Below are positions 1 through 64,000 of a DNA stretch of 64,000 bases, piece after piece. Numbering within the stretch: position 1 is the stretch's first letter; each line of letters starts with the position of its first letter. The DNA is from Carcharhinus longimanus (lineage: Eukaryota): contig JASCQW010000109.1 of NCBI GenBank assembly GCA_030264375.1, positions 18,043,657 to 18,107,656 on the forward strand. Reading direction: 5' to 3'. Made by a program: the position numbers and the translations under genes. The notes beneath the pieces were generated by a model that was given only the letters and a program-made list of their open reading frames with translations, was not told the origin of the DNA and did no database searches.

Positions 1-668
1 CAAATCTACTATACTCCTAATTTTGCAAGTAGGCTGCCTTTTTAATATGCATCACCATCTGCACAATTTACATTTGCAGAATCTCCCATTTAATAATAAG
101 GTTTCATGGTGCAGTAAGCAGCATCCCAGCCTTCGCAAGCTAGAAGCTCCTGGTTTGAGCCCCACCCCAGGACCTGATGGCCAAGGCCGTAACATGGTAA
201 AACAGGTTGAGTGTCACCTGCAAATCCTTCCATCACATGCCAACGACAGCAGGTAAGAGCAGGAAAGGTTCCTGGGCAGGGATGTGATGGAAGGAAAATA
301 GGGGCTGCAACTATCACTACTCGCGGTTCCAGACTACAACATGCATGTAAAAATGCATGTTACCACAGCAACTCAGACTCCAAGTGAATGGCAAACTCCA
401 CTCAATTAATAACCATAAGCTGCTGGTGTGATTCTCATCCATCAGCCCTGTGTTTGATGACATACAGGTTTCTGGTTAAGCATGTCCTGGTTAAGCAATG
501 TCTTAATTTTAAAATTCTTATCTTTGTTTTCAAGTTTCTTCATGCCCTCACCCTTCCCTAGCTCTGCAATCACCTCCAGCGTTACAAACTTCAGAGACAA
601 CAGCACTTCTTCAATTCTCACCTCTTAAGCATCCCTGATCTTAATGATGCTTCAGCTGCCAAGATCCA

Positions 669-870
669 TTATCTGCATCTTTAAGACTTGACTGGTTGTA
701 AAGACTCACATTCTAATCAGTACTCTGTAAACTAAGTGTGTGCCTTTATATGCCGTTTGTGATCAGGACTCTCCACTCACCTGACAAAGGGGCAAAGCCC
801 CGAAAGCGAGTGGCGTTTGCTACCAAATAAACCTGTTGGACTTTAACCTGGCGTTGTGAGACTTCTTACT
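669..870 (+). mobile_element. Penelope-like element terminal fragment with degenerate hammerhead motif
   Basis: Flanked by direct repeat aagatcca (661-668, 871-878). Contains ccactc-ctgacaa-ggggc/gcccc-gaaa-gagtgg followed by aataaacctgttggactttaacctgg. Confidence 0.65.
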
Positions 871-959
871 AAGATCCAGAATTCCCTCCCTACACTCTTT
901 AAGCCAGTCATTAAAGCCTATATCTTTGACCAAGCTTTTGATTATATAAAGGGAAGAAA

Positions 960-1410
960 GGGAAGTCTTACATTAACTACCACTTTTCAGAATCACTAAA
1001 CATCTCAGTGCTTTACAGCCAATGAAGTACTTCTTGATGTGTAATCACCACTGTAATGCAGAAAATACATTCCCATAGTGATGTAATGACCATTTGGCGG
1101 AGGGGGAGGTTCCAAATGGCCTACTCCTGTTAACACCTAATAAGATAATCTGTTTTTAGTGATTTTGATTGAGGGATACATATTGTCCAGGGCAATGGTG
1201 ATAACTCGCCTGCTCTTTTTCAATGTAGTGCCACGGGTTCTTCTATACTCACTGCAGCAAGCGGATGGGGGCTGTGGCTCAATGTCTTGTTTGAAAAATG
1301 TAACTTCCAGGGTCAGCCTTGGTTTTTGAGTTTGAGTCTTGGAAAGGGATTGGAACCCAGACCTACTGACTCAGAGGAGAGTGCTACCAACAGAGTAGCA
1401 GCTGACAAAT
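960..1410 (-). mobile_element. Deu-domain SINE (SacSINE1-like)
   Basis: gctttacagccaatgaagtactt...gataatctgtttttagtga...ttgagggata...ggaacccagacctactgactcagaggagagtgctacc. The tRNA-like head reads on the minus strand. Confidence 0.65.
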
Positions 1411-1773
1411 CACTGGTTCTATTATTTCCTTACATGGCTTGTTACATTTTGTTTGATAATGCTCCTACGAAGTGCATTGGGACGCTTGTGATTTTAAGCA
1501 TGCTATATAAATACAAGTTGTTGAGAATTGGGGTCTTAATCATTAATTGCATGTTAAAAGAATGAATTCTTCAGAATGTGGCAATGTCAGTATTAACTGC
1601 CTTTTCTTAATGATCTCTGAGAAGATGAAAAGATTCAGAAACTCCTGCAACTCATTGATGAAGAAACACCTATTTATACAGCTGTTAACTAGGGAGTTCA
1701 GGATTTTGACCCAACGCCGATGAAGGACCAGGAATAAATACCCAAGTTGGATTGATGATGATTTGGAGAAATT

Positions 1774-2113
1774 ATAGAAACCTTAAAGTGCAGAAAGAGG
1801 CCATTTGGCCCATCAAGTCTGCACCGACCACAATCCCATCCAGGCCCTACCCCCATATCTCTACATACTTACGCACTAATCCCTCTAACCTACGCCCCTC
1901 AGGACACTAAGGGCATTTTTTTTAAGCATGGCCAGTCAACCTAACCCGCACATCTTTGGACTGTGGGAAGAAACCAGAGCACCTGGAGGAAACCCACGCA
2001 GACACAAGGAGAAAGTGCAAATACCACACAGACAGTGACCCAAGCCGGGAATCAAACCCAGGTCCCTGGAACTGTGAAGCAGCAGTGCTAACCATTGTGC
2101 TACCATGCCGCCC
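1774..2113 (-). mobile_element. HE1/V-SINE-type tRNA-derived SINE
   Basis: Reverse complement gives GGCGGCATGGTAGCACAATGGTTAGCACTGCTG (A box), a B-box region, the V-domain and a CR1-like tail. Inserted in a LINE fragment (about 1580-2160). Confidence 0.88.
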
Positions 2114-2511
2114 TAAACTTGGGAGGTGATAGTCTTCCCATGCACCAGCTGCCCTTATGCTTCCCTCAATGCTGTTTTTCTAATAAAATGAATTGCAAGT
2201 TGTAATAGCTCCCCTACATAAACTGGCTGAACTTCCTGTAATGTACAGAATAGTACAAGCCAAATTAAAGCAGGAACCCTGCTGGAGATCCAGGGGCAAC
2301 ATGTTATGCAAATAAAGCGTCCATGGTAACATTTTATATAAACTTACAAAAAATAATGGTCCAAGTCAGGACATGTTGTGTATTGTACAACAGTTCAAAG
2401 CTTTTATTGAGCACTAATCCATTCAGTAGCTGAATAAGGCTGTGGACAGGGCTGGCGGAGGAACAGTTTTTGGAGTTACACGTTAGAGGAGTCAGGCAGC
2501 ACGGTCTTGAT

Positions 2512-2732
2512 CAGAAACAGGAAACGCTGGAAAATCTTAGCAGGTCTGACAGCACCTGTGGAGAGAGAATAGAATCAATGTTTCGAGTTAGGATGAGCCT
2601 TCGTCAGAAGACCATCCAGACTCAAAACATTGGTTCCATTCTCTCTCTCCACAGATGCTGTCAGACCTGCTGACATTTTCTAGTATTTTCTGTTTTTGTT
2701 TCAGGTTCCAGCATCCGCAGTATTTTGCTTTA
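2512..2732 (+). mobile_element. Palindromic Penelope-derived-like element, copy 1
   Basis: Inverted arms (gcaggtctgacagcacctgtggagagagaat / attctctctccacagatgctgtcagacctgc). 14-bp TSD agcacggtcttgat (2498-2511) and agcacagtcttgat (2733-2746). Confidence 0.8.
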
Positions 2733-4472
2733 AGCACAGTCTTGATTTCTAACAATTGATCCAAGCCAAAGTAAACCTGGGTTTGTGCAAGTTAAAATTG
2801 GCTGTATGATTATTGAGCCAGCCCTAGCATCACTATGAATACCATAAAACCAAACACGACGAAACAAGTCATATAGTACAGGATATCCATCACAACACCA
2901 CAGCATCCTCATTTCCGTACCCATGCATCACACAAGCTATTTTGGAGGACTTGTTTGTTGTTCTAAGAGGAAATTAATTGTAATTGCGGCGCTAACTGAT
3001 TCAGGTCCTCAAGAGCTCTTGCAGAAGCTTCATGGCTTAATTTTGTGACTTAACGGTGCCAGTATCTTGAAAAGCACCAAGGCCACACTTTGTTATACAT
3101 TATCTGCAAAGAATTTTGTTTCTTTTTAAATAATAGGTTTCAAATGGTAATTGAGAGATTTATAAAGCTAATCTGTGGTAATCTCAAATTCTGTAAATGC
3201 AGTCACTGGTGTACTTAGACATGTTGCTAGACTTGGCTTAAAAAAACTTCTTCATCACAAACATGCTGCTTATTATGGTTTTGTACTGGTCCAAGGTAAT
3301 CTTTATATAGAATATTCTCCTGCAAACAAAAATCACATGAGCATCACATTACAGCACCAATTGAAAGTGCAGATTCAATGGAAGTAAGTGACTTCACAAC
3401 CTAAGGAAACAACCACTGACTACAATACTCAGAATTAATGGGCTCAATTCTAAAGTCCAGAATACACTTTGACTTGTGGCATTTTCAAAATGACTTTCTA
3501 AAGAAAGTGACTTTCAGTTCACTTTCTAAGCAATGGGTCGAATTTTGAGATTTAGATCAACAGTAACAGCTCCAGCAGCAATCCAGGAGGTCCTCCACTG
3601 GGTACATCTCCTAATCCCAACATCACTCCGTCAGCTAGTACCCACTGCTTCCTCCCTTTGAGCTAATTTCATATTCACCTCATAAATTAAAACTGAGGAT
3701 GCACATTGTTTTGAGCACGTATATAGTCGCATCCTTTTCAGATGGAACTTTACCAGAAGCTTTCTGAAATTGAAGGCACATTTTATTTCATAGTTTCCCA
3801 GCATCCACTTGGCACTTCCTGCCAAGGTAGAACAGGTGAGGTGAAATTCTGTACCCCATTTGGGAACAGAAGAAGAGATTAAAAAAAAGGGAAGAAATGA
3901 AAACATAATGAAAAGGTTACTTCAGGCTCTAAACTTCCTGTAACATCTTGGAAGATCTACTTATCAAACTCTATATTAGTATTCAAATTCTTGAAGCACT
4001 TTAGGCAGGCTGGTGTGAAGCACTGATTGAGTTAGTTTGTTACCACCTTTCCTATTACAGAGCTAAAAATTAACACCAGCACTTGGCCAGAATTAATTAT
4101 GGAGGGATAGGAGATGGGCTGTTAAATCCATTTCACATCCTTACTTTACCAAGTTAGATGCACAGAAAGTCTTTTCTGAAGGCAGTTTACAAAATGCATT
4201 ATGTTTAGCGCAGTCAGTGAACCGATAATGTTTAAAAACTCCAGAAACCATAAAGATCAGAAGTTGTTGAGAGGCATGATGACACCGAAGTCTGGCTTTG
4301 CCTTTACTAATAGAAACTTGGTACCTTTATGTGGAGGTGGGGGTGGGGGGATGCATTTTCATGTTTAAATTTAGGCCTGAACCCAGATCCTTACCTCCCA
4401 ATGTGGAGCAACTCACATTGTGTTGTTTTCCTGTGGACTAAGATCAATTGGTTCCTACGCATTAGCACATAC

Positions 4473-5293
4473 CTGATTCATTTTGAAGAAGTCCAAGGTA
4501 GGCCTTGTCCATCGGACATCCTCATCATGCCTCCGTTTTATACCACACTTGCGTTCGTTTAAGTCGCAGGGCTGGGAATGACTCCGCAACAGGCCCTGCT
4601 GCCGCCGGTTCATCTCTGGAGTGGAGGAGGGTGTGCTTTTGGCTGACAGCAGACATCTTGTTGCCTCGCGAATGTGCACTGGTGAGAGTGAGAAGCGCCT
4701 TTGAGGGACGAATGTGCACTGCTCGGGCAAAATGCACTGCACGCCCAAAAAAGTTCTCTCGCCGATATCTGCGGAATGGTTGTTGGGTGACAGCATCCAT
4801 GGCAATGGGGATTCAGGAGATGTTGTGAGACTGGAAAATGTGAAACTGCTGGTGTTTGAGTAATGGCCGGAGTTGGGAAGTTGCTGGAGGCCAAGGCTGG
4901 TGGGGCGCTGAGTCGAGTTACTGAGCTGTACAGCTGCATTTCCACCACTGTTGCAGCGCCGTTTGACAGGAGTCCAGACCTTGGAGCCGACTGGTTTCCA
5001 CAGAGACCTGCAGCGCGACAGGTCTTCTGGCACAGAGAGTGATCGACAGTGTCTCTTGGTCGGTGGATCTGGCAGCGAGGCAAAACTCTCAGAGAACTGC
5101 AAGTCACTTAAGTTCCCCACTGACGTGCTGGTCATGTGACCCATCCACGTACTTGTTGCCTGACCTGTCCATAAGGATTTGTTCTGACTGGAGGAGTTGA
5201 TGCTGCTTAGGTTGTAGCTTGCAAGTGAAGGGAACCCCATATTCACAGGTAATTCAGCATTTGAAGTGTCAAATACATTCCACTTCCTTTCCT
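4473..5293 (-). CDS. FAM53C: FAM53C, large third coding exon (EERKWNVF...PPTKRHCRSLSVPEDLSR...PQRRFSLSP...RSHSQPCDL...RPTLDFFKMNQ)
   Basis: ORF 4455..5246 carries FAM53 family motifs. Acceptor ttatacctttgcag|AG is phase 1 and donor CAG|GTATGT follows KMNQ. SLSVPxDLSR, PQRRFSLSP, SQPCDL, KRRHxED and KMNQ favour FAM53C over A or B. Confidence 0.93.
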
Positions 5294-6436
5294 CTGCAAA
5301 GGTATAATGGAAAAGACATTCAGTAACACAAATATAGCATTAAAGCATCAACAAAGCATTTCAGCACAGGTCTCCTGAAGATACCACTCAATGGGCTAAG
5401 GGGTCCATGGTATTGCAAAGATAACCAAGTCTAATCACGTTATAAGCGAACATCCATATCGTTGGGCAAAGATCATTGGACAACAATTGGGAGCAGAAGC
5501 CAAAGCTAAAATTTACCTTTTCTTGACACAGTGACCAACTGTAGCATCTTCGCTAGTATCCCAGCTGAAATGAGCTCACGTAGCTTGGACTAGGAATAGA
5601 ACCTGGAGCCACCTTGTGTGTTTGACTTACCAATTAAAGCCTAGGAGTATGGCTGAGGGGACATTTATATTTTCTTGTGACTGTTACTCCCCTCCCCCTC
5701 ATATCGCAGATTATCCCAGACTGCCAAGCAAAGATCAGCTTAGAGGTTAAAATAGCACTAATAAATTGTGCGAAAAAAACTTTCTGCATTAAGCTTCAGA
5801 GGAATGCATAGGCATACTTTGTAACTTACTGGAAATTAATATGGAAGCCAAGTAGCAATAGGTAATAAAACTGTTCTTTCACTGAAAAGATGTGCTCATG
5901 CAGAAGGGAATTGTGTTTATGAAATTGGCCAGTGCATTGACTGTGATAACCAAGTAAATAGTAGAAATTGAGTATGGTGATGGGAATGAGTGGCATCACC
6001 TGGGAAAGTGGTCACAGTAGGAGGCCACTATCAGAGCTCAAGAACACTACACACTAATCACAGATAAGGGTTGGGAAATGAACAAATCACATGAAACATT
6101 CAATTCAAATACATCCACCACACTTGGAGGATTGCAGCATTCGGTGATTGATCCGTTAGTGAGCATATTGAATTTCTACGTTTGGGTTTTTTTGTGGGCT
6201 TTGAGGGGACTTAACTTTCAATCCAAGCAGTTGCAAAGTTCTCTCTATCCCAGTTTAGCTACAGAGGAAGTGCATTAAAGCCAGCTGTTGCCCCAGATTA
6301 AATTCTCTTGGATGCAAGATGGCTGTCATCTTCCAACCCAATCTGCGTGTCTCACAGGTTACTCTTCCGTGCTGACTGCCCTTGCTGTCCTGACTAGCCA
6401 CCTTGTTTTTCAGAGTCACTGGTGCATGCAACTCAT

Positions 6437-6632
6437 TGTTGTACATTGGAGCATTTACGCTCAGAAACACAGAAGGTTAAAAATAACTGAAATTTACAGG
6501 GTGGTGTTCACAACATGGTTGCTTCTTCTCTGGCAGTTCCCTGCGCTAGCGACATCATTTCTAGTGAATAAATGAATATATTAGTGCACAGCGCTTACTG
6601 TTGCTCCCAAGAATCAACATTATTGCATAATA
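6437..6632 (-). repeat. 3' LTR of the Gypsy element; PPT at about 6633-6643
   Basis: Aligns colinearly with 10859-11065 (tgttgtacattggag...tgttcacaacatggttgctt...ctctggcagtt...ccaagaatcaa). The adjacent minus-strand AGGAGAGGAAA is a polypurine tract. Confidence 0.82.
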
Positions 6633-9600
6633 TTTCCTCTCCTAAATTAAACGTCCTCAACAAATTCAAGTGCAATATAGATAGTAATCCATAAACAATC
6701 AATAAATCAGATAGTCATCGTAACGTCACTGCTTCAATGATTGGTAGCGAATCTCTGGCGTCTTCTCTGCACTGGTTGTAACCTCTAGCATTTTCATTTT
6801 TGAAAAAAATCATTAGTGGTTAACATAAATAGTGTCAGCATTGATTGGCCTACAGGTGAGGTGTTCCTTTCCTCATCCATGTCTGTCATTGTCAGGGTTG
6901 CAAGATGATTCGGGTCAGGACTTTGTACAGTTAGACCTGGATTTTCAGCAGTTTCCATTTCCAGCGGCTCGGTTCTTCCTGTCAACAACTGGTCTGCATG
7001 TCTCCTCCAATCGACATCATCTCTGGCTTGGATGGTCTATGAGACAAGTCCAGTCTCTGCAAGGATTATGGCAGGAACCCATTTCTCTCCTGTGGAGTAA
7101 TTCCTAGTCAAATCTCCTTGCCCTTGGTAGACGACACAATGTTTTGCTTTTTCACCATTCTCTGTCCTTATTGTTGCTGTGAAATGATTTATTCCGTTTT
7201 CAGCGATTTCAACAAATCGAGTGCCAAAAGTAGTTGTCTTTCAGTATAATGCAGGAAAGATTTGTCATTGAATGTGCATATTCCTATATATTAGCAGGAA
7301 TTGGTCAAGACATTTGAACAGTGAACATTGTTCCCTGGTTGCTTTCAACGTATGTTTCATGGTTTGGGCAAAATGTTCTGCTAGTCTGTTCTTAGCAGAA
7401 TGGTACGGTGCCAACTTAATATTTCAAATACCATTTCCCTTTCTAAAAAACTTCGAATTCTTGGGAGACAAATTAAGATTCATTGTTATTTACCAATTGA
7501 TCGTAGAATCCAAACCTACTAAAGACTTCTCCTTGCCACGCAAAAGTCTTTTCTGATGAAGTAGATTTCATTATAGCAACTTCCAGCCACTTTCAACGAG
7601 CATCAACCATTACGAAGAACAAACATCCTTCAAAAGATCCCAGAAATTCTACATGCATGTATTGCCAAGCCTTTGCTGGTCATTTCTAAAGATGCCAAGG
7701 GTGGCAGCTTTCTTATCTTTGCACATGAAGAACACGTTCCAATTTTCTCTTCAATTTCCACTTCCAATCAAGNNNNNNNNNNNNNNNNNNNNNNNNNNNN
7801 NNNNNNNNNNNNNNNNNNNNNNNNNNNNNNNNNNNNNNNNNNNNNNNNNNNNNNNNNNNNNNNNNNNNNNNNTTGATTGGAAGTGGAAATTGAAGAGAAA
7901 ATTGGAACGTGTTCTTCATGTGCAAAGATAACCACCAATAACTTCTGACTTTTTCTTTCATGCATACAATTCTGCAATGGCCCTCATGCAACTTGTCTAA
8001 CACTAATCTTCTCAATGGTGGTGGAATAATCAAGAGTCCCCATCCTGACTGTACAGGCAGCTCCAATTTTCTACAGGAGCGTAATTTCAAGTCAGGTGTT
8101 ACTTCTAACTTCTTACTTTGTAATACCATTCCCATCACTTCTGAGTGCATCAGATCACTCCAAGTGTTCTTACTTACTTGTTCAGTGACTGGTGTACTGT
8201 CTACCAGTTCAAAGTAGAAGATACTTCTGCTTAAGTAGTTTGACAAGCTACTGGCTGACAAACTACTTGTTGGTGGTAATCTTGAAAGTCAATCCACATT
8301 ACACTGTAGATGTGATTGCCGACACATGTTGGTAATAATTATGTGTAGACAATAGCAATACCCATCTCTGCATTCGATTTGCTGCCATGATATGATTGCC
8401 ATGTGGGGTCCAAAAATGGTAGTTAATGGACAATGGTCCACCAACAGTGTGGTTTTCTTCTGTAAGGATTTATGGAATTTCTTTGCTCCAAAGATAATCT
8501 TTCATGCTTTCAATTTTACTTTCAGCCTTGCTTGACGTTCAAGACGCAAAAGTAATGGGAATGCCACAAGGGGATGCATCATTCACTAACTGTTAGGGTA
8601 CAGTAGGGACAAAATGCTAATAACTTCAGATTTGAGCTACGCTTCTTTGGCTTGATGAAAGCATTATTGCATTGAACTGACCGATCACTTCCACTTCCTG
8701 TTCAGGCACAAGAGATTATGCAATGGTTTTAAAATGGTTGCCAAATTTGAACAAATCTTTCATTATGGTTCAATGTTCTGAGGTGCAGATGTCTCTGCAA
8801 TAGCCTTGACCTCCAAAAGAGATTTGTAAAGACCCGTGGTATTTGGGACATGTCCCAAATACTCAATGGAGGATTGGAAAAACTCACTTGTCCTTGTAGT
8901 CTCTCTGTCCTTGGTCTTCTAATCTTTGAAGAGTGTCATCCATATGCCGAAGATGTGCCTCTTCATCTCTTCCAGTGGCCAGGATGCCACCTAGATAACA
9001 ATGGACTCTGTCCACTCAGGATCTGATCCACTGCCCTTTGAAACAATGCAGGAACAGCTGTGACACCAAACGGCAATATGTCATGATTGCCAGAAGTTCT
9101 TATGACTTCTGGTCTATATTCATCTGTAGGAAAGCTTGGCTTAGGTCAATTTTGCTAAAATGTTGGCCTCCTGTCAATCCCACAATTGTGTCATTGATGT
9201 AGGGTAATGGGTACGGTTCCACACATAATACTGGATTTAGGATGACTTTGAAGTCTTCACAAATCATTATAGATCCATCCTTCTTGATGACAGTTATTAT
9301 TGGTGTAGCGCATTGACTGATGCTGACAGGATCCAAGACCCCTGACTTCACAAATCATTCCAAGTCAGCCTCCACTTTCAGCCTGATAGCACAGGGTACC
9401 AACCTCACCTTCAAGCATTTTGCTTTAATCTTCAATTTAACTGTGATGTCTTTCATACTCCCCAGCTCTCCATCAAACAGTGAGCTTCTTTACAGTCTTT
9501 GCAAAGCCCAATTCATTAATCAAGTTGTCTTTGGCCCAGTTCAGTCAAATCTCTTCTAACCACATTTGACCAATTGATGCTGGCTAATTGCCCTTTACAA

Positions 9601-10858
9601 CATGTTAAGCCAAATTTGCTGTTCGTCCGCCAAGTTGCACAGCTACTTCAATGCAGCCCATCAGTGGAACCACTTCACCTGTTTGTCTTTAACACTATTC
9701 TTGCAGCTTTCAAGGAAATATGTTTTTCCTTATGTTTAGTCTATGGCATGAGTGAGACTGTCTTAGTGTCAACTTCCATCCTTACTGGCTGTCCATCCAG
9801 CAATGTTATATTTACATGTCGTTTTGCCTTTTTTCTTGATTATTTTTGCTTGTAACTTGCTTTTTCTTCAACAGGCATGCTACTTGTCCTTTTCTTCCCC
9901 CCACAGCTTCGGCATACTATGTCCTTACACCAACATCTGCAGCTGAATGCCCTGACTTCGCAAATCAAAGACATAGGAGTTTCAGAACACTTAGGTATCG
10001 ATCGATTCAGCCCACTGAGTACACAAACTGAGCCGCTGAGCTTCTTTTGCAGCCAGCTCCATTGCAGCAGCAATTTCCTTGGCCCTTTTCAAAGTAAGGC
10101 TACTTTTGGTTAGCAAACTTTCTGCATTGCTTCATTGCACAGACAAATCTGTCCCAAATTATGTCATTCAGCACATCACCAAACTCCCAATATTGTCCGT
10201 CTTTTTAGCACAAACCACAAATTGCACAATTGACTCCGCATCACCTCGATTTATTTTGTGCAATCTGAAGTGCTCTGCATTTACCAAAGCCTTCAGCGAA
10301 AAATGCACTGGCAACATATCTACAACTTGTCCATATGTTCTAGTGCCTAGCTTCTCCAGTTGCACTCAACCTCAGAGGAGATTAAACATCCCATCCCACT
10401 GCACCTCCTCCCCTAGGAACTCCATCGTTCCANNNNNNNNNNNNNNNNNNNNNNNNNNNNNNNNNNNNNNNNNNNNNNNNNNNNNNNNNNNNNNNNNNNN
10501 NNNNNNNNNNNNNNNNNNNNNNNNNNNNNNNNCTCCCCTAGGAACTCCATCGTTCCACATTTTCATCAAAGGGACCAATGACGCCATAAATTCCTGCCAT
10601 TTTCTTACCAATGGAGGTCCCCCAAATGCAAACTTTCAACCCATTTTGAGCAGCTACCTTGATTTATCTCCTTTTAAACAAGGCAACGTGAACTTTGGTC
10701 TCTCTTTAAGCAGAGCACTCTAATTACTGTGCAGAGGATCATTTCTCACATCCATTTTGCCATTGTCTTCCAAGTCTTCAGTTCCTGACATTTCCTGGAA
10801 TTTTCCTTCTTTCTGGTGGCTAGCAAACGCTGCTTAACATTTTCATCGCCAGTTTTTT

Positions 10859-11065
10859 TGTTGTATATTGGAGAATTGATGCTGGGAAGCATGGAGGATT
10901 AAATGTAACGGAGTTTTATTTAGAGTGATGTTCACTACATGGCTGCTTTGCTGCTCTGGCAGTTTCCCACACTAGCAACCTGTGACGTCGCTTCTGGTGA
11001 ATACACGAATGTATTAATACACAGTGCTTAGTGCAGCTACCAAGTATCAATATTAATAAATCACA
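10859..11065 (-). repeat. 5' LTR of the Gypsy element; PBS at 10838-10851
   Basis: TG...CA ends. It is followed on the minus strand by TGGCGATGAAAATG, resembling the TGGCGACGAGGATG tRNA-Ser-type PBS. Confidence 0.82.
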
Positions 11066-13653
11066 ATTATCATGGTGTTCATGCTTCAGGATACTATGCA
11101 AGTCAGGCAGGTGGCTGGGACTTGGACAGGAATGTCAGCTCGTGAAGTAAATGCTTCAAGGCTTTTGCATCAGTAGGAATGATGCAGAACCAAGTCTCCA
11201 TGGATCTCAGCATTTGTAGCAACCCAAGAATAAAAATATCAGACAAAAGTGTTGGGGACTGGACAGAGAATAGACCAACCGCAAACAAAACCAATGGCCA
11301 TCCGATGGCCAGGAAATTGATCTTCAAATTCACTCCAATCTTTCTCCAGCATCCACAACCACTGTGCACAGCCACATAACAAACTAGGGAATTGAGCAAG
11401 TGACACCTTCACTATTTTTGCAGCCTGGCCCTGGCATCTTATGTGGATGAGTGGAACAGCAAGACAACAGAACCGACAAAAGAAAAGCAGCATTCACAAA
11501 CAATCCACAGCATTGCATAGTGAATAAGCCCATCCATGGAATTTTAAGATGGACAAATTTGGTTGCATTGCAGAAATATGTTTCTGATATCCTTGCTGAT
11601 TTTAACAACGGAAGAGCAATTGCATATTTACGGTCAGAGGACAAAATTAGAGAATAATTTCATTGTTTGCAGATATTGAAAGGAAACAAACTACGAACCG
11701 CAGGTCGTGTGACACAATATCTGCTTTCTGCATTCTATGCTGTGTCATTTGTGCAGGAACCTTAGCTGATATGCAGGATGCCCACAAGTGGCTCTTTCCA
11801 CAACAGCACTTGCTCTGTCTGACAGCACAGCACTGCTGTCTGAAAATAATTTTCACTCCAAACTATTCTTGACATTTAACTTACAAAGAGAAACAGGTTA
11901 CAATGCATTAAACTGCTTGATCCCTCCAAAGCAATTAACCTCATAAGCTGAGGAGGATAAAATAAGCTAGGATTTCTTCTCATGATGGCTTTCCAGGCAA
12001 TCTTTTTGGAAAGTGGATTCGTGTGAACATCTGACAGAAAACAGGATTGGATTCTTGTGATGCCACCGTGGTTAAAAGGTTCACCAATACTCCACGTATG
12101 AAGACTGACCCCTTTGGGTGAGGTACTGGAGGGTGCTCACTGCCTGTGGAACAATATCCCAGTAAGTTGTTCGTGGCTTCAAGAGAGGAGAGAAGTAAAC
12201 TGGAGGAGATTTGTTTTTGAATACATGCATTTTGACCTGCAGATAGCTAATCCTCATTTAGTCCCATTGACGACAACTACTTAATGATGAATTTGGTTAA
12301 TAAATGTCAGCTAATCTCGACACACCCAAATTGGAAGTGCGCCAGTACCAAACAATCTGAAAGTTGGGGTGGATTGTGATCAATGCAATGGGAAACTATT
12401 GACTGCAGCCATCTTATATTTCAAAGCTTTCAATGACATCTGACATTTTCATGAAAGAATGCAGTATCACTTTATTGAGTCATCCCCACACCCAGTGTTT
12501 TTATGCCATGGTATTAGCAACCAGTCTATGGAAAGTCAATTGCTCTTGTATTACAAAATTTGGGAAGTCAGTCAACGTGTACTAAAAATCAAGTACAGTA
12601 AGCTTGTGATATCTACCACTCTACCAGCCAGAATTTCCAACTAACAGGAATTTCTGATGTTCCCCTAATATGAAACATCTCTTTACCAACCAGAGCAATT
12701 AAAAACTTATCCAGAAATATTAACCGTATCTTGTATTATTTATCAATTCAGGCTGTTATATGCTGCTGATAATTAGAAGTATGAAGAATACTGTTCTTTA
12801 CTCCCTAAGTGCATGCAGATTAGATCGTGCTACAAGTATTGCACTGTATTCCATTGGTAAATGAAACACTTAACAGGTGTTATTAACTGGCATGAGCCAA
12901 TCCCTGTGCATGACGGATAATGACGATTTTACTGTTTCAACTTAGCTCAGCTAGTACTGCTCCTATGTGTACATGGATTAGAGCATATAAATTCAGTTGA
13001 TGCTTCATTATTGAACACTACTGGAGGAGTGTTTCATTTCCGAAGATGCCACTTTTTGAACATCTTAATTAAGTCCTTGTCTGTCTGTTCTTTCTGCTGA
13101 TTCAGAAGATGGAGGATCCTATGGCAGTGCTGAACATGGGTTAAGATTTCTTCCTGGTGAACATTCCTCCCTCAATCAACAGCTCTGGCTATTCACTTTT
13201 GTTAATACTCACTGCAATTCAGGACGTTAACCACTTTTTAGTTGCACGAAAGAGAAAAAAAAGCATTATACAAATTCAAATGATTCAATGGCATTAGTGG
13301 GCAAATGCATCACTTGGTGCTGGGGCATAGAAAGCAGATGATCTAGGTTCTATATTTGCTCAAATGTTTGGGTGCTACAATTGAATCCAACACTGCACAG
13401 CTGAGGGAACAGTGGAGTTTAAGGTTCACACTAGGCGATCAAGAACAGGCAAGGTTAATATTGAAACACTTTTTGACTGACTAAACCATCCCCACCTTAG
13501 CTTTCCTGGACAGGCAGTGCAGAATTTTACTCTTCTGAAATGCCTTGTTCTGGATGTAAATGCTATTCAATTCCACAGTGCTGCTCTGCCTTTAGCACAA
13601 AAATGCATCAAGAATAAATAAAATGGCCATTATTTAGCTTTTACATATTTATC

Positions 13654-15400
13654 ATGTTTTTGTACTTTGCTTCAGTCTTCACAAAGGAAGTGCTGAAAGA
13701 AACATGTTTTAGTGAGGAGCTGAAGGAAATCAACATTAGTAGAGAAACGGTTTTGGGGAAATTGATGGGATTGAAGGTGGATAAATGTCCAAGTCCTCAT
13801 AATCTTAATCCCACGGTACTTAAGGAACTGGCCCTGGAAATAGTAAATACACTGATGGTTATTTTCCAAAATTCTTTGGACTCTGGAATAGTTCCTACAG
13901 ATTGGAGGGTAGCTAATGTAAACCTGCTATTCAAAGGGAGATAGAGAGAAAACATAGAACTGTAGACCAGTGAGCCTAATGTCGTTAGTGGGTGAGTTGT
14001 TACTATTGAGGATTTCATACTCAGCATTTGGAAGGCAGTATATAATCAAAGACAACATGGATTTACAAAAGGGAAATCATACTTGACAAATCTATTGGAA
14101 CTCTTTGACGATTTAACCAGTTGATTTGACAGAGGAAAATGAGTGGATATGGTTTATNNNNNNNNNNNNNNNNNNNNNNNNNNNNNNNNNNNNNNNNNNN
14201 NNNNNNNNNNNNNNNNNNNNNNNNNNNNNNNNNNNNNNNNNNNNNNNNNNNNNNNNNAAATGAGTGGATATGGTTTATTTAAACTTTCAGAAGGCTTCTG
14301 ATAAGATTTCACATAACAGACTACTATGTAAAGTTAAGACACATGGCATTGCAGGTAATGTCTTGTTATGGATAGAAGGCTGGTTAGCACATAGGAAGCA
14401 AAGAGTTGGCATAAATGGATCTTCTTCTGATTGCCAGTCAGTGGCTAGTGAGATTTTGCAGGGATCTGTACGAGGACTATTAATGATCTGGAAGAAGGGG
14501 CTGAATGTATTATCTCCAAATTTGCAGATGATAAAAAAGTTGGATGGGAGGGTGAGCTGTGAGGAAGATGCAGAGATATTTCAGAGATGTTTCAGTGAGA
14601 TTATGCACTTTGGTAGGAATAACAGGAAGATTATTACTTGAATGGGTATAAATTGAGAGAGGTGGATACTCAGTGAGGCTTTGGCATCCTTGTGCATCAG
14701 TCGCTGAAAGTAAGAACGCAGCTACAGCAGGCAGTAAAGGCAGCAAATGGCATGTTGGCCTTCATAGTGAGAGGATTTGAAGATTGGGATAGAAATGTTT
14801 TGCTGCAATCGTACAGAGCGTTGGTGAGATCATATCTGGAGTATTGCGTGCAGTTTTGTTGTCCTTATCAGAGGATGGATGCCCTTGCTATAGAGGGAAT
14901 ACAGCAAAGGTTTCAGGCTGATTCCTGGGATGGCACGTCTATCATATGGGGAGAGACTAAATTGGTTAGGATTATATTCACTGGAGTTAAGACAGAGGGG
15001 AATCTCATACAAACTTATAACAGGGTTAGATAGGGTAGTTTCAGAAAGAATAATCCCAATGGTAAAGGGGTCCAGAACTAGGAGTGATAGTTTGAGGATA
15101 AGGGATAAACCTTTTACAACTGAGGCAAGAAGAAATTTCTTCATCCAGAGAGTGAATATGTGGAATTCGCTACCACAGAATGCAGTTGAGGCTAAAACGT
15201 CATCTGATTTCAAAAAAAAAATTAGATATTGCTCTAGGGGCTAAAGGGATCAAGGTTTATGGGAGGAAAGGGTGGGGGAGGCAGGGGAAGGAAAAAAAAA
15301 ATCAGGATATTGAATTCAATAGTCAGCCATGATCATGATGAAAGGCAGAACAAGCTCAAAGGACCGAATGGCTTCCTCCTGCTTCTAGTTTCTATGTTTC
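13654..15400 (+). mobile_element. CR1-clade LINE (HER1-like), 5'-truncated ORF2 and 3' UTR
   Basis: YFASVFTKE...KCPSPHNLNPTVLKELA...VPTDWRVANV; DMVYLNFQKASDKISHNRLL; ALVRSYLEYCVQF; RNFFIQRVNMWNSLPQ; tail ccgaatggcttcctcctgcttctagtttctatg. Confidence 0.92.
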
Positions 15401-16261
15401 AGGTTGTAAGGACAAACTTCAACTGCTTTCTCTTGTTGCTTGAATTGAATTCAGCTTGAATATTGTAATACACAAGTTATAAACTACAAGCGATAGGTGC
15501 TGGCAAGATGTTGAATTCAGTGAAGTGTAGACTGCTATTTTGAAAGATTAGAGAATATGCACATGTAATTTTTTATAAAATTAGCTATTAACATCAGCAC
15601 TCATAACTCCTCTCAAGCAGAGATCAGGTTCTGCTGTATTTTTTTTTTAAAAAGACTTCATTAGGTCCAGTTCTCCAAGTTCAGTTTCAACAACAGCACC
15701 AAAGTTTGAGACTGAAATTAGATGAGAATTTCTTACATCATAAAACTTCTGTGAACAGTGCAGCCAGATAACTGGAATTTTGTATAGTTGCCAGTGGAAA
15801 CTAGAAGCCTAGTCAATGCTTCACTCTGGATTCTTTGGTCACCCTTTTGTTAATTGCAAGATTTGACAAATCATTTTTATTTATGTTCAACTTCATAAAG
15901 AGCTCCAGCTGAGATGCTGTGAGCTATAGGTTTCACTTGCTGTGTTGTGCATGCCAGTGATTGTCTTGTGTGTGTGCCATTTTTCCCTTCTATCTTCTCC
16001 TGGTGAGTGAGAGCACTCATCTGTGCAGAGTGTTTCTTGTGGCTTGATTTATCATTCCAAAGCTCCCCATCCTATTGTGATTGATTTGAAAGCCACGTCT
16101 GAACTTGATGCTCTAGTCTGCATACTTGCTTTTTCCAGTGATCTGAAGATAGTTTGTTTTTGTTTAACAATTATATAGGGAGCAAACCATTCAGTCCTTC
16201 AAGCCTCTTCACTCATTCAATTAGATGAATTAACTGACCTCAAGGCCCAGCAAAGTCTACA

Positions 16262-16645
16262 TTTTAAAATTTTCATCCTTATTTAGATTTTTCCATGGCC
16301 TCACCCCTCCCTATACCCCTAACCACCTCCTGCCCTACAGCCCTCAGATCTCTGCACTCTTCAAATTCTACCCTTCTGCACATTCCCTGATTTCATCGCT
16401 CCACCACTGACAGCCTTGACTTCAGCTGCCCAGGCCACAAGTCCTGGAATCTCTTCCCAAAGTCCACTTCTCTCGCACCAGTTTTAAGACTGCCCTTTAA
16501 AACTTTGGCTCAGACCAAGCTTTTGGTTATCAGTCCAAATACTTCCTTACATGTCTCCCTGCCAAATTGTGAGATAACTCACCTATGAAACACCTTTGAA
16601 CATTTTACTATGTTGAAAGATGCTTTCTAAATGCCAATTGTTGTT
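16262..16645 (+). mobile_element. L2-type LINE 3' end
   Basis: Similar to the 500-1525 host sequence and ends aaatgccaattgttgtt. Confidence 0.7.
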
Positions 16646-16744
16646 TGATCTTTGACCCACTCCCCTCCAAACCCTTACCTAACAAAAATCTCAGTTACCA
16701 TTCAATGAGATCATAGCTGATCTGTAACTCAACTTCATACATCA

Positions 16745-16910
16745 AACTTCTGAATGGACCTAGGTTGTGGATCCTTCTCCACGCCCTGGCTATAACTGTA
16801 ACTGCACTCTCTCATTTCCTTCTCTAGGAACAGTATGCTTCGTCTGCATAGCATGTAAGCAACTATACTTTTCACTGTATACTAATACATGACAATAGTA
16901 AATCAAGCCA
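16745..16910 (+). mobile_element. Rex1/Babar LINE 3' UTR fragment
   Basis: Similar to 26455-26640 (atcaaacttctgaatggacct...ttttcactgta...aaatcaa). Confidence 0.65.
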
Positions 16911-16919
16911 AAATGCCTA

Positions 16920-17740
16920 TCTTTGCTCAATATTCCTTAGCCATTGGTAGAAAGAAATGCACTCATTTCGGATTTAAAACTAATGATCGACCATGTATCC
17001 ACTATCATTTGCAGAAGTGTTCCAAACTATGTACAAGTGTTTCCTAAATTTACTTCTGAAAGGCTTGGATCCAATTTATTAAGCAGTGCCCCTTGCTCCT
17101 CGATTCCCCAAACAGCAAAAATAATTTTGATCCCTCAATATCTTGAAAAGTTTGATCAAATAATCCCAGAACCTTTGAAATTCCAGTGAATACAACCCGA
17201 GCTAATGTAATCTAGATACAAATCTATATTGCACTACTTCCAAGACCAATAAATCCTTCCTAAGGTATGGTGCCCAGAACTTCAGGTATTGTTCAACCAG
17301 GACTTTCTACAACTAAAGGATGACTTCAATGCCCTTGGATCCCAGATATACAAAGGCCAGAATTTCATTAGAGCTTTTGATGAATTTCTGTACGCACTCA
17401 TGACATTTTAAATATCTACGTAGCTGGAAGTCACTCTTGGAGCTCAACTGTTTGTTTTACACCATTTCGAAACTACTCTGATCTTTCTATTTTAGGCCTG
17501 AAGTGGTGATCTCACACTTGTCCAAAGTGAAATCCATTTGCTACAATTATAATTACTTAATTTATTAATAGATTTAAGCTTCCACCTACACAGCCTACAA
17601 TATTGACCATCTTTTCATCATCAGGAAACTTGGATATGTAACTCAATTCCATAATTTAAGTTGTCAGTAAATATATTAAATGGTTGAGGTTTCAAAACAA
17701 TTCCCTATGGGATGTCACTAATCAAATCCTACCAATCAAG
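16920..17740 (-). mobile_element. Old CR1-clade LINE fragment
   Basis: Colinear similarity to 26900-27780 (caagaccaataaatccttcctaagg, gtgaaatccatttgc). Confidence 0.65.
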
Positions 17741-17744
17741 TATA

Positions 17745-18680
17745 AATAAGAAACAGGAATGGTAGTTCATACAGCCCAATGAGCCTGCTCTCCCATTAGC
17801 AAGATCATGGCTATATTTTTACATTAACTTCACTTTCCCATCCAATCTCCACATCCCTCAATTCACTTAGTGCCATAAAAGCAATTGATCTTAGCCTTGG
17901 GTGGCACAATGGTTAGCACTGCTGCCTCTCAGCGTCAGGGGCCCAGGTTCAATTCGGCCTCGAGTCATTGTCTGGGTGGAGTTTACACATTCTCCCCATG
18001 TCTGCATGGGTTTCCTGTGGTTTCCTCCCACAGTCCAAAGATGTGCGAGTTAGGCTGATTGGCCATTCTACATTGCCCCTTAGTGTCAGGGGATTAGCAG
18101 TGTAAACATGTGGGGTTACAGGAATAGGGCCTGGGTGAGATTGTGGGGTCGGTGCAGACTTGATGGACTGAATGGCCCCCCATCAGCACTGTAGGGCTTC
18201 TATGATTCTCTATACTTATTGAGAGCTCCCTGAGAGTGGAAAATTTCAAAGATTAACAAACCTTAGTGATGAAATTTTTCCTCATCTGAATCCTAAAAAT
18301 GGCAAAGTATTTTTTAATTCTGAGATGATTATCCCTAATTCCATACTCTGCAGTAAGGGGAAAACAGCCCCTCATCATCAACCCTGTCAATTCTCAGAAT
18401 TTTACATGTTTCAAGAGATTGCTCCTCAGTCTAAGATGGAGAGGATAATTGCCCTGGAAAACTACCCTGGACAGCCATCTGATCCCAAGAATCAAGATGG
18501 CGAATCCTTCCTTAGGTCAGGCAAACTAAACTGTACACAATATCTGCAAGTGCGCTCTCACCGAAGTCCTATACAATTGTGCAGACCTTCCTTAACGTCA
18601 TACTCACAATTCCCTTGCAATAAAAGACCTTTACCTTCCCAAGTGCTTATGACACCTGCATGCTAACTTCAGGCAATCTA
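17745..18680 (-). mobile_element. CR1 3' fragment, split by an HE1 SINE
   Basis: Reverse CR1 tail (gagcctgctctcccattagcaagatcatggct) and ccttccttagg...aaactgtacacaatat. Confidence 0.6.
17899..18209 (+). mobile_element. HE1/V-SINE-type SINE
   Basis: gggtggcacaatggttagcactgctgcctc...tttcctcccacagtccaaagatgtgc...ctgtagggcttctatg. Confidence 0.88.
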
Positions 18681-18884
18681 TGTACAAACTCCTCTGAAAG
18701 GCAATTGGAGGTCGTGGCAAGACGCACACCAACTCTGCCCATTACATTTATTTGGTCTCCTGCTACTTCACAAATCATCTAACTAGGTCAATAATATGCC
18801 TTCAATATGTGCTTCAACTTTAGACCTTCTGAGGTATTTTATCAAAAGTGTTCTGGTTGCCCATGTAAATAACATTCATAGATA

Positions 18885-19150
18885 TTCTACTGTGTCCAAC
18901 ACCTCTGGATAGGCTGTGAGTGGGCGAGGACCTGGCAGATGGAGTATAATGTTAGCAAATGTGAGGTTATCCACTTTGGTAGAAATAATAGTNNNNNNNN
19001 NNNNNNNNNNNNNNNNNNNNNNNNNNNNNNNNNNNNNNNNNNNNNNNNNNNNNNNNNNNNNNNNNNNNNNNNNNNNNNNNNNNNNNNNNNNNTCCACTTC
19101 AGATCAGCCATGATCTTATTGAATGGCGGGGCAGGCTCGAAGGCCTACTC
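18885..19150 (+). mobile_element. CR1 LINE 3' part spanning an N-gap
   Basis: WQMEYNVSKCEVIHFGRNN before the gap and a CR1 tail (gatcagccatgatcttattgaatggcggggcaggctcgaaggcctactcctgctcctatttc) after it. Confidence 0.8.
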
Positions 19151-20714
19151 CTGCTCCTATTTCTTATGTACCTCAGTCCCTTTCAAAAGGTCTGATCCAT
19201 GCTTTACAAAGCTACACTGGCTCTCTCTAATCAGCTGAAAACTCAATGTGTCAGGCTTAATTATAGAAGCTACTAACTTTCCAATAACTGATACAACATT
19301 ACACTAACCAATCTGGAATTCTTTGTTTCCTTCTTTCAGCTTTCTTAACTGGTGCAATTTTCTAATCTAAAGGAACATTTCCAGAATTCAGAGAATTTTG
19401 GAGGATTAGGGAATCTGTAATGTTTGCACCCACTTCCTTCAAAATCCTGAGATGGCCCTGGGAATTTGGGACTCCTCAATTGGTATTATTTTCTCCATTA
19501 TTGGTTAATTGACATACCTTAATTCTGGTGGGACCCTGTCCCTCATTCTATATTAGCTTCCCTGAAGAAGCAATGTATTCATTTCTAGATCTGATATATT
19601 ATTTCAAAAGACAGTAAAATATAAAATTGCTCTTGCATAGGTTCAGGTTTCACTGCTGGCCTCTTTTTGGGTGCAAACAATTGCATTTCCTGCTCAAGAA
19701 GAAAAATCATTCAGGTTCCCATTCCTGATCATTATTTTGCTGTGAGTCAAATTCTTCTGTGATGACCCTTTCTAAATCAGTCCTGCAAACTCAGGTTACC
19801 CAGCACTCACGCAGCACAATTCACTGTGCACAAAGACAAGGGATGAAGATGGTGGGTGGAGGGTGGGTGTCCACTTCCTCCAGAGTGCAAGAGTTGCTGC
19901 TTTCATAAAAGGGAAAAAATAATCAGAAAATAATTAGGGTGTTCTCCATCACCCACGTCCTCCAATCATTTTATGTACCTCCAACAGTCATTTCCAAAGC
20001 TCTGATTAGCTTGATCAACATTGCTGACTATTCAAGGGAAAAGGCAGGTGCTGATTTATATGAAGAAAGCTTAAATCTATTTGCTTTTAGCACAATTTCC
20101 TGAGAAGTTTTATCAAAAGTTTGACTTTATACTTTCACTTTTATACTGAGCAAAGGTTGTAGTGAAATGTGATCCAACCCAGATGCATAGTTTGTTTTCA
20201 TTTGTGACGTGTCATACTGGAAGCTTTGATTAGTTGAAAAGCAGAATTTGCTAAATCTGGCTGTTTGAGCTGTTCACTTTTTAAAAATACTATATATAAA
20301 GTGGAATATTGTTTGGGTTTGTATCCCATTAAAACCTAGTCCCTGCCATTTCCACCACCCAACCCATACACATTTANNNNNNNNNNNNNNNNNNNNNNNN
20401 NNNNNNNNNNNNNNNNNNNNNNNNNNNNNNNNNNNNNNNNNNNNNNNNNNNNNNNNNNNNNNNNNNNNNNNNNNNNAACCCATACACATTTATTGTACTG
20501 CAATTCCAGCCAGCTCCTCGAGAAGCCAAAGTTCTGAGCGCTGGGGACTATTTCAGAACAAAACACACTGACCTATTCCCAAGTGAGCCAGGCTGATTAG
20601 CTTTCACAGTTGGGGGGCGTTGATTGCCTATTTTTGTTGGAGGGAGGTGGGGAAGAGATGGAAATTACAGATCGCTTTGTCTGTCCTGGTGGTCTGTAAG
20701 GCTTTGAAGTTTTG

Positions 20715-20935
20715 GCTTAGTGGTAGCACTACGGCTCTGAGTGCATGTCTCAGTCAGATACTTGACAACACAACCTAGATTTCTACAGATCAGTATCAGG
20801 TTGCTGTTTGTGGAACCTTGCTATGTGCAAACTGGATGCCACATTTCCTACATCACAATAGCAGCTACACTTAAAGTGCTGCAAAATGCTTTGGGACGTC
20901 TTGAAGTTGTGTAAAGGTCCTTTATAAGTTCATGC
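20715..20935 (+). mobile_element. Deu-domain SINE fragment
   Basis: ggtagcact...ctctgagt; ttgctgtttgtggaaccttgctatgtgcaaactggatgccacatttcctacat...gctttgggacgtc. Confidence 0.55.
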
Positions 20936-21149
20936 TTACGGTTTCTTCTTGGTTTACGCAGTGTTCAGGAGATAGATAGGCAAGAATAGATGTATTACCT
21001 CTTTTTATACTTGGACAGGATAGCAGAAACCTGGCAAATAATTTTCATTCAATTCAGCAGGAAAGAAATGACTTATGAAGGCAGATAGCCAAGCCATCTT
21101 ATTGTATTCCTGCTAGCTGCATGGCTAATATAGTTCAATACAAGTTAAA

Positions 21150-21390
21150 GGGCCAATGAGCCTCACAGGCTAATCATGTGTCAAGGCTGGCTTGTGATGC
21201 AGAACGATGCCAACAGCATGAGCTCAATTCCCATACCAGCCAAGGTTATTCATGAAGGTCCAGCCTTCTCAACCTTTCCCCTCAGTTGAGGTGTAATGAT
21301 CCTCAGGTTAAATCAGTCAGATCACCAGTCAGATATCACCATCAAAGGGGAGAACAACCAATGGTTACTTGGGACTTTGGTGACTTTACA
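21150..21390 (+). mobile_element. tRNA-derived SINE-like repeat, family not assigned
   Basis: gcttgtgatgcagaacgatgccaacagcatgagctcaattccc head and tcctcaggttaaa...tcaaaggggaga body. Recalled similarity only. Confidence 0.4.
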
Positions 21391-23654
21391 TATGACATCA
21401 CAAAATGTCTGACACGATTGAGTCTACTGAAAGTACCACTCCTTCCCCATCTATTTGTAGAGTATTCTGCTTGAATTGCAGCTAACCTGTTCTGCAGGTT
21501 TCCCTAATCTATGAATGGCAGACCTTGCATTTAGTGTCATTGGGAATTCAATGTCAAAATGCATGTCAATACTTCAAGGACCACTTTCTCATTACGAGCC
21601 ATCCTAACCAATAAAGCTAAGTGTGTACAACGGCAAGATCAAGTCAACATTTTACAGATCTACAGCAAGAGTATAGTAATCATCATTCACCCATTCAGAA
21701 AAAGTAGAGTAAAGGTGTGCTAACTATTCTTTGAACTTTCCCCGTGTGTGCATTTGCTATTATAAATACACGTTTGCAAGTTTATTACCTTCCACAAAGT
21801 TAGGGATTTCAATTCTTCCAGTTTGCATTCATTTCCATAGATAATGCTTGTGATTTTATCGATTTTTACATTGAAATTGATTATTCAGGTTTTTTCACTA
21901 TAACTCAGCAGGGTGATAGTGGAATGATTTCCCAGTTCCTCAATAAGAGCTTCAACAAAAGTAGGGGCAATCCCTTTCTCTTTAGATGATAAAAAAATCC
22001 TACCTACCCAACTTCTCCTTAACATTATTCGACACAGTGACAGACCCTCAATTTTAAACACCAATGCCTCCATCATCTGAAACTAAATTCACTTGCTCCA
22101 AAGACGGGAAGTCACAAGCTACCTTCTTACATACGAGTCTGTAGCACACAGATTAATCAGATAAACACAGACCAGTACTTGGATCAGCATAAATGTTGGA
22201 ACGCAGCAAAGCTTGTTTGGCATTCTCTGGCTTGTTGTGCACTGAGGGATGGGGGAAGAGAAGAATGTAGCAGTAAATCAGCATTTCACAAGTAATCAGA
22301 GGCATTTGCTGAAAAGAATCCATTGCTTGTTTTCTCAAATACAAGTCAAGAAAATCTTAATTAACAAAACTATCTGTGCCTTCCAAATGGCTTAGTTGAT
22401 GATGGCTTCCAGATACAACAACCAGCTGACTAAAACAAAAAAACAGGGGTTACTGATTCTTGCCCTTCCTGTCCTGTCCCAGATGTGCTGAGCCTAGTTG
22501 TAATGCATATATCAGTTGCCCAGCTAATATCAAAGGAAAGCCAGTGTTTTAGTTTCCAATGTGTGCAGAATTAACCGTCTTAGTTGGCCTACCGGTATTT
22601 ATATTACAATTGGTCCCAGTACATCCAGGACAAGATGGGAAAGATGAGGATCAGTAACCCTTGCTTTTTTATGTCAGTCAGTTACTAGGTATTTCTGGAA
22701 GCCGTTACCATTCCTAATTGTTTCTCATCTAAGTTAGTGAGAAATTCATATAATTGTAGCTTCTGGCCTTCTCATGAGGAATACACTCTCTCACCATTGC
22801 CACACAGATAAGTCCAGAAAATAGGTGCAGTCAGGCTGGCAAGAACCAAGAAATGAGGGCGCAACATGTCCAGCTGAAACTGGGGTACTGAAGCTTGCGA
22901 TAGCTTATTAGGCTGGTTTGACACTGAAGGTTAGGATTTTGGCTTGTAGAGTTATCTGAAACAAAGAAACTTTCCCCTACTTATCTTCATCAACCTTCAT
23001 CCTTCCACAAACCACTGGAATCATTAATTGGTCAACAGACAACTGAACAATGGGTCTGCATCCTGACCAAGCAGACAGTAGCTATGAGCAACCTTGTCAT
23101 GCAGTATGCATGACTCAGCTTAAGGTGTACACAAATATATTGCCATCAGTAACTAACTACATTGGTGACACAAACTATACTCTAGTTGGAATTGTATGAC
23201 AATTTATTTACATTGTCCAGAGATGAAATAATGCTTTTCAGTATCGCCTATCTACAGCTTTAGAGTTTTCTCATCATCTACATCCAGGTCAGTTGAACAG
23301 TGAAGTATGCCAGACTCAAACTCAGAAGCACTCTCTAATACACTATGCAATTTTCCATTTCCCAAATTGCCAAGTTTCCTCACGGAGATTGCAAGCGCAG
23401 CAAACCAGGAACAGTTTTGCACTGAAATATCATGTCTACAAGGACCAGATTAAAACATTGGATCCTCACAGCTTGGCAGATAAACAAGACTGACTCTATC
23501 GAAATTTAGCTGATTAGAAAGGTCACTCTCCAACCCTGTGCACTGTCCAGCAATGCCCCTCCTGCAACCTGCAAGAACCACCTCCAATTCATCTCCCTTT
23601 CATTGATGGGCTCAGTAACTATTTCCTATCTGATATTCCATTACCATCAAGAAG

Positions 23655-25103
23655 ATGACAATGCCTACACATGCCTACTGCTCTATCGCCTGCCCACTCT
23701 TTGGCAAATCAGACCACAAGGTTCTGTTCCTGCTTTCAGCTTATAAACAAAAACTGAAACAGGAGAATCCATCAAAGAAAGTCATGCAATGTTGGTCTGA
23801 GGAATCGGATGATCTCTTACGGAATTGCTTGGAGTCAGTGGACTGGTCAGTATTTAAAAACTCTGCAACCAGCCTGAACGAGTATGCCACTACAGTAACT
23901 GACTATTAGTAACTGTGTAGAAGACTGTGTGCCAAAGAAGTAAATCTGTGTGTTTCCCAACCAGAAATAATGGATGAACAGGGATATTCACTCCTTGCTG
24001 AAGTCTAGGTCTGAGGCATTCAAGTCAGGCACCGCTGACCTGTACAGATACGATCTAAGGAGATCCATCAAAGATGCCAAAAGACAGTATCAGACCAAGC
24101 TAGAGTCCCAGGCTAGCCACACAGACCCCCGATGATTATGGCAAGGTCTGCAAGGCAAAATAGGTGACAAGGTAAAGACAGATAAAATCGCCAGCTCTTA
24201 CGCCCTCCTCCTGAGGAGCTCAGTGCATCTGACACCCGTTTTGAGCAAGAGGTTAGCGATAGCATGCCCTCTGCACTGGAAACCTTGAATGAACCTGTAT
24301 CTGAGGCCACCACTGCAGATGTCAGAGCAGCTTTTTCAAAGGTCGAGCAGTGGCTTGGATGGGGTACCTGGGCAAGCACTCAGATCAGCTGACGGGGGTA
24401 TTCGCTGACATCTTCAACCGCTCTTCACAATAAGTTGAGGTTCCTATCTACTTCAAGAAAACAACCATCATCCCAGTACCAAAGAAAAGCCAAGCAGCGT
24501 GCCTTAATGACTATCATCCAGTGGCTCTGACATCCATCATTATGAAGGATTTTGAAAGGCTAGTCGTGGCACGAATCAATTCCAGCTCGGATCCACTATA
24601 GCTCACCTACCACCACAACAGGTCCACAGCAGACGCCACTTCCCTGGCTCTGCTCAGAAGCCTGGAACACCTAGGTAACAAAGACACCTATCTCAGACTC
24701 CTAGTTATTGACTATCACTCAGCCTTCAACACCATTATTCCTATGAAACTCATCTCCAAACTCCATTGCCTGGGCCTCAGCTCCTCCCTCTGCGACTGGA
24801 TCCTGAACTTCCTAACCCACAGACCACAATCAGTAAGGATAGGCAACAACATGTCCTGTATGATCATCCTCAAGGCTGTGTTCTCAGCCCCTCACTATAC
24901 TCCTTACATATCTATGACTGCATGGCCAAATTTTCTCAATTTTCAAGTTTGCTGACGACACCACCATAATGGGTCAGATCTCAAATAATGATGAGACAGA
25001 GTACAGAAATGAGATAGAGAATCTGGTGAACTGGTGTGATGACAATAATCTCTCCCTCAATGTCAACAAAAGGCAGGAGATTGTCATCGACTTCAGGAAG
25101 TGG
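23655..25103 (+). mobile_element. Rex1/Babar-clade LINE, decayed ORF
   Basis: PLFGKSDHKVLFLLSAYKQKLK...CLESVDWSVFK; IIPVPKK...[16 protein letters not shown]; [20 protein letters not shown]; KFADDTT; WCDDNNLSLNVNK..EIVIDFRK. Confidence 0.88.
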
Positions 25104-25182
25104 NNNNNNNNNNNNNNNNNNNNNNNNNNNNNNNNNNNNNNNNNNNNNNNNNNNNNNNNNNNNNNNNNNNNNNNNNNNNNNN

Positions 25183-25258
25183 ATTGAATGGCGGGGCAGG
25201 CTCGAAGGGCCAGATGGCCTACTCCTGCTCCTATTTCTTATGTTCTTATGTTCTTATG
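25183..25258 (+). mobile_element. CR1 3' tail with (ttcttatg)n end
   Basis: attgaatggcggggcaggctcgaagggccagatggcctactcctgctcctatttcttatgttcttatgttcttatg. Confidence 0.8.
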
Positions 25259-25510
25259 GATTCGCATGTCGGCCAGACCAAGTAAAGACTGCAGATTTCC
25301 TTCTCTAAAGGGCATTAGTGAACCTGATGGGTTTTCTGACAATCGACAATGGTTTCATGGCCATCAGTATATTCTTAATTCCAGATTTCTTTTATTTATT
25401 GAATTCAAATTCCACCATCTGCTGAGGTGGATTCAAACTCAGGTCCCCAGAACATTAGCTGAGTTTCTGGATTAATAGTCTACTGATAAGACCACTTGGC
25501 AATCACCTCA
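25259..25510 (-). mobile_element. tRNA-derived SINE, second family
   Basis: cagatttccttctctaaagggcattagtgaacc...ttcaaattccaccatctg...ggattcaaactcaggtccccagaacattag. Related fragments near 32580-32770 and 43930-44035. Confidence 0.65.
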
Positions 25511-25950
25511 CCATCCGTGTCAGCAGCTGAAAGATGCAGTAAAAGGAAATAAAAAGACAAGAGGCCAAAATTGGAGAAGCGCAGCAAACTCAGGAAGAGT
25601 TTACAGAAAAAGGGCAAAGCCATGGATGGATTTGAAAGGTTATGTACATATTCAAATTGACAAGTTACCAGACATGAGCGCAGAGGTGATGAGCAAACAG
25701 AACTTGGTGAGTTAAAATGCTCACAATAAAATCTGGAATCAAATTTACATTTTAGAAATTTTCTGTACCACCCAAAAGCATATGCAAAACTGAGTAAACT
25801 GAGAAGCCAAACACACAAACAAGGTAAACTGCAACGTACTACGTTAGCGCATGGAATTTCTTTACTGAAATTTAAAAATGCTACTCATGAAGCAGTTTTG
25901 ATCATAACCTTAAACCTAGAGTGCACTTAATTATAAATTCAGTACCTTAC

Positions 25951-26645
25951 TGACTCAGGAAGCATAGGGGAGAACATGCCCGTTTACATCAATGGGGACG
26001 AAGTAGAAATGGTCAAGAACTTCAAGTTTTTTAGCTGTCCACATCACCAACAACCTGTCCTGGTCCCCCCATGCTGACACTATAGTTAAGAAGGCCTACC
26101 ATGCCTCTACTTTCTCAGAAGACTAAGGAAATTAGGCATGTTAACCATGACTCTCACCAACTTTACAGATGTACCATGGAAAACATTCTTTCTGGTCATA
26201 TCGCAACTTGGTATGGTTCTTAGCTCTGTCCAAGACTGCAAGAAATTACAAAGGGTCGTGAATGTAGCTCAGTCCATCACACAAACCAGCCTCCCGTCCA
26301 GTGACTCCGTCTACACTTCCCGCTACCTCAAAAAAGCAGCCAGCGTAATTAAGGGCCTACGCGCCCTGGACGTACTCGCTTCCACCTTCTTCCGTTAGGG
26401 GAAAGATAGAGAATATGCATCAACCAACTCAAGAACAGCTTCTTCCCTGCTGCCATCAGACTTTTGAATGGACCTCCCTTGCATTAAGTTGATCTTTCTC
26501 TACACCCTAGCTATATCTGTAACACTACATACTGCACTCTCTCGTTTTTTTCTCTATGGACATTATGCTTTGTCTGTAGAGCGCATAAGAAACAATGATT
26601 TTTCACTGTACGCTAGTACATATGACATTAACAAACCAAATCAAA
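25951..26645 (+). mobile_element. Rex1/Babar LINE 3' part
   Basis: VYINGDEVEMVKNFKF; LYFLRRLRKLG; QDCKKLQRVVNVAQSI; tail aacaaaccaaatcaaa. Confidence 0.85.
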
Positions 26646-26789
26646 AGACATACCATTTGAAGAATAAATTGGAAAGGCAACAAAAAATCCACAAGAATAC
26701 GTTTTAAAATATAAAAGGTTCAATAGAACTTAAAGACAGAGTCTGACAGTGATTTCAAAAGCCAGCTAGCAAAGTTCATCTGAAACTAA

Positions 26790-28760
26790 AGTAAAATATA
26801 GGAATAGGCCATTCAGCCCCTTGAGCCTGTTCCAACATTCAATGAATTGATGGCTGACACGTAGGTCTAACTGATACCCCTGCCTTTCGGCTGACAGTCT
26901 TAACAAAAAAATGATCTCTGATTTAAAGATAGCAACTGATCTAGCATCAACTACTATTTGTGGAAGAGGGTTCCAAATGTCTACCATCCTTTGTGTATAG
27001 AAGTGCTTCCTAACGTCTCGGGAACGGTCTGGCCCAAATTTTAGAATTTTCCCCCAATTCTAGAATCTCTCACCTATATCCACCCTGTATTTTCCTGTTA
27101 ATATCTTGAAGACTTTGATCATGTCACCCCATAACCTTCTAAAATTGTAGAGAAAACAGATCTAATTTGTATAATCTCTCCTTTTAACTAACCTCTTAAT
27201 CCAGATATCATTCCTGTAAACCTACACTGCACTTTCTCCAAGACCAAAACATCCTTCCTAATGCATGGTTACCCAAATCTGTTCACAGTACTCCATGTGG
27301 GGTCTAATCAGGGTTTTGTATAGCTGCAGTTTAACTTTTGTATTCTTATACACCAGTCTTCCAGATTTAAAGACCAGCATTCCATTAGCTTTCTTGATTA
27401 TTTTCTGCACCTATACATGGCATTTTAAAGATCTATGCAGCTGAACCCTCCAAGTCTCTTTGGACATCTACTATAGTTAACTTCAAGCCATCTAGAAAAT
27501 CCCGATTTAACCATTCTCAGTCCAAAATGGATAGCCTTACGCTTGTTTACATTGAAATTCATCTGCCAGTTTTGCCCATTCACATAGCCTAGCAATATCC
27601 CTTTGTAATTTTATGCTATCATCTAGACTGTCTACAATGCTGCTTAACTTCTGTGAATCAGCAAATTTGGATATTTGACTTTCTATGCCTTATCCAAGGC
27701 ATTAATAAATGTGAATAATTGAGGCCCTAACACAGATTCTGGTGGGACACCACTAATCACATCGTCAATTTGAGTGCTTACCCATTATGCCTACTTTCTG
27801 TTGTCTGCCAGTGAAACAATTTCCCAGCCATGTCAGTAATTTGCCTTCAATTCTGTGAGCTTTCACCATAGTTAACAACCTCTTATGTAGGACTTTATCA
27901 AATGCATTCTGGAAGTCCATACAAACAACATCCACTCACATTCCCTTATCTACTACATTAGTCATCTTTTTAAAAAAACTGTTACCCTATCCTTGAATAT
28001 AGATCCCAATAATGTTCTTACCACAGATGTTAGGCTAACTGGTCTGTAATTCCCTGGTTTTACTCTTTCACTCTTCTTAAAAAGCAGAGTGACTTGAGCA
28101 ATTTTCAATCCAGAGAGACGACTCCTGAATCTAGGGAACTCAAAGATTATTGTTATGGCATCTATTTCCTTTATAACCCTCAGATAGAAACCATCAGGTT
28201 CTGGGCATTGTCAATATTTTACTTATGTTAATTTTATTTAGACCCTGTCCTCATTCCACTATTAACTTTGTGTTTTACAGTAAGGTATCTTCCTTTTCTA
28301 CTGTAAGTACTGAGGCAAAAGTGTCTGCCATTTATTTCCCCATAGTCATTGAAGATACCCCTATTTTGATATTTAGTGGGTCCACGTGTTCCTGACAACC
28401 CTCTTTCCTTTTATACAACTATAAAATTTCTTCTTATTGATTTTGATGTCCCTTGCAAGTTTCCTTTCATAAGCTCTTTTAGTAGCTCTTATAAGGTCCT
28501 TTGCTGGTCTTTGTACCTTTTCCATTCAGCAGAATCATGCTGATTTTTGCATCTTAATAAGTTCTTTCTTTTATTTTTCTGCTGTTCCTTATCCATGGCT
28601 ATTCTTCTGTGAAGCTATGCTTTTTTATTTCAAGGGTATAAACTGGTTCTGTATTGTGCTAAATATTCCTTTAAACATCCTTCACTATTCTTCACTTGTT
28701 TTACCCATTATCAGATTTTCCAAATCTAAAATTCTAGTAATTGATTTGTGTTTTTCACTT
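26790..28760 (-). mobile_element. CR1-clade LINE, decayed
   Basis: MVDIWNPLPQIVVDA (ORF 26766..26987), minus-strand MDFQNAFDKVLH motif at about 27890-27920, reverse CR1 tail at about 26800. Confidence 0.82.
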
Positions 28761-29329
28761 TCATATTCCTTTTCCTGCAAGGGAAACCTTACCTCAACAT
28801 CAACTGGAAGTTTCCTAAAAGGGAGATAACTGCATATGCATTAGTCTCTTGACTTTTAGCACCTTTTTTTTTAAAACAGATTTTCTACTTTGGAAGTTGA
28901 AAGCTTATAACTCGGCGCATGGACAGCAAGTTCCAACAGCCTCCTACTACTCTACTGCGATTTAATACATGACTGCCTGAGGAATTCCACACAAGATGCC
29001 TGCTCCTACGGTTTCTCTTAGAAGCAGCTTTAAAGCATTAAAAAAACCAAAATGATTAATGGATGTAAAAGTCATTACATAACAATCATCTACGAAGGTA
29101 GAAGGTTATAGCAAGATCACAAAATTATTCACCTAAGCCAAGATCAGCTATTTGATTGCCATTAGATCAAATTCAGAGGTCAGTGCATGTATGCAGACAA
29201 TACTATTCCCATACAGGATGGCAAAAGGCCTGCATCCTTCATTATATCCCTACATGTACAAGATACAAAGGTTCATGATAAAATAATTTTAAAACATTGC
29301 CATAGCACAAAATAACTAACATGTTTAGG

Positions 29330-29780
29330 CAGTGCTTCCCAACCTTTTATATTTCACGGCACACCTCTATACTATAAAGAAAATTGATGCACACCTCCTA
29401 TTTTCTGTTTTCTTCACTTACTGGCAACTTGGTTTTTAACTTCTCCCAGTCCTCTTACCTTTTTGTTTTAACTTCTCCCTGTATCTCTCACTTCTCACAT
29501 GGTTTTTGCACCCTTTTTGTGCAGGTAGATTCATGGGACCTTTTCTGTTCAGCTTCAGTCCCACTGGTCAAGCGCATGGGCCTGACCAACATAAAAAATC
29601 TAAACCATGCATGAGCGGCTCTTTCCCAGTCACCTCATGCGTGGTGGGCCCCAAGATTCATCTGGACTTGAAGATGCCAACCACAGAGCTGAAGATGAAG
29701 GTTAGTTTTAGTTTAATTACATGAATTTTGAACTTTTCTTCATGGCACACTTCGAGAGTCTTCATGGTTGGGAACCACTG
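29330..29780. mobile_element. hAT (Charlie-like) MITE
   Basis: 15-bp TIRs cagtgcttcccaacc (29330-29344) and ggttgggaaccactg (29766-29780) with one mismatch. Subterminal ttca[c/t]ggcacac occurs twice. TSD degraded. Confidence 0.7.
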
Positions 29781-29784
29781 TGTG

Positions 29785-30170
29785 ACGACATCCTGACTTC
29801 CCACAGTCCATCCACCCTCTACAAGGTACAAGTCAGGAGGACGATGAAATACTCTATTTACCTGGATGGGTGCAGTTTCAAAACTCAAGAAGCCCATCCA
29901 GGACAAAGCAGCTAATTTGATTAGCACTCCATCTAACACAATAAACATTACTGCAAGTTCCTCTCCAAGCCACACACCAGCCTGACTTGAATTATATCAC
30001 CATTCCTTCACCGTCATCTAATCATAATTCTGGAACTCACTTAACAAGCTTTGTGGGTGTTCGTATATCATTTGGACTGCAGTGGTTTAAGAAGGCAGCT
30101 CGCCACCAGCTTCAGTTAGGAATTGGCAATAACTGCTGGCCTAGCCAGGTACAGCCACACCCACGACATA
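29785..30170 (+). mobile_element. LINE 3' fragment, same family as 54830-57920
   Basis: tccaccctctacaaggtacaagtcaggag...atgaaatactct...ggactgcagtggtttaagaaggcagctcgccacca. Confidence 0.65.
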
Positions 30171-30172
30171 AT

Positions 30173-30500
30173 GGGTAGCACAGCTGCCTCACAGCACTAG
30201 GGACCTGGGTTCAATTCCAGCCTCGGAAGACTCACAGTATGGAGCTTGCACATTTCTCCCCATTTGTGTAGGTTTCCTTTAGCTGCTCCAGGTTGTCTCC
30301 CACAGTCTAAAAATATGCAGGTTAGGTGGATTGGCCATACTAAATTGCCCCTTATTGTCCAACGATGTATAGGATAGCTGAATTAGCCATGGTAAGTGTG
30401 AAGGGTTATGGGGACAGGGCAGAGGATATTTTGTCAAGAGGGTCAGTGTCGGTTTGTTGGGGCCAAAAAGGCGTCCTTCTGCACTGCAGGAATTCTATGA
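30173..30500 (+). mobile_element. HE1/V-SINE-type SINE
   Basis: gctgcctcacagcactagggacctgggttcaattcc...ggttaggtggattggccatactaaattgcccctt. Confidence 0.85.
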
Positions 30501-31405
30501 TACCTCCTGCACCAGAACCAAAAATTCGCACCAACAAATGTAAAATCAAATCTGACTTCAATTCCTGTATAAATTCTGCAATCAAAAAGGAAATTAAGAC
30601 ATTCTTACCAAGCAAACGAGGCAACATCGTCTATTGGTCTTCCATGAAGAGGCAACACATTAACAAAAACGTCCTATTCAAATTTTCAAGCAAAGCTGGA
30701 ATTGAAACCTGGGACCCAATTCTACAAACATTTTTCCCACGTTGTTGGGGATGAGGTGGTTAAGAATGGGAGAAGAATTTTCCACAGTACTGGACAAAAC
30801 TAGCCTGTGCCAAATTGGAACAAAGATCTCAATTTTCTCCCTCTTGTCCACCACCCAGTATGCCTCATCTTGGTCCCATTGCTAAACTGATAGATGGGTG
30901 TATGATGCTAGTTGAAGAGTGGACATCTGTAAATGCTCAAGCTCCTGCAAGACATGCATGGCCAAGTACTTTTCCGAGTACTTCAAAACCATGGAAGTGC
31001 CTGGCTTCTTCTCTTTGCTTTGTCTTACAGCTACTAAGCTTTTAAGATTGAAGCTTGGTATCAGCTAATCACGTTTTCCCTATTCATTTCTTTTCATTTC
31101 TAATATTAGTGCTGCTTTACACTACACCCACAGGTCTCAGCCAGTCACCCAGACTTTGAAACTGTACTCCACAGTGAGTCATAGACTGATTAGGACAAAC
31201 AAAACTGGTGAAAATTTAAAAGAATTACATGCACCTGTGGTCACAATGCAATAGTCACCTGCTCTGCTCCCCAGGTTAAACAGCATCCTCCCTTAAGTAA
31301 TTTGCCTGTTCAGCTCTGCAAGGAAGCACTGAAGAACAATCTTTTCATGCAACTCTACAAATACAGGCCAGGTACTGTAGCAGAGAGTCGAATTAATGCA
31401 CCTAC

Positions 31406-31463
31406 CTGGTACGAACCGGTACGGATTCCAGCAACCACCTTTGTTTGTATTCTCAGGCAGGGG
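31406..31463 (-). CDS. FAM53C: FAM53C, second coding exon (PLPENTNKGGCWNPYRFVP-E)
   Basis: Acceptor tctttgatctttcag|CCC and donor CAG|GTAGGT. The 58 nt join phase 0 to phase 1 as required, and align with human [20 protein letters not shown]. Confidence 0.9.
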
Positions 31464-31499
31464 CTGAAAGATCAAAGATGAAGGGAGATAGATCTCAGT

Positions 31500-32140
31500 A
31501 TCTGTTACAACATAAAATAAGTATAAATCAATACAAAATAAAGGGTATAATTCTAAAAGAGGTGTATTTGTGCAGAACAATTTAAGGTGACAGGACATGT
31601 AAGAGAGTGGCTAATAAAGCATACAGTAACCCGGGCTTTTTTAATAGGTCATACAGCACAAAGGAAGTAAGTTGCATTAAACTTGTCTAAGACACTAGTT
31701 AGGCCTCAAATGGAGTGTTGTATCCAGTTCCGGACACCGCATTTTGGGAAGGATGTAAAGCTATTAGAGCGCAGGAAAGATTCACAATAATGTTCCACAT
31801 ATGAGGAACTTCTCAAATAGGTTGGAGAAATTGGGATTGTTTTGCTTGGAAAAGAGAAGATTGAGAGGAAAGTTGGAGAGGCAATCTAAATTATGAGGAG
31901 TCTAAACAAAGTAGATAAGGAAAAACGATTCCCATCGGCGGCACAGATTTGAGGTCAATGGTAAAAGAAACAATTGCAACAGGAAGAAAAGCTTTCACAC
32001 AACGAGTGGTGAGAATCTGGAGTGCACTGCCTGAGAGACTGTGGAAGCAAGTCCAAGCAAGGCATTTGAAAGGGAATTGGATCATTATCTGAAAGAGAAG
32101 ATCATGCTGGGACTATGGAGAGGAGGTAAATAATAGGCAC
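31500..32140 (+). mobile_element. Old CR1 3' fragment
   Basis: acactagttaggcctcaaatggagtgttgtatccagttc; tttcacacaacgagtggtgagaatctggagtgcactgcctgag. Confidence 0.75.
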
Positions 32141-33179
32141 TCTCTCCAAAACATAGAAGTAGCCTAGACGGGTTTTGGGAAAAATAGGTGCTGAGGACAC
32201 AGGTAAAGAGAGTCAGGACGTGCATAGAGGGTGCATGTGGTTTCCTACTCCCACTGTGTCCTAAGGAAAAGAAACACATCATCGCATCCTTGTATTTTGA
32301 ACTGAAACTAATTACTTTACGTAAACCCCTCTGACCCCTCCTCGTTCCTAAAAAAAACCCTATTTAAATCCTTGCAGGGGATTTAGGTGCAGAACTGCAA
32401 TGTATGGAGGGTACATGTTATTTGTATAATGAAAACAACTGGAGCAGGCATTCCTCATAATCCCAAGTTAGTACATGTTTAATGGGGAGCCCATAACTGA
32501 ACACAGACTTTGAAATGAGGCTGATGCTGCCAAACCAGAATTTATTGAGCATCATTAGTTGTCCATTAGTCCAGCAGTGTGCGACTCAAATCATATGGAG
32601 GCTATGTAGGAGCTGTTAGCTTTCCTGCCCTGAAGAACATTAATGAACAAGTTGGTATTTTACAACAATTCAACAATGTTCATAGTTCACTTTCTGATTG
32701 TTAGCTAACAAATCACCAGCCACACGAATGCAATCACAAGTTACCAGTCCTTGCAGGTTTACTGGTCAAATGTAACCTGAAAGAGGAATGTCCAGGACGC
32801 AGCCATAGAATTCATAGAATGCCCTTTAATCTGGGCTTCTTGTCCTTCAAGACAATAGCAACGCAGAATGCATTTACCCACCAATTAGTCATCTGCATTT
32901 TTGTCCTGGCTCCGTGCAAGGAATAAATGCCAAGACTTCCACCATTTCTCTACGTGAGAGCACAATTGCTTAGGATTCTGGGATTATCAAAGCCAAAATG
33001 GCCACGTCCATCATCCAGGCAGTTTAGTAGGGTTCCAGAGAATACGAAGGTAATTGCTACTGCTGACCTACGTCCCAAAAGTTGCACTGCAAATAGGACA
33101 GGATACCACACATGACTAAGTTTCGGATGAATTTCTGGCTTAGGATTGTTTCTTGTTATGTTTTGTTTTACCATGGAAA

Positions 33180-35150
33180 TGTGCTCGCACTGATGAGGAA
33201 GCCGCAATCAGTTTTATTTGCTTTTGCCAGGCGCAGCGATCCTAGATGAACTTCTCCCAGGAATTGGGGTTGATATCAACTGTGAAGCAAAGCATTCAGA
33301 GTGTCCTTGTAGCACTTCCTTTGACTGCCATGTGCACACACCCCACACTCAAATTCTCCATAGAAGATGTGTTTTGGTAAGTGACTGTCAGGCATTCAGT
33401 TCAACTCATATTTGGCACGAGAGCACCTGAAGTGTCATGTATTTTGTCCTTCCATCAGATCTTCAGAAAGTTCTGAAGGCAACTCAAGCAAAAACGATTG
33501 AACTTCTTGACATGATGATGGTACACAATACACAAAGTCTCGCTTATAGAGGAAAATGAGCAGGGTTATTGTTCTAGGGACTTTCAGTAAGGAGGCAGAC
33601 TTAGTCCTCTTCATTCCCAAAATGATGTTCGAAGTCTGCCAAAGGACACAATTTAGCAATCCTTACATGTGTTTTGTCATTGATAAAGATAGTTCAGGAG
33701 AGCTTGGTGCTGAGATAAGTGAACTTATCCACTATTGACAGGTTCTGGGTCATGGACTGAAACCTTGGGCTCAAGGTGGAGCTCATTTAGAGTATGTCAT
33801 GCTGGTATATCATGCTGACTGCAAGGCCAAAGTTCTTGCACACATTGGTAACAAGTCAATGCTGCATTGTATGTCCAGTTCTAATCTGGCAGCATAACTG
33901 GTCAAATGGAACCTGCCTGATGAATGGCCAAACAGCAGCCATGGAATTCATCGAATTCCTAGCCTGCCCATCTGGGCTTGTCTCCTGAAAGGTAGTAGCA
34001 GTGTAGAACTTATTCAACCAACCAGTCAGTTAGTTATCTGTTGCTCTGCCCAAACTCCTTCAACCATAAGAAACTAATAACCGCAGAGACATCCTATATT
34101 GTTCTACGTGAGGATGCAATAATGTAGGGTCCTGTGAATGTCTACAAAGGGCAATGGGACAATTTAGCACATGATGCCTGGGAACCTGGCAGCAACTCGA
34201 AAAAGGAGCAGGCCTTTGGCATAATTCTGATGAAAGGTACTGACTGAAACCATTCTGCTTCTCCTGCCACGGATGCAGTCTTTTTCTTTTAGATTTCCAG
34301 CATCTTTAGGTTTGCTTTGGTATAGTCTATTGACTAAGCAAAAGGACCAAGTCAGAGGAGGGGGGCGATTTAAGGGGGATTTTTCTTTTAATAACCATCC
34401 ATAGTTGTAGCAATTGTTCATAACTAGTCTAAAAGCCAGAAGTCGCACTGTAAAATTCATGATTTGGATTGCTGCACCCTGTTGCAGCGGTATCATTCAA
34501 TTCAGTTTTGATCAGAGTCAATAACTGGAATCAAATACATTGACTTCTGTTTAGCCGCTGCTTGGAGCTGTGCAGTGTCAAAACCACCAGCATCCTATCA
34601 TTGCATCGTGACATCTTTATTGCTAAGTCAACAGATTGAACTTATCCTGCTTGGAGCACTCTGGATTTATTTTCCTTGGTGTACTTTCTACACCTATCAA
34701 TGTTAAAATATGCAATCCACTCCAGTCTTTGATGGATCCTGTTCATTTTGGAGATATGGATCCAGAATGACTGTTCAATAAGGATTACCTCATTAAGAAT
34801 CGTGCAACAAAACAATCTAGTTGTGTCTATGCAAGATCCAAAAGGTAGCTTCCAATCTGACATTAGTTTAACAAACCTTCTCTGGCAACTGATCAGATAT
34901 TTCAACTTCTCCAATGATGTCATGTCAATTTCTTTTTCAACCAGAACAAGAAAATGAGCAGATTCTGCTTCACACCTCAAGTGTCTCTTGTGCAGGAATC
35001 AGCAGGAGTGTCAAACTTACTGATTCTATCATGACAATTGTTACATTTGATTCAATTGGTCATGTAATGTTGTTCTGTGAGGTTATCCAGCATGTAGTCT
35101 AAAGAAAGGTGCAGCTTTTCCTCAAATATTACTCAGCATAAGAGGAACTC
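33180..35150 (-). mobile_element. Highly decayed RTE-clade LINE
   Basis: Minus-strand MPDSHLPKHIFYGEF, CYKDTL and DINPNSWEK..DRCAW match the RTE ORF C-terminus. The upstream limit is uncertain. Confidence 0.6.
34226..34318 (+). mobile_element. Single-arm relic of the hammerhead-bearing repeat
   Basis: ctgatgaaaggtactgactgaaac followed by ctgcttctcctgccacggatgc...agatttccagcatc, as in the right arms at 2620-2730 and 47153-47284. Confidence 0.55.
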
Positions 35151-36129
35151 AGTGACAGGAACTTCCAGTGAAAACTATAGACAAAAAAAAAAGCAGGAAT
35201 GGCAGGTAGGGAGTTTAAATCTAGGCTCATTACAAGGTGCTTATTTTCTGAATGGTTTGTAGACACATCCAAATGCCCCTCATGGAAGTATTTACACTGC
35301 CCTCAAATGAGTATAATCCAGTGGTTAACAGAATTAGGTTGGGTGCAGCAGAACTGTTAAAGGACTCTTGAGCTTAGGGATCACTGTCAGAAACAACAGA
35401 TAGCTTTGGAGGAATGAGGTGTAACCTGCTCTCACTTTACAAGTAATTTGTACTGATGAACTCTCGCTCAAAGATCCCTTCATGCCTAATCTATGGCAAG
35501 CCAGCATTTGTCCAATCCATGCAAGCAAATGTGTATATACACATTACTAGCTAACCAGCCTTGGATAGATTTCTTGACCTCACTGGATTTATCCATCTCG
35601 TTCTGGATATAGGAAATCAAATTCAGCCATTCTATTTGGAAATGCTCTAAAGCCAAGGTAAATTTAGCAAGTAGCAGTACTATTTGGGGTGAAAGTATTC
35701 TGATCAACGATCAAAAAGTGTGATTGCAAATTGATTTGGCACAGACAGCTGCAGGAGCACCTGAAAATTGCTTCTGACATGAGCAAGATGTAGCATGAGT
35801 CAGTGCCGATGGCCTTACAACCAATCATAGCCTCCTTGCAGAGAATAAAATTCCAAACAGTGCCTTAACTCGTGTATACTAAAACTCTTCTTTCACCTGC
35901 CTGCCTTATTTGCACATTAGAAGATCACAAGAGTAGGATTAATCACTGGTACATAACCATACAACCCAAAAAGGGCACAGATATTTGTCCTCAGACAGCC
36001 TACGGTGAGTCTTCTTGGTTCACGGGTGTTGACCATACAGACAACTGAACAAGCCAGATAAATTATCAGATCAATCAGGATGTCTTAATAGTTTGGTGGC
36101 AAGGGTCCTGGAATTTCACAGGGTGCAGG

Positions 36130-36620
36130 AATAACTGACCTCTGATGGTCTAGCAAGCCACTCAGTTATGTCAAACTGCTACAGAAAAGTCAAACAACAA
36201 AACTAAAAAGACAAATGGCATCAATTAGGCACGAAAAGCAACAAAAGTACACACTGCCCAATCCATTCTGTGAAGTCACTCTCATTAATATCTGGGGACT
36301 TGTGGCAAAACTGGGAGAGTTTGCACACAGACAAGTCAAGTAACTGCCTGACATGGCCAGATCTAACAATATCATACCTTGCCGTCAGTCAATCTCTTGA
36401 GTTCATCACTATCCCTTCAAATTCCCTGTCCCACCACCAGGATTGACAAACCAGAGGTGACAATACAGTGGTACACAGCAATATACAGTAATGGCGAGGT
36501 GGAGGGGTCCAGTAAGGCCTCAACACTCCAGACTCTATGAAGTCTTATGGGCAGGGAAACCCTGATTATCACCAGCCACCCTTCAACTGACTTAGTCAGT
36601 GCTCCACCATGTTGAACACA
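36130..36620 (+). mobile_element. LINE endonuclease-region fragment (54830-57920 family)
   Basis: ggggacttgtggcaaaactgggagagttt...ctgtcccaccaccaggattgaca...cagtgctccaccatgttgaaca is the reverse complement of text near 57330-57560. Appears to continue at about 38180-38505. Confidence 0.55.
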
Positions 36621-36659
36621 AGTTAAATAAAGCAAAAAGTAACAAGGGCATCGTATATA

Positions 36660-37235
36660 CTCATTTGATTTATTGTCACATGTATTGGTATATAGTGAAA
36701 GTAATGTTTCTTGTGCACTTTACAGACAAAGGATACCATACATAGAGAAGAACAGGAAGGTGCAGAATGTAGTGTCGCAGTCATAGTTAGAGTGTAGGGA
36801 AAGATCAATTTACTACAAGGTAGGTACATTCAAAAGTTGATGGCAGCAGGGAAGCAGATGGAAGAGACGATGTCTGGAGTGCGAGGGGTCCCTGATTATG
36901 CTGGCTGCTTTTCCAACACAACGGGAAGTGTAGTCAATGGATGGGAGACTGGTTTGCGCCATAAACTAAGCTACATTCAGGACCTTTTGTAGTTTCTTGC
37001 AGTCTTGGGCAGAGCAGGAGCCATCCCAAGCTGTGATACTACCAGAAAGAATGCTTTCAGTGGTGCACCTGTAAAAGATGGTGAGAGTCGTAGCACACAT
37101 GCCAAATTTCCTTAGCCTCCTGAGAAAGCAGAGGCGTTGGTGGACTTTCTTAACAATGACATCAGCATGGAGGGACTAGGACAGGTTGCTGGTGAACTGG
37201 ACATTCACAAGCTCTGAACCATTTCTACTTTCCTG
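36660..37235 (-). mobile_element. Rex1/Babar LINE 3' end
   Basis: Reverse-complement match to 26000-26640 (gtagtttcttgcagtcttgggcagagc; aatttccttagcctcctgagaaag). Confidence 0.8.
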
Positions 37236-37369
37236 TGTGGGGAACTTCAATGTTCATTACTGACTGACTGGTAACGCTACTCACCATCAAAGTCAGTCCC
37301 TCTAAACAAGGTGGATGTCAGCTAGGCTTTATGATTTTTCTTCTCAGGTGACTCAAAAGCTTTCCTGAT

Positions 37370-37960
37370 GCCACATTTCTGTCTTGAGACTTATTGGACA
37401 AGCTGCTTTCAGTTTGCATCACTTTCCCATCAAACCCTGATGTCAAGTTGTTCCCTTTCCAATGAGGCCTTCAGCATGCCATTAAAGGCAATTACCTGTT
37501 CTTCTGGAGATCAGATGCCATCCTTAAAAAAATGTGAAAGATCTACTTTGAAAGCCAATTATTTGGCATGCAGATTCAATGTCCAGATTGGCAGAGCTGA
37601 CTTCATATGATCATGGTTGCTATGTTAGAGGAATAGATTTCTGTGAAGTTGGAGTTTGTTTGCCTGTCTTTCCATTCGACTATGAGTATCCGACGAAGAC
37701 ACTGGTGGTGGAAAAATTCTCCAACCGGAGGTACCCCTAGCCTCACTGTCATAAGAGAAGGGCAGTAACAAAATAATATTGTAGACTAAAGCCTTTGCCC
37801 TCTTATGGAGGCTTGCAATTTTTTGAAAACTGCGGTGGTACAACTGACTCTGTTTCAAATCTCCTCCTTGACGGTGATCTTTTGAGAAAGAGAGCTGTCA
37901 ATATGCAGGAAGTGTTCAACAACTTTTGAAGTCTTCCCAGCGCCCCTACTGACCTATCTA
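37370..37960 (-). mobile_element. Decayed RTE-clade LINE fragment
   Basis: Minus-strand HHQCLRRILIVEWKDRQTN resembles the RTE FHQRCLRRILxIxWxDxxTN motif. Confidence 0.6.
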
Positions 37961-40488
37961 ACCAAGTGATATAGATGATTCTGCCAGACTGGCCCGCAGC
38001 TAGTGAAAACGCCAGTGAGAGAACGACATGTTTTGTGGTGAGAGAATCCTATCTTCATAGTGAAGGCACCCTTATAGAAGACCACTGTGCTATATGGAAT
38101 AGATTGAGAATAGATCTAGCAGCTCAAACCTGGGCATCCATGAGGTGGCATGAGCCATCTAACAGCAGCAGAATTGTATTCAATCAAAACCTGTAACCTC
38201 ATGGCCTCGCATATCTCTCTCTACCATCACATCAGGCGATCAACCCTGGTTTATTGAGGAGTTTGTGGAAAGCAAACCGAGAGCAGCACAAACATACCTA
38301 AAAATAAGGTGCCAACCTGTTAAAGCTACAACCAGGACTACGTGTGCTACACAGCAGCAAAAGCAGCAGACTACAGACACAGCCAAGTAATCCCTCAACC
38401 AACAGATCAGATCACAGTTTTGCAGCCTGCTTCATCCAGTCATGAATGGTGAACAATTAAACAACTAACATGAGGAAGAGGGTCCACAACTATTCCCATC
38501 TTCAGTAGGAAAAAAAAATTCATATTTAACAGGCTAAATGAATTAAGATCAACGAAATGGACTTCAATTTCTTCTCACAAAGGGAAGAATCATTCCATGT
38601 GACATGGGAAATGAGGGACAAGAATCTTTATTTCACAGTACTGCTCAGTTGCGAGACAACGTGCATTTTTAGTTTAGATGTGTTAAATTGCATCTTGGAA
38701 TTCAGTTTTGAAGGTAATTATCGGATGAACTCAGCCAAAATATCAGGTTTTGTTTTGCATTTTTAAAGAAAAAAGTAGTGACAGTGGAAGAGAAGGAAAC
38801 CATAATCAGCATTGCCATTTACGCAGAGATCTTAACTGCATACTGGATAGGAAATCAACATATTTATAACATTATTGTTTAAAAAGTAAAGTACGGTTAA
38901 AAGCCCACTGGTTCTGATGTCCCAAAGTCCAACATCAAGATGCTGATTGGTCACTTTGTCATTTCCCAACCAATGAAGGTTTATTTACTGATAGAAACTA
39001 ATCAAGAGCATTTAATTCTTTGGTTGCCCTGTGCACCACAACAACCTCAAAATATGTAAGCAGATAATAAAGCAGAAATTACTGTGGATACATGACTATC
39101 TATTCTTGCCCATGCCAGTCAATGATACACATGTCCCATAGTTGGAAATGCAACAATGCCACTGGCATTTTCTTTGATTTAGTGGTACTCCAGTAGGCTG
39201 ATCTCATGCCATTTTTATGGTTGCATTACTTACAGGTATAACAATAGTACCTCCTTGCGACTCTGAACTGAATATTACTCTCGTTTGCATATACACTAAG
39301 TGCCACGAGCCTTTCAAAGACACCAAGGTAAGATTAAGTCATATACAAGTTGCTAAGATACCTTATTTTACAGCAGGTGAAGATGAAGCAGTAAGAGGAG
39401 ACTGTATGGTGAGCACCTTTGATCTAGCTTCTTCAGGCCTGGGGGTAGCAGGCAATGATGTTATTTGTTATTATGCAGTCTCCACCTTCTGCAGTCAAAG
39501 GGTTAGTAAAAAGAGTCTAAAGCTGTTGGACATCATAGTCTACTTCTCCACCAGCCAGATCAAAGAGAAGAGAGCCAGGACACTTGCTACCATCCATCTC
39601 TAGTTAAGAGAATGGAGGAGCTCAGTTAATGATTTTTTTTGAAATAACTGATTTTCAACAATCATGCAATTGGTGGATCCAGTCAATACAAGATCAAATA
39701 ACAATAGCAGTACAGCCTGAACATCTTACTGATCTTCCAAAGAAATTCAATCTTTAAATCTGTCAAGGAAGAGGCAACAAGGCATCCCCAGCCTCAAATA
39801 CAGGCAAGAGATAGGATCGAAGTCTCCAGTGCTAAATTTTACTCTACACTGATCTACTATTTTTAGGATGAAAATTTGACTATAGCAGCGTGTTATTATG
39901 TCAGTCACCAGGTAGAGATTCCTTGCCCTTTTTCACATCATCAATAAGGCGATTTTATATCCCTTCAAGCATGAAAGGAATCGCAACATACAATCCCCAA
40001 ACTGGCAGTAAACCTGACTCAGTAAGATCTAATAAAAAGAGAAATGGATTTGTTCACTTGGAGTAAAGTTCTGGTCATAAGTGACAACAAGTTGGTGTCA
40101 AACCAATTTTGAGTTAGTTGGTGCAAATCTACATAATATAACTAGTTACAACTGAACACTGATCAACACTACAATACAAAATTAATTCACACTGAAACAG
40201 TTCAAGGGCAGCATTACCTTCAGCTAGCGCACATTGCTACAAAATGTGGAAAAGTGTCTCACTCCCTGAATCTCACCTCCACAAACACACAATTAAGCTC
40301 AAAAAAAAACAAACAGCATAAGCCTAATGTAGAATCATGATATTTAAACTAACACACACTTACCACATGGAGAAGAAATTACATATGGGACTTTGCAGTC
40401 CAGGCCAAGTTTTTTCCCTCAGATAAAGGCCTTCACTAAGCACCCCAGCCTCAGTGAGAAGTTAAACTGTTGCCATCATTGAAAAGCT

Positions 40489-40540
40489 TATTAATGGAAG
40501 GAAGGAAAGATATTAATGGAAGGAAGGAAGGAAAGAAAGA
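40489..40540 (+). repeat. Short tandem duplication with (GGAA)n
   Basis: tattaatggaaggaaggaaaga is followed by tattaatggaaggaaggaaggaaaga. Confidence 0.8.
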
Positions 40541-41552
40541 TTTAACGAGGCCAGTTTTAAAGAGGGGCTATGATGGGAACCTAGGGAGCCAATCAGAATT
40601 CTAAATTTAATTACAGACTTCCTCATCTGATTTATGATGCTTATATGAATTTGAACATGCATTCTGCAACAATGGCACTCTTCACTTGTGGACAGTCATC
40701 ACTACAGAAGTTAGGACAAGAGTCCCCGGGAGTAGTTTTAAGCATCAATATTGTGATAGGGCATGCCAAAAATATCAAAAACAGAGGAAATGTCTTAAAC
40801 CACTGCCATACACAGTCAACTACATACCAGCTTTTCTAAACAGAGAGTAAGTAGTCAGAATAACTGCTCGATATGAAAACAATTCAAGCCTTCCAATTTC
40901 ATTACTTCAGAATTAAAGATTACCAGAAGGAAGATGACTCATTATCTAGAGACCACAGCACACAGAAGAACGCATATATGTGAAAAACCACTTGCAATGT
41001 GCATAGAGTATGCAAATACTAGAGAATAAGATGACAGGATGGCATGCGTGCAGTGAGGAGTTCAGAAAGCAAAATGGCAGATAAAGTAATTCCATTAATC
41101 ACCAACCTAACAGAGCAAGCTTCAGAGGCCCTTAATAAGGGCATGGACAATGGGAGTTGGCAAATGTGAACAGATTGCTTGCTTATTTGCCTAATTGCAG
41201 AATGTTGCACAGGGACTTCCTAATAGGATCACTTTGGAGAAAGTGATCTTTCACTGCTCTCCAGAACAGACAATTACAGAGCGGTCCACAGATTCCATTC
41301 TAGCAACTTTTGTGTTGCATGTAAATTCAAAAATCAATGTTTTCCATTTTAAACGGGCAAGCATCTGTTGAACACCATTAGCACCAACTGGCTGTGTTCA
41401 ATGGTCCAAGTGATTTCTGTGAAGGTGAGATCCAAGATTCGCAAAACAGATAGGTCTGACTACAGATGAAAGCAACCCCAATGGGGAATAAAAAGCCAGA
41501 CACACTATATTGGCAAAAAAAAGTTTGAAACTGCTGTGTATGATTCTCTTAC

Positions 41553-41630
41553 CAGGTTAATATTGAAGGCCTTGCAAGCCAGGTCATCCAAACTCTGTTT
41601 CTGCAGCTGCTCTGTGATGACAGTTACCAT
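41553..41630 (-). CDS. FAM53C: FAM53C, first coding exon ([26 protein letters not shown])
   Basis: Manual minus-strand translation from the ATG at 41630 (Kozak ACCATGG) gives 26 codons resembling human FAM53C [26 protein letters not shown]. It ends at a phase-0 donor CTG|GTAAGA. Too short for the ORF track. Confidence 0.93.
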
Positions 41631-41808
41631 GGTAACCTTCCTGCCTTTCCGCGTGTGCTGTGAAAAAGCGATCGAGCTCTTCCCTCTGCAACACTCGCCC
41701 CTTCACTCTGCCATGTTCCTTGTTCCAGTGGGTTCATTGGGAGGTAGTCATCTTAATAGTATGATGTAATACACAGTAGTACTTTCTTAATCCATTCTTC
41801 TAATTGCC
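41631..41808 (-). other. FAM53C: Putative 5' UTR part of the ATG-containing FAM53C exon
   Basis: The best upstream acceptor is ctctcttttacacag|GGC (AG at 41810-41809). CpGs are retained at 41650-41700. Confidence 0.6.
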
Positions 41809-42229
41809 CTGTGTAAAAGAGAGCACAACTTCGCATCAATTTTTAAAACATAATTTAATCAACATTCAAAGAGCCACCAATTAGCTCAGAAGTCTCTTCA
41901 CGTCTTTTAGTGATAGGAGCTTAGAAAGACATCAAATCAATGGTTCTTTCTAAACAGCCTTCACGTTACAGAATTGTTAACATTGTGCCTTCAGAGTCCT
42001 GCCATTGAGATTCCAGCCACTCCAATGGCATCAGTTACTTTGCTTCGAGCAAAAAGCTTCCATTTGTATAGAACATTATCATATTTTATATTAAATAACC
42101 ATCACTGCTACACACAGGGAAATGTGCCAGTCAAGCTACTTTAGTTCTCACAATATCCACTCTGATGCCAGAAGCACAGAAAGACTTGAAGAAATCAAAC
42201 AGAGTTATTAGACACTACATCAGATGGGA

Positions 42230-42500
42230 TGGTGACAAATAGAAATGTTGTGAGATCAGATAACCTGGTTGAGAGATAGATATTGGCCAAAACACCACAA
42301 TTCTCTTGTTCTTCTTCAAATAGAGTCCTAGGATCCTTTATATCTCATGAGGGGGCATAAAGAGGTTTGGATTAATCTGAAAGACAACACTTCCAACAGC
42401 ACACTATTGTCAATCTAGATTATATGTCCAAGTAAAAGTAGGGCTGGAACCCAAGGTCTGCTAACTCACTAGCTCTGCTATCACTGAACTACTGTTGACA
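42230..42500 (-). mobile_element. Deu-domain SINE fragment
   Basis: Similar to 1140-1410 (cagataacctggttgagagatagatattggcc...ttcttcttcaaatag...ggaacccaaggtctgctaactc). Confidence 0.55.
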
Positions 42501-43329
42501 TCAGGAAAGGGTTCAGGGAACACTGAAGTAGTTCATTACTTTAAATGGAGTTCAGCATTTCAAACAGGCAAGAAGCTGCTTCAAGACTCCCTATCCTCAA
42601 AAGAAAACGCACCATCAAAAAGGTTCAATGGATACAAAAGTGCAGAAATGCCACAGTGGTTAAATTATAAAATCTGGTCATTTGCTTCTGTATCTAGTGC
42701 CAGAGAGACAAAAAAACTTGCAAAATAAGCAACAACTGGTTCAGTAATGTCCTTCAGAGAAAAAAGAACAAATTCAGCCTGGCTTGCACATGATTAGTCT
42801 ACATAACGTGGATGACTCTTAATGCCCTCTGACATGATCCAACAAACCATATCAGTTCTGCAGGGAAGGGCAGTAAATCTCACCAAGATTTCAAGAACAA
42901 ACAGCAGACAGTGTAGTATACGCAACTGGTCAAGTTCCCCTTGGCTATGCCCTCCCTCAAACACCAATTTATAATATTTGCATCTAAGGAACAGAGTGCC
43001 ATTGAATGTCAAGCTTAATCAAGATGTGTAGCTACAGCGGCTTTGTGTTCTTGACAAAGGAACACCAACCACAGTAGAACCAGGTGTTGCAACACAGGTT
43101 CACGTGAAAACCACACTGTTCTTCCACAAATACTGGATCTATGAATACTACTGCGCACTTGTAAAACAGAGAACAAATTAGTACGAATTCAAAATAATCA
43201 TTACTGGAGGGATAGTTCTTTCAAATCTCAAGTGACAGTTGAATAATCAAGTTAAATTTTCAGCCAGTTTTATTCAAATAGGTTGTATTTACATTTTATT
43301 TGCTTATATGGATCGTGTTCTAAAAATTT

Positions 43330-43870
43330 GCTAGAAGTTAACTTACTCAACTATAAGCACAGCTTCAATGCAAACGCCTCCAACTGATCTGAGTTTATAA
43401 TGTATGTGCCTACTTTATTCCTGAAATGCATTTCCCTTGATTTTGTATAGATGCTTAGAACTCGGGAGTTGGTTCCATTGATACATCCATCATAGGAGTC
43501 TTGAGAGCAATCCTGAGCTTGCTCTGAAAGCAAAGTGCTCACTGATAAGCTGTGAAAGATGGACTTCATCTTGGTCACAATTTGGCCGACTGCACTCGTT
43601 TATCAATGCCACCAGTTTCTTAAAAACGCATCTTTTGTATTCCGATCAAGGATATTAGTGCTGAAGAATGGAACAAATCCTCATTTGCTGCGTCATGTGT
43701 CAGCATTTAGCTTTCCACAGCAGCAATATTATGGTTAGATGAAGACCAAAGTGTCTGGCACTCTGCCTTAAAGTCCTCTCCAATCCCAATAAGGGCATAC
43801 CCTCTCTGCATCAAGTGTGACATTGTTCCAATTTCCATATCGACTTTCCCATGACCCAAAGCAGATTTGC
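43330..43870 (-). mobile_element. Very old RTE-like LINE fragment
   Basis: Degenerate text resembling the RTE C-terminal region seen at 33180-33500 and 37370-37600. Confidence 0.35.
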
Positions 43871-44724
43871 CAATAAAGGTTGGGTTTTGTGCTCTCGGCC
43901 CATATCTATCATGAGCTCTATTCAGGATGCTCAAATACATTTCACATTAGAACTCATGCCTGTCAGATAGATTTGGATTGGAGCCCAGGTCCCAAAACCG
44001 AAAGGGCAGCGTTTAACCTACTTCATCACCAAATCTTCCTTAAAAGCAACACAAAATCACCTCGAGGAACTGAACTGGATGAGTAAAGACAGAATTTTTT
44101 TTTCAATTATTCCTTTCATCTCTCCTGTACACACTTTCAGCCAAATCGGATCAAATTTTGACCAAAAAATGGTTTCAAACTTGAGCCCCAAAAGTTAAAG
44201 CAGTGACGATGAAATCAATCAGGAATTTCAAAACACAGTTCAAAAAGTGTCATCCCAGGTGTGGCCCACCTACCCACATTCCTCAAGAGAAAGCTCAAGC
44301 ACTCCAGTAAAATGAGGCCTTTGAAAGGTACCCGACACAAGAGCTTCAACAAGGTAATGGTAAAGACAATCAATGTTCACTGAAACTACAGATCTGAAGT
44401 TAGAAAACGTGACAGTAAACCTTCCTAGTAATTTGAATGTAAAAAATTAAACACGTCAAATAAGTTGAGTGACATAACCACAAGAGGGTATGGACTCAAA
44501 ACTTAGAAGAAGAATAAAGTGAATAATTGAAGCAGAGTGAACCAACGAGCAGGGTAATGGCTGACGTACTCCAGCATGTTTTTTTGGAAAGTGAGACAGA
44601 TGGGGCTTTCTCCAGAAGAAATGGGTTATGGTAATGTTTACAACCTAGGCCAGCTAACCAATTGGACCACAATTAACTCTTCTTGTCCAAATTAAAATGT
44701 CATGTTTCATTTATTTTAAATGTA

Positions 44725-45018
44725 TGAAACAGCTGCAGAAAGAGGTCAATTGGCCCATCGAGCCTGCACTGACAACAGTCCCATCTCGGCCCTATCCCCT
44801 TAAGCCCACTTATTTACCCTACAAATTTCCCTGACATGAAGGGCAATTTAGCATGACGAATCCACCTTACACATTTTCGGAGAGTGGGAGGACACCAGAG
44901 GAAACATACGCCAACGTGGGGAGAATGGCTGCATGGAGTTTCCACCCAAGGCTAGAACTGAATCCAGGTCTTTGGCGCTGTGAGGTAACAGTGCTCAGCA
45001 ATGTGCCACCATGCCACC
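44725..45018 (-). mobile_element. HE1/V-SINE-type SINE (diverged)
   Basis: Colinear with 1774-2113 and ends aatgtgccaccatgccacc. Confidence 0.82.
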
Positions 45019-46562
45019 TTTTGTAAGAGACACTAAAGGATGGATAAACCAGCAGGCAAGAAGTGAATAAAAATATTACATAACTTTACTAAGACCTGCT
45101 TCAAACAGTAAACATAGAAAATAGGATCAGAAGTTGGCAAATTCAGCCCTTCAAGCCTACCCCGCCATTCAATCAGATTGTGGCTGATCTTTCCCTAGTC
45201 TCAAAAAAACCTCTTTACCAGCTGGGCAGCATGCTTGTCCAAAGCAGGGAAAGGACAAGATTAACTCAGTCACATAGCCAAGTGCGGCTACACAAGGCTC
45301 TTTACACTTTTGCATAACCCTGCATAGTGAAGATTTGAATCATTGCGCAAAACCCATTTGCCCCCGAGCAAATGGGGTACTGCACACCTACAGCATTTCA
45401 ATCATCATCATGCCAGCGTTGCGAGGTTACTGGCAGTCATGATCGAAGAGAAAGTAGTTTAGCATCAATGCTGAGCATATATTTGCACAAACAAAATAGC
45501 TTCTGAACCATGATATTCAATGGACTGGATAATGAGAATCATGCAACAACACAATTAGTACCACGTGTTGCTCAATCCAGGAGGCAATTGCCATGCATCA
45601 TCTCAAATTTGAGATATTAAACAATTTTCCTTAAATGATAAGCCACAAGTCTAATAATGGATTTTAATCTCCTGAAATCGCATTCAGGATATGATGGCAA
45701 TTCATCATATTACTATCATGGAATCTATAAAACTTTACTACTTTTTTCTCTTACATGTTAAAAGGTAGATTTTTCAGTATTTGTTGGGCATCTTGCTCCC
45801 AAACGCTGGAAGCTGCAACAGGAGTCCAACAACAACTTCCATCTTCAGAATTTTCAGACATGCATAGATATGATCCCCCCATTAATTGTGCAAGGCTGGA
45901 GTGGTGTTGTTCATAGGATTGCTCGGCATTTCATTGTGAAGGTGCTTAAAACTTGGACACAAGCCAAGAAACGGCTGGACGAGCCATTTAACCTGTGGGT
46001 TGATCCTGAGTGTGTACGCATTCATATGGTCCATATTCCACATGCACTTTCGGATTAATGATGGATCAATGATTTACCTCCTCTCCATTTTTTAATCCTC
46101 GGAAAGCTCTATGTTCTATGCCATCATAGTCTTTCACCCATGTGTCTTAAATACAAGAACTTGGAGAAATATTAGTTAAAAAGACATATGTAATGACAGA
46201 GTCTCAAAAAAAAATTTGGAGATCGAAGAAAAACATCCATTCAAATTTGGTAAATTGGTCAGGTCACAATGCAGCGAGATAAACTATTTCAATTTGAGGG
46301 AAACAAGTAGCTACCGCCCTAGAATCAGCTTTACTCGTGGAGGTGTTTATTACTACTGATCTTGACATCAGTTGCAGATCCAAGGTAGTTGTAGGGCTAA
46401 TAGCAGACTTGTATGGCACAATATTGTAATCAATTAGGGTTATTCTTTCTTCACGCACTATTATTTTGATGGACCACCCTCTCAGGTCAGTTGATAAACA
46501 GGTTCGAATCTTAGTGTTGAAATGGCAAGCATTTTTCAGAACACCATCCCATTATCCACACA

Positions 46563-46900
46563 GGTGGCACGGTAGCACAGTGGTTAGCACTGCTGCTTCA
46601 CAGCTCCAGGGACCTGGGTTCGATTCCTGTCTCAAGTCACTGTCTGTGTGGAGTTTGCATATTCTCCTCGTGTCTGTGTGGGTTTCCTCCGAGTGCTCCG
46701 GTTTCCTCCCACAGTCCAAAGACGTGCAGGTTAGATTGATTGGCCATGATAAAATTGCCCCTTAGTGTCCTGAGATGCGTAGGTTAGAGAGATTAGTGAG
46801 TAAAATACGTAGGGATATGGGAGTAGGGACCTGGGTGGGATTGTGGTCAGTGCAGACTTGACGGGCCGAAGGGTCTCTATCTGCACTGTAGCGTTCTATA
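46563..46900 (+). mobile_element. HE1/V-SINE-type SINE, best-preserved copy
   Basis: A box tagcacagtggt, B box ggttcgattcc, intact V-domain gggtttcctccgagtgctccggtttcctcccacagtccaaagac, CpGs retained. Confidence 0.92.
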
Positions 46901-47055
46901 ATTAATAGGTGGTCATGCACACTTGTGTTCCCATATTTGAACTGAAACATGCACGAGACAAGGAATTGTTACTGGAGTCTGGTTGTAGCCTCTGGGAGCT
47001 GGCTGCAAAACTGCATTCACAAACCACAGGGAGCAGCTAACCTAACATTTGTGCT

Positions 47056-47284
47056 AAAAACGGAAAATGCTAGAAAATCTCAGCAGGTCTGATAGCATCT
47101 GAGGGGAGAGAATAGAACCAATGTTTTGAGTCTGGATGACCCTTCGTCAGCTCTGACGAAGGATCAACTAGACTCAAAATGTTGGCTCTATTCTCTCTCC
47201 ACAGATGCTGTCAGACTTGCTGAGATTTTCCAGCATATTTTGTTTTTGTTTCACATTCCAGCACCTGCAGTATTTTGCTTTAAT
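47056..47284 (+). mobile_element. Palindromic Penelope-derived-like element, copy 2
   Basis: Inverted arms of about 95 bp centred on cttcgtcag-ct-ctgacgaag. Perfect 14-bp TSD ctaacatttgtgct (47042-47055, 47285-47298). Confidence 0.85.
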
Positions 47285-47789
47285 CTAACATTTGTGCTGT
47301 TGGAACTGTAGGACAGAAATCTGAATAAAGTAGGACTTTTAAAAAAATATTGGAGAGAGGCACTAACACATTAAGCAGAGGACAGCGAGACGCATAAGTC
47401 CAGGCACAAGTACTCGCCAGGGAATGCACCTCAACTGTGGTTAGAGGTCAGATTTTTAAAAAAAGAGATTATATATGGACACAAGCTGTTCTCCACAAAG
47501 GGACATTATCTTTTATGGGTTACCGGATCGCCAAAGACAAGGACAAGGGCACAGTGCCCTGGGCTAATCATAGGACTATCCAATTTGGCACATGCTAATT
47601 GGGCGATGGTTCAGAAGCAAGTCCTTCTTCTGAGATCCTTGCAATCTGTTCGGGATATATGCTATGATCTAGAGCTGGTGTAATTAATTCAGACTCATCA
47701 CTAGTTAATATAATTATGACACTGCATAATGCATCATTACTCTTGATGAAAGGAGGGTTTAGTGACCAGAGTGTTCAGGTAAATAAATC

Positions 47790-48330
47790 ACGAATGTCAA
47801 TAATATTTTCAGCTTTATAAATAGGGATAAAAGAGCAAAGAAGCAATGTTAAATATCAACTACACAATGAATCACAATGGAACTATATGTAGTTGTGGGT
47901 AGAAAGGACATTAGAAGTCATTAGGCATTGAGAAGGAAAGGCAACATCTATACATGAGGATGACATTAGGGTTGAGAAACCATAGTTATGACAGACCGGA
48001 GACGTGGAGGGTTATTTTCTTCCTCCCTCCATAGGAGGTCAAGGAGCTATAACAAAGATTTTATTATGAAGAGTTTTGATGCAGAAGGATGTTCTTCTCT
48101 AACTAGAATGTCAATGACAATTAAGAAGCAAATTAAAATGATTAGGAGAAACAAGAGTTGTTAGAGCAAGTAAAGTTTTGCAACAGGAAGTAGCTGATGC
48201 AGAGGCCACTACAATTTTTAAAATGAAAGGTAGATAAACTCTTGAACTGGAGTTGTGGAAATAGAAAAGAATCTATTCATATTTCCTTCAGTACAAAGAT
48301 AGCAGGGATGAATGGTCTCTTTCTGTGCTG
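47790..48330 (+). mobile_element. Very old CR1 3' fragment
   Basis: Degenerate CR1 3' text ending gatgaatggtctctttctgtgctg. Confidence 0.45.
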
Positions 48331-49154
48331 GGTTCAAATGCAATCTACGAAATGACAGTCTTCTCTCGCTCTGCTGGTTGCTCCTTCACAAAAAGGGATG
48401 AGGTAGTGCCAACTTAGCCCTTGTGCAAATGGACCCAAAACTGGCCTTTCATCTACCACAATGTGGCTGATGTAGGAAATGGAAATCTTTGCAAGTACAG
48501 AATACTCTGCTGAAATTATGTCCAATCCACATTTCAAAGACAGAGTGGAAAATAGCTTTATTCTGCAGCAGACTGTGCTACAACTAACGTGCTAATACAC
48601 AAGGTTGACGCTAACTACCTAAAATAGCAAATACATTGACCAGAGTCAACAACCCTCACCTTAAAAAAACACCAAGAGAAAAAGAGAGCAATTTTGATTG
48701 ATGTTGCTCAGGACTTAGTAAAAACAGGATGTACACAGATGTAAATCAACAATGATTGAAAATTAATTTTGCCAAGATTCGATGTTTTAAGGAGATATTA
48801 ACAAGATCACAACCCCACACTCCAAACAGCTTGCCAGGCAAATGGAAGCACTGAGCTGTTCGCATTTCCATTTTCAGTTATGAAATTAACTGCAGTTTGA
48901 TGACTGCTTTTTTCACAGCTAATACATGAAGTGTGCACTTTTCATCAACCACTCTGGTGCATTGTGGGTGGGGCCTTCAGTCAGTCCACTAATTGGTTGT
49001 CAGTCATCCAACAAGCTTCTCTGACCACATTGGTAAAAAGTAGTTATCATACTGAGCGCTGTGAATAAAATGTAGATTAAACAATGATCATGTTACCTTT
49101 CTGGTGAGCGGCAATCCCATAAATTATAGGCTTAGTAAACAGATAGTATTTTGA

Positions 49155-49444
49155 ATAGAATCCCTACAGTGCAGGAGGCCACAATCCCACCCAGGCCACA
49201 TCCCCATAACCAGAGGCATTTACCCCAGCTAATCTCCCTGACACCAAGGGGCAATTTTTAGCATGGCCAATCCACCTAACCCGCCCATCTTTGGACGGTG
49301 GGAGGAAACTGGAGTACGCAGAGCAAACCCACGCAGACACGGGGAGAACATGCAAACTCCAAACAGACAATGACCCCAGGCCAGGAATCGAGCCTGGCTC
49401 CCCGGTGGAGAGGTAGCAGTGCTAACCACTGTGTCACCATCACC
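49155..49444 (-). mobile_element. HE1/V-SINE-type SINE
   Basis: ggcaatttttagcatggccaatccacctaacccgc...gcagtgctaaccactgtgtcacc. Confidence 0.88.
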
Positions 49445-50799
49445 TAACTATGTAGCAGTCTCCCTCGCTAATGGAAAGTCATTTTCCTGACAGTTTTAAA
49501 GAGAGAACTGTATTGAATATTTTGCAAAATAATTATTTTCTATCCAAATCATGCATTCAAGTCACATTTGCCTGAAGGTAAAAAATGGGGTCAGGACATT
49601 GAAAAATATTAAGGACAGGTTTCTATTTTGAGTGATTTCACTTTTCATCAATAAAACTTCATAAATATAGACTTAGAGGCAAAACGTTAAGAACATTGTT
49701 TCAGCAAAGGGTCACAAGACAACTCCAAGACCTATATTAAACTCACAACTGGAGAAGAATCCTCGAACTCATCAGACTTGGGTCAATCCTTGGTCATCGA
49801 TTACCGATTCTTTTCCCATGTATCTGTTAACTTCTATTAGATGCTAGTTCTGTTCCAGTACACCAACTTGACATACTTTCTACAATAACACTGTTTTCCT
49901 CTGGGTAGTTTGCCTTTTAAAAGTTACCACAAAGTGCCCCAGGAGTGTGTCAAATATTAACTGGGTTTTTTTTTACACAAGGGAAGTTTGAAACCCTCTG
50001 CATTACACAACATTGTACATTACACAATGACTACAATTGTTGCAAGCGACTTAGAAGCCCAGTTGAAGTGGTGAAACTCAATTGCTGTTGAGTTCATTCC
50101 CACCCCTCCCAATGAAAGAGAAAGTTATAGATATAAGCAATGCAGAGCTGTAGATGTGTTACTCTGCCAAAAGATAGCCAGTCACTTCTATCTCCCACTA
50201 ATCATCTAATATAGTAACACAGGATTAGTTATACTGCATGTTACAGTCGAAGTACACATTTGATTGTTAAGAAATCACAACATAACAGGTCTCCAAGTGT
50301 GACCTTTCCCTCCCAACATGCCCTGCAAAACCCAGGCGAGAACAAATGATGCATCTCAATATTGAAGATGCACAAAATAAAGATGTAAAATTACAGTACG
50401 AAAACAGCACAGTAATGTTACTTTAAGACTTGGCAAAGCTCTTCAACTTATCTAGAATGTCTGATAGAGTCACTTTGACCTGGCACATTAAAAGAGATCA
50501 CCGATCTCTTACAGTGGAGAGGATTCCAGAGGTTATCCAGCAACACTGGAAAGACATCAAATGCAACCACCATTTGCTATTGTGGATAAGACTTGGAACT
50601 TTATTCTCATGCTGCAGAATATAGAAACATGAAAGAGAAAAATAAACAGCTTCTTACATTACCTCATTCAGATTCTGAACAGCACAGCCAACTATTTTGA
50701 ACTTCCTCCTGCATTAATATTGAACAGCTAAACTGTTAAATGGAGAGAATATTAATCTACAGCCTTGCATTTGGTCAAGCCTAGTCCCATAGAGGTCAA

Positions 50800-52510
50800 G
50801 ACCATAAGACATAGGAACAGAATTAGGCTACTCGGCCCATCGAATCTGCTCTGCCATTCAATCATGGCTGACTTTTTTCTCATCCACATTCTCTGCCTTT
50901 TCCTCATAGGTTCTTGATTAATAAGGGGCTATCAGTCTTAAAGACACTCAATGACCTGGCCTCCAGCGCTTTCTGCGGCAAAAAGTTCGCCAGATTCACC
51001 ACTCTCTAGCTGAAGAAATTCCTCCTCATCTCCGTTTTAAAGGGTCGGCCCTTTAGCCTGACGTTGTGCCCTCTGGTTCTAGTTTTTCCTATTAGTGGAA
51101 ACATCCTCTCCACATCCACTCTATCCAGGCCTCGCAGTANNNNNNNNNNNNNNNNNNNNNNNNNNNNNNNNNNNNNNNNNNNNNNNNNNNNNNNNNNNNN
51201 NNNNNNNNNNNNNNNNNNNNNNNNNNNNNNNNNNNNNNNNNNNNNNNNNNNNNNNNNNNNNNNNNNNNNNNNNNNNNNNNNNNNNNNNNNNNNNNNNNNN
51301 NNNNNNNNNNNNNNNNNNNNNNNNNNNNNNNNNNNNNNNNNNNNNNNNNNNNNNNNNNNNNNNNNNNNNNNNNNNNNNNNNNNNNNNNNNNNNNNNNNNN
51401 NNNNNNNNNNNNNNNNNNNNNNNNNNNNNNNNNNNNNNNNNNNNNNNNNNNNNNNNNNNNNNNNNNNNNNNNNNNNNNNNNNNNNNNNNNNNNNNNNNNN
51501 NNNNNNNNNNNNNNNNNNNNNNNNNNNNNNNNNNNNNNNNNNNNNNNNNNNNNNNNNNNNNNNNNNNNNNNNNNNNNNNNNNNNNNNNNNNNNNNNNNNT
51601 TCTCTGCAGACCCCTTGCTTCCTCTACATACCTTTGTATCATCTGCAAACTTGGCAACAGCACCTTCAATTCCTTCCTCCAAATCGTTAATGTATATTGT
51701 GGAAAGTTGTAGTCCCAGCACCGACTCCTGAGGCACATCACTAGTCAACGGCTGTCATCCTGAGAAAGACCCTTTTATTCCCACACTCTGCTTTCTACCA
51801 TTCAGCCAATCCTCTATCCATGCCAAGGTCCTACCCTTAACACCATGGGCACTTAACTTATTTAACAATCTCCTATGCAGCACATTGTCAAAGACCTTTT
51901 AGAAATCTAAATAAATCACGTCCACTGGTTCTCCTTTAATCTAACTTCCTTGTTACATCCTCAAAGAACTAACAGATTTGTCAGATATGACCTCCCCTTG
52001 ACAAAACCATGCCGACACAGTCCTACTTTATCATGTGATCTCATCTTTAGTAATGGGCTCTAAAATCTTGCCAATGACCGAAGTCAGGCCAACCAGCCTA
52101 TAATTTCCCATCTGTCGGCTCCCTCCCTTCTTAAACAGCAGTGTTACATTTGCTACTTTCCGGTCCCCTGGTACCCTCCCTGCCTCCAATCATTCCTGAA
52201 AGATCACCACCAATGCCTCCACAATTTCCTTAGCTATCTCTTTTAGAACTCTGAGGTGTAGTCCATCTGGTTCAGGTGATTTATTCACCTTCAGACCTTT
52301 CAGTTTCCTCAGAACCTTCTCCTTAGTGATGGCCATGATACTCTCCTGTGCCCGACTCTCCTGGCGCTCTGGCATCCCACTGGTGTCTTCCACTGTGAAG
52401 ACTGATTCAAACTATTCAGTTCCTCTGCCATTGCTTTATTTCCTATTATTATTTCTCCAGGCTCATTTTCCAGTGCTCCATGTCTACTTTTGCCTCTCTC
52501 TTACTTTTTA
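50800..52510 (-). mobile_element. CR1-clade LINE spanning a 460-N gap
   Basis: TSDVPQESVLGLQLSTIYINDLEEG...KFADDTK; KVLRKLKGLKVNKSPEPDGLHLRVLKE; reverse tail accataagacatagga. Confidence 0.9.
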
Positions 52511-52599
52511 TAGGTCAAGCTGAAATAAGTTTGGATTCTGCAATGATTGCCAACCCACTGATCCTACGAAGGCCAAATATTATAGCACTGGGTGAGATT

Positions 52600-53540
52600 T
52601 TGTTTTGCAGCAGAGGAGGCATGGCTAGAAGATTGGCTAGCTAACAAGAAGCAGAAAGTAATGATAAATAGGTCTTCTTCAGGTTGGCAAGATGTAATGA
52701 GTGCCACAGGGATCAGGGCTAGGGGTTCAAATTACTTACAATTTATATCGGTGATTTGAATGAAGGGTCAGAATGTGTGGTTGCTAAATTTGCTGGTATT
52801 ACAAAGACAGATAGGAAAGTAAGTTGCAAAGAGGAGATAAGGACTCTGTAAAAGGGCATAAATAGATTAGGCGAGGGGACAAAAATTTGGTAGATGGAAT
52901 ATTATGTGGGAAGTGTGAACTTGTCAACTTTGAGAAGCAATTATTTAAATGGGATGAGATTGCAGAACTGTTGAGGTAGAGGGATCTGGGTGCCCTGGTA
53001 CATGAATCACAAAATGTTAATATGCAGATCCAGCAAGTGATAAGGAAGGCAAATGGAATCTTGTCCTTTATTGCAAGGGGAATGGAATATAAAAGTAGGA
53101 ATGTTTGCTACAGCTGTAAAGGGTGCTGACGAGACCACATTTAGAGTACTGTGTACAGTTTTGGCCTCCTTAATTAAGGAAGTGTAAAACATTTCAGAAG
53201 CCATTCAGAGAATGGGTCAGTTAACTGATTCCTGGGACGGAGGAAGTTATCTTAAGAGGAAATGCTGGGCCTGATTCCATTGGAGTTTAGGAGAGTGAGA
53301 GATGATCCTATTGAAAAGTAAGATCCTGGGGGCATTTGACAAGGTGGATACCGAAAGAATGGATTCCCCCACGATGGGAGAGGTAGATAGATTCTTGACT
53401 AACCAGAGAGTCAAAAGTTATTGGTGAGGGGGGAACGGAATGTGGAAGGGAGACCACAATAAGATCAGCCAAGATCTTATTGAATGGCAGAGCAGGCTCA
53501 AGGGATCCAATGGCCTTCCTGCTCTGAATTCATGTGTTTA
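52600..53540 (+). mobile_element. CR1-clade LINE 3' fragment
   Basis: gaagattggctagctaacaagaagcagaaag; gctaaatttgctgg; gagaccacatttagagtactgtgtacagttttgg; tail agatcagccaagatcttattgaatggcagagcaggctcaaggg. Confidence 0.85.
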
Positions 53541-53579
53541 AATGAATCTTCTTATTCATAAAATGTTGAGAACACCCAC

Positions 53580-54150
53580 CCTAAGCAGAAGATCTTAAGG
53601 CAACATCCACAATCAAAACAGGAAGCACTGTTAAAGAAAGGGACTGCAGAGATATTGACATCACCATGTTGTGACAGATACAGCCAACTACTGGATGGAT
53701 CACTACCTTACACAATCTAACATTTCCATCAGCTTGGCCCCCAAACAGTAGAGACAACAGACAGTGTCGCAAAAAAATTAAGAGTATCTCAAAGGATCCC
53801 GCCAAGGCAGCCCTTCTCAGTCAGCACCTCACTGCCAACAGCTCAGCCTCCAGTCACCAGGAACTACCATGTGCCCATAGTGCCTGGCCATACCTAAAGT
53901 CCACCATTATCAGCCACCGTGAGGAGAACATCATGGCTGTTTTAACAAAAATGACCAAAAGATTAAACATCGGCTAATCAAGCACAGAGCTACACTGACA
54001 GGAAACTCCACAACAGCTCGAGAAAAGTACAGTATAAAAACAACAACATCAAAAAGAAAAATGGTAGGTAGGAAGAGCACAAGAGATCCAACAATGTGTG
54101 GTTTCTTCAGTGCTATCAAGACCACTCTCGTACACAATGTCATTAGTGAT
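53580..54150 (+). mobile_element. Very old RTE-like LINE 3' fragment
   Basis: Degenerate LQIL...LPYTI*HFHQ region and a possible C-terminal zinc-finger remnant. Weak. Confidence 0.35.
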
Positions 54151-56540
54151 CCACTAGCAATATAGACAGGTAACTATGTAAAAATACAAAGAACGGTAAA
54201 AGTCACAGATTGTGCCAAAAGGCCAGTTTCCTTGTGGTATGCATTTCCAAAGGTTTCAAAAGGACAAATTACAGAAAGTAAAACTAACTTTACAACTGTA
54301 GTTTAAACACTATAGCTTTGCAGTAACACATATGTTGTAAATTTTATGTTCCATTATCCTATCTGCGCATTTGCCAACGAGCATAGATGCAGACAGTCTG
54401 TATTGACTTACAACAATGTTTCCACTGTAGGGCTGATAATGGTGATGCAATTTATCAAAAAGCAATTTGCAGCTGATAGTGAGATTCTATGGACAGTATT
54501 TGTACAAATATAGAACACACGCACTCGTCAAAGATATAACTCTGTAGAACAAATGCAATACAGAAAGCACCTACAACACCGCTGACTCAAAAAACGATTG
54601 GTACTGCAGACATTAAGGTGTCAGAGTTCAGCCAGGATAACTGGAACAAGTTCAATGATTATAAACAATCTTACGGTAAATGCTAGTCATTACAAGAAAT
54701 CTAAACTAGTGTGGTTCTGAAGGTTGCAAATGTATGTTGTCCATTGACTCCTGATGGGCATGCTCGAGACAAAGAGTTTGCAAGGTTTTCTCCCCTTTCA
54801 TGCAGAACAGTTGCTCTTTGAATTTTTCTTTTTATTCCTTCACTAGGTGCAGACGTCACTGGCTGGGCCAGCATTCGTTGCCTCCCTAACTGTCCTCAAA
54901 AACAGGTGGTGGTAAGCCACCTTCTTGAACCACTGCAGTCCATGTGGTGTAAGTACACCTACAGTGCTCATAGGGAGTTCCAGGATTTGGACCCAACAAC
55001 AGTGAAGAAAATGCAATAGAATTCCAGATCAGGATGGTGAGTGGCTTTGAGAACTTGTAGGTGGTGTGTTCCCGTGTGTCTGCTGCTCTTGTCCTAGGTG
55101 GTAGAGGTCATAGGTGTGACAGGTGCTGTTTGAGGAGCCTTGGTGAGTTGCTGCAGTGCATCTTGCAGATGGCACACACTGCTTCCACAGTGCATCACTG
55201 ATGGAGTAAGTAAATATTTAAGGCTATTGGTGGGGTACCAATCAAGCAGACTGCACTGTTCTGAATGAGGTCAAGCTTCTCAAGTGTTGTTGAAGTGGGG
55301 CTCACCCAGACAAGTGGTGAGTATCCATCACACTCTCAACTAGTATCTGATAGATGGTGGATGGGCTTTGTGGAGTCAGAAGGGGAGTTACTTTCCACAG
55401 GATTGCTAGCTTCTGATCTGCTCTTGTAGCCACTGTATTTATATGGCCAGGCTAGTTCAGTTTCTGGTCAATAGTATCCCGCAGGATGTGAATAGTGGAG
55501 AATTCAGAGATGGTAATGCAATTCAATGTCAAAGGGGAGATGGTTTGATCCTCGCTCAGAACTGGCCATTGCCTGGCATTTAGGTGGCATGAACATTACT
55601 TGCTGCTTTACAGGGCCTGGATTGAATGTCATCCAGGTCTTGCTAGATATGAACATGGGCTGCTTCAGTAACTGAGGAGTTGCAAACAGCAAACATCCAC
55701 ATTTCTGCCTTATGATGGAGGGAAGGTCATTTATGAAGCAACTGGAGATGCTTACGCCGAGAATACAACCCTGAAGAACTCCTGCAGCAATGTCCTAGAA
55801 CTAAGAAGATTGACCTCCAAGAATCATAGCCATCTTTCTTTCTGTTAGGTACAATTCCTGCCACTGGAGAGTTATCCCATAAATTATTTTTTTTAAAGGG
55901 GAAGTGGATGTTGCTTGCCAGGCCAGCATGTATTGCTTATCTCAACTGTCCTTCAGAAGGGTAGTCCTGATTCCCATCAACTTGTTTTGCTAGGGCTCCT
56001 TGATGTCACACTCCATCAAATACTGCATTGCTGTCAAGCACAGTCATTCTCACCTCCTCTCAAGAGTTCAGCTCTTTTGCCCATGTCTGGGCCAAGGCTT
56101 TAATTAAGTCAGGAGTGGGAGTGGCCACCAGGTTATTGACTAAGCACCTCTTCATAGTACAGTCAACAACACCTTCCATCACTTTGATGATCGGGAGTAG
56201 ACTGAAAGGGCAGGAATTGGTTGGGTTGGACTCTCCTTTGAGGACAGGACATATCTGGACAATTTTCTACATTGTTCAGTAGATGCTAATCTTGTAGTAC
56301 TGGAACAGCTTGGCTATGGGGCAAAGTTAATTCTGGAGCAGGTCTTCAGTACTACTGTGGAATGTTTGTCAGAGTCCATTGCCTTTACAATATCCAGTGC
56401 TTTCAGCTATTTCTTGATATCACAAAGTGAATCGCTGATGCTGGGGACCTCAGGAGTTGTATCATCCATTCAGAACGCTTCAGCACTGATGTGCTAAGTT
56501 TTCCCATTGAGGATGGGAATATTTGTGGAGCCTCCTCTCC

Positions 56541-56850
56541 CAGAACTGGGAGTCATAGTTTGAGGATAAGGGGTAAACCTTTTAGAACTGAGGTGAGGAG
56601 AAATGTCACCACCCCAGAGGGTGATGAATGAGTGGAACTCACCACCACAGAACATAGTCGAGGCCAAAACATTCTCCGGTTTCAAGAAGAAATTAGATAT
56701 AGCTCTTGGGGCTAAAAGGACCAAGGAATATTGGGCGGGGAGGGGGGTAAAATCAGGATATTGAATTCGATGATCAGCCATGATCAAAATGAATGGTGAA
56801 GCAGGCTCAAAAGGGCTGAATGGTCTACCCTTGCTTCTAGTTTCTATATT
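56541..56850 (+). mobile_element. Short, relatively young CR1 3' end
   Basis: Closely matches 15070-15400 (ccagaact...agtttgaggataagggg...aaatcaggatattgaattc...ctagtttctat). Confidence 0.88.
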
Positions 56851-57608
56851 TCCAGTTAGTTGTTTAATCATCCATCACCTAGAGAACTGTATCACACTGA
56901 TCTGATTCAGTAATCGCTTAGCTCTGCCTATCACATGCTGTTTGCATTGTTTCACCTGTATTGTAGACTGACATCTTATTCTTAGATATGCCTGGTGCTG
57001 TTCCTGGCATGCTCTCTCGCATTCTTCAATGAACCACGGTTGATCCCTAGGTTTGATAGTAATGGTAGAGTGAGGGTTATGCTGGGTCATGAAGTTAAAT
57101 ACGATTCTGCTGCTGTTGATGGCCCACAACACCTCATTTATGCCCAGTTTTGAGTTGCTTAATCTGTTAAAATCTATCCTATTTAGCAGCAGTGTTATAC
57201 AATGCAATGGAGGAGATTTTCAATGTGAAAGCAGAATTTTTGTCTCAACAAGGACCATGTGCTGGTCACTCCTATTAATTGTTTAATGAACTGATGCATC
57301 TGCAACAGCAGATGGGTGAGGAAAAGCTCAAATAGATTCATTCTTCTCATCAGTTCCTCACCAACCTGCCACAATCCCAGTCTAACAGGTATACAGTCTA
57401 ACAGCGTTTAGGATGCGGTCAGCTTAATCTGTGGGGGTGCTACTGACCCACTCTCAGGGATGGATACTGAAGTCTCCCACCCAGAGTACTCTGTGTACTC
57501 TTGCTGCCCTCAGTGCTTCCTCTAATTAGTGTTCAACATCGAGGAGTACTGATTCATTAGCCAAGGTGGCAAGAGATGGTGGGGCTACAGTAGGTGATAA
57601 TCAAAGCA

Positions 57609-57887
57609 GGCACCATGGCAGCACAGTGGTAAGCACTGCTGCCTCAGTGCCAGAAACTTGGGTTCAGTTCCAGCCTTGGATGATTGTCTGTGTGGAGTTT
57701 CCAAGTTTGCCCAGTGTCTGCCTGTGTTTCCTCCCACAGACCAAAGATGTGTAGGTTAGATGGATTAACCATGGGAAATGTGTGGGATTACAGGGAGAGG
57801 GTGGACCTGGGCAAGATGTGCTTTTAGAGAGTTGGTACAGACTCACTGGGCTGAATTGCCTCCTTCTCTATATTAAGAGATTCTATG
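57609..57887 (+). mobile_element. HE1/V-SINE-type SINE
   Basis: ggcagcacagtggtaagcactgctgcctcagtgccaga...tttcctcccacagaccaaagatgtgtaggttag. Confidence 0.82.
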
Positions 57888-60389
57888 GCTTCCTTGTCTG
57901 TGTTTGACTTGATGTTATGTATATACCAGTGTAGTTATTTGAGGATGCAACAGTCAAGCTCAGCATTTTGACAACTCTTCCAATGAGGCAGGGAAGAACG
58001 AAAGAGAAAGAAATAAACTTCAAGTAGTCTAAAAACATTTCCTCACTTCAACCACAAATACTAAAATTCAATTCTGCAATTTGCAAAAAAAGCAGCTTCA
58101 GAATGCTGTATACCAGCAGTCTCAGGTGCTGCAATGGGTGGGGGGAGGGGCATTGGGGACAAGTGTGTTATAATGTGTGATCCACTTTCTCAAAGTTAAC
58201 AAAGGAAAAGCAAGACATAGTATTCCTATCCTAGTAGCCAATTTAGACTCCTGCTCGAAAATGCAAGAATGCATGCATTGTCAAAGCTCAAAAAAAGGAA
58301 GATGCTGTCACAGGAAAATGCCTGCAATTTGCCAACTACTGTTTCAAAATCATGCTTGTTGTCAGGATTTTCCTTCAAGACTCAATCAGTAAATGAAATG
58401 TCCCATATAATATAAAGCCACACTGACTTAATCCAAGTTAACCACATACTGCTGGAATCTGTGACTCTGCCTGAGCTCAAGTTAACACATTCAGAATTTG
58501 CCTAAGACTAAAGTATAAATATAACACAAAGTAATGGAATAAAACAGCTGGAGATCAGTCTGAGCAGGCTGTAGAAAATGTGCTCAGTGAGCACGTAGAA
58601 ACTTTTTTTCACAAAGATATTAAAAGCCCTGCTACTTTCACCCCTCAAGTTGCCATTTAACTTAATGACCTAAGTTAGAAAGTGCAGAGCTCACTGGTGA
58701 CCATTTTTCTGAATGGACTGCAGCCAAACGTGCGGAGTAAACTTTCTCAGACGGATGAAAAACAAAGGATTCCCAGTAGAGGTAGTGGAGATTGTTTTAC
58801 ACATGAAAAAATGCAACTTTTTCCACAATGCTGCACTAATTTTCAAAAATAGTTTACTGTCTTCAGAAGTAATTTTTCTTTTTTTAAAAACTCTCTGATT
58901 TCCTGTGGTGTAACACATAGGTAACATGCAACATGACTGTAATTTTTAATTGCCTACCTGGCTAATCCTCTTCAATCTATTGCTCAAATTCTCCTTGTGG
59001 AGAAGTGATCTAAGCATGCCCAGAGGTCAATCATTTTTGTTGCTTGTCTCACTAAACTGCCAAATATGCTTGTCACCTCAAAAACCTCTCAAACAGGTTG
59101 AGGCTGTAAACAACTGAGCAAAGTGATGGACGCTGATAATCTGAATACAATAAAGTGGAACCTGGCTGTCTTAACATTGACCTGGCTGCTCATGGAACCA
59201 ATGAAAAAAATCCTCAATGGACTAATATGGCCACAGTTATATTTAAACTCTAACAGTTTTCAGTTTTCTAAAATGGCAATAAAAACTGAACTGAAAGGAA
59301 CTGAAAATGCCTATAGCAATTTGTAATGAGTGAGCTCATGTACTGTGTTAGCAAGTAAGTTTTCCACCCAACCCCCACAAAGAAGCAGTCCAACTGTAAT
59401 AAAACTTGGGTCATTTTTGTGTTTTATTCTCATCCAAAACCATTCTCCCATATGACACAACTCAGCCAAAAGTCAATCCTCCTCATGAATCCATTTGAGA
59501 CTCTGTTACAATTACAGCAGACCTGAGGTGGGTTGGCACTCACTCACTTCAGATTGGAATCCAGTCCAGATTGATGGTTTGTCAATGAGACTCGGGTGAA
59601 TTGAGGTTGCAACTGCCTGTAACACAATACAAACTGGAAACCTTACTCGGGAAGGCTTTAGGGTTAATAAGTGGGAAATGGAAGTATCAGCTTAGTTTGG
59701 TGGGGGGAGGAGATTGTTTTGAGCTTGGAGTTATAGAATATTGCTTGGAAAGTATACCTGCAGCTGTATCTACATCCAATTTCGCTGTAGCCAACCACAA
59801 GAATGGAATGCAAAGAGTAAAATATGCCCCTCCCCAATACAGAAATCCCTCAATTCAACAACAAAGACCTCCGGACTTTGCCTCCATGCCACTTAAACAG
59901 TTGCAAAAGTGCGACTAGTTTGGAAGGAATAAAGACAAATTTAATAACCTAGCCTAGAGAAGGCCACTTCGGGTGCAGATTTCCTCTTAAGAGCAATTTC
60001 TGCCTCTGCAGCAGACATGTACAGAATGACAGGAATGGTATGGAGTCAGAATTTAACTCCACTGGAGGGTAATTTTGTCATGTCTGACTGCTCTCAATCC
60101 CATTCTATTAATAACAAGTTTAAATGGTATGCTATTCAGTTAAAATACTGACAATGTCACACAGCACAATTCCAAGCTAATGATAACAAACAGCAATAAT
60201 CCACATACTGTCAAAACTCCAAACCCATGACTGGGCAGTTATTCCTAATGTACAATTGGACATTTAGTATCCAATCTGAAATCAGTAATAAAACCTCAGT
60301 TCACATAAGATTCGAGCTACTCCACTAGGCTTTAGCATCCTGCTTAGTTGTGAGTGAAACTCATACCCAATTTCATTGACTTCTCATTG

Positions 60390-61475
60390 GTTTGATAATG
60401 ACAAAGGGAACCAGAGGAAAACTCTCCACTTACTGGAGCCATATGTAGCACAAAGGAATTTGGTTATGATTGTCGAAGGCCAATCTACTCAGTCCCAGGA
60501 CATTGGGAAGAGATACCCAAGGCCCAAACATTTTCAGCTGTTTTATCAACAACCTTCCCTTAATCATAAGGTCAGAAGTGGAAATGTTCACTGATGATTG
60601 TAGTGTTCAATTCTATTCGCAATTCCTCAGATAATGAAGCAGTCTGATCCTACATGCAACAAGACTGGGACAACATTCAGGCTTATGTTGTCAAGTGACA
60701 AGAAATATCCATACCACACAAGTGCCGGAGGATAACCATCTCTAACAGGAGTGCATGCCCAAACATTTCCCCATGACTGCCAACATTCACTACCATCACT
60801 GAATTCCCCACCATCAACACCCTAAGGGTGAAGCAGCCACAACATAGTGGCTAAAAGAGCAGGTCAGAGACTGAGAACTTTTCGGTGAGTAACTCACCTC
60901 CTGAATCTAAAAGGTTTGTCCACCATCTGCAAGACTCAAATCAGGAGCATGAAGGACTACTCTCCATTTGCTTGGATGAGTGCACTTCCAAGGACACAAG
61001 AAGCTTGTCACCAAGCAAGACAAAATAGCCCACTTGTTGACATCCCGTCATTCACCTTAAAACATTCACTCACTCCATCACTGGCACACAGTGGCAGCAG
61101 TGTGTTCCATATACCAGATCCACTGTAGCAACTTACCAAGGTTTGTTTGATAGCATCTTCCAAACCAGTAACCACTGCCACCTGGAAGGACAAGGTCAGC
61201 TGATACTTGAGAGCAACACCACTGCAAGTTCCGCATTGCAACTGGATGAAGATTTTAAAAAATTATTTAATGTGGGCATCACTAGCTAGGCTAACATTTA
61301 TGGCCCATCCTTAAATTACATCCTCACTACTCAAAAGCATTTTGTGTACACATACATCACACAAACTGCAGCAGTTCAAGAAACCGTCTAGCTCACCATC
61401 ATCTTCTTAAGGGCAACATGGGTAGGGCATAAATGAGGATTTGACAGCTATAGCCACATCCCATAATCAAATGAA
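60390..61475 (+). mobile_element. LINE 3' fragment (54830-57920 family)
   Basis: ttcagctgttttatcaacaaccttccct...atgttcactgatgattg (FTDD); MSTICKTQIRSMKDYSPFAWMSA. Confidence 0.75.
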
Positions 61476-61609
61476 AAGAAAAATTCCACACCCACCACGA
61501 GCTACAACAAGGGTTAGATAGGTGAAATTCTCTCGTCTGTACCTCAACAGAAGGCATTCTGAAAAGTAAGTTACTGTGAGAATTAGTGCTTTATTTCACA
61601 CAACCCAGC

Positions 61610-61888
61610 CTGTGCACACTGCTCCTGCCCTTAGTGGCATGATGGTTGTGGGTTTAAGTCCAAGTGCAGAGGCATGTACACAAACCCCAGGGTGACACTC
61701 TTGTGCAGCAGTGAAGGGGCACTGCACTGTACAAGGTGCTATAATTTGGACTAGATGGTAAACCAAGGCCCTATATGCCTTCGCAGTTAGGCATAAAAGA
61801 TCAGGGCCACCACTTATCCTTCAATTATCATTACCTGGCTATTATCACATTCATCTTCAAAAATTGATTGTTGTAATTTCTACATTAT
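61610..61888 (+). mobile_element. Deu-domain SINE fragment
   Basis: ggttgtgggtttaagtcc...gggtgacactcttgtgcagcagtgaagggggcactgcactgt...taaaccaaggccct...gcataaaagatc. Confidence 0.55.
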
Positions 61889-61889
61889 G

Positions 61890-62186
61890 AGCAACATGGT
61901 GGCTAGCACTGCTGCCTCACTGCACCAGGGGCCCAGATTCAATTCTGACCTTTTCCGATTTTCTCCAGGTGCTCCAGTTTCCTCCCACAGGTTAGGTGGA
62001 TTAGCCATGTTAAATTAATTGCCCCTTAAGAGTCCCAAAATGTGTAGGTTAGAGAGATTAGCAGGGTAAATGCATGCGGTTATGGGAATGGAGGAGGGGG
62101 ATGTCAATCTGGGTAAGTAGCTCTGTCAGAATCAGTGCAGAGTTGATGGGCTGAGTGGCCTCCTTCCACACCGTAGGGATTCTATG
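61890..62186 (+). mobile_element. HE1/V-SINE-type SINE with internal deletion
   Basis: ggtggctagcactgctgcctcac...ccaggtgctccagtttcctcccacaggttaggtggatt...gtagggattctatg. Confidence 0.82.
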
Positions 62187-64000
62187 AAGAACCATCTCAC
62201 ATAGGTCTCAAAGAACAAGCCTTGAATGTGAATGAGGCAGCATGGGCGTTGTTCTTGGCACTGAGACCAGTTTATCGAATGGGTTTTCTAAAGGCTGCCC
62301 TGGAGACGAGCAGCACAAAACCTGCAAAATGCCACAAATGGGTTCCATTATTCTGGTTTTGGATTGGCTGAATCCAAACCTTCCAGCAAATTTAGAAACC
62401 CAAACTCCTCTGTCCACACACCATTCCACCCCACCAATGATCGTGAAGATCTGTAGACAAAAGAAAACGTGAATTGCAAATGCAAAGTTTTAGTAAAAGT
62501 CCCCGCACAATGTTACAACACATTCCTATCAGTGTAAATGGGATGACTTCAGAATACAATAGGTCTTTCAATAGGCACAACTGCTTCCAGTCAAAGTGGT
62601 TTCATAAGACAAATTTCCCCCAAGTTAACCTTCATGAGAGTGCCTTCCATGTGCACACACACACGTATATTTCCCTGTTGCACAAATGACCGACTTACAG
62701 CCAAAAATAGGGAGGATCTCACCATTCTAGCTGAATTCTAACCCAAGTCACAGCTTAATGCACCATTATGTTCCCAAAGCCACTCACTGGAGAAGCGAAC
62801 ATGCAAACAAATAATAGTAATAAACAGGCGAGTGTAAACAGATATAGATATTCTTTTTGCACAAGCAATAAAGGTGCACTGACAATCAGCTACAGTGAAA
62901 GTTCAAAAGTGCACAACTTGCTTCTAATGTAGCCCTTTGGCCATTGAGAGGTTCCCTATTTTTCCCATCAAAAACCAGAAAAGGCAGGCAGACAAAAGCA
63001 GCCAGAAAATGTTACAGTCTGCAATCTAAAGCGAGACTATTACCTGGCTAACAGCAAGTCAGTCAGGTCATGTAACTGCAAGGCATCACCTGAACATGCC
63101 AGACCTGATCAACAGAACCCTTCAACACCCACAAAGCAGTTTGAAAGCCAATTCAGCTTGCTTCAGAAGGCCACAAAGGTAAGAAACATGTTGCTTCCTG
63201 AATCAAAGCATACGTTGCTGAATGCATACATCTAACCTCCTCCTCCCTCAGTACTTGTCAGTTTGTGCTGAGGGTGGTGGGGGGGGGGGAAATATAGAAA
63301 GGGGCTGAGGAGGAGGGAAATTGAGTAAAAAACAAACAGCCAAATTGGACTGGGTATTTACCAGTTTAAGACATTACAAAGCATAACATTTTAACGCTTG
63401 TCCCAAAGAACAGTTACAAATACACTAAATGGTACTATATAAGGGTTAAGTTTAACCTAAATTGGACAGAATGTTTATTTTGGAGATGGAATTAAGAAAA
63501 ACCTTGTATACTTGCCTACTTTTGTCACAATAAACTGTTTTTAATATTAAAAAGAGGGCTGTAGCCAGAATTAGATAGTTTATCTTTTAACCCCATTGAT
63601 TGCTGTATGCACTTTAGACCACGATTCCAAGTACAGTATAAAGAGTGCCATAAAACAGGCAATCTGAAAAAACAATCCATCAACAATCTCCAACATGCAC
63701 AGCCCTGCTAAGAACAAGGCAGGGTCCAACAGCAAATAGTATGACAGTAATTACTGCTAATCTACTAATCTGGCAGATTGGAAAATGTCTGTGTACACAT
63801 ATCTTTCCTGCACTCTAGTCCAAGCTTTCTGCTGCAGTCACCAAGATTGATTGTCAGAGAGCAAAGGCTGTGTGAACAAGATCGAACGCTCAATTTGTGC
63901 ACTCACAGGCCACTCCTGCACAGAGTCATTGGCACAGTGCTGGAGCAATGAGGAAGATAAATACAGTTCCCAGGAAAATCAGTCTCATTTACAGTTGAAG

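Follow-up and report, generated by a model that had tools for sequence, protein, structure and literature searches.

Insertions of Penelope-like elements (PLEs) have been described as carrying an inverted 5′-truncated copy, a tail of 30-40 bp and a target-site duplication (TSD) of variable length (PMC8557442; PMC3846280; PMC8969392), with the origin of the inverted ends called open in PMC8557442. In Pen2a_Av of Adineta vaga (PMC3846280) and in the general scheme of PMC8557442, the inverted pseudo-LTR is shorter than the direct one by about the length of the tail, the tail occupies one end only, the TSD is variable and a palindrome or overlap lies at the inverted junction. A putative TATA box has been noted in the Pen2a_Av pseudo-LTR (PMC3846280); Penelope of D. 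virilis is described with a TATA-less internal promoter and an intron (PMC2377424). According to Cervera and De la Pena (2014; PMC4209133), the minimal type I hammerheads of metazoan PLE pseudo-LTRs have a short helix I, an extra base after A9, a G10.1-C11.1 pair and a palindromic helix III; they occur as dual motifs 100-700 bp apart on opposite strands or, mostly, singly, in which case they come from truncated PLEs. For Poseidon_Ac of Anolis carolinensis it has been shown in vitro that both target strands are cut and extended, that uncut RNA is the substrate and that two internal reverse transcription start sites, approximately 100-135 nt after the hammerhead, bound the tail (Frangieh et al., 2024; PMC11167929). 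Non-LTR retrozymes, which are non-coding and bear a type I hammerhead related to that of a PLE pseudo-LTR, are arranged as tandem head-to-tail arrays, every unit having its own hammerhead (bioRxiv 10.64898/2026.07.22.740005).

The insertion considered here lies at 47 kb in a 64-kb stretch of Carcharhinus longimanus DNA (the window). It is taken, with a probability of about 0.85, to be an old dead insertion made of two head-to-head 3′ ends of a very common PLE encoding reverse transcriptase (RT) and a GIY-YIG nuclease, its mirror half most likely having been built during insertion. The shark family resembles Pen2a_Av and the scheme of PMC8557442 in its shorter inverted pseudo-LTR, one-ended tail, variable TSD and palindromic junction, and resembles Pen2a_Av also in having a TATA motif. 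Unlike Pen2a_Av its inserts consist of two pseudo-LTR ends only, number thousands and have 5′ ends fixed at the first base of the hammerhead, while its TSDs are mostly 12-15 bp as against 8-10 bp in Pen2a_Av and the scheme (PMC3846280; PMC8557442). Its hammerhead shares the listed traits of PMC4209133, differing in that the two motifs of the 47 kb copy abut and position 17 is a U; sharks are not among the species named in the accessible part of that paper. Its two 3′ end sites, at +100 and +133, fit the two start sites of the Anolis element (PMC11167929), which belongs to the Poseidon clade whereas the shark family is of the Neptune/Nematis type; inverted junctions and the start of the RNA are not treated for Poseidon_Ac in the available text of that study. 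In contrast to the arrays of non-LTR retrozymes, the shark copies are stumps of a coding element, standing alone or head to head. Published PLE features thus include the inverted copy and the tail, the variable TSD, the minimal hammerhead and the dual motifs on opposite strands; the shape was known already and the TATA-anchored 5′ wall described below is a modest, testable addition.

Layout of the insertion and state of its hammerheads

Family positions are numbered from the first base of the hammerhead (+1). The palindromic unit (47056-47284, 229 bp) stands between two identical 14-mers in the window sequence, and its arms (47056-47150 and 47153-47247, 95 nt each) are 85% complementary (Table 1). 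As RNA it folds into a single hairpin of -139.5 kcal/mol (z -17), with 0 of 200 shuffles equally stable. A preliminary description of this DNA was confirmed as regards the palindrome, its perfect TSD of 14 bp, its unpaired tail of 37 bp and the presence of a second copy. The second copy (2512-2732) has the same tail and, as had been claimed, an unrelated TSD (2498-2511 and 2733-2746), which is identical at 13 of 14 positions. These two copies hold the only arm pieces in the window and both are without any coding part.

Table 1. Features of the two copies in the window
Feature	Position	Strand	Remark
Left TSD, 14 bp	47042..47055	+	14/14 identical to 47285-47298
Inverted arm, family +5 to +99	47056..47150	-	90.5% to family majority
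Outer end of inverted arm, at the tail-less 3′ end site of the family	47056	-	
Decayed minimal hammerhead	47114..47150	-	CUGANGA kept, G12 lost, 5′ strand of helix I missing
Head-to-head junction at family +1	47149..47150		2-nt microhomology AG common to both arms
Direct arm, 3′ terminus (pseudo-LTR) of a PLE assigned to the Neptune/Nematis type, +1 to about +136	47149..47284	+	91.7% to family majority
Decayed minimal type I hammerhead	47149..47189	+	Predicted cleavage site 47183/47184
Unpaired PLE tail, 37 bp, between 3′ end sites +100 and +133	47248..47284	+	
Right TSD, 14 bp	47285..47298	+	Identical to left TSD
Second copy including TSDs	2498..2746	+	
Second copy, inverted arm, family +4 to +100	2512-2608		
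Second copy, direct arm, from about +17	2613-2732		Core missing

A minimal type I hammerhead, complete in its core bases and paired at 9 of 9 helix positions, is present in the family majority, which bears out the motif first read from the window. Helix I is formed by +1..4 with +36..39 and the core by +5..11 and +28..31; there is an extra A, a 5-bp helix II and a self-complementary ACGU helix III. Of 33 unselected arms 5 have kept an intact core, and the core-intact pattern is matched exactly by 119 genomic copies. Three CpGs fall within the family hammerhead and paired TG/CA changes are visible at them, in agreement with the earlier attribution of the sequence changes to CpG decay. In the 47 kb copy such decay has converted the catalytic G12 to A on both strands, in keeping with the view that the copies are probably inactive. 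The plus-strand motif has in addition lost the helix III CpG and has one mismatch in helix II, and the minus-strand motif, from which the 5′ strand of helix I is absent, makes 2 of 4 helix I pairs. A hammerhead on each strand had been proposed: both motifs are there, but they are a single sequence read in both directions as a result of the inversion, and while the twin arrangement holds for the 47 kb copy, the plus arm of the second copy is without the CUGANGA core. The hammerhead-like fold of the 47 kb copy is worth approximately -8.5 kcal/mol as against -139.5 kcal/mol for the hairpin, a difference so large that a read-through transcript would not be expected to form the hammerhead; in the folding model the hairpin would sequester both. 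Scanning against Rfam gave no match to a hammerhead model, the only hits being to miRNA-hairpin models and below threshold.

Elsewhere in the window a 60-bp inverted repeat (7713-7931) abuts an assembly gap of 100 Ns and is probably an assembly artefact at the gap, the figure of a 109-nt, 99% palindrome having counted the Ns. SINE copies with tRNA-like heads (families D1-D4 and D7), which we take to be of the shark HE1 type, are located at 46563-46900, 17900-18180, 30160-30390, 57618-57860, 61890-62160, 1780-2110 and 49250-49440, one lying approximately 150 bp to the left of the 47 kb insertion.

The element to which the arm belongs

The arm is the 3′ terminus (pseudo-LTR) of an autonomous-type EN+ Penelope-like element of the Neptune/Nematis type, since longer copies run unbroken from RT through GIY-YIG into the arm. 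One tail-selected copy (L033) carries element sequence upstream of the hammerhead on both arms, and a search with this stretch returned 30 loci, in many of which the sequence goes on into a GIY-YIG nuclease that has the cysteine pair of PLEs. When queries were restricted to coding sequence the arm was also present in 23 of 30 loci from a linker-region search, whose loci reach RT motifs, and in 18 of 30 loci from a protein search; an RT plus GIY-YIG partner sharing the arm was looked for and found. RT, GIY-YIG and arm form one continuous stretch in L092, L101, L111, L112, L115, L189, L190, L196 and L204. These junctions uphold the suspected link to Penelope, whereas the suggestion of a separate non-autonomous ribozyme family or retrozyme is not supported, as in longer copies the arm continues into the coding region.

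In L204 a frame of 433 aa runs from RT to the nuclease without a stop, 590 bp upstream of an arm with 75% identity. Its Pfam matches to RVT_1 (E 1.5e-4) and GIY-YIG (E 0.008) are weak and below curated cut-offs, and 312 relatives of the protein were found at E<=1e-20, among them relatives with PF00078/PF26215/PF01541, the named ones of highest identity (53-58%) coming from sharks and rays. Translations show the nuclease motif VYCIRCxxCxLLYIGET ... EH ... CHF, which accords with the definition of EN+ PLEs (PMC8557442), and the RT-nuclease linker reads C-x4-C-xx-C in L204, L188 and L083, a CX2-5CxxC linker motif being that which defines Neptune and Nematis (PMC8557442). The coding stop codon lies approximately 500 nt before the hammerhead.

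Every coding copy examined is decayed. Among 150 scored of 7117 candidates the longest open frames were below 480 aa with no intact element, and the longest-frame loci inspected were decayed or N-padded. Pfam returned nothing relevant for six short decayed frames and was blank for 3 of 4 longer ones, a sequence search of the PDB gave no significant match, and neither a junction between a 5′ pseudo-LTR and the ORF nor an intact full-length element was found in these searches. Past +133, 200 ends share no sequence except for duplicates and other repeats. A stop-free frame of 25 codons (47205-47279) runs through the tail in the family majority from an ATG at +57, which follows a pyrimidine run and CAG; by analogy with other PLEs that have their first codons in the pseudo-LTR this ATG may be the start of the ORF, and no downstream continuation of the frame was found.

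Ends, architecture and age of the copies

The genome searched comprised 2.68 Gb. A DNA search gave 5554 candidates, of which 40 were scored, and a 26-nt tail motif had 1755 exact matches as against 0 for its control. The tail-selected set consists of 90 of the 100 listed loci (all on contig C1) of these 1755 and includes older related subfamilies; five such loci (L041, L049, L052, L053 and L058) keep the tail and differ in hammerhead helices I and II. The alignment reference holds a piece of SINE approximately 105-160 nt upstream of +1, for which reason distances beyond -100 are lower bounds.

Two 3′ end sites were distinguished. Over the stretch from +98 to +106 the coverage of long copies declines from 75 to 44, and among 67 3′ ends of promoter-bearing long copies 25 are at +95..108 and 22 at +128 or beyond. 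The outer ends of inverted arms lie at +93..108 in 24 of 43 copies, and their inner ends at -3..+8 in 19 of 43, with 2 of 43 further upstream. The 5′ ends of 86 tail-anchored arms were distributed with 25 at -10..+6, small negative values being partly chance extension, 51 further inside and 10 further upstream. Core-intact copies, whose selecting pattern forces a 5′ end at +5 or earlier, start by eye at +1..+3 in 16 of 20 and continue upstream in 4 of 20, two alignments reaching -13 and -14 being judged chance.

Exactly 30 nt before +1, TATAAAT is present in 24 of 30 long copies that had not been found with a TATA-containing query, though the script's alignment of these copies did include the motif; it is 93% conserved as against 80% and 78% on its two sides. 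Among solo copies starting near +1 a TSD was detected in 7 of 24 (control 0 of 96), ending within 7 nt of +1. In two apparent solo copies (L142 and L242) 6-9 bp resembling a miniature inverted arm lie between the TSD and +1. The simplest reading of the sequences is that +1 is likely the 5′ end of the element RNA. With 5′ ends at +1, 30 nt after TATAAAT, and 3′ ends at +100 and +133, the stumps are likely full cDNAs of a short pseudo-LTR transcript.

The architecture of the copies is variable. An inverted arm is present in 43 of 90 tail-selected copies (a threshold reached by control scores in 2 of 90) and absent in 47, and only 2 of 90 have all four ends like those of the 47 kb copy. A perfect AGCT-centred junction has 66 exact matches; in 30 of these, the fixed-centre set, ends of the short arm are scattered between +13 and +121, and those of the long arm lie at +132/133 in 19 copies and at +102..105 in 5. 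The fully self-complementary form keeping both CpGs occurs in 0 of the 66, single forms being common, which may be due to the search itself or to perfect palindromes being depleted. TSDs are 8-19 bp long and mostly 12-15 bp, a range that does away with a length fixed at 14 bp. TSD-like repeats scoring at least 8 were detected in 30 of 82 tail-selected copies as against 0 of 246 mismatched-flank controls (8 of the 90 loci having been dropped because of an alignment off the tail, a 5′ end far upstream or a gap >250), and in two other sets TSDs were detected in 14 of 29 and 6 of 30 copies. Hairpins with 100-380 bp between the arms were also seen (L033, L124, L134, L139, L143, L161, L173 and L177), the inter-arm sequence of L033 being upstream element sequence of both arms. 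No retrozyme-like tandem arrays were found in 140 loci, two same-strand units occurring in 5.

At non-CpG sites arms are approximately 7% away from the family majority, and they differ by 14% from each other. Contigs of two other organisms link the tail to the right flank of the 47 kb copy, placing the insertion before their split, and among the joints listed in an empty-site search none skipped the element, a further alignment of the left flank giving no coverage of its unique part. A literature search that had most subscription journals outside its reach turned up no description of the family, and none of a PLE hammerhead preceded at 30 nt by a TATA box.

Origin of the head-to-head stump

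That arm lengths, centres and TSDs all vary between copies indicates that the mirror half is most likely made at each insertion. The preliminary description had left the choice between a unit rebuilt at each insertion and one moving as a fixed hairpin: the former is supported and the latter is not, the ends varying in sets unselected for likeness to the query. A 229-bp hairpin master, non-autonomous in the manner of a retrozyme, transcribed and retroposed whole would account for the 30 best matches to the 47 kb copy having mostly the same outer ends and for some arm-specific alleles being lopsided among them, but that set was picked for resembling the query, and R15A, L38T and L50C/R50T, the alleles in question, do not co-travel (p 0.4-1.0), with 4 of 15 pairings involving site 21 nominally linked; as the unselected sets show variable centres and ends and no fixed arm-specific difference (one nominal site), and 47 of the 90 tail-selected copies are without an inverted arm, a fixed master is largely refuted and now very improbable, a minor lineage of re-copied hairpins being possible. 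A miniature inverted-repeat transposon (MITE) with long inverted arms, to which shortness, palindromy and high copy number might point, is refuted: the ends are asymmetric with a one-sided tail, the TSDs long and variable, the 5′ ends truncated and the arm continuous with RT, which agrees with the earlier reading of a retroelement rather than this class. Neither symmetric terminal inverted repeats nor a short fixed TSD was present.

Two further alternatives concern the junction itself. A PLE cDNA reaching +1 could snap back on AGCT, copy itself for a variable distance and be joined to the other target end. The perfect AGCT-centred junctions and the wide spread of short-arm ends are as such folding back would leave them, self-priming from palindromes at inverted junctions has been proposed by Arkhipova et al. 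(PMC3846280), and in the tail-selected set arms of the same copy share variants at 12%, a level reached by 0 of 2000 shuffles, as against 5.2% for random pairs, this sharing falling short of significance in two other sets (p 0.08 and p 0.06). Folding back leaves unexplained, however, why 24 of 43 inverted arms end at the +100 site of tail-less copies, and arms of the same copy disagree at two non-CpG sites, which may be hypermutable, in 17 of 40 and 13 of 45 cases as against 14.6% (p 2e-5 and 0.01). The arm-versus-arm alleles are thus mixed, leaning on these comparisons towards two RNAs in at least some events, and fold-back is possible but on the whole less likely. The wall at +1 might also be a 3′ splice site, or a stop of RT at a pyrimidine run, rather than a start of transcription. 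A branch-point-like CTGAT, a pyrimidine run and AG do occur at -18..+2, and the intron of D. virilis Penelope ends at the 5′ end of helix I (PMC4209133); against this, the TSDs of the solo copies that end at most 7 nt from +1 leave no room for an upstream exon and the TATA box stands at the usual distance from +1, making this reading rather doubtful.

In the preferred reading, in which the mirror half is built during insertion, the pseudo-LTR promoter would make an RNA starting at +1 and the PLE protein would cut the two strands of the target DNA with an offset of about 12-15 bp. Either end so made would then prime reverse transcription inside the RNA, one at +133, giving the arm with the tail, and the other at +100 or at an internal microhomology. 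Both cDNAs would extend to or near the 5′ end of the RNA and be joined there via the self-complementary AGCT at +1..+4, the hammerhead being carried along uncut and afterwards decaying at its CpGs. Inverted arms that end well short of +100, 14 of 43 in the tail-selected set and 18 of 30 in the fixed-centre set (ends +13 to +86), would need internal priming or fold-back synthesis. Against this reading stand also the copies in which no TSD was detected, and the searches that returned neither an intact element nor a junction of 5′ pseudo-LTR and ORF from which the short RNA might come.

The 47 kb copy itself is ordinary, a dead stump of a known class of retroelement, and its value is statistical. 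Palindromes of this kind are liable to be mis-called as MITEs, miRNA hairpins or new ribozyme elements. With its sharp, countable ends, two on the 3′ side and a 5′ wall that follows a TATA box by 30 nt, the family yields concrete predictions, both for CAGE and for the existing in vitro PLE assay. It is suggested tentatively, at somewhat under even odds, that the stumps are a fossil map of the PLE cycle in a vertebrate, in which a TATA-driven RNA would begin at the first base of the hammerhead, placing helix I at the cap, two RNAs would be copied from the two nicked strands, starting at +133 and +100, and the cDNAs would be joined at their self-complementary first four bases. If true, this would account in a single step for three PLE traits, namely the inversion head to head, the tail on one side and the long TSD.
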